Program-made: the position numbers and the translations under genes
Notes under the pieces: model-generated
The model's input: the letters and a program-made list of their open reading frames with translations, nothing else
The model's database searches: none
Told to the model about the DNA's origin: nothing
Shown here: positions 1-5,159 of the stretch, in pieces
Layout of the letters: each line of letters starts with the position of its first letter
Position numbering within the stretch: the first letter of the stretch is position 1
Virus record (IMG/VR): IMGVR_UViG_2698536403_000005
Location: 1 to 5,159 of that record
Source: a virus
Taxonomy: Duplodnaviria; Heunggongvirae; Uroviricota; Caudoviricetes
Strand: one strand, 5' to 3'
Length of the DNA: 5,159 nt

Positions 1-363
1 GTGGATGGTAAACCTGTCGTCCCGGGCATGAAGTTGTCGAAGGAAAAATGCGACCAGGTTAACGCCATTGAACGTGATAAGGCGCTGGCATGGGTGGAGA
101 AAAACATCAGAGTGCCACTGACCGAACCCCAGAAAGCGGGGATTGCGTCATTCTGTCCGTACAACATTGGTCCCGGTAAGTGTTTCCCGTCTACGTTTTA
201 CAGACGAATTAATGCAGGTGATCGAAAAGGTGCCTGCGAAGCGATTCGCTGGTGGATTAAGGACGGTGGCAGAGACTGCCGTATTCGTTCAAACAACTGT
301 TACGGTCAGGTATCCCGTCGTGACCAGGAGAGCGCGCTGGCGTGCTGGGGAATTGACAGATAA
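1..363 (+). CDS. R: Phage endolysin, lysozyme type (P21 R / P22 gp19-like); C-terminal 120 codons only, N-terminus lies upstream of the window
   Basis: Open frame from window edge to TAA at 361-363. Translation (…FCPYNIGPGKCFPSTFYRRINAGDRKGACEAIRWWIKDGG…CWG) follows the conserved pattern of lambdoid lysozyme-type endolysins as I recall them (…SF.YN.G.G.F..ST…RIN.GD.KGAC…R.W…GG…C.WG). Sits directly upstream of Rz/Rz1, the canonical lysis cassette order. The GTG at position 1 is a window artefact, not the real start. Confidence 0.85.
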   Translation: MDGKPVVPGMKLSKEKCDQVNAIERDKALAWVEKNIRVPLTEPQKAGIASFCPYNIGPGKCFPSTFYRRINAGDRKGACEAIRWWIKDGGRDCRIRSNNCYGQVSRRDQESALACWGIDR

Positions 364-452
364 GCAGAATATTTTGCTGAAAAATGCGGTTTGCTCACAC
401 GGGCGGATAACACGAAATCCTGCGAACTGGCAAAAACTAAGTGAATAAAAGT

Positions 453-490
453 AAAACCCCGTTTGTTGGCCGCAAGCGGGGTTTTGTGTT
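453..490 (+). terminator. Stable hairpin followed by a T-rich tract (putative intrinsic terminator or RNA structure) between endolysin and spanin genes
   Basis: AAAACCCCG (453-461) pairs with CGGGGTTTT (477-485); the stem can extend inward (463-465 with 473-475), followed by TTTTGTGTTT. Seen directly in the sequence; function is inferred. Confidence 0.35.
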
Positions 491-557
491 TCCTGACTCC
501 GGAAAAGTCAAAGGAGAAAGTGTGTTTGATTTTAGCAAACTGATTCGGGAGATTCGA

Positions 558-659
558 ATGATGGCTGAAAAATTATCCACCTGGAAGTTCATCCTTATCT
601 GGCTGGTGTTTGTGATTATGGCTTCCGGTTATTTCATTGGTCAGATACGCTGGTGGTGA
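558..659 (+). CDS. Small hydrophobic peptide (33 aa, single predicted transmembrane helix), unknown function
   Basis: ATG at 558 preceded by GGGAGA (547-552) with a 5-nt spacer; translation MMAEKLSTWKFILIWLVFVIMASGYFIGQIRWW has an ~18-residue hydrophobic core. Stop TGA 657-659 lies 1 nt before the Rz ATG at 661, consistent with translational coupling. The longer 441 start in the ORF track would span the hairpin, so the 558 start is preferred. Confidence 0.35.
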   Translation: MMAEKLSTWKFILIWLVFVIMASGYFIGQIRWW

Positions 660-660
660 A

Positions 661-1128
661 ATGAACCGCGTACTGTGCGTGGTCATCATTGCCCTGCTGG
701 TGGCCTGTGGTGCGCTTAGTCTGGGGCTGAATCATTACCGTGATAACGCCATAACCTACAAAGAGCAGCGCGATAAAAAAGTCAGTGAGCTGGAGCTGGC
801 AAATGCAACCATTACTGATATGCAGCAGCGCCAGCGTGATGTTGCTGCACTTGATGCCAGATACTCGAGGGAATTAGCCGATGCGAGAGCTGAAAATGAA
901 ACTCTGCGTGCTGATGTTGCCGCTGGTCGTAAGCGCCTGCGGATCAACGCCACCTGCTCCGGTACCGTGCGTGAAGCCACCGGCACCTCCGGAATGGATA
1001 ATGCAACCGGCCCCCGACTGGCAGACACCGCTGAACGGGATTATTTCACCCTCAGAGAGCGGTTGATGACAATGCAGAAGCAACTGGAAGGGGCGCAGGA
1101 CTATATCCGCACTCAGTGTATTAACTAG
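661..1128 (+). CDS. Rz: Rz i-spanin (inner-membrane spanin subunit)
   Basis: Translation MNRVLCVVIIALLVACGALSLGLNHYRDNAITYKEQRDK…RLADTAERDYFTLRERLMTMQKQLEGAQDYIRTQC is collinear with lambda Rz as I recall it (…NHYRDNAITYKAQRDK…PRLADTAERDYFTLRERLITMQKQLEG…). N-terminal TM segment followed by a coiled-coil-like periplasmic part. The ORF track's 637 start is a TTG; the ATG at 661 is preferred. Confidence 0.9.
   Translation: MNRVLCVVIIALLVACGALSLGLNHYRDNAITYKEQRDKKVSELELANATITDMQQRQRDVAALDARYSRELADARAENETLRADVAAGRKRLRINATCSGTVREATGTSGMDNATGPRLADTAERDYFTLRERLMTMQKQLEGAQDYIRTQCIN
881..1066 (+). CDS. Rz1: Rz1 o-spanin (outer-membrane lipoprotein) embedded in the +1 frame of Rz
   Basis: Translation MRELKMKLCVLMLPLVVSACGSTPPAPVPCVKPPAPPEWIMQPAPDWQTPLNGIISPSESG matches lambda Rz1 (…CVKPPPPPAWIMQPPPDWQTPLNGIISPSERG). 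Lipobox LVVSAC with Cys at ~20, proline-rich, entirely nested inside Rz — the hallmark embedded spanin architecture. Confidence 0.85.
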   Translation: MRELKMKLCVLMLPLVVSACGSTPPAPVPCVKPPAPPEWIMQPAPDWQTPLNGIISPSESG

Positions 1129-1151
1129 TATTTTTGTTATCCGGAGAATGC

Positions 1152-1376
1152 ATGAAGAAATTACTGGTAACCGTAAAGCCTTTTCAGGGAACAATTCCGT
1201 TCCGTATTTTGCAGCGTGGTCGTGTTCTTGTTGAAGGTTCGTTCAGTGGTAAATGTACGCAATTACACTCCCGGACCTTTCAGGTGAATGCCACGAATGA
1301 AGAGCTAACCGTGGAGTGTACGATGAATGCCGCTAAATGCCGCATGGTATCCGCTGCATTACAGCCAGTGTGTTGA
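1152..1376 (+). CDS. Hypothetical small protein (74 aa), unknown function
   Basis: ATG at 1152 preceded by GGAGA (1143-1147); ORF ends at 1376. Lies immediately after Rz/Rz1 in the position where lambdoid phages carry accessory genes. No family recognised; four Cys residues. The ORF track start at 1134 is a TTG. Confidence 0.35.
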   Translation: MKKLLVTVKPFQGTIPFRILQRGRVLVEGSFSGKCTQLHSRTFQVNATNEELTVECTMNAAKCRMVSAALQPVC

Positions 1377-1656
1377 GCGACCTTATTATCCATGCGCGGT
1401 ATTGTCGCCGTATTCCTGCATTAACAGAGACCGCAGCCCGACAGGGAGACTCCTCTGCGAGAGTGTGCGGGATAATCAAAAACGATACACACCGGGGTTT
1501 ACCGCGTTAACGGAGCGCGGCGTTGTCCCCTCATGGTCGCTGGTCCGGTGCGATGGTGGAAGAAACCGGACGATGTGTTACCTCGCAAGCTCTGTTATGT
1601 CATGTGTCTGATTTGTGATTTAAGTCGGATAATTGTCGTTGCCATTAAGCAGAGGA

Positions 1657-1700
1657 TTGATGACCGACAGGGTGGCATTGTTAGAATAAGACTTATTCTT
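1657..1700 (+). promoter_or_regulatory. Candidate sigma70 promoter with extended -10 (TGtTAGAAT, 1679-1687) and TTGATG -35-like hexamer (1657-1662), overlapping the palindrome GAATAAGaCTTATTC (1684-1698)
   Basis: Motifs read directly from the sequence; spacing of -35 to -10 is ~19 nt, which is suboptimal. Sits 25-30 nt upstream of the TonB-like gene start at 1714. Prediction only. Confidence 0.25.
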
Positions 1701-1713
1701 ATCTGTGCCGGGA

Positions 1714-2046
1714 ATGAAAATGAAAAGAAATCTTCCGTTAATTATTTTGTTGTCTTCTCTGGTTATGGGCTGTACGCAACATAAAACAGATATGCCCCGA
1801 CAGTTGGTTAAGGCATTACCACAATATCCGGCCTATGCAGCGGCAAATTATATAAAGGGACGGGTTGATGTGAAGTTTGATATTGGTGCTGATGGTACTG
1901 TCACCCGAATTGAGTTTATCCGTTCAGAGCCGCACCATCTGTTTGATGAGCAGGTTGTAAAGGCGATGGCAAAATGGCGATTTGAGAAGGACAGGCCGCG
2001 TAAAGGCGTGAAGAAAACGTTTATCTTTAGTCCTTCTGCACCCTGA
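1714..2046 (+). CDS. Lipoprotein consisting essentially of a TonB C-terminal domain (TonB_C-like)
   Basis: N-terminus MKMKRNLPLIILLSSLVMGC has a signal peptide plus lipobox (Cys followed by Thr, no Asp at +2). The rest, PQYPAYAAANYIKGRVDVKFDIGADGTVTRIEFIRSEPHHLFDEQVVKAMAKWRFEKDRP, aligns closely with the E. coli TonB C-terminal domain as I recall it ([60 protein letters not shown]). No proline-rich spacer and no N-terminal ExbBD-interacting TM anchor. Start could be 1714 or 1720; stop TGA 2044-2046. Confidence 0.8.
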   Translation: MKMKRNLPLIILLSSLVMGCTQHKTDMPRQLVKALPQYPAYAAANYIKGRVDVKFDIGADGTVTRIEFIRSEPHHLFDEQVVKAMAKWRFEKDRPRKGVKKTFIFSPSAP

Positions 2047-2177
2047 TTATTTCATCAGAAATTAATTATCACTCTGTTGTTATTCTGTACATTCCGGCTG
2101 GGTAAGTCTTGTTCCGCCGGGTATGAAGATGAAATATTGTTGGAGGACAGTGGGTGCTTGCTCCTGTAACCGAACGT

Positions 2178-2378
2178 TCATTTCTCGTTATTTGTCATGC
2201 TGGCCGGGCGCAGATGCGTTGCATCTGTTGACAGCCTTCTTCTGCAGGCTTCAATAACCCACGCTGAAAAGTTTCCTGAACCTTTCAGATCAAGAGCGAT
2301 GTTAATTTGTTCAATCATCTGGTTTGGAAATCGGATGTTGCGGGTTGTTGTTCTGCGGGTTCTGTTCTTTGATGACAT
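2178..2378 (-). CDS. Small putative DNA-binding protein (ribbon-helix-helix / Arc-MetJ-like fold suspected), 66 aa
   Basis: Minus-strand ATG (complement of 2376-2378) preceded by GGGGA at appropriate spacing. Translation MSSKNRTRRTTTRNIRFPNQMIEQINIALDLKGSGNFSAWVIEACRRRL… has a basic N-terminal tail, then a beta-strand-like IRFP segment and two helices in the pattern of RHH proteins. Family assignment is from pattern only. Confidence 0.5.
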   Translation of the reverse strand: MSSKNRTRRTTTRNIRFPNQMIEQINIALDLKGSGNFSAWVIEACRRRLSTDATHLRPASMTNNEK

Positions 2379-2539
2379 AATGTTTCCCCATATTCAGTGT
2401 TGCTGATTTGTATTATCTGAAGTTGCTTTTACGTTAATTTGACGCAGATCAATTAATACGATACCTGCGTCATAATTGATTATTTCTCGTGGTTTGATGG
2501 CGTACACACATGTTGTGATAAACCTTATATAGATGATAA

Positions 2540-2601
2540 TCATTATCATTTCGTGGGTCCTTTCCGGCGATCCGACCGGTTACGGGGCGGCGACCTCGCG
2601 G
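2540..2601 (+). other. cos: cos site core: cosQ-proximal region and cosN; 12-nt cohesive-end sequence GGGCGGCGACCT at 2585-2596
   Basis: The stretch ~2385-2630 is near-identical to the lambda right-end/left-end junction as I recall it from lambda and cosmid cos fragments (…GGTCCTTTCCGGTGATCCGACAGGTTACG|GGGCGGCGACCTCGCGGGTTTTCGCTATTTATGAAAATTTT…). Here it reads …gggtcctttccggcgatccgaccggttacg|gggcggcgacctcgcgggttttcgctatttatgaaaattttt…. Location immediately upstream of Nu1 is canonical. Confidence 0.75.
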
Positions 2602-2635
2602 GTTTTCGCTATTTATGAAAATTTTTAGGGAAAAA

Positions 2636-2750
2636 TCAGATCCGTTCTTCTTCTTTTTAACTGATTGATTATCAATAGAATTTTAAAAATATAAAAGGAT
2701 CTGACAAAGGCTGTTTTTGTTAGAAAACGCCATTTTCAGATCCTTTCTGG
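2636..2750 (+). repeat. cosB: three R-element repeats (R3 2636-2650 tcagatccgttcttc; R2 inverted 2694-2704 aaaggatctga; R1 2736-2750 tcagatcctttctgg) with an IHF-consensus site (taactgattgatt, 2658-2670) between R3 and R2
   Basis: Three copies of TCAGATCC(G/T)TTCT, two direct and one inverted, with R3-R1 spacing of 100 bp. This mirrors the lambda cosB R3-I1-R2-R1 layout, but the repeat sequence differs from lambda's CGTTTCC(G/T)TTCT. The IHF-like site matches YAANNNNTTGATW. Confidence 0.6.
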
Positions 2751-2765
2751 TTCCCGGGGGAGTGT

Positions 2766-2855
2766 ATGAACGTCAATAAGAAAAAACTGGCCGATATTTT
2801 TGGCGTTGATGTCAGGACCATCACCGCCTGGCAGAGTCAGGGGTTCTGCTGCTGA
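2766..2855 (+). pseudogene. nu1: Terminase small subunit (Nu1) remnant: first ~26 codons intact, then out-of-frame junction and TGA stop
   Basis: ATG 2766; [26 protein letters not shown] matches lambda Nu1 N-terminus MEVNKKQLADIFGASIRTIQNWQEQG (the DNA-binding winged-HTH start); then FCC-stop at 2853-2855. Lambda Nu1 is ~181 aa, so ~155 codons are missing. Confidence 0.8.
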
Positions 2856-4449
2856 AGATTTTATGAAATCTCATGTGGAACCCACGATCAGGGATGTGCC
2901 GGTTTTACTCGATCTTGCACCGTGGTTTGGGCGTAAACATCGTGATAATACCCTCACGCTGAAACGTTTTTCATCGGGCGTGGGCTTCTGGTGCCTGGGC
3001 GGGGCTGCCGCTAAAAACTACCGTGAAAAATCCGTGGACGTGGTCTGCTATGACGAACTTTCCTCGTTCGAACCGGATGTCGAAAAAGAGGGTTCGCCAA
3101 CCCTGCTTGGGGATAAACGTATTGAGGGCTCTGTATGGCCCAAATCCATTCGCGGCTCGACGCCTAAAATCAAAGGCACCTGCCAGATCGAAAAAGCGGC
3201 CAACGAGTCGGCGCATTTCATGCGTTTTTATGTGCCCTGCCCACACTGTGGGGAGGAGCAGTATCTGAAATTTGGCGATGAATCCACGCCTTTTGGCCTT
3301 AAATGGGAGAAGGACAGCCCCGAAAGCGTTTTCTACCTCTGTGAACATCATGGCTGCGTGATCCATCAGTCTGAGCTTGACCAGAGCAACGGGCGGTGGA
3401 TCTGTGAAAACACGGGGATGTGGACCCGTGACGGTCTGACGTTTTTCAGCGCCGCGGATAATGAAATTCCGCCGCCGCGCTCCATCACGTTCCATATCTG
3501 GACGGCGTACAGTCCGTTCACCACCTGGGTACAGATAGTCTATGACTGGCTGGATGCACTGAAAGATCCCAACGGCCTGAAAACCTTTGTGAACACCACG
3601 CTGGGCGAGACCTGGGAAGAGGCCGTGGGCGAAAAACTCGATCACCAGGTACTGATGGATAAGGTCGTGCATTACACGGCGGCGGTGCCAGCCCGGGTGG
3701 TTTATCTGACGGCGGGCATTGACTCGCAGCGAAACCGTTTTGAGATGTATGTCTGGGGATGGGCACCGGGAGAGGAAGCTTTTCTGGTGGATAAAATCAT
3801 CATTATGGGCCGTCCCGATGAGGAAGAGACGCTGTTACGTGTGGATGCGGCGATCAACAAAAAATACTGCCATGCAGACGGAACCGAAATGACCATTTCC
3901 CGTGTCTGCTGGGACACCGGGGGGATCGATGGTGAAATTGTCTATCAGAGGTCAAAAAAACACGGTGTTTTCCGGGTGCTGCCGGTAAAAGGCGCATCTG
4001 TCTATGGCAAGCCGGTGATCACCATGCCGAAAACCCGCAATCAGCGGGGCGTGTATCTGTGTGAAGTGGGGACGGACACCGCAAAAGAAATTCTCTATGC
4101 CCGTATGAAAGCCGATCCCACGTCTGCGGATGAAGCCACGTCGTATGCCATCCGTTTTCCTGATGATCCGGAGATTTTTTCGCAGACAGAGGCGCAGCAA
4201 CTGGTCGCGGAAGAGCTTGTGGAGAAGTGGGAAAAAGGAAAGATGCGTCTGCTGTGGGATAACAAAAAGCGGCGTAACGAAGCGCTGGACTGCCTGGTGT
4301 ATGCCTACGCGGCATTACGTGTGTCCGTGCAACGCTGGCAGCTTGATCTGGCTGTACTGGCAAAATCCCGGGAAGAAGAGACGACCCGGCCAACCCTTAA
4401 AGAACTGGCAGCGAAGCTGTCCGGAGGAGTGAATGGTTACAGTCGCTGA
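2848..4449 (+). pseudogene. A: Terminase large subunit (gpA) homologue lacking the N-terminal ~105-110 residues
   Basis: From [40 protein letters not shown]… to the end, the translation is collinear with lambda gpA from about residue 105 (DAENFMKTHVEPTIRDIPSLLALAPWYGKKHRDNTLTMKRF…), including CPHCGEEQYLKFGD, HIWTAYSPFTTWVQIV and KKRRNEALDC. The Nu1-interaction region and the N-terminal part of the packaging ATPase are absent. The only upstream in-frame starts are TTG 2800 and ATG 2809 without a Shine-Dalgarno; ATG 2863 lies 8 nt after the Nu1-remnant stop. Confidence 0.8.
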
Positions 4450-4639
4450 ACTACAGGCGCTGCGTCAGGCGCGCCTTGATTTATTAACCGGTAAACGGGT
4501 GGTGTCTGTCCAGAAAGATGGTCGCAGAATTGAATATACGGCGGCTTCTCTGGATGAGCTTAACCGGGCGATCAATGATGCGGAGTCGGTACTGGGGACA
4601 ACCCGACGTCGCCGTCGTCCGCTGGGAGTGAGGTTATGA
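4433..4639 (+). CDS. W: gpW-like head completion protein
   Basis: MVTVAELQALRQARLDLLTGKRVVSVQKDGRRIEYTAASLDELNRAINDAE…TTRRRRRP matches lambda W (…[38 protein letters not shown]…QRRRGP). ATG 4433 preceded by GGAGGA; the start overlaps the end of A and the stop overlaps the B start (ATGA at 4636-4639), as in lambda. Confidence 0.85.
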   Translation: MVTVAELQALRQARLDLLTGKRVVSVQKDGRRIEYTAASLDELNRAINDAESVLGTTRRRRRPLGVRL

Positions 4640-4857
4640 AACGAACGCCTGTCCTGATTGATGTGAACGGCGTTCCGCTTCGTGAGAGTCTCAGCTACAA
4701 CGGGGGCGGCGCAGGATTTGGCGGGCAAATGGCGGAGTGGTTGCCACCGGCGCAGAGTGCCGATGCGGCCCTGCTATGCGCGGGTTTTCTTTTGCGCGCT
4801 CGGGCGCGAGATGGGGGCAGCAAGTCTTTCGGTACCACAACAGCAGGTACAGCTTGA
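4636..4857 (+). pseudogene. B: Portal protein (gpB) remnant: ~47 N-terminal codons homologous to portal, then frameshifted junk to stop
   Basis: MKRTPVLIDVNGVPLRESLSYNGGGAGFGGQMAEWLPPAQSADAALL matches lambda B N-terminus (…SLREYAGYHGGGSGFGGQLRSWNPPSESVDAALL…); after ~4773 the frame no longer resembles portal and stops at 4857. Lambda portal is ~533 aa. Confidence 0.75.
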
Positions 4858-5158
4858 TGCTCCCGGAATGCTGGCTGAAACGGACGAGTACATGGCCGGA
4901 GGTAAACGACCGGCCCGTGTTTACCGGGTGGTGAACGGTATTGCGGTACTGCCGGTGAGCGGCACGCTGGTGCACCGGCTGGGGGGGATGCGGCCATTTT
5001 CCGGAATGACTGGCTATGACGGCATTGTCGCCTGTCTTCAGCAGGCAATGGCAGATAGCCAGGTGCGGGGCATACTGCTGGACATTGACAGTCCGGGCGG
5101 GCAGGCCGCCGGCGCGTTTGACTGCGCTGACATGATTTACCGCCTCCGTCAGCAGAAG
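4775..5158 (+). pseudogene. C: Head protease/scaffold gpC homologue (peptidase S49-like) lacking first ~25 codons; runs off the window end
   Basis: In the frame starting at 4775: YARVFFCAL…RVYRVVNGIAVLPVSGTLVHRLGGMRPFSGMTGYDGIVACLQQAMADSQVRGILLDIDSPGGQAAGAFDCADMIYRLRQQK, collinear with lambda C from residue ~26 (AYARVFFCALAGQ…SYQVMNGIAVLPVSGTLVSRTRALQPYSGMTGYNGIIARLQQAASDPMVDGILLDMDTPGGMVAGAFDCADIIARVRD). This frame is not in the supplied ORF track, which appears to omit ORFs with no stop inside the window. Confidence 0.75.
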
Positions 5159-5159
5159 C

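Follow-up and report, generated by a model that had tools for sequence, protein, structure and literature searches.

The open reading frame and its surroundings

The window, by which we mean the whole 5,159-nt stretch of viral DNA that was analyzed, carries an intact ORF on the plus strand that ends at 2046 and has possible starts at 1705, 1714, and 1720 (ORF list). The features that bear on this gene are as follows.

881-1066: the true Rz1 (PF06085), embedded in Rz
1660-1687, plus strand: candidate sigma-70 promoter, ATGACC, 16 nt, TAGAAT with a TG extension (consensus scan, 9/12, weak)
1710-1713, plus strand: ribosome-binding site GGGA (from the sequence; aligns with AGGA of phage 21)
1720-2046, plus strand: coding sequence of a predicted lipoprotein-tethered TonB C-terminal-domain protein, 108 aa plus stop (ORF list)
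1720-1773, plus strand: predicted lipoprotein signal peptide MKRNLPLIILLSSLVMG and lipobox Cys18, codon 1771-1773 (from the sequence)
1774-1794, plus strand: short tether TQHKTDM, from Cys18 to the first conserved domain residue (alignments)
1795-2031, plus strand: TonB_C domain, residues 26-104, equivalent to E. coli TonB 153-231 (Pfam, NCBIfam, PDB alignment, AF2, Foldseek)

The original prediction began the gene at ATG 1714, which is probably 6 nt too early. In the alignment with phage 21, 1720 is the only conserved start and the codon corresponding to 1714 is ATA. ATG 1720 has the GGGA ribosome-binding site 6 nt upstream and is also the start chosen by PGAP (108 aa), and the aligned AGGA of phage 21 was annotated as a ribosome-binding site by curators too. 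The gene has long been annotated and is hence not new as a gene: WP_000828070.1, named "TonB family protein" by PGAP, is the CDS under a 100%-identical DNA match in E. coli, and other existing annotations read "TonB C-terminal domain protein" (phage 21) and "partial tonB-like membrane protein ... CP-933N". In agreement with the earlier view that no characterized exclusion system of this type is known, we found no functional study of a stand-alone TonB C-terminal-domain lipoprotein in the searchable literature. The CDS is 100% identical in 27 viral loci, with hundreds of identical copies among viral contigs, and comparison with the 71%-identical phage 21 allele gave a dN/dS of 0.12 at a dS of about 1.5. 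The gene is under strong purifying selection, which together with the hundreds of identical copies among viral contigs indicates that 1720-2046 is no chance ORF. The best complete E. coli genome covered 91% of the window at 96.6% identity.

The gene had also been described as apparently having its own promoter, but the candidate for one is weak. We found one weak extended -10 match, and the five promoter-like sites in the region are not above the 3.4 ± 1.9 found in shuffled sequences. The candidate -10 is partly kept in phage 21 (TGTCAGAAT), the -35 is not kept, and no terminator was found downstream of the gene, which may be just a late-operon gene. We rejected regulation by Fur or iron, since the upstream region had no Fur-box match and the inverted repeat of 8 bp that spans the -10 (1683-1699) stems from a window-specific insertion that is absent in phage 21.

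The prophage in the window is defective, having lost cos-Nu1-5'A and most of the portal gene, and its TonB_C gene is intact. As originally stated, the gene belongs to a lambdoid prophage and follows its lysis genes. The slot behind the lysis cassette is the same across phages with unrelated endolysins, spanins, and terminases, and in phage 21 and lambda it is that of the lysogenic-conversion lipoprotein gene bor. Its composition is moron-like: GC is 0.39-0.475 in sliding windows spanning 1601-2100, compared with 0.49-0.56 in the windows just before them (1201-1700) and 0.52-0.58 for the terminase region. Like a moron, the gene thus differs in GC from the flanking phage genes, and it is present or absent between otherwise related phages. 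The gene is not purely a prophage gene, as homologues lie on IncF plasmids and in housekeeping chromosomal neighborhoods of Serratia, Pantoea, and Raoultella.

A TonB C-terminal domain behind a lipoprotein signal

The N terminus, MKRNLPLIILLSSLVMG followed by C, fits a PROSITE PS51257-type lipobox pattern and consists of a positive n-region (MKRN), a hydrophobic h-region (LPLIILLSS), and the lipobox LVMGC with Thr at +2. Across loci at 33-100% identity, 33 distinct ORFs of the family fit the same pattern, and their +2 residue is Thr, Ser, or Ala and never Asp. A Serratia-like phage subgroup (L114-L119) has LNAC followed by V instead and was missed by the strict pattern. Since Thr at +2 means that there is no Asp inner-membrane retention signal, we infer from the E. 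coli +2 rule that the protein is probably lipidated by Lgt, LspA, and Lnt and sorted to the outer membrane in a Lol-dependent manner. The linker between Cys18 and the TonB_C domain has only 7 residues, giving a mature protein of about 91 aa. Residues 9-34, the tether included, have pLDDT values below 50 in the AF2 model and are predicted to be disordered, and residues 19-40, which also include the tether, evolve fastest (omega 0.26 vs 0.08 for the core).

The remainder of the protein is a TonB C-terminal domain (CTD) by several lines of evidence. The profile search gave a significant match to Pfam TonB_C PF03544 (E=5.5e-15, 56 bits vs a cut-off of 24.6) and a match to TIGR01352 tonB_Cterm (56.5 bits vs a cut-off of 27.1). 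Against the PDB, phmmer returned the E. coli and Salmonella TonB CTDs at E=3e-16 to 2e-15, and its alignment of query positions 28-106 to TonB 153-231 is without gaps, bearing out the residue-by-residue correspondence that had been noted. The structure prediction led to the same assignment. The AF2 model has domain pLDDT values of 83-94 and the topology a1-b1-b2-a2-b3 (H36-42, E47-55, E60-70, H76-84, E94-103), and its best Foldseek matches are the TonB CTDs 1U07, 2GRX_C, and 2GSK_B with target-normalized TM-scores of 0.74-0.84; 2GRX and 2GSK are receptor-bound TonB structures. The domain comprises the PxYP motif followed by a1, b1, b2, a2, and b3, the strand that in TonB pairs with TonB boxes. 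With the N-terminal segment predicted to be disordered, the b3 edge is left free. No significant match was found among the BFVD viral structures, and the TonB_C-type fold is rare among catalogued viral proteins, a rarity that has no bearing on function.

At the residue level, P34-x-Y36-P37 aligns to P161-x-Y163-P164 of TonB, and the family alignment has invariant P, Y, G, F, and W columns in common with TonB: P161, Y163, and the structural aromatics F202 and W213 are invariant, with P164 and F230 nearly so. Known receptor-contact residues of TonB are replaced in the window protein (R158K, Q160L, and R166Y) and are also variable between alleles; the target could therefore have shifted. Compared with the E. 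coli and Salmonella TonB CTDs (PDB 1U07, 1XX3, 2GRX chain C, 2GSK chain B, and 8RD6), the protein has the same Pfam domain and fold at 36-42% identity, with the PxYP motif and the aromatic core conserved. Unlike TonB, the window protein has a lipoprotein signal peptide, and its family has motifs of its own (YAAAN, SEPxHLFD, and KWRFE).

The protein is not a TonB, since it lacks the membrane anchor and the Pro-rich spacer. Residues 1-18 of the 108 are a predicted cleavable lipoprotein signal, and the N-terminal transmembrane anchor of TonB (SHLS/His20 region), the Pro-rich region, and the link to ExbB/ExbD are all absent. Among the TonB equivalog models (NCBIfam PRK10819), the best match reached 73 bits, far under the cut-off of 315, and was confined to the last ~80 profile positions. 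The predicted architecture, a lipoprotein signal followed directly by a stand-alone TonB C-terminal domain without anchor or spacer, was thus recovered.

Distribution and stand-alone TolA domains

Of 5426 complete E. coli genomes, 417 have one and 1225 the other of the two alleles compared above, so that the gene is present in roughly a quarter to a third of them. Among phage records, only 15 of 50,697 carry it. Related loci were searched for with an alignment of eight family sequences; the Klebsiella-type query P0029 had no match in viral contigs. The window-type allele occurs in Stx1a-converting phages. Every phage record with the phage-21-type allele also has sitABCD, which encodes a TonB-independent Fe/Mn importer. 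This association is only partial, as ~19 sit-positive phage records are without the TonB_C gene and the Stx1a-type carriers are without sit; shared ancestry could explain it, and we did not take sitABCD as evidence of a compensating partner.

A second set of genes has the same design. Proteins annotated as "cell envelope integrity protein TolA" consist of a signal peptide or lipobox and, of the other envelope energy transducer, TolA, the C-terminal domain alone, and they occur on the same kinds of mobile element as the window family, sometimes in one operon with a TonB_C gene. In ~380 Klebsiella ColRNAI plasmid records, a lipoprotein TolA C-terminal domain (TolA_C) and an exported TonB_C form an overlapping operon, and one IncF plasmid has both lipoprotein-TolA_C and lipoprotein-TonB_C. 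The lambdoid phage mEp460_ev081 has two lipoprotein-TolA_C genes, a pair with matches in 1339 E. coli genomes, of which 776 cover at least 80% of the pair's length. These proteins differ from the window family in having TolA domain III (PF06519) rather than TonB_C, and they would be expected to interact with TolB, Pal, group A colicins, and filamentous-phage g3p, not with TonB boxes. For the plasmid operon of TolA_C and TonB_C there is hardly another explanation than a common function at the Ton/Tol import hubs, and this pairing on mobile elements favors a decoy that competes for Ton/Tol-dependent importers.

A candidate decoy and its alternatives

Based on these results, we consider it about an even chance (roughly 50%) that the lipoprotein is a decoy that blunts the TonB-dependent entry of phages and colicins. 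A monomeric TonB C-terminal domain would be displayed directly beneath the TonB-dependent transporters, where it would pair with the TonB boxes of ligand-loaded FhuA, BtuB, FepA, CirA, and others, and possibly also with those of incoming group B colicins. Having retained the fold of TonB, its PxYP motif, and an unobstructed b3 edge, the protein should be able to pair with TonB boxes. Because the protein has no link to ExbB/ExbD, such binding would be unproductive, and TonB, which is scarce in the cell, would face a competitor that reduces import through TonB-dependent routes. A lysogen would thereby be partly protected against TonB-requiring phages of the T1/phi80 type and against TonB-dependent colicins and microcins, to the advantage of its prophage or plasmid as well, and would pay with a reduced uptake of siderophores and B12.

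There is experimental precedent for the premise of the original prediction that exported periplasmic fragments of TonB are dominant-negative for transport. As described in papers citing Howard, Herrmann, Stratilo & Braun (2001, J Bacteriol 183:5885), TonB-dependent transport is inhibited by exported TonB 33-239, 103-239, and 122-239, and a TonB-box pentapeptide is described as lowering phi80 infection and colicin killing. As far as they are described, the fragments of Howard et al. are, like the window protein, exported C-terminal portions of TonB uncoupled from ExbBD. However, they are laboratory constructs, soluble, overexpressed, and longer (33-239 to 122-239), whereas the window protein is natural, shorter (~TonB 145-235), predicted to be tethered to the outer membrane, and diverged.

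Phage lipoproteins provide a second comparison. Cor (phi80, N15, HK022, and mEp167) and Llp (T5) are small phage lipoproteins in the inner leaflet of the outer membrane, from where they act on a TonB-dependent transporter at its periplasmic face, an established form of superinfection exclusion. The window protein resembles them in type, but Cor and Llp are specific for FhuA and allosteric on its plug and loops, while a TonB_C decoy would be generic for all TonB boxes. The Pfam and PHROG searches gave no match to the Cor or Llp families and the fold is that of TonB_C, hence the proteins are unrelated. Bor of lambda and phage 21 (Iss-like) is likewise a small lipoprotein encoded between Rz/Rz1 and cos, and it is the immediate neighbor in phage 21; it differs in its unrelated sequence, its opposite strand, and its proposed function in serum resistance.

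Several observations bear on the decoy reading from the other side. No PADLOC defense model matched, and the homologues in housekeeping contexts of Serratia, Pantoea, and Raoultella suggest a cellular role apart from phage defense. TonB-dependent transporters far outnumber TonB, so a decoy acting by sequestration alone would need high expression. We know of no obvious requirement of phage 21 for a TonB-dependent receptor that would call for self-exclusion.

Those housekeeping-context homologues on non-prophage chromosomes lend themselves to a different account, which we regard as unlikely. Here, unproductive TonB-box binding would serve the cell's physiology by restraining or modulating TonB-dependent uptake and signaling, and protection from phages and colicins would not be the selected function. 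The protein might, for instance, limit iron or heme import, retune the Fur regulon or FecA-type surface signaling, or affect the Fur-controlled stx1. The sitABCD genes in every phage record with the phage-21-type allele and the window-type allele in Stx1a-converting phages point in this direction. However, the link to sit is the partial one described above, there is no upstream Fur box and the palindrome over the -10 is specific to the window, and iron physiology fails to explain the pairing with TolA_C on plasmids.

Slightly less likely still is that the TonB_C fold binds peptidoglycan or outer-membrane proteins with no involvement of TonB boxes, the protein being an envelope-tethering or virulence lipoprotein that stabilizes the envelope or alters serum resistance or vesiculation, like the neighboring moron Bor. 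Contacts of the TonB CTD with peptidoglycan, Lpp, and OmpA have been reported. The gene and bor have in common the moron slot and a lipoprotein product, the fold also occurs in TolA domain III, which binds other partners (Foldseek ranks 17-27), and R158, Q160, and R166 are not conserved. Yet the PxYP motif and the b3 strand are retained, the closest relatives in sequence and structure are bona fide TonB CTDs (36-42% identity), and the Pfam search of the protein found no peptidoglycan-binding domain.

We give little credence to the role that the PHROG label implies, that of a spanin-like or accessory lysis protein needed late in lytic growth. The match to PHROG 1267, "Rz-like spanin", is full length (E=1.9e-42), and in many phages the gene is co-oriented with and directly downstream of the lysis genes and encodes, like those of o-spanins, a lipoprotein. 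Nonetheless, a complete Rz (PF03245, E=5e-50) is already present in the window, with its embedded Rz1 lipoprotein (PF06085, E=1.5e-19), and the TonB_C ORF, which begins ~590 nt past the end of Rz, matched neither Rz1 nor LysC. One related locus (L117) has a separate LysC/Rz1-type o-spanin ahead of its TonB_C gene, in phage 21 the opposite-strand bor lies between Rz/Rz1 and the gene, and the plasmid and chromosomal homologues have no lysis genes nearby. O-spanins are short and proline-rich, whereas the window protein is a folded TonB_C domain. We rejected o-spanin identity on these grounds, and the PHROG label looks like an annotation by position. Lastly, an inert relic of a captured host tonB fragment, as early annotations ("partial tonB-like" or "TonB fragment") might suggest, is effectively refuted by the selection analysis (omega 0.12 with a dS of about 1.5), by the acquired and conserved lipoprotein signal and family-specific motifs, and by the occurrence of the gene in more than 1,200 genomes and on mobile elements of several types.

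The decoy reading extends to the TolA proteins. We tentatively propose, at somewhat less than even odds, that mobile elements of Enterobacterales share an unrecognized class of "transducer-decoy" immunity genes encoding exported stand-alone TonB or TolA C-terminal domains. Their carriers would be lambdoid and other temperate phages, IncF plasmids, and small ColRNAI plasmids, and the products, often anchored to the outer membrane by lipid, would compete for the TonB-box and TolA-binding epitopes on which colicins, microcins, and phages depend. The result would be a broad, receptor-independent tolerance paid for in nutrient uptake. The window gene would represent the TonB arm of such a class, with the Klebsiella tolA_C-tonB_C operon as the two-armed form.

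If the decoy reading is correct, about a quarter to a third of E. coli genomes would carry a natural dominant-negative TonB fragment, as would hundreds of Klebsiella plasmids, with a parallel TolA family besides. This would amount to a generic defense, tied to no single receptor, against TonB- or Tol-dependent phages, colicins, and microcins. It would bear on the host range of phages in therapy (T1-, phi80-, and H8-like), on bacteriocin-based competition in the gut, on the uptake of siderophore-conjugated antibiotics such as cefiderocol through TonB-dependent transporters, and on the iron physiology of lysogens, those of Stx1 phages included. The database label of PHROG 1267 would be corrected, and a single 108-aa gene would offer a simple system for probing TonB-box engagement in vivo.

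TonB-like domain and its place in the prophage

The 5.2-kb window holds the lysis-to-head junction of a lambda-like prophage, with these features:

1-363, 3' part of a phage lysozyme gene (PF00959)
658-1128, Rz (PF03245, E=5e-50)
881-1066, Rz1, embedded in Rz (PF06085)
1134-1376, 80-aa ORF with no Pfam or PADLOC match; 74 aa of it is a PGAP hypothetical protein
1720-2046, plus strand, TonB_C lipoprotein ORF (108 aa)
2178-2378, minus strand, YlcI/YnfO (DUF3950) gene
from 2800, lambda-type terminase gpA, 5'-truncated
3' of terminase gpA, gpW and then a portal remnant

The original observation that the ORF aligns residue by residue with the TonB C-terminal domain is borne out by profile and sequence searches, which gave matches to Pfam TonB_C (E=5.5e-15) and TIGR01352 (56.5 bits) and a gapless alignment to residues 153-231 of E. 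coli/Salmonella TonB in PDB chains 1U07, 2GSK_B, 2GRX_C, and 8RD6 (E~1e-16, 36-41% identity). Structure prediction, proposed as a check, agreed: the AF2 model is disordered at the N-terminus and then folds with confidence as a1-b1-b2-a2-b3 (pLDDT 83-94 in this domain), and the PDB entries closest to it are TonB C-terminal domains, among them those in complex with FhuA and BtuB. Full-length TonB equivalog models score far under threshold and match only over their last ~80 positions, and the protein has neither a membrane anchor nor a proline-rich spacer. Its N-terminus, MKRNLPLIILLSSLVMG-C, fits the pattern of a lipoprotein signal, in line with the anchorless lipoprotein first proposed. The start, placed earlier at 1714, moves to the conserved ATG at 1720, which has GGGA 6 nt upstream, is the PGAP start, and is kept in phage 21, where the codon at 1714 is ATA.

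Set against L003, an intact relative, the window is missing Nu1 with cos-distal DNA and the 5' end of A (L003 5380-6325), and its portal gene is short by ~1.5 kb (L003 8264-9764); the prophage is therefore defective, yet the TonB_C ORF is intact. In place of the lost cos-distal region, Nu1, and terminase A 5' end lies ~206 nt of unrelated AT-rich DNA (2632-2837), and at the 4768-4775 junction the start of the portal gene runs directly into sequence of the protease gene. A 264-nt segment (1128-1391) between Rz and the TonB_C upstream region, which holds the 80-aa ORF, is present in some relatives (such as L002) and absent from others (such as L003). At 2533-2547 (palindrome to 2549), ATGATAATCATTATC is identical to the final 15 positions of the 19-bp Fur-box consensus, with 0 such matches expected in shuffles. 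The match sits a short way upstream of cosQ/cosN and shares bases with a promoter-like site at 2513-2540; lambda has a similar sequence.

An autonomous promoter, also part of the original prediction, is a weak candidate here: we found one extended -10 match upstream, partly conserved in phage 21, a count of promoter-like sites near the gene not above that in shuffles, and no terminator for the gene. The candidate -10 is overlapped by a perfect 8-bp inverted repeat, AGAATAAG/CTTATTCT (1683-1699), which comes from a window-type-specific insertion absent from phage 21.

Proposed action at TonB-dependent transporters

The most likely mechanism, to which we assign a probability of about one half, is that of a TonB-box decoy competing with cellular TonB. 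If expressed in the lysogen, the protein would, after export and lipidation, reside in the inner leaflet of the outer membrane, going by the E. coli +2 rule, as there is no Asp at +2. Between Cys18 and the PxYP motif, ~16 disordered residues would give the domain enough reach to meet TonB-dependent transporters at their periplasmic face, and the TonB box would there pair with b3 as an additional strand, in the manner of 2GRX and 2GSK. Without ExbB/ExbD coupling such binding would be unproductive and would compete with cellular TonB. The limits of the mature protein (~TonB 145-235) resemble those of the monomeric, FhuA-binding TonB-92/96 fragments. TonB R158, Q160, and R166 are K, L, and Y in the window protein, and the alleles of phage 21 and Klebsiella have yet other residues there, so binding specificity may have shifted relative to TonB; Leu at the Q160 position is a known suppressor allele of TonB-box mutations.

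Citing papers state that exported TonB 33-239, 103-239, and 122-239 inhibit TonB-dependent transport and that a TonB-box pentapeptide lowers phi80 infection and colicin killing. Phage outer membrane lipoproteins acting at the periplasmic face of FhuA, namely Cor and Llp, are an established exclusion strategy. If the decoy mechanism is true, the gene would encode a lipoprotein for lysogenic conversion or exclusion whose targets are TonB-dependent transporters, by a dominant-negative principle known only from engineered constructs. The hypothesis is concrete and cheap to test, and the gene is very common.

Gene family, neighborhoods, and other explanations

The gene itself is not new, having been annotated as 'TonB family protein', 'TonB C-terminal domain protein' (curated phage 21 record), and 'partial tonB-like membrane protein ... 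CP-933N'. In the full-text literature searchable without subscription, we found no functional study and no mention of it as an exclusion or tolerance factor, and PADLOC has no model for it. In an exhaustive HMMER search, the nearest relatives outside E. coli were other ~110-aa lipobox proteins (41-49% identity), followed by enterobacterial TonB C-terminal domains (38-42%). The family shares the motifs YPxYAxAN, SEPxHLFD, and KWRFE, and has the invariant PxYP motif in common with TonB, along with structural Gly, Phe, and Trp residues. The phage-21-type allele of E. coli (70% identity to the window protein) also turned up on a 418-bp contig assigned to the actinobacterium Modestobacter excelsi, where the assembly was most likely contaminated.

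Synteny comparison confirmed the position after the lysis genes that was first noted. In phage 21 the order is S-R-Rz/Rz1, bor (opposite strand), a small ORF, the TonB_C gene, two small ORFs, and cosQ; the gene likewise lies between lysis cassette and terminase in Klebsiella phage ST13-OXA48phi12.4, a prophage in a 270-kb Salmonella plasmid, and IMG/VR contigs. These carriers differ in endolysin (GH19 or lysozyme), spanins (DUF2514 or Rz/LysC), and terminase (GpA- or Terminase_3-type). In the window, the GC content of the gene region is below that of its flanks. Downstream of its side tail fibre gene, phage 21 (OL657228.1) also carries sitABCD (21967-25416), which encodes an ABC importer of Fe/Mn that does not depend on TonB, as do all sequenced phages with the phage-21-type allele. 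The importer might make up for impaired siderophore uptake, but this is only a lead because ~19 other sit+ phage records lack TonB_C and Stx1a-type TonB_C carriers lack sit.

The family is not confined to prophages. Copies lie between a CxxCxxCC-domain gene and dsbB-nhaB, downstream of minC, in Serratia grimesii; near fliS and an alpha-amylase gene in Pantoea species; beside genes for a beta-galactosidase and a LacI-family regulator in Raoultella and Klebsiella; and, in Klebsiella and Pantoea, on IncF plasmids. The homologues on chromosomes point to a role in the cell, which could be the same molecular act serving as a brake on uptake; we regard such a brake as unlikely, though it is the strongest competitor to the decoy. 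An envelope-tethering or virulence role, like that of Bor, seems slightly less probable still. A DUF1440 membrane-protein gene lies beside the chromosomal Raoultella copy (L085, 6738-7301) and another a few kb from the gene in ST13-OXA48phi12.4 (L104, 1277-1903), either by coincidence or through co-transfer.

A spanin or lysis role is largely excluded. PHROG 1267 (phrog_1267), essentially the lipoprotein-TonB_C family, matches the protein over its full length (E=1.9e-42) and is annotated 'Rz-like spanin', category 'lysis'; since Rz/Rz1 are already present in the window and the protein folds as a TonB_C domain, we rejected this identity, and the label looks to have been assigned by genomic position.

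An inert relic is the least probable explanation of all and is likewise largely excluded, given the dN/dS, wide spread, and conserved lipobox. Against the 71%-identical allele of phage 21, a classical lambdoid phage, dN/dS was 0.12 (dS ~1.5), with 0.08 for the domain core and 0.26 for the tether plus N-terminal segment. The window-type allele occurs in 417 of 5426 complete E. coli genomes, the phage-21-type allele in 1225, and the gene in 219 IMG/VR contigs. All 33 distinct locus ORFs, down to 33% identity, have a lipobox and a non-Asp +2 residue (T/S/A); a Serratia-like subgroup (LNAC-V) is missed by the strict lipobox pattern. By these sequence measures, lipoprotein-TonB_C is a real, selected gene family.

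Parallel TolA C-terminal domain genes

An unexpected finding with a bearing on function concerns TolA. The C-terminal domains of TonB and TolA have in common that they are periplasmic hubs hijacked by group B and group A colicins, respectively, and by several phages. Stand-alone TolA_C genes occur in 750 plasmid records. For instance, the Pantoea dispersa IncFIB plasmid NZ_CP045217.1 (L122) encodes a 144-aa lipoprotein (LLITAC-S) made up of the TolA C-terminal domain (PF06519, E=5e-24). K. pneumoniae has mobilizable ColRNAI plasmids of 10-12 kb in which the gene for a TolA_C lipoprotein (LLLTAC-K) runs 4 nt into the start of a TonB_C gene whose product has a non-lipoprotein signal peptide (PF03544, E=9e-11; 35% identical to the window protein). 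This overlapping pair is found in ~380 plasmid records, and lambdoid phage mEp460_ev081 carries two adjacent TolA_C genes with matches in 1339 of 5426 E. coli genomes, on chromosomes and plasmids, 776 of them over at least 80% of the pair length.

NZ_CP033403.1 (K. pneumoniae ColRNAI plasmid, L124), 1191-1924, overlapping two-gene operon of lipoprotein TolA_C (123 aa) and exported TonB_C (121 aa)
LR597641.1 (phage mEp460_ev081, L123), 4489-4917 and 5068-5463, pair of neighboring lipoprotein-TolA_C genes, flanked by the Q antiterminator gene and the lysis genes

Taken together, the Pantoea IncF, Klebsiella ColRNAI, and mEp460_ev081 cases indicate that exported C-terminal domains from each of the two envelope energy transducers recur on mobile elements, sometimes in one operon, and the pairing suggests a broader class beyond the window gene. 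L122 carries both lipoprotein-TolA_C (676-1110) and lipoprotein-TonB_C (6001-6336). Its TonB_C protein, WP_032416808.1, is the same as on the Klebsiella IncF plasmid L120, and on both plasmids the gene is followed by one for a 213-aa lipoprotein without a Pfam family.

What the first reader, a model, noticed from the sequence alone, without database searches (positions are those of the whole stretch)
2178..2378. Convergent minus-strand RHH-like small gene between the moron locus and cos
A 66-aa ORF with a good Shine-Dalgarno, a basic N-terminal tail and an RHH-like beta-alpha-alpha pattern lies on the opposite strand, with its promoter necessarily inside the cosQ-proximal DNA. The DNA around its start codon (…cagtgaatatggggaaacattATG on the minus strand) resembles the corresponding lambda right-end sequence as I recall it, suggesting a conserved but little-annotated feature. 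It has no adjacent partner ORF, so it could be an orphan antitoxin-like regulator, a repressor of the neighbouring moron, or a cos-associated factor.
Basis: partly seen in the sequence, partly recalled or inferred. Interest (0 to 1): 0.45.

Follow-up and report, generated by a model that had tools for sequence, protein, structure and literature searches.

The report
Conserved small RHH-like prophage gene
The 66-codon minus-strand ORF next to cos is a real gene under strong selection, belongs to the already catalogued but uncharacterised DUF3950 (YlcI/YnfO) family of lambdoid prophages, and most likely encodes a small ribbon-helix-helix DNA-binding regulator, so it is ordinary apart from its unknown function.

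Summary
The ORF at 2178-2378 (-) exists as described. It matches Pfam DUF3950 and NCBIfam YlcI_YnfO_N above their curated cut-offs. The identical protein is already in NCBI as "YlcI/YnfO family protein".

Phage lambda has a 64-aa homologue at 48109-48303 (complement), which RefSeq lambda does not annotate. Related DNA occurs in 4184 of 5426 complete E. coli genomes.

The minus-strand frame is the coding one. Window versus lambda gives 18 synonymous and 5 non-synonymous changes (dN/dS 0.05). The overlapping plus-strand ORF 2197-2406 is a shadow frame.

An RHH fold is supported but not proven:
- The N-I-R-F-P motif aligns with Arc's N-L-R-W-P.
- AlphaFold predicts two helices after it.
- No sequence profile links the family to a named RHH family.

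The gene is not tied to lambda cos. A close relative sits beside an HNH/terminase module, and distant relatives sit in P4-like satellites, divergent from an operon, with island-specific repeated palindromes in between.

Best reading: an accessory transcriptional regulator, probably a repressor, transcribed against the late operon. Its target and promoter remain unknown. This is a known family and of low-to-moderate interest.

The parts
2178..2378 (-). CDS of a 66-aa DUF3950 / YlcI-YnfO family protein (stop codon 2178-2180)
   Evidence: The ORF is listed. It matches Pfam PF13132 at E 1e-18, NCBIfam NF041551 and phrog_949 at E 2e-32. An identical protein, P0001, is named YlcI/YnfO family protein. 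dN/dS is 0.05 against lambda.
2385..2389 (-). Shine-Dalgarno-like GGGGA, 6 nt upstream of the ATG
   Evidence: Read directly from the minus-strand sequence. The equivalent GGGG is kept in lambda, ynfO and ylcI (alignment A4).
2325..2342 (-). Codons 13-18 (R-N-I-R-F-P): the predicted DNA-reading beta-strand of an RHH fold
   Evidence: I15, R16 and F17 are invariant or nearly so in 19-30 diverged homologues. hhalign aligns the motif with Arc NLRWP and CopG TITLS. It is extended or coil in the monomer model.
2217..2324 (-). Codons 19-54: helix A (19-32), a G-S-G-N turn, and helix B (37-54) with the near-invariant NFSAWV-x-AC
   Evidence: AlphaFold2 secondary structure with pLDDT 77-85 in this stretch. 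Invariant columns are listed. The Pfam DUF3950 profile covers residues 21-49.
2181..2231 (-). Variable C-terminal tail (about residues 50-66); a mosaic recombination junction falls here
   Evidence: Homology of other E. coli alleles starts at query nt 47-67 of the ORF. Tails differ between window, lambda, ynfO and PerC-type alleles, while codons 1-50 are about 85-100% identical in DNA. Residues 60-66 have pLDDT below 50.
2412..2417 (-). Candidate -10 hexamer GATAAT (GACAAT in lambda), 34-39 nt before the ATG; inferred only
   Evidence: Read. No acceptable -35 was found, and the automatic scan did not report it. The position matches the TATAGT-like element upstream of satellite homologues.
2440..2480 (.). 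Interleaved inverted repeats TGACGCAG-ATCAATTA ... CTGCGTCA-TAATTGAT, 62-102 bp upstream of the ATG; possible operator, untested
   Evidence: the repeat finder pairs I3 and I11. Conserved in lambda, ynfO, ylcI and PerC-type alleles. Absent from the HNH-type relative.
2533..2549 (.).
   Evidence: the repeat finder pair I12. It matches 15 of 19 positions of a Fur-box consensus, a score reached in 2 of 300 shuffles. Conserved in lambda. Absent from the HNH-type relative.
2555..2596 (+). cosQ (GGGTCCT, 2555-2561) and the 12-nt cohesive-end sequence of cosN (2585-2596); context, not part of the gene
   Evidence: Placed by position relative to the annotated cosQ of phage 434 and by identity to the lambda ends.
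2197..2406 (+). 69-aa antisense shadow ORF; not a gene
   Evidence: Its wobble positions coincide with those of the real gene. Against lambda it shows 11 synonymous and 11 non-synonymous changes, compared with 18 and 5 for the real frame. This frame has stops in the HNH-type allele and in 6 of 21 distant homologues, and its mean BLOSUM62 score at differing residues is -1.26 against -0.15.

Best explanation
The ORF is a genuine accessory gene of lambdoid prophages, a member of the DUF3950 (YlcI/YnfO) family.

**What the protein probably is (inferred).** It most likely folds as a ribbon-helix-helix (RHH) protein:
- a basic N-terminal arm, residues 1-12;
- a beta-strand, R-N-I-R-F-P, that would pair with the same strand of a second subunit and insert into the DNA major groove;
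- two helices, 19-32 and 37-54, that form the dimer core;
- a variable, disordered C-terminal tail.

**What it probably does (inferred).** It acts as a sequence-specific transcriptional regulator, probably a repressor that also regulates itself.

**When it is probably expressed (inferred).**
- The gene is read leftward, against the late pR' transcript that crosses cos.
- It is therefore expected to be made mainly in the prophage state.
- It should be silenced by convergent late transcription after induction.
- In lambda and Qin-type prophages it heads a leftward block of accessory genes (DUF1398, bor).
- In this window it stands alone, converging with a TonB-like lipoprotein gene.

**Shown versus not shown.**
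- Shown: gene reality, family membership, purifying selection, position and conservation.
- Inferred: the RHH fold (about 0.75), DNA binding and repression (about 0.5), and timing of expression.
- Unknown: the DNA target and the promoter.
For: **Family membership**
- establish membership of DUF3950 / YlcI-YnfO.

**Coding frame and selection**
- Third-codon positions are the most variable, and indels are confined to the inter-helix loop in whole codons.
- Mean BLOSUM62 is 2.48 in this frame against 1.22 in the antisense frame, with 0 stops against 8.
- dN/dS is 0.03-0.07 among lambdoid alleles.

**Fold**
- AlphaFold2 with a 19-sequence alignment gives an extended 14-18 segment plus helices 19-32 and 37-54, at pLDDT 71.
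- The Foldseek list is dominated by NikR, ParD, Arc and MazE9 RHH domains, though none is significant.
- hhalign puts NIRFP on Arc NLRWP (P 0.009) and on CopG TITLS.
- There is a weak PHROG hit to HicB-like (E 0.005).

**Regulator role, by analogy**
- In 13 P4-like/PICI-type loci, the distant homologue is transcribed divergently from the replication operon.
- Two or three island-specific palindromes (spacing 23-26 and 45-47 bp) bracket a conserved TTGACG and a TATAGT-like -10.

**Expression**
- A published RNA-seq survey lists ybcW-ylcI, the same convergent layout in E. coli K-12, as an overlapping transcript pair (PMC12288877).

**Accessory status and position**
- The gene always lies at the lysis/moron-packaging junction.
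- It is intact here although nu1, gpA and the portal gene are truncated.
Against: - No Pfam, NCBIfam or PDB sequence profile links the family to a named RHH family.
- A profile search of 5.8 billion proteins listed only DUF3950 proteins among its best 120 hits.
- A tandem, single-chain dimer model failed to form the beta-ribbon, at pLDDT 56.
- No canonical promoter was found between the ATG and cosQ.
- The conserved palindromes upstream of the gene are missing from a close relative with a nearly identical DNA-reading head. A common operator has therefore not been identified.
- No paper found in three full-text searches reports any function. Two papers I tried to open by PMC id, the lambda ribosome-profiling study and the 2015 lambda review, were not held.
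Confidence: 0.6

Rival explanations
1. It is an RHH antitoxin-like or partner-binding protein. The conserved head binds DNA, and the variable C-terminal tail binds and controls a protein encoded downstream, for example DUF1398 (YdfO/YbcV/lambda p78). The window copy would then be an orphan that has lost its partner.
For: - The C-terminal tail changes together with the downstream cargo.
- In Qin-type prophages and several phages, DUF1398 lies 50-140 nt downstream on the same strand.
- One database entry, P0168, is a DUF3950-DUF1398 read-through fusion.
Against: - Only 43 phage records carry DUF1398, against 155 that carry DUF3950.
- There is no co-oriented downstream ORF in this window.
- Neither protein has a PADLOC hit.
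- The tail variation is equally well explained by a recombination junction.
- DUF1398 has no known toxicity.
Confidence: 0.15
2. It is a small protein with a function other than DNA binding, for example a protein-protein modulator. On this reading the RHH resemblance is superficial.
For: All fold matches are statistically weak. There is no sequence-profile link to RHH families. The dimer model failed.
Against: The invariant residues fall exactly on the RHH strand and on the hydrophobic faces of the two helices. The arm is basic. The satellites have an operator-like layout.
Confidence: 0.15
3. It is a cos- or packaging-associated DNA-binding factor that acts at the conserved palindromes next to cosQ.
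For: In lambda-type prophages, the gene's 5' two-thirds, its upstream region and cos form one conserved block. The gene always adjoins the terminase genes. One satellite homologue is fused to a weak Terminase_2-like HTH.
Against: - A close relative with the same RNIRFP strand and only four head substitutions adjoins an HNH/terS module with unrelated DNA and lacks both palindromes.
- Distant members lie in satellites or at chromosomal sites with no packaging genes nearby.
- From my own knowledge of lambda biology, functional minimal cos sites do not include this gene.
- The gene is kept intact here although the packaging genes are destroyed.
Confidence: 0.07
4. It is not a gene on this strand. 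The conservation would reflect cos-flanking DNA, or the plus-strand ORF 2197-2406.
For: The antisense frame is open in the window and in lambda. Its wobble positions coincide with those of the minus-strand frame, so it also shows a lowish dN/dS of 0.16-0.43. Gene callers pick the antisense ORF in some satellites.
Against: - The minus-strand frame shows 18 synonymous to 5 non-synonymous changes, against 11 to 11 in the antisense frame.
- The antisense frame has stops in the HNH-type allele and in 6 of 21 distant homologues.
- Substitutions are conservative only in the minus-strand frame.
- The protein is conserved at 35-55% identity in loci with unrelated flanking DNA.
Confidence: 0.02

Closest known systems
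DUF3950 / YlcI-YnfO family (Pfam PF13132, NCBIfam NF041551; E. coli K-12 ylcI in DLP12 and ynfO in Qin)
   Same: It scores above both curated cut-offs. Residues 1-50 are about 90% identical to YlcI, YnfO and the lambda homologue. The position and orientation are the same, immediately upstream of the Nu1-type terminase gene and divergent from it.
   Different: The C-terminal tail (STDATHLRPASMTNNEK) is an allele that travels with the TonB-like lipoprotein moron. There is no DUF1398 gene downstream.
Arc and Mnt repressors of Salmonella phage P22 (immI region), the archetypal phage RHH repressors
   Same: Small size. The N-x-R-aromatic-P strand motif matches (NIRFP against Arc NLRWP), followed by two helices with a G-x-N/S turn. 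In satellite homologues, a small repressor-like gene is divergent from an operon with operators in between, and an antisense-RNA-like hairpin lies nearby. That layout recalls mnt / P_ant / sar, which I cite from my own knowledge of P22.
   Different: There is no significant sequence-profile match. The genomic location differs, being the lysis-packaging junction rather than immI. No ant-type target was identified in lambdoid phages, and DNA binding is untested.
CopG-family RHH antitoxins (TacA, ParD, VapB12, CopA_SO)
   Different: There is no adjacent toxin gene in the window, no PADLOC hit, and sequence identity of only 5-26%.

Membership tests
DUF3950 / YlcI-YnfO | Score above the curated gathering cut-off of Pfam PF13132 and NCBIfam NF041551 | tested here: met
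   67.2 bits against a cut-off of 25, and 34.9 bits against 30. All 30 diverged homologues also match PF13132.
DUF3950 / YlcI-YnfO | Small protein (about 50-80 aa) with the conserved core K-N-I-R-F-P ... N-F-S-A-W-V-x-(E/D)-A-C | tested here: met
   Alignments A1, A5 and A9 show R16, I25, F37, W40, V41 and C45 as invariant.
Ribbon-helix-helix (MetJ/Arc/CopG) superfamily | Beta-strand followed by two helices joined by a short G-x-S/T/N turn | tested here: met
   The AlphaFold2 model has an extended 14-18 segment, helix 19-32, the turn G-S-G-N, and helix 37-54. The helices were reproduced in the tandem model.
Ribbon-helix-helix (MetJ/Arc/CopG) superfamily | Structural similarity to solved RHH proteins | tested here: inconclusive
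Ribbon-helix-helix (MetJ/Arc/CopG) superfamily | Sequence-profile match to a named RHH family (RHH_1/CopG, Arc, MetJ and others) | tested here: not met
   No RHH Pfam family matched at E up to 1 for the window protein. One of 30 homologues gave HicB_lk_antitox at E 0.08. hhalign to Arc alone gave P 0.009 and probability 4.5%. Profile searches of PDB sequences found nothing.
Ribbon-helix-helix (MetJ/Arc/CopG) superfamily | Intertwined homodimer with a two-stranded antiparallel beta-ribbon | tested here: inconclusive
   The tandem-repeat AlphaFold2 model had pLDDT 56 and formed no ribbon. Its alignment covered only one copy. No multimer predictor was available.
Ribbon-helix-helix (MetJ/Arc/CopG) superfamily | Sequence-specific binding to repeated or palindromic operator DNA | not testable with these tools
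   Candidate sites exist in the window (2440-2480 and 2533-2549) and, more convincingly, upstream of the satellite homologues. Binding needs an experiment.
Type II toxin-antitoxin antitoxin | Co-transcribed adjacent toxin gene | tested here: not met
   There is no co-oriented ORF downstream. The neighbour is a convergent TonB_C lipoprotein gene. There are no PADLOC hits.
Lambda cos-associated element | Obligate linkage to lambda-type cosQ/cosN DNA | tested here: not met
   The HNH-type relative (88.6% nt identity) has unrelated upstream DNA. Satellite and chromosomal homologues have no cos nearby.

The most novel reading that the evidence does not exclude
DUF3950 proteins could be an unrecognised class of RHH immunity or switch repressors. 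On this reading:
- In P4-like/PICI satellites, they would control the divergent replication operon through island-specific triple operators, working together with an antisense small RNA.
- The nearly invariant copy that lambdoid prophages, lambda included, keep beside cos would be a lysogeny-expressed repressor.
- That copy's target could be the leftward accessory operon, a read-through or antisense promoter at cos, or incoming relatives or satellites.

If so, this would be a missing regulatory layer of lambda biology.
Probability: 0.12. Interest if true: 0.6.

Novelty: already known. Interest (0 to 1): 0.25.

Why it matters
The gene is one of the most widespread uncharacterised prophage genes in E. 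coli. Related DNA is present in about 77% of complete genomes, with up to 12 copies in one genome. It exists in phage lambda itself, yet the reference annotation omits it.

Showing that it is under strong purifying selection and probably encodes an RHH DNA-binding protein turns a DUF label into a testable hypothesis, namely a lysogeny-expressed regulator at the lysis/packaging junction. It also flags a probable repressor-operator switch in P4-like satellites.

For this window, however, it is a routine, already catalogued gene.

Tried and rejected
**Structure and fold**
- Tandem window sequence with one-sided alignment: low confidence and no ribbon.
- Foldseek against afdb50: the library was not available.
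- Foldseek against PDB and viral models: nothing significant.

**Sequence searches**
- Sequence and profile searches of PDB chains: only chance hits.
- Pfam scan of 30 homologues for RHH families: none found.
- PADLOC: none.
- Second large profile search hoping to bridge to named RHH families: the listed top 120 of 1198 hits are all DUF3950; the rest were not listed.
- Rfam on the window and 12 satellite loci: only tRNAs and one int-alpA RNA.

**Regulatory sites**
- Promoter and terminator scan: no minus-strand promoter between the ATG and cosQ. The only minus-strand candidates lie in cosB, at 2707-2680 and 2695-2668.
- Search for the lambda-type palindromes in the HNH-type relative: absent.

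**Literature**
- The only mentions are lists and mutation tables. There is also one RNA-seq "excludon" listing for ybcW-ylcI.
- The lambda ribosome-profiling paper and the 2015 lambda review are not held.

**Ideas considered and rejected**
- That the long antisense ORFs overlapping the DUF3950 homologues in satellites are the real genes. They have no Pfam hits. Their similarity outside the overlap coincides with a conserved non-coding hairpin. The frame test favours DUF3950.

**Tool failure**
- The first search for related loci attempt failed on a gappy alignment.

Full report
**1. Observation**

The window is the lysis-to-head region of a lambda-like prophage. Its parts, in order (and 8 for cosQ):
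- lysozyme, 1-363;
- Rz, 661-1128;
- two small ORFs of unknown function;
- a TonB_C-domain lipoprotein gene, 1705-2046;
- the ORF in question, 2178-2378 on the minus strand;
- cosQ at 2555-2561 and the cohesive-end sequence at 2585-2596;
- a truncated nu1, then gpA, gpW and a truncated portal gene.

It is 66 aa, starts with ATG, has GGGGA 6 nt upstream, and has a basic N-terminus.

**2. Identity**

- The protein matches Pfam DUF3950 (E 1e-18, 67 bits against a cut-off of 25), NCBIfam YlcI_YnfO_N (35 bits against 30) and PHROG 949, which has unknown function.
- The identical sequence is already in NCBI as "YlcI/YnfO family protein", on a 5159-nt contig (P0001).
- DNA related to the ORF occurs in 4184 of 5426 complete E. 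coli genomes, with up to 12 places per genome. It also occurs in 155 phage records, including lambda, 434, HK629/630 and many Stx phages.
- In lambda the homologue is a 64-aa ORF at 48109-48303 (complement). RefSeq lambda does not annotate it. A curated phage 434 record does, as "DUF3950".

**3. Is it really coding, and on this strand?**

This needed care. A 69-aa ORF on the plus strand (2197-2406) overlaps it, and the third-codon positions of the two frames coincide.

Among lambdoid alleles, over codons 1-50:
- The minus-strand frame shows 18 synonymous and 5 non-synonymous differences between window and lambda (dN/dS 0.05). Other pairs give 0.03-0.07.
- The antisense frame shows 11 and 11, and acquires a stop in one allele.

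Among 21 homologues down to 35% identity, from Rouxiella, Salmonella, Tatumella, Buttiauxella, Pantoea, Brenneria, Xenorhabdus, Photorhabdus, Serratia, Klebsiella, Enterobacter and Gilliamella:
- Third positions are the most variable, with pairwise difference 0.66 against 0.42 and 0.35.
- Indels are whole codons confined to one loop.
- The DUF3950 frame has no stops and conservative replacements, with mean BLOSUM62 of -0.15 where residues differ.
- The antisense frame has 8 stops and radical replacements, at -1.26.

The minus-strand ORF is the gene. The plus-strand ORF is a shadow.

**4. Fold**

An AlphaFold2 model built on 19 sequences (pLDDT 71) has an extended segment at N-I-R-F-P (14-18), then helices 19-32 and 37-54, and a disordered tail.
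- Foldseek lists are rich in NikR, ParD, Arc and MazE RHH domains, without significance.
- hhalign places NIRFP on Arc's NLRWP, and NIRFPNQMIEQI on CopG's TITLSESVLENL.

The invariant residues (I15, R16, F17, I25, F37, W40, V41, A44, C45) sit where an RHH strand and helix cores would be.

Against this:
- no sequence profile connects the family to a named RHH family;
- a tandem "single-chain dimer" model was uninformative.

I rate the RHH fold as likely, about 0.75, but not established.

**5. Context in lambdoid prophages**

The gene always lies at the junction between the lysis/moron region and the packaging genes, on the strand opposite to both.

From codon 1 to about codon 50, and on through cos, lambda-type prophages share one conserved DNA block. 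Homology breaks inside the 3' end, which explains the different C-terminal tails.

What lies beyond the tail varies:
- ybcW/p79 then DUF1398 and bor in lambda and DLP12;
- ydfO (DUF1398) directly downstream in Qin;
- a PerC-family gene;
- or, as here, a TonB-like lipoprotein.

DUF1398 was found in 43 phage records, against 155 with DUF3950. Where I checked, it is co-oriented downstream of DUF3950. In lambda, DUF3950, DUF1398 and bor all point leftward.

One close relative (88.6% nt identity, with the same TonB neighbour) abuts an HNH endonuclease gene. Only 41 bp separates them, there is no lambda cos DNA, and none of the upstream palindromes are present. The gene is therefore an independent coding unit and not a cos feature. 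It also follows that the palindromes at 2440-2480 and 2533-2549 cannot be a universal operator.

**6. Distant relatives suggest the mechanism**

Thirteen distant homologues sit in P4-like/PICI-type islands. The other island genes called in these loci, such as integrase, an Ant/BRO-like gene and primase, are on the opposite strand.

The 170 nt upstream of each DUF3950 gene has a fixed plan:
- a conserved hairpin plus U-run;
- then two copies of an island-specific palindrome, 23-26 bp apart;
- a conserved CGTCAA, which reads TTGACG on the other strand with a TAnnnT 18 nt further on;
- and, in several islands, a third copy 45-47 bp further on, overlapping a TATAGT-like -10 about 35 nt before the ATG.

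Examples of the palindromes are GGTGCACATACAC in L054, TGTGCGCACAG in L071 and GTGCGGCCACAC in L082.

This is the layout of a repressor gene divergent from the operon it controls. It supports, by analogy only, a repressor role for the family.

The window shares two elements at the same distances: CGTCAA at -65 to -60, and GATAAT at -39 to -34. It does not have the triple operator.

**7. Expression**

The consensus scan found no minus-strand promoter between the ATG and cosQ. The only minus-strand candidates lie in cosB.

A published RNA-seq survey of E. coli K-12 lists ybcW-ylcI as a convergent overlapping transcript pair in at least half of the samples (PMC12288877). The DLP12 copy is therefore transcribed, in the same convergent arrangement as here.

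Because the gene is antisense to the late transcript that must cross cos, I infer expression in the prophage state and suppression after induction. This is inference, not data.

**8. Comparison, novelty and verdict**

The gene is a member of a catalogued family of unknown function, so it is already known as a feature. My full-text searches turned up no functional study.

What this analysis adds:
- a strand and frame test;
- a quantified selection signal;
- a probable RHH assignment;
- the observation that satellites use the family in a switch-like locus.

Interest is low to moderate, at 0.25.

Noticed in passing
window 2197-2406 (+): A 69-aa ORF lies antisense to the DUF3950 gene, and its wobble positions coincide with those of the real gene. 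It is a shadow frame. The same frame is open for 150-430 codons in P4-like islands, and gene callers annotate it there, for example Pmp7_0008, a 224-aa "transcriptional repressor" (L088 2583-3257).
   Followed up: yes
window 2529-2553: The palindrome ATGATAATCATTATCAT, immediately left of cosQ, matches 15 of 19 positions of the Fur-box consensus on both strands. Only 2 of 300 shuffles of the window reach that score. It is conserved in lambda. It overlaps a plus-strand promoter-like site, TTGTGA-16-GATAAT (2513-2540), that points into cos. A TonB-like gene lies nearby.
   Followed up: partly
window 2766-2854, 2800-4449, 4636-4857, 4781-5159: The prophage is packaging-defective. nu1 is cut to 29 codons (27 of 164 Pfam positions). 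gpA lacks about the first 75 positions of its ATPase domain. The portal ORF stops after 73 codons and runs into a different reading frame. No Pfam family matched that downstream frame. By eye, its GG...DIDSPGG motif resembles a gpC/S49-type head protease.
   Followed up: partly
window 1683-1699 and 1705-2046: A perfect 8-1-8 palindrome, AGAATAAG-A-CTTATTCT, sits about 20-37 nt upstream of the likely ATG (1720) of a TonB_C-domain lipoprotein moron. PHROGs labels this protein "Rz-like spanin", which is probably a misnomer. This moron and the window-type C-terminal tail of DUF3950 travel together in E. coli prophages.
   Followed up: partly
L002 (NC_001416) 2710-2904 = lambda 48109-48303 complement: RefSeq lambda does not annotate the DUF3950 homologue. 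It also labels the DUF1398 gene (lambdap78) as "head protein", which looks like an annotation error.
   Followed up: partly
L006-L017, L020-L025, L027-L030, L032-L036, L038, L040-L041, L081: Dozens of genome assemblies of unrelated bacteria, including Streptomyces, Oceanobacillus, Pedobacter and Shewanella, contain this lambda right-end segment at about 100% identity. Many carry it as contigs of about 3.5 kb. These look like lambda control-DNA contamination. They also explain the many frameshifted "DUF3950" proteins in metagenome-derived databases.
   Followed up: partly
L051 4811-4868, L054 4811-4868, L063 4779-4840, L071 4794-4852, L088 2819-2882 and others (alignment A8): A conserved hairpin lies upstream of the satellite DUF3950 genes. 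It has 15 pairs, 9 of them with compensatory changes. Many are G-U pairs that are valid only on the DUF3950 strand. A U-run follows. It probably terminates a small RNA antisense to the ribosome-binding site and start of the first gene of the opposite operon. There is no Rfam match.
   Followed up: partly
L051-L083 satellites, 30-125 nt upstream of DUF3950 (e.g. L054 4880-4919; L071 4866-4950): Island-specific palindromes are repeated two or three times, at spacings of 23-26 and 45-47 bp. They bracket a conserved TTGACG and a TATAGT-like -10. This is a divergent-promoter switch layout.
   Followed up: partly
L084 1947-2648; L004, L005, L019, L026, L037, L039: In Qin-type prophages, a DUF1398 gene (ydfO) follows DUF3950 (ynfO) on the same strand after about 50-100 nt, which suggests a two-gene operon. 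One database protein, P0168, is a read-through fusion of the two.
   Followed up: partly
window 441-659 and 1146-1376: About 300 bp is inserted between the lysozyme gene and Rz. It carries a small ORF ending in a hydrophobic segment (phrog_6632, unknown function), with a GC-rich hairpin at about 462-490. A second ORF after Rz matches phrog_2571 (unknown function). Neither has a Pfam hit.
   Followed up: no
L089 4001-4390: One satellite homologue, P0190 (129 aa), carries DUF3950 fused to a C-terminal segment with a weak Terminase_2-type HTH match.
   Followed up: no

Follow-up and report, generated by a model that had tools for sequence, protein, structure and literature searches.

Other cryptic prophages are already well known to have an intact cos site beside dead packaging genes, and a complete cos in such a position is the norm in old cryptic prophages such as DLP12 and Qin of E. 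coli K-12. Each is the remnant of a lambdoid prophage at a fixed position in the chromosome; the gene order is cos-nohD-aaaD pseudogene-tfaD in DLP12 and cos-nohA-stfQ in Qin. Packaging in trans of a prophage with a dead terminase has been described for Sp4 of E. coli O157:H7 Sakai, in which nu1 is disrupted by an IS and which is nevertheless packaged, most likely by the terminase of Sp14, a prophage whose cos is near-identical to that of Sp4 (Asadulghani et al. 2009, PMC2669165). The cos-type PICIs of E. coli (cos-rpp; Fillol-Salom et al., reviewed in PMC9026076) have a cos without R repeats or an IHF site, followed by rpp, which redirects the TerS of the helper.

The locus described here also has a complete cos beside dead packaging genes at a fixed chromosomal site. 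It was analysed as a window of 5159 bp, which is the entire contig of a draft E. coli assembly (GCA_001285345.1). With a probability that we put at roughly 0.8, this is the late-operon end of a prophage of the phage-21-like/lambdoid kind, recently inactivated by illegitimate deletions.

Context and distribution of the locus

The ends of the window contig fall within the lysozyme gene and the C gene, and its cos is flanked by lysozyme and Rz genes and by remnants of A, W, B and C. To the left of cos lies a gene of the YlcI/YnfO family (DUF3950; positions 2178-2378, minus strand; Pfam E=1e-18). Lambdoid prophages, including K-12 DLP12 (ylcI) and Qin (ynfO), conserve such a gene as the left-hand neighbour of their cos. 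No RNA family was found within the window with Rfam, and scans of the window for promoters and terminators gave only background levels, with no promoter for the A remnant.

The remnant was located solely through an exact-protein look-up of its truncated B product, which placed it in several assemblies (seven contigs examined). Window positions 2224-5159 recur at 99.97-100% identity in L008 and L009, on longer contigs (122.6 kb and 114.9 kb, respectively) of two further assemblies, and the sequence from a third other assembly (L010) starts downstream of the first deletion junction and has the second. In the longer contigs, the remnant adjoins yciE/F/G-trpABCD, that is, the trp operon. The left arm, where int, xis and replication genes would lie, is on none of the contigs retrieved. 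A search of 5426 complete E. coli genomes did not find the arrangement with both deletions, and the exact junction pattern had no match in the GTDB species representatives. That several assemblies contain the remnant means that it has been maintained for some time at least, a counterpoint to the recency discussed below.

Structure of the cos site

The original prediction held that cosQ and cosN are near-identical to those of lambda, and the alignment bears this out. The cosQ subsite for packaging termination, GGGTCCT (2555-2561, plus strand), matches lambda and phage 21 cosQ exactly and lies 30 nt upstream of base 1 of the cohesive end, the same offset as in the annotated phage 21 record. The 12-nt cohesive end of cosN, GGGCGGCGACCT (2585-2596, plus strand; nick sites flanking), is identical to those of lambda and phage 21 at 12/12 positions. 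Identity to lambda around cosN runs from about -4 to +41, while the interval between cosQ and cosN has two mismatches. The spacer between cosN and cosB (2597-2633, plus strand) is the same as that of lambda through base +41; it includes the I2 segment, which is needed for termination (PMC4669245). Its length equals that in both lambda and phage 21, which puts R3 at bp 50-65. A cosQ-cosN segment of this lambda-like kind is widespread, being present in 4236 of the 5426 complete E. coli genomes.

The cosB subsites follow in the register of annotated phage 21 cosB. R3 (AATCAGATCCGTTCTT; 2634-2649, plus strand) corresponds to phage 21 R3 at bp 50-65, and its core, CAGATCCGTT at 2637-2646, is that of Gifsy-1 R3. 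I1, with the IHF-binding consensus AATCAATCAGTTA (2658-2670, minus strand), is in the register of phage 21 I1 (bp 74-86). The inverted R2 (2691-2706, minus strand) has the core CAGATCCTTT at 2694-2703 on the minus strand and falls at the position of phage 21 R2 (bp 107-122); R1 (2734-2750, plus strand) has the same core at 2737-2746 and falls at that of phage 21 R1 (bp 150-166). The R cores thus occupy bp 53-59, 113-119 and 153-159, as in phage 21. The pattern CAGATCCKTT occurs three times, at the plus-strand, minus-strand and plus-strand core positions just given, against a chance expectation of 0.04, and three matches were found in 0/200 shuffles. The sole exact match in the window to the IHF consensus WATCAANNNNTTR is the one at 2658-2670 on the minus strand, between R3 and R2. 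A match of this kind is not rare by itself (at least one in 36/200 shuffles), and its support comes from its position in the register of phage 21 I1. The R3-I1-R2-R1 array had been called complete, and all four subsites are indeed in place. By its sequence, then, the cos is complete, with cosQ, cosN, the I2 spacer and a complex cosB of the Gifsy-1 specificity type.

Assignment to the Gifsy-1 type follows from both partners in recognition. The cosB differs from those of lambda and phage 21, whereas its R core and the recognition helix of the encoded TerS match Salmonella phage Gifsy-1: the helix reads VRTITAWQ in the window and VRTVTAWQ in Gifsy-1, compared to IRTIQNWQ in lambda and PRTIERWQ in phage 21. 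Gifsy-1 has the same R3/inverted R2/R1 order with the core CAGATCC[G/T]TTC, and its TerS N-terminus (VRTVTAWQSQG) is near-identical to that of the window. The likeness to Gifsy-1 has limits. The cosN of Gifsy-1 differs from that of lambda at bp 8, 9 and 11 (PMC4669245), while the window cosN is that of lambda; the DNA identity across cosB and the 5' end of Nu1 is only 73% overall; and the head genes of the window are phage-21-like (95%).

Within E. coli this mixture is ordinary. A query with positions 2597-2845 found 222 complete genomes at a coverage of at least 80% and 207 records at an identity of at least 99%; the segment is 100% identical among the complete genomes listed, where it is annotated as terminase small subunit. 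About 4% of complete E. coli genomes (222/5426) have the cosB/TerS type of the window, and E. coli prophages commonly combine a Gifsy-1-type cosB and TerS with a cosN identical to that of lambda and with head genes like those of phage 21. No isolated phage with the window cosB was found in INPHARED. The best full-length matches there, Gifsy-1 and SerU-LTIIb, reach only 73%, leaving no cultured phage to name as a candidate helper.

Deletions in the packaging and head genes

Nu1, A and B had been described as disrupted, and the nature of the damage can now be specified: the genes are truncated by deletions of 765 bp and 1509 bp, and C is truncated as well. The deletions were mapped by blastn and from the junction sequences. 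The intact reference was L007, a prophage with a full head-tail module from one of the complete genomes with the 100% identical segment; 5 of the 2936 aligned sites (0.17%) are different in the window. At the first junction (2844-2846), Nu1 residues 27-182 are missing together with A residues 1-108, and Nu1 codon 26 is joined directly to A codon 109, with an exact TT microhomology inside an imperfect 6/8 match. The Nu1 (small terminase) remnant (2766-2855, plus strand) consists of 26 native codons followed by FCC and a stop at 2853-2855; the intact protein of the reference has 182 residues. The second junction (4774-4777) removes B residues 48-530 and C residues 1-22 and fuses B codon 47 to C codon 23, at an exact CTA microhomology inside an imperfect 7/9 match. 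What is left of B, the portal gene (4636-4857, plus strand), is 47 native codons (4636-4776) and 26 out-of-frame codons, compared to 530 residues in the intact portal.

Other parts of the module survive. The remnant of the large terminase gene A, residues 109-642 (2845-4449, plus strand), has an open frame of 528 codons from an ATG at 2863, whose product is 99.8% identical to residues 115-642 of intact A. It is without the TerS-binding N-terminus and the Walker A motif (KSARVGYT, residue 76), and a search of the A remnant for a Walker A motif found none. In Pfam, the GpA_ATPase domain is matched at profile positions 73-247 only, while GpA_nuclease is complete. The W gene (4433-4639, plus strand), encoding the gpW head-tail joining protein of 68 residues, is intact (Pfam gpW, E=1e-22) and collinear with the W genes of two other loci, L001 and L007 (both WP_000259002.1). 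The C gene (head protease/scaffold, S49 peptidase; 4775-5159, plus strand) starts at residue 23, follows the frame of intact C from YARVFFCAL onwards and runs off the contig end; on longer contigs it is recognized as Pfam Peptidase_S49. The longer sequences (L008, L009 and L010, from other strains) also have a third deletion of about 15.4 kb, which extends from D through the tail genes and takes out capsid and tail functions, leaving a right arm of only about 7 kb. With its packaging and morphogenesis genes destroyed and its chromosomal position fixed, the locus is a cryptic remnant.

A short contig of 5159 bp in a draft assembly, ending in repeated phage genes, might be suspected of containing short-read mis-joins that only look like deletions. 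Both junctions, however, recur in the independently assembled L008 and L009, and the second also in L010; the suspicion of an assembly artefact is rejected on these grounds and carries almost no weight.

Probable reason for the intact cos site

The low divergence from the intact reference bears directly on how the preserved cos should be read. At 0.17% divergence, 0.38 substitutions are expected in the 226-bp cos, and the probability of finding none is about 0.68. The A, W and C remnants are also still open reading frames. Given the 5/2936 divergence and these open frames, an intact cos carries no signal of selection; zero changes are the expected outcome, and nothing suggests that cos is being preserved. 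The original prediction had offered two readings of the site, one that it simply had not yet decayed and the other that it marks a helper-dependent element. The first gains support from these numbers, and the second is not favoured. The cos would owe its intact state to its lying outside the deletions and to the short time that point mutations have had to arise in it, and the remnant is best read as a passive fragment of a cryptic prophage that is not adapted to the exploitation of helpers. As such, it is a clean example of the decay of a lambdoid prophage, with three illegitimate deletions at about 0.2% point divergence from an intact relative. Beyond annotation, its significance is small.

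Predicted competence and possible helper packaging

Judged by its sequence, the cos is probably still a competent terminase substrate. A TerS of the same specificity class, together with a lambda-like TerL and IHF, would be expected to bind R3, R2 and R1 and to direct nicks at 2584/2585 and 2596/2597. The requirements for the end of a packaging event are less exacting: specificity for cosB applies to initiation but not to termination (PMC4669245). As cosQ, cosN and I2 are all that is required for termination, a lambda-like terminase of any kind that reaches the window cos from another cos upstream could in principle terminate there. Cos terminases also require a second cos (PMC6687093). Productive packaging of the remnant would therefore call for a second site in the same orientation about one genome length away, and the element would have to excise and replicate as a concatemer, or else a neighbouring cos would have to be fortuitously placed. 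The distance between two cos sites in cos packaging is about 38-51 kb.

The proposal that a co-resident or superinfecting lambdoid phage with a Gifsy-1-type TerS cuts this cos and packages the remnant, thereby transducing the element or adjacent genes, is sound in mechanism and has the precedent of Sp4 in O157 Sakai (PMC2669165). The remnant has a complete cos with the same sequence as in apparently intact prophages, and matching helpers exist in the species, as the 222 genomes with this cosB/TerS type attest. The contig breaks within the lysozyme and C genes suggest repeated copies elsewhere, and so hint at related prophages in the same genome, one of which might act as a co-resident helper. 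Against this, only one cos was found in 20 kb of context, whereas packaging needs two, and the third deletion has shortened the right arm, probably leaving the element below the length needed. The cos shows no sign of selection, no adaptation of the satellite type is present, neither rpp nor genes for capsid-size redirection, and lateral transduction is reportedly not carried out by cos phages (PMC12829572). A mobilisable, helper-dependent element is on balance unlikely. If it were true, it would add one more case of prophage-prophage complementation beside that in O157 Sakai and would raise no new question.

More active roles can be imagined for the remnant. When a lambdoid phage with a Gifsy-1-type TerS is induced in the host or superinfects it, the phage terminase might cut the cos and package rightwards into trp ('lateral' or in-situ packaging), or be sequestered there, and the TerL fragment might compete for proheads, making the locus an entry point for transduction or an anti-phage decoy; we consider this very improbable. 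Outright interference is a shade more improbable still. Here the chromosomal cos would titrate or misdirect terminase, or a P-loop-less TerL with its nuclease and portal-docking C-terminus would poison the packaging of superinfecting phages of the same family. The uninterrupted 528-residue A remnant with its in-frame ATG at 2863 and complete nuclease domain, and the intact cos, speak for such a role, but the recency of the deletions (0.17% divergence) accounts for the open frame, and neither a dedicated promoter nor a convincing ribosome-binding site is evident for it. The remnant is also rare, being absent from the 5426 complete genomes and the GTDB representatives, and literature searches gave no precedent for interference of this kind. 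A literature search on lambda 'doc' particles gave irrelevant matches only.

Comparison with known systems

The passive cryptic fragment that we favour can be set against each of the systems introduced above. Like the cos-type PICIs, it is chromosomal, has a lambda-like cosQ and cosN and no terminase of its own, and its packaging would need the TerS and TerL of a helper. It differs in that its cosB is of the normal phage type and precedes a dead Nu1, and in lacking the int-alpA-rep flank of a PICI. Membership in the PICIs was rejected on the basis of the full R3-I1-R2-R1 array, the Nu1 remnant, and the phage lysis genes and head-gene remnants.

Sp4 is similar in that this lambdoid prophage, too, retains cos but is unable to produce a terminase; rescue by a co-resident prophage has been proposed for it. 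However, Sp4 is near full-length, is amplified and excised, and has been shown by experiment to be encapsidated, whereas the window remnant has lost portal, capsid and tail genes.

The closest likeness in organization is to DLP12 and Qin. In these, too, a ylcI/ynfO (DUF3950) gene is followed by a complete cosQ-cosN-R3-I1-R2-R1 and then by truncated packaging genes. The truncated genes of DLP12 and Qin are deletion-joined to tail-fibre genes, with capsid and tail genes gone. They differ from the window in having a lambda-type cosB and an apparently full-length Nu1 homologue, compared to a Gifsy-1-type cosB and a Nu1 of 26 residues. The window remnant still has W in full and the greater part of both A and C, and, at 99.8% identity to an intact prophage, it is much younger than either DLP12 or Qin.

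Gene content of the window

The window covers the late-region end of a lambdoid prophage and is the exact sequence of one entire short contig, CYBH01000071.1, in the draft E. coli assembly GCA_001285345.1. At its left end is the 3' portion of a lysozyme gene (1-363), followed by Rz (661-1128), a 74-aa ORF with no assigned function and no Pfam match (1152-1376), a TonB_C-domain lipoprotein gene (1720-2046; Pfam TonB_C, E=5e-15) and, on the minus strand, a DUF3950 YlcI/YnfO-family gene (2178-2378). To the right of the last lie the cos region and then homologues of Nu1, A, W, B and C; the head genes share ~95% identity with their phage 21 counterparts.

Lysozyme and Rz, which overlap in lambda and phage 21, are separated here by ~300 bp (364-660) containing a GC-rich hairpin that leads into a T run (about 455-490) and a 32-aa hydrophobic ORF (561-659) that matches phrog_6632 (unknown function, E=5e-20). 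The spaced arrangement is kept in L001, a related prophage of E. coli strain ARS-C301, and in L007, the prophage of strain CUVET17-1136. Both are otherwise collinear with the window and lack the ~273 bp (1119-1391) containing the 74-aa ORF, which matches phrog_2571 (unknown function) solely in mid-profile (positions 100-172 of 291) and may itself be a gene fragment. The lipoprotein-like TonB_C ORF belongs to a PHROGs family labelled 'Rz-like spanin' (phrog_1267), and an ORF in the same region of phage 21, gp73, is annotated as a TonB C-terminal domain protein. The ORF looks like a moron with a doubtful PHROG annotation.

The cos site and its specificity

The cos region was aligned with the circularised ends of lambda and phage 21, an intact E. 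coli prophage and K-12 DLP12. The original prediction of a lambda-like cosQ and cosN is borne out: cosQ (GGGTCCT) lies at 2555-2561 and the 12-nt cohesive-end sequence GGGCGGCGACCT at 2585-2596; around cosN, every base between about -4 and +41 is shared with lambda. The predicted R3-I1-R2-R1 array is likewise complete. Three CAGATCCKTT repeats begin at 2637 (+), 2694 (-) and 2737 (+), where shuffles gave an expectation of 0.04 and none of 200 reached three or more; the sole exact match to the IHF consensus AATCAATCAGTTA in the window (2658-2670, minus strand) falls between the first two. These elements occupy the exact register of the annotated phage 21 cosB (R3 bp 50-65, I1 74-86, R2 107-122, R1 150-166). 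The site is structurally complete, and prophages that appear intact use a cos of this type. Many complete E. coli genomes carry the segment 2597-2845 at 100% identity, continuing into a gene annotated as terminase small subunit; as a query against these genomes it was at least 80% covered in 222 genomes and matched at 99% identity or more in 207 records. One such prophage is L007, whose head and tail module seems to be complete.

The R sequence is unlike that of lambda (CGTTTCC...) or phage 21 (C[GA]TGTCGG...) and agrees with that found in the repeats of Salmonella phage Gifsy-1. The remaining Nu1 N-terminus also agrees with Gifsy-1 TerS (VRTVTAWQSQG) rather than with lambda (IRTIQNWQEQG) or phage 21 (PRTIERWQSQG), and any helper would therefore require Gifsy-1-type TerS specificity. 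It is cosB specificity that governs initiation; cosQ, cosN and I2 suffice for termination (PMC4669245).

Comparison of L001 (5333-5530) with window 2597-2765 shows that the cosB-TerS recognition cassette is swapped as a module among E. coli lambdoid prophages. The flanks and head genes are nearly identical (97-98%), as are cosQ (the same) and the cosN region, but cosB and the small terminase (169 aa, with an N-terminus lacking similarity to Nu1) are completely different. Gifsy-1-like R cores also occur at about 640-860 in the LT-IIb enterotoxin prophage fragment Escherichia phage SerU-LTIIb (KU052038.1), as GCAGATCCGTTC, GGATCTG and GAGATCCTTTC; its cosN position is divergent, and GGGCGGCGACCT is absent from that inspected stretch.

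Deletions in the packaging and head genes

From 2224 to 5159 the window is collinear with L007 save for two gaps, which account for the predicted disruption of Nu1, A and B and truncate C as well. The first deletion (765 bp; junction 2845/2846, with exact homology TT within a 6-of-8 match) removes Nu1 residues 27-182 and A residues 1-108. It leaves a Nu1 stub of 29 codons and an A fragment open from an ATG at 2863 (528 aa), which has lost its TerS-binding N-terminus along with Walker A (KSARVGYT, residue 76) and retains the whole nuclease domain. W is intact. The second (1509 bp; junction 4776/4777, with exact homology CTA within a 7-of-9 match) removes B residues 48-530 and C residues 1-22, leaving 47 native B codons and C from residue 23. 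The element is clearly incapable of packaging itself. Both lengths are exact multiples of 3, probably a coincidence (about 1 in 9); the genes brought together are in different frames, and so neither junction fuses them in frame.

Looking up the exact protein of the B remnant led to longer contigs from other assemblies with the same structure, 99.97-100% identical to window 2224-5159. These contigs reveal a third deletion of ~15.4 kb that joins D to a tail-fibre gene, eliminating the major capsid and all tail-shaft genes, and place the right end of the remnant ~7 kb from cos, adjoining yciE/F/G and trpABCD. The left arm, which would hold any int, xis or replication genes, lies outside every contig retrieved. 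The deletions were absent from the complete E. coli RefSeq genomes and GTDB representatives searched.

Rightward of 2224, in the DUF3950 gene region, identity to L007 and to two of the longer contigs (L008 and L009) is 99.8-100%. To the left, the window is 87-94% identical to or unalignable with L007 and L008, and 94-98% identical to L001; because the strains diverge here, 2224 is a sharp mosaic boundary. Position 1 of the independent contig L009 is the exact equivalent of 2224, which suggests a recombination joint or a repeat edge common to several prophages.

Why cos is intact

The favoured interpretation, with a probability of roughly 0.8, is the alternative raised in the original prediction, that cos has simply not yet decayed. 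Only 5 of 2936 aligned positions differ from L007 (0.17%), none of them in cos. At this divergence the 226-bp cos region should have gained 0.38 changes on average (probability of none ~0.68), and the A, W and C fragments that survive are all stop-free, so recency suffices to explain the intact site. The substitutions over these 2936 positions give no sign of selection on cos. Base rates point the same way: the K-12 cryptic prophages DLP12 (ylcI, full cosQ-cosN-R3-I1-R2-R1, nohD, aaaD pseudogene, tfaD) and Qin (ynfO, full cos, nohA fused to stfQ) both retain cos, and of 5426 complete E. coli genomes, 4236 carry a lambda-like cosQ-cosN segment.

The other possibility raised, that the remnant is packaged by a helper, is unlikely, although it has a published precedent in Sp4/Sp14 of O157 Sakai (PMC2669165). 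A matching helper could cut the window cos, and packaging would then run rightwards from Nu1 through A and onward, up to a second cos. For transfer to be productive, the element would also have to excise and form concatemers, or a second cos would have to be suitably placed; its right arm of 7 kb probably leaves it under-length. For lambda, the two cos sites must lie roughly 78-105% of a genome length apart, and Sternberg and Weisberg (1975) reportedly obtained 'doc' particles lacking tails from excision-defective lambda lysogens, which arose from one chromosomal cos. Only one cos lies in the 20 kb of available context, whereas cos terminases require a second, and uncut DNA jutting from the head blocks tail joining (PMC6687093). 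Lateral transduction is reportedly not performed by cos phages (PMC12829572).

Comparison with known systems

The helper scenario is essentially the Sp4/Sp14 case. Sp4 has an nu1 disrupted by an IS, yet its DNA is found in particles; the authors credited the Sp14 terminase, because the Sp4 and Sp14 cos sequences are nearly identical (PMC2669165). Helper-dependent packaging of the present remnant, if true, would be one more instance of a known phenomenon. Cos-type PICIs share the reliance on a helper terminase, but their cos is R-less and rpp-linked; the window has an ordinary phage-type cosB between remnants of phage lysis and head genes, and PICI membership was rejected on these grounds. The analysis confirmed the original observation and refined it with a Gifsy-1-type cosB, exact deletion junctions, a truncated C and a further large deletion beyond the window. 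Structurally closest are DLP12 and Qin, from which this remnant differs in being much younger and in its cosB class.

Follow-up and report, generated by a model that had tools for sequence, protein, structure and literature searches.

Organization of the locus

The DNA analysed here (hereafter the window) is a stretch of 5,159 bp which an exact-protein look-up identified as the whole of contig CYBH01000071.1 of the Escherichia coli draft assembly GCA_001285345.1. It is the lysis-to-head-gene stretch of a lambdoid prophage, and follows the order lysis, cos, Nu1, A, W, B, C (Table 1). The contig carries no chromosomal flank; the same allele in two other draft assemblies (loci L004 and L006) is contiguous with yciEFG-trpABC.

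Table 1. Features of the window, with positions counted from its first base.
Feature	Position	Strand	Remarks
Lysozyme gene	1-363		Truncated at the edge of the contig
Rz/Rz1-type lysis genes	637-1128 and 881-1066		
TonB_C small lipoprotein-like gene	1720-2046	+	'TonB family protein' in E. coli ARS-C301
DUF3950 ylcI/ynfO-type gene	2178-2378	-	
cosN cohesive-end site (GGGCGGCGACCT)	2585-2596	+	Intact; followed by a cosB-like region up to the Nu1 start
Nu1 (terminase small subunit) remnant	2766-2855	+	Reading frame, Pfam, alignment to relatives
Deletion junction 1	2844-2845	.	765 bp gone relative to TW14425; TT microhomology, no filler
gpA (terminase large subunit) remnant	2845-4449	+	Codons 109-642, native stop
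gpW head-tail joining gene	4433-4639	+	Apparently intact, 68 aa; Pfam gpW on the called gene; collinear with L001 5799-6005
Portal gene B remnant	4636-4776	+	Codons 1-47, followed by an out-of-frame stretch that stops at 4857
Deletion junction 2	4774-4776	.	1,509 bp (3 × 503) gone; B codon 47 joined to C codon 22/23
Head protease/scaffold gene C remnant (S49 peptidase)	4775-5159	+	From codon 23; runs off the contig end

The TonB_C gene lies between the lysis genes and cos, a moron position that is occupied by bor in the DLP12 prophage of E. coli K-12. Upstream of it, the stretch 1134-1700 holds only short ORFs without Pfam matches, and its segment 1392-1570 is conserved at 94% in the prophage of E. 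coli TW14425 and in L004; an Rfam scan of the whole window, this stretch included, returned nothing. The best sigma-70-like match of the region (window 2707-2680; TTGTCA, a 16-nt spacer and TAAAAT, 10/12) is on the minus strand, sits between Nu1 and cos and is directed at the ylcI-type gene.

The cohesive-end region is well preserved. Window positions 2585-2625 are identical to lambda bases 1-41, and the whole of 2575-2770, which contains cosN and the cosB-like region (2585-2766), is identical to TW14425. In lambda, Nu1 binds cosB and gpA nicks cosN (PMC2366019). Because cosN is intact in the window and the cosB-like region is the same as in TW14425, this dead element could remain a substrate for cutting and packaging in trans, given a helper phage of matching terminase specificity.

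Break points of the deletion between Nu1 and A

A sequence-only reading of the window had proposed that roughly 0.75 kb were deleted internally, so that the start of Nu1 is fused out of frame to gpA. Alignments to intact relatives that are nearly identical to the window bear this out. We used window 2400-3400 as a megablast query against 5,426 complete E. coli genomes, for which the best match was TW14425 (100% identity). In 221 of these genomes the query, 1,001 bp long, is covered in two pieces that together span 1,766 bp, which means that they carry the undeleted version. A base-by-base comparison with TW14425 places the junction at window 2844-2845, with exactly 765 bp (3 × 255) absent. Identity of the left flank holds through window 2845 and identity of the right flank begins at window 2844; the only shared bases are TT, a 2-bp microhomology, and there is no filler or inserted DNA. 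The missing bases are 3447-4211 of the TW14425 prophage locus (L001), or an equivalent set given the overlap, and the flanks on either side are 100% identical over 622 bp (left) and 99.8% identical over 1,939 bp (right). Approximately 156 codons of Nu1 (27-182) and 108 codons of gpA (1-108) are lost, a loss that comes to 765 bp because the two genes overlap by 29 nt in the intact allele. The predicted size stands; the beginning of the gpA remnant, first put at about codon 105, is S109 (codon 109). The switch from Nu1 to gpA homology in differing frames, noticed at about 2838-2848, is also real, since the Pfam matches given below place it far beyond chance; and with the intact relatives at hand both the break points and the microhomology are now defined to the base. 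Given that the ends share just 2 bp, the deletion most likely arose through illegitimate recombination at the level of microhomology or through replication slippage, a mechanism that we infer from these ends.

The same comparison bears on the possibility that nothing was deleted, and that the window shows how a functional phage whose terminase is natively compact is arranged. Beyond the open gpA frame, nothing speaks for such an arrangement, and it is contradicted by the relatives with flanks 99.8-100% identical, which have full-length genes, and by all matched phage records, in which Nu1 and A are separate genes and the DNA missing from the window is present. Furthermore, the 29-codon Nu1 stub lacks most of the DNA-binding fold, and the portal and protease genes are broken too. 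We consider this explanation effectively refuted, its probability being next to nil.

Domains retained by the terminase remnants

The Nu1 frame runs from the ATG at 2766 to a TGA at 2853-2855. Its 29 codons comprise codons 1-26 of the original 182 and 2 nt of codon 27, after which the out-of-frame residues F, C and C precede the stop. The stub matches the Pfam family Phage_Nu1 (PF07471) over profile positions 1-27 of 164 (E = 9.5e-12; 45.3 bits for a cut-off of 30 bits), and is hence a recognizable member of the family, but it falls far short of a full-length protein of about 181 aa with a DNA-binding fold and a gpA-binding region. Indeed, its 29 residues lack most of the former and the whole of the latter, and such a peptide would be unable to bind cosB or gpA.

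On the gpA side, the frame is open from 2800 to 4449, and the longest ORF initiated by an ATG (2863-4449) encodes 528 aa. This ATG is the first in the remnant and corresponds to Met115 of the 642-aa gpA. The GpA_ATPase profile (PF05876) is matched over positions 73-247 of 247 (E = 1.3e-34), with positions 1-72 missing, and the GpA_nuclease profile (PF20454) over positions 3-286 of 294 (E = 4.4e-71), so that the endonuclease domain is complete. Alignment with lambda gpA and with the intact relative shows that the remnant retains the Walker B motif CYDE (176), the GST motif RGSTPK (211), the nuclease domain and the C-terminus. The Walker A P-loop KSARVGY (residue 76 of the intact protein) is gone from the window, and a complete packaging ATPase is hence not encoded; in lambda, K76 lies in the P-loop of the packaging ATPase. 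Residues 1-108, the small-subunit-binding N-terminal segment, are deleted as well. This segment binds Nu1 in lambda, and the loss of the Nu1-binding region together with Walker A removes cos-specific recruitment. The gpA tail would thus neither be recruited by Nu1 nor hydrolyse ATP for packaging. A search of the PDB with intact gpA retrieved no solved relative, and for this reason the domain limits given here are those of Pfam and of the motif alignment; the literature that we found on lambda terminase motifs consisted of general reviews only.

The claim that the packaging motor is not intact is therefore confirmed: the Nu1-interaction region and the Walker A part of the ATPase are absent, and the nuclease domain is retained. 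As judged from the sequence, neither terminase subunit should be able to work and both are to be regarded as pseudogenes.

Translation of the truncated gpA

The deletion took with it the native gpA start and its ribosome-binding site, and the remnant has no start of its own with such a site. The 20 nt preceding the ATG at 2863 pair with the anti-Shine-Dalgarno sequence at -1.0 kcal/mol, as compared with -8.6 kcal/mol for Nu1, whose stub keeps its native, strong Shine-Dalgarno, -9.5 for W and -9.0 for B. A scan for promoters and terminators around junction 1 yielded no plus-strand promoter-like site between cos and ATG 2863, so that nothing points to the gpA remnant having gained a promoter. 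The stop of the Nu1 remnant and this ATG are separated by 7 nt (2856-2862), and not by 8 nt as first counted. With the native start and ribosome-binding site lost, and with an ATG devoid of a Shine-Dalgarno, the only route left to a truncated gpA would be a weak one, in which ribosomes on a late transcript terminate at the end of the 29-codon Nu1 stub and reinitiate. Termination-reinitiation is mechanistically possible in bacteria, and is usually inefficient without a Shine-Dalgarno.

It is through this route that gpA residues 115-642 might be produced and kept by the host, which would use them either as a domesticated nuclease or as a terminase with a dominant-negative effect on the packaging of incoming lambdoid phages. 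In favour of this, the frame of 528 codons is uninterrupted and contains the complete GpA_nuclease domain, and the Nu1 stub has a strong Shine-Dalgarno and a stop only 7 nt before ATG 2863. Yet the ATG itself has no Shine-Dalgarno (-1.0 kcal/mol), and cos-specific recruitment is gone with the Nu1-binding region and Walker A, by the established biology of lambda terminase (PMC2366019).

Compared with TW14425, the gpA remnant has a single amino-acid change (P to S), and the 1,939-bp right-flank alignment in which the remnant lies has four nucleotide differences. By this measure the deletion at junction 1 is evidently recent, and because it is recent, the fact that the frame is still open carries no weight. 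Nothing points to selection for a truncated gpA; the remnant is identical in all carriers, so that selection is unmeasurable either way from sequence.

A second deletion and the loss of head and tail genes

The portal and protease genes have been damaged in a similar manner. At junction 2, located 1.9 kb downstream of junction 1, the portal gene B is fused out of frame to the protease gene C (ORF 4636-4857), the latter being annotated as an S49 peptidase in relatives. A Pfam search with the 73-aa product of the B remnant gave no match. BLAST overlaps had suggested a 9-bp direct repeat at this junction, but a base-by-base check shows only 3 perfect bases (CTA), embedded in an imperfect short repeat. 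Like junction 1, junction 2 is absent from the 5,426 complete E. coli genomes. The lengths of the two deletions, 765 and 1,509 bp, are both divisible by three. No reading frame is restored by either, for the fused genes are in different frames, and the shared divisibility is probably a coincidence, with a chance of about 1 in 9.

The siblings of the window extend this picture. In L004 and L006, the C remnant is followed by tail-fibre fragments, a methyltransferase gene and the trp operon, and the capsid and tail genes are absent. Essential morphogenesis genes are thus inactivated: the window has broken copies of Nu1, A, B and C, and capsid and tail genes are missing in these two loci. A further sibling, L005 (GCA_001283785.1, from about 10026 onward), has the same Nu1-A junction and a different downstream deletion, which runs from within gpW into the C-terminus of the tail protein J. 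That the gpA remnant was kept where its neighbours took different further deletions (L004 versus L005) is what retention of a useful protein could produce, but deletions like the one that truncated gpA are also eroding the genes beside it. Downstream of J, L005 carries lom, tail-fibre genes and an effector gene of the SseK/NleB family, and this last gene hints that the carrier strains may be attaching/effacing E. coli.

Distribution of the junction

Carriers of junction 1 were found by exact-protein look-up: in a collection of approximately 15 billion proteins, the exact 528-aa protein occurs on five contigs. A 28-mer spanning the junction is present in four independent draft assemblies (L004-L007), which belong to two accession series and include contigs of 122 kb and 115 kb. 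The same 28-mer had zero matches in the 5,426 complete E. coli genomes and was absent from the GTDB species representatives and from metagenome contigs, and for this reason we state its prevalence only as rare.

These observations answer the concern that junction 1 could be an assembly or sequencing artefact, the real genome having intact Nu1 and A. In favour of it, the window is a short contig, its draft assembly was built from short reads, and the region is repeated among lambdoid prophages. Nevertheless, four separate assemblies show exactly this junction, which lies on the two long contigs among others, and an overlap of 2 bp is far below the k-mer of any assembler, so that a mis-join in the graph cannot create it. 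The comparison with independent assemblies, which the sequence-only reading had named as a check for this error, effectively excludes it, and we regard an artefact as extremely unlikely.

Independence of the assemblies does not extend to the events. Over 12.2 kb that take in the chromosomal yciEFG-trp flank, L004 and L006 show 99.98% identity; for L004 and L005 the figure is 99.96%, over 10 kb. With identities of 99.96-99.98%, the carriers form a near-clonal group that was sequenced independently but reflects one evolutionary event. What we found is hence an identical protein on five contigs of near-clonal strains, and not retention across diverged lineages under purifying selection. This distribution, together with the absence from 5,426 complete genomes, also weighs against a truncated gpA kept by the host.

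The 528-aa protein belongs to a cluster of 3,314 members, of which the full-length ones listed have 642 aa. Other short gpA proteins of the cluster start at Met61 and have an aberrant C-terminus (O104:H4), or start at Met85 and have a frameshifted C-terminus (Shigella). A common truncation point among the short proteins (P0009, P0008) was considered and rejected, as they both begin and end at unrelated positions. Unrelated end points of broken gpA alleles are what random decay predicts, and the lack of a common break point among truncated alleles is a further argument against a retained form.

Relation to known phages and prophages

The undeleted allele is found in the TW14425 prophage (NZ_CP127265.1) and in some 220 other complete genomes, with the same gene order and with flanks 99.8-100% identical to those of the window. 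TW14425 differs from the window in having intact Nu1 (182 aa), gpA (642 aa), W, portal B, C and D. Further downstream, however, this prophage too is defective, as a truncated capsid gene is fused to tail fragments (L001/L003, NZ_CP127265.1 1-11390). The 'intact' terminase of the TW14425-type allele is thus itself stranded in a defective prophage.

Another close counterpart is the DLP12 prophage of K-12 (nohD/aaaD/tfaD). Like the window, it has lysis genes, an opposite-strand DUF3950 gene of the ylcI type, cos, a Nu1 homologue and a gpA homologue, and its large-terminase gene aaaD has been destroyed by an internal deletion and is annotated as a pseudogene. In DLP12, however, NohD is full length, and aaaD is reduced to approximately the first 100 codons, which run into tail-fibre assembly DNA, whereas the window has lost the opposite part (the C-terminus of Nu1 and the N-terminus of gpA) and is left with W and the B and C stubs. 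The sibling loci of the window allele adjoin the trp operon and not the DLP12 site. Among phages, the likeness to lambda comprises 41 identical bases at cosN, 67-68% identity for gpA and 62% for the Nu1 stub, and the DNA is 88% identical to gene 2 of phage 21. Both lambda (Nu1/A) and phage 21 (gp1/gp2) differ from the window in possessing complete, functional subunits, the window being without 765 bp across the gene boundary.

Probable decay of a defective prophage

Taken together, these results make it very probable that the locus underwent a recent pseudogenization of both terminase genes in a DLP12-like defective lambdoid prophage of E. coli, with no function retained. A spontaneous deletion of 765 bp removed codons 27-182 of Nu1 and 1-108 of gpA. 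What is left is a Nu1 stub of 29 codons, together with a gpA tail that has no promoter, no ribosome-binding site and no P-loop. This deletion would be one step in a progressive decay, in which a second deletion of the same type broke the portal and protease genes and in which sibling copies have come to lack capsid and tail genes.

The sequence-only reading had presented the truncated gpA as either a domesticated nuclease or simply a decaying gene. Its second option is the one to be favoured, on account of the second deletion, the loss of capsid and tail genes in sibling loci, the restriction to five near-clonal contigs, the lack of a ribosome-binding site and the unrelated end points of other broken alleles; nothing that we found supports the first. 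Retention of gpA(115-642) by the host, in either of the two roles set out above, is accordingly very unlikely, and the domesticated nuclease taken by itself is just as unlikely or slightly more so. A more specific variant can be conceived because the remnant keeps the nuclease domain and the portal-binding C-terminus while lacking the ATPase P-loop: low-level, reinitiated gpA(115-642) might poison the terminase/portal complexes of superinfecting, cos-compatible lambdoid phages, and the intact cos might allow those same phages to mobilize the remnant. If true, gpA(115-642) and cos would constitute a nascent, accidental interference module; we hold this to be highly improbable, a shade below host retention in general.

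Decay of the defective prophage being the preferred reading, the locus represents the ordinary erosion of an already defective element and not a new system, and the implications are mostly limited to annotation. In the databases the 528-aa product bears the name 'terminase large subunit (Gp2) [Escherichia coli]'; it merits a flag as a pseudogene fragment, and the prophage is to be scored as packaging-dead. The locus is also a tidy example of the stepwise erosion of a prophage by deletions with short microhomologies, and a datable one, because the undeleted allele survives at 99.8-100% identity. Furthermore, the locus could be used to mark the small E. coli lineage in which it occurs.

A mosaic boundary upstream of cos

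A last observation concerns the left part of the window. Rightward of position 2224, the window is 99.8-100% identical to the element found in TW14425, L004 and L006. To the left of this position it resembles a different prophage, that of E. coli ARS-C301 (94-98%), and L004 is 87-94% identical where it matches at all. The L006 contig begins exactly at the base equivalent to window 2224. This suggests either a recombination between resident lambdoid prophages that followed the deletions, or a repeat boundary in the assemblies.

What the first reader, a model, noticed from the sequence alone, without database searches (positions are those of the whole stretch)
4765..4780. Second out-of-frame internal deletion fusing portal B (codon ~47) to head protease C (codon ~25), removing almost the entire portal gene
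In one frame the translation matches the lambda portal N-terminus up to …SADAALL (ending ~4773). From ~4775, in a different frame, it matches gpC starting at YARVFFCAL. Relative to lambda, about 1.5 kb is missing, covering roughly 485 portal codons and the first ~25 C codons. The junction sits at gccctg|ctatgcgcggg, where B-like and C-like sequence abut, possibly with 1-2 nt of microhomology. Two independent deletions within about 2 kb, both hitting essential packaging genes, suggest the prophage is under selection against, or freed from selection for, virion production while keeping flanking functions.
Basis: partly seen in the sequence, partly recalled or inferred. Interest (0 to 1): 0.6.

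Follow-up and report, generated by a model that had tools for sequence, protein, structure and literature searches.

The report
Portal-gene deletion in decaying prophage
This is a real 1,509-base deletion that removes nearly all of the portal gene from a lambda-like (phage 21-type) prophage in a rare E. coli clone, and it is one of several deletion scars in a dead prophage, so it is ordinary.

Summary
Window 4636-4773 is 100% identical at protein level to residues 1-47 of the phage 21 portal. From 4776 onward the sequence is the head protease/scaffold gene (lambda C, phage 21 gene 5), resuming at Tyr23 (lambda Tyr26). Four intact relatives show exactly 1,509 bp missing, with a 2-nt junction microhomology (CT, 4774-4775).

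The window is a whole 5,159-bp contig of an E. coli draft assembly. The same junction occurs in at least four assemblies and one IMG/VR prophage call. It is absent from 5,426 complete E. coli genomes, 50,697 phage records, the GTDB species representatives and the metagenome collection.

Longer contigs show a lambda-like prophage integrated at ompW. It also carries the Nu1-A deletion (765 bp) and a 15,327-bp deletion from D into the tail fibre gene. That larger deletion removes the major capsid gene and all tail genes.

This is routine decay of a defective prophage by short-homology illegitimate recombination. The "freed from selection" reading fits. "Selection against virion production" has no support. 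Interest is low.

The parts
2585..2596 (+). cosN cohesive-end sequence GGGCGGCGACCT, still intact
   Evidence: Window 2585-2634 aligns to phage 21 positions 1-51. Those positions are annotated as the cos nicking site.
2766..2855 (+). Nu1' remnant of the small terminase subunit: 26 native codons plus 3 foreign codons and a stop
   Evidence: Pfam Phage_Nu1 matches profile positions 1-27, E=1.4e-11. Alignment to L003.
2844..2845 (.). Junction of deletion 1 (765 bp, Nu1 codon 27 to A codon 109), with TT microhomology
   Evidence: The same junction is present in L004, L005 and L011.
2863..4449 (+). A' large terminase ORF lacking residues 1-114, counted from the first in-frame ATG. The first 72 positions of the ATPase-domain profile are missing.
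   Evidence: Pfam GpA_ATPase matches profile positions 73-247 of 247, and GpA_nuclease matches in full. 99.6% DNA identity to the intact gene in L003.
4433..4639 (+). W head-tail joining gene, intact
   Evidence: No differences from L003 W. Pfam gpW.
4636..4857 (+). B' portal remnant: portal codons 1-47, then 26 out-of-frame codons read from C DNA, then TGA. The start overlaps the W stop (ATGA).
   Evidence: Residues 1-47 are 100% identical to phage 21 gp4. Matches phrog_21 portal. Exact protein found on 7 contigs, named 'capsid protein of prophage [Escherichia coli]'.
4774..4775 (.). Junction of deletion 2 (the finding): 1,509 bp lost. CT is shared by both parents. The last portal-only base is 4773 and the first C-only base is 4776.
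   Evidence: against three E. coli prophages and phage 21.
4763..5159 (+). C' head protease/scaffold (S49 peptidase) ORF. It opens at an ATG supplied by portal DNA (MRPC + YARVFF...), lacks native residues 1-22, and runs off the contig end.
   Evidence: Called as a 483-aa Peptidase_S49 product in L004 and L006. Aligned to phage 21 gp5 and lambda C. Full ORF is open in L004.

Best explanation
The junction is the scar of a spontaneous, RecA-independent illegitimate recombination event. Replication slippage or microhomology-mediated end joining at a 2-nt (CT) homology, inside a 6-of-8 imperfect match, removed 1,509 bp from a phage 21-type lambdoid prophage integrated at ompW in one E. coli clone. 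The deletion took out portal codons 48-530 and the start of the head protease gene. It is one of at least three such deletions (Nu1-A, B-C, D-tail fibre) in an element that can no longer build capsids or tails, so it is neutral decay of a defective prophage. Shown here: the deletion, its exact ends, its presence in independent assemblies, the other deletions, and intact counterparts at the same chromosomal site. Inferred: the molecular mechanism of joining, the neutrality, and the order of events. Predicted consequences: no portal protein and hence no procapsid nucleation or DNA packaging; a 73-aa junk peptide translated after W; and possibly a C protein short of 22 residues made from a new ATG with a weak ribosome-binding site. 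Nu3 is untouched.
For: Exact breakpoints against four intact relatives. Protein identities. Both junctions occur together in contigs of separate assemblies and in one IMG/VR prophage call. The source is E. coli. A counterpart prophage with its integrase and a full head and tail gene set lies between ompW and the ompW remnant beside yciE-trp in strain GZ04-0086. Lambda-like prophages at ompW are described in PMC8112680. The third deletion of 15,327 bp also has 2-nt microhomology (TT). By my own calculation, a random junction has about a 0.16 chance of 2 or more nt of homology, so three of three is about 0.004. That fits short-homology joining. Near-identity to intact relatives (7 mismatches in 1,938 nt) shows the event is recent.
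Against: No reads were examined, so the junction rests on assemblies only. No intermediate carrying just one of the deletions was found, so independence and order of the events are inferred. All three deletion lengths are multiples of 3 (1 in 27 by chance), which neutral decay does not predict, although none yields an in-frame fusion of the two parent genes. The true parent sequence is unknown, so the microhomology length is judged from relatives that are 95-99.6% identical.
Confidence: 0.9

Rival explanations
1. Assembly artefact: short-read assemblers joined portal and C sequence from different prophage copies, and the real genome has an intact portal here.
For: The window is a short, whole contig (5,159 bp) that ends inside prophage repeats. 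Its left 2.2 kb differs from the other contigs that share the junction. E. coli genomes carry several similar head modules (median 4 matching places per genome).
Against: The identical junction occurs in contigs up to 122 kb from assemblies with different accession series (CY.. and JHRU) and in an IMG isolate genome. A 2-nt overlap cannot mislead a k-mer assembler. The gene-level context continues coherently on both sides.
Confidence: 0.02
2. Native arrangement: a functional phage or satellite family in which a short B-like ORF followed by C is the normal gene order.
For: The ORFs for A', W and C' are all open, and cos is intact.
Against: None of 50,697 phage records contains the junction. The only IMG/VR hit is the same chromosomal remnant. 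The flanks are 97-99.6% identical to full-length genes, which is the signature of a recent deletion. The element has no major capsid gene, no portal and no tail genes, so it fits neither a phage nor a capsid-forming satellite.
Confidence: 0.02
3. Adaptive loss or domestication: the deletions were selected, either to stop virion production or because the truncated products (A' nuclease domain, C'/Nu3, portal N-terminal peptide) benefit the host, for example by poisoning assembly of superinfecting lambdoid phages.
For: Three deletions hit morphogenesis genes while long ORFs stay open. All lengths are multiples of 3. From my own recollection (the paper could not be retrieved), Bobay et al. 2014 PNAS reported purifying selection on structural genes of defective prophages.
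Against: Lysis genes are retained, so portal loss does not protect an induced cell. Too few substitutions exist to detect selection, and those in A' are mostly non-synonymous. The allele is confined to about 7 contigs among roughly 15 billion proteins and occurs in none of 5,426 complete genomes, so it is not spreading. None of the fusions is in frame.
Confidence: 0.06

Closest known systems
Escherichia phage 21 head-gene cluster (genes 1, 2, 3, 4, 5; records M81255 and OL657228)
   Same: Same gene order: cos, Nu1/1, A/2, W/3, portal/4, protease-scaffold/5. DNA identity is 95-97%, and portal residues 1-47 are identical.
   Different: Phage 21 has the full 530-codon portal and the full gene 5. 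The window lacks 1,509 bp between them and 765 bp between genes 1 and 2.
Lambda-like prophages integrated at ompW (PPompW; PMC8112680), for example the apparently complete copy (integrase through tail fibre genes) in E. coli GZ04-0086
   Same: Same chromosomal site next to yciE-yciF-yciG-trpA. The right end (tail fibre C-terminus, tail fibre assembly gene, methyltransferase, ompW remnant) is 99.9% identical.
   Different: GZ04-0086 keeps all head and tail genes in about 50 kb. The element here has lost Nu1-A, B-C and D-to-stf segments. Its head genes are closer to those of other strains (L003) than to GZ04-0086 (95%), which indicates mosaicism.
Cryptic lambdoid prophages of E. coli, such as DLP12, Rac and Qin of K-12 and the defective prophage pool of O157 (my own knowledge; related papers listed)
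   Same: Loss of morphogenesis genes by internal deletions while lysis genes and morons persist.
   Different: Those elements are old, widespread and partly shown to have host functions. This one is a recent allele of a narrow clone with no evidence of function.

Membership tests
Lambda/phage 21-type portal gene (lambda B, phage 21 gene 4) | N-terminal sequence homologous to the portal and positioned directly after W with an overlapping stop/start | tested here: met
   Residues 1-47 are 100% identical to phage 21 gp4. Matches phrog_21 portal. ATGA overlap with W at 4636-4639.
Lambda/phage 21-type portal gene (lambda B, phage 21 gene 4) | Full-length portal of about 530 residues | tested here: not met
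   Only 47 of 530 codons remain. No Pfam portal domain was detected.
Head protease/scaffold gene C-Nu3 (S49 peptidase) | Homology to lambda C or phage 21 gp5 across the peptidase region | tested here: met
   Alignment from Tyr23 (phage 21) and Tyr26 (lambda) onward. Peptidase_S49 on the 483-aa product in L004.
Head protease/scaffold gene C-Nu3 (S49 peptidase) | Native start codon and ribosome-binding site inside the end of the portal gene | tested here: not met
   C codons 1-22 and the upstream portal 3' end are deleted. A substitute ATG sits at 4763.
Defective (cryptic) lambdoid prophage | Chromosomal integration at a known attachment site with phage genes flanked by host genes | tested here: met
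   L004, L005 and L006 run from phage genes into yciE-yciF-yciG-trpABCD. An intact counterpart lies between ompW and an ompW remnant.
Defective (cryptic) lambdoid prophage | Loss of genes essential for virion formation | tested here: met
   Portal, major capsid, all tail genes, the small terminase subunit and the N-terminus of the large terminase subunit are deleted.
Defective (cryptic) lambdoid prophage | No release of infectious particles on induction | not testable with these tools
   Needs mitomycin C induction and plaque or particle assays.
Phage satellite (cos-type PICI or capsid-forming PICI) | Own integrase/replication module plus packaging-redirection or capsid genes in a compact island | tested here: not met
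   No capsid, portal or redirection gene appears in the 20 kb seen. The gene content is that of a truncated lambdoid late region. The left end of the element was not available.

The most novel reading that the evidence does not exclude
The remnant is retained because its truncated late-gene products act as dominant-negative 'poison subunits' against superinfecting phage 21/lambda-type phages. Candidates are the terminase A' with an intact nuclease domain but no ATPase N-terminus, the 47-residue portal N-terminal peptide, and the C'/Nu3 scaffold. This would make a decaying prophage into an assembly-interference defence.
Probability: 0.03. Interest if true: 0.55.

Novelty: already known. Interest (0 to 1): 0.08.

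Why it matters
It matters little beyond annotation. The 73-aa 'capsid protein of prophage' and the 528-aa 'terminase large subunit' in these assemblies are pseudogene fragments and should be annotated as such. The prophage should be scored as defective. The three exactly mapped junctions add a small, clean example of short-homology (2 nt) deletion as the route of prophage decay in E. coli.

Tried and rejected
1. I searched for the junction elsewhere. It was absent from 5,426 complete E. coli genomes, 50,697 phage records, the GTDB species representatives and the metagenome contigs. IMG/VR gave one hit, which is the same remnant.

2. I looked for intermediates carrying only deletion 1 or only the D-stf deletion in complete genomes and found none. 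The order of events is therefore unknown.

3. I looked for longer direct or inverted repeats at the deletion ends in an intact relative. Nothing beyond the 6-of-8 imperfect match appeared at the breakpoints. Homologous or site-specific recombination is therefore rejected.

4. The synonymous/non-synonymous comparison had too few changes to be informative.

5. The Rfam scan of the window found no RNA family.

6. The promoter/terminator scan gave counts not above shuffled controls. The terminator-like hairpin at 4770-4784 is native to gene C.

7. A literature search for the strain and contig accessions turned up only GZ04-0086, as an NDM-5 isolate. The Bobay 2014 paper was not held.

8. Satellite and tailocin readings are rejected, because capsid, portal and tail genes are all absent.

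Full report
**What is in the window**

The 5,159-bp window is the late region of a lambdoid prophage. In order, it contains:
- the 3' part of a lysozyme gene (1-363);
- Rz (661-1128) with embedded Rz1 (881-1066);
- a 74-aa ORF (1152-1376);
- a TonB_C-domain lipoprotein (1720-2046);
- a DUF3950 gene on the minus strand (2178-2378);
- cosN, GGGCGGCGACCT (2585-2596);
- a 29-codon stump of Nu1 (2766-2855);
- a terminase large-subunit ORF lacking its N-terminus (2863-4449);
- W (4433-4639);
- a 73-codon ORF (4636-4857);
- an open frame homologous to the head protease/scaffold gene C, which runs off the end of the window.

**Checking the observation**

BLASTN against intact relatives splits the window cleanly.
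- Window 2838-4775 aligns to the A-W-portal region of E. coli AREA_499 (L003) at 99.6% identity.
- Window 4768-5159 aligns to its S49 peptidase gene at 98.5% identity, 1,509 bp further along.
- Phage 21 (L001, 95-97%), ARS-C301 (L002) and GZ04-0086 give the same picture.

Reading the three sequences side by side fixes the breakpoint.
- Portal-specific bases end at 4773.
- CT at 4774-4775 is common to both parents.
- C-specific bases start at 4776.
- The apparent 8-nt BLAST overlap is really a 6-of-8 match (GCCCTGCT versus GCCCGCCT).

At the protein level, the 73-aa ORF equals phage 21 gp4 residues 1-47. It then reads 26 codons of C DNA in the wrong frame before reaching a TGA stop. The C frame resumes at YARVFFCAL, which is Tyr23 of phage 21 gp5 and Tyr26 of lambda C. 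The deletion removes portal codons 48-530 and C codons 1-22.

The deleted length is a multiple of 3. The fusion is out of frame only because the portal gene and C occupy different frames (C starts 1,582 nt after the portal start).

The junction also puts the portal's GAT GCG in front of C sequence so that ATG 4763 opens the C frame (MRPC-YARVFF...). Gene callers report this as a 483-aa Peptidase_S49 protein in longer contigs. Whether it is translated is unknown. The sequence upstream of the ATG has only a weak purine stretch, by my reading of the sequence. The Nu3 start lies downstream of the window. The complete C' ORF that contains it in L004 stays open.

**Where the sequence comes from, and is it real?**

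An exact look-up of the 73-aa protein shows that the window is an entire contig, CYBH01000071.1 of GCA_001285345.1. The same protein lies on 7 contigs and is named by NCBI as an E. coli prophage protein.

Contigs L004 (122 kb), L005 (115 kb) and IMG/VR locus L011 carry both junctions. L006 begins inside A and carries the B-C junction. All match window 2224-5159 at 99.9-100% identity. Independent assemblies and a 2-nt overlap make an assembly artefact very unlikely, although I could not inspect reads.

The junction is absent from every other collection searched:
- all 5,426 complete E. coli genomes;
- all 50,697 phage records;
- the GTDB species representatives;
- the metagenome collection.

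It is therefore a private allele of a small clone and not a native phage arrangement.

**Context**

L004-L006 continue from C' into a 143-aa ORF, a tail fibre C-terminal fragment, a tail fibre assembly gene and a methyltransferase. They then reach yciE-yciF-yciG-trpABCD.

The closest complete genome for this right flank is GZ04-0086 (99.9% identity). It has a roughly 50-kb lambdoid prophage with its integrase and a full set of head and tail genes between ompW and an ompW remnant at this site. Lambda-like prophages at ompW are a described class (PMC8112680).

Against that reference, the element has further losses:
- It has lost 15,327 bp from D codon 32 to the middle of the tail fibre gene. This removes the major capsid gene, FI, FII and all tail genes, with a TT microhomology at the junction.
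- It shows a further difference of about 1 kb inside the tail fibre gene.

The Nu1-A deletion in the window is 765 bp with TT microhomology (2844-2845). It leaves 26 Nu1 codons and an A ORF missing residues 1-114. That ORF lacks the first 72 positions of the Pfam ATPase-domain profile.

**Interpretation**

Three clean deletions, each with 2 nt of junction homology, point to short-homology illegitimate recombination. No longer repeats or recombinase-type sites sit at the ends. Replication slippage or RecA-independent end joining would both fit; the choice between them is inference. By my own calculation, a random junction has about a 0.16 chance of 2 or more shared nucleotides, so three of three is about 0.004.

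The element cannot make capsids or tails, so loss of the portal has no further cost. That makes "freed from selection" the economical reading.

"Selection against virion production" is not supported. The lysozyme, Rz and Rz1 genes remain, as does the holin in L004, so an induced cell would still lyse. The long open frames are explained by recency: 7 mismatches in 1,938 nt against L003, and in A' 1 synonymous versus 3 non-synonymous changes. No intermediates with a single deletion were found, so the order and independence of the events stay inferred.

**Rivals**

- An assembly artefact is unlikely for the reasons given above.
- A native phage or satellite arrangement is contradicted by the database absences, by the near-identity of the flanks to full-length genes, and by the missing capsid, portal and tail genes.
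- A domesticated function of the truncated products cannot be excluded but has no positive evidence. The one oddity is that all three deletion lengths are multiples of 3 (1 in 27 by chance), yet none produces an in-frame fusion of the parent genes.

**Verdict**

It is a recent deletion scar in a decaying ompW-integrated, phage 21-type prophage of a rare E. coli clone. Its main practical value is in correcting annotation.

Noticed in passing
window 2844-2845 and 4774-4775; L004 11707-11708: All three clean deletions of this prophage (765, 1,509 and 15,327 bp) are multiples of 3. Each has exactly 2 nt of junction microhomology (TT, CT, TT). None makes an in-frame fusion of the parent genes.
   Followed up: partly
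window 4763-4777: The deletion brings an ATG from portal DNA into the C reading frame, giving MRPC+YARVFF.... Gene callers annotate this as a 483-aa S49 peptidase in the longer contigs.
   Followed up: partly
window 1-2223 versus 2224-5159: The left 2.2 kb (lysis cassette and morons) is only 87-94% like the corresponding part of L004 and L011, or absent from it. From 2224 onward the window is 99.97-100% identical to them. The L005 contig starts exactly at window 2224. This is either a mosaic/repeat boundary or a different assembly path in this strain.
   Followed up: partly
window 1119-1391 (ORF 1152-1376): About 270 bp between Rz and the downstream region is absent from L002 and L003. It encodes a 74-aa ORF that matches only the middle of a 291-position PHROG of unknown function (phrog_2571), so it is probably a gene fragment.
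   Followed up: partly
window 1720-2046: A lipoprotein-like ORF with a TonB C-terminal domain (Pfam TonB_C, E=5e-15) sits between the lysis genes and cos. PHROGs labels its family 'Rz-like spanin'. The position is that of a moron.
   Followed up: partly
window 4770-4784: A terminator-like hairpin plus T-run overlaps the junction. The hairpin with a perfect 5-bp stem is native to gene C in intact relatives, so the right breakpoint lies in its 5' arm. This could be relevant to slippage. Overall terminator-like counts are not above shuffled controls.
   Followed up: no
window 2585-2596: The cohesive-end site cosN is intact next to the truncated terminase genes. In principle the DNA could still be cut by a helper phage's terminase.
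   Followed up: no
window 457-490 and 558-659: A GC-rich hairpin followed by a T-run lies just after the lysozyme gene. A 33-aa hydrophobic ORF (phrog_6632, unknown function) lies immediately upstream of Rz.
   Followed up: no
L004 11688-11708: For the D-to-tail-fibre deletion, some tail fibre alleles align about 19 nt beyond the junction into D-derived sequence (a GCAGCAGCG-like motif on both sides). That junction may have used a longer imperfect homology.
   Followed up: no
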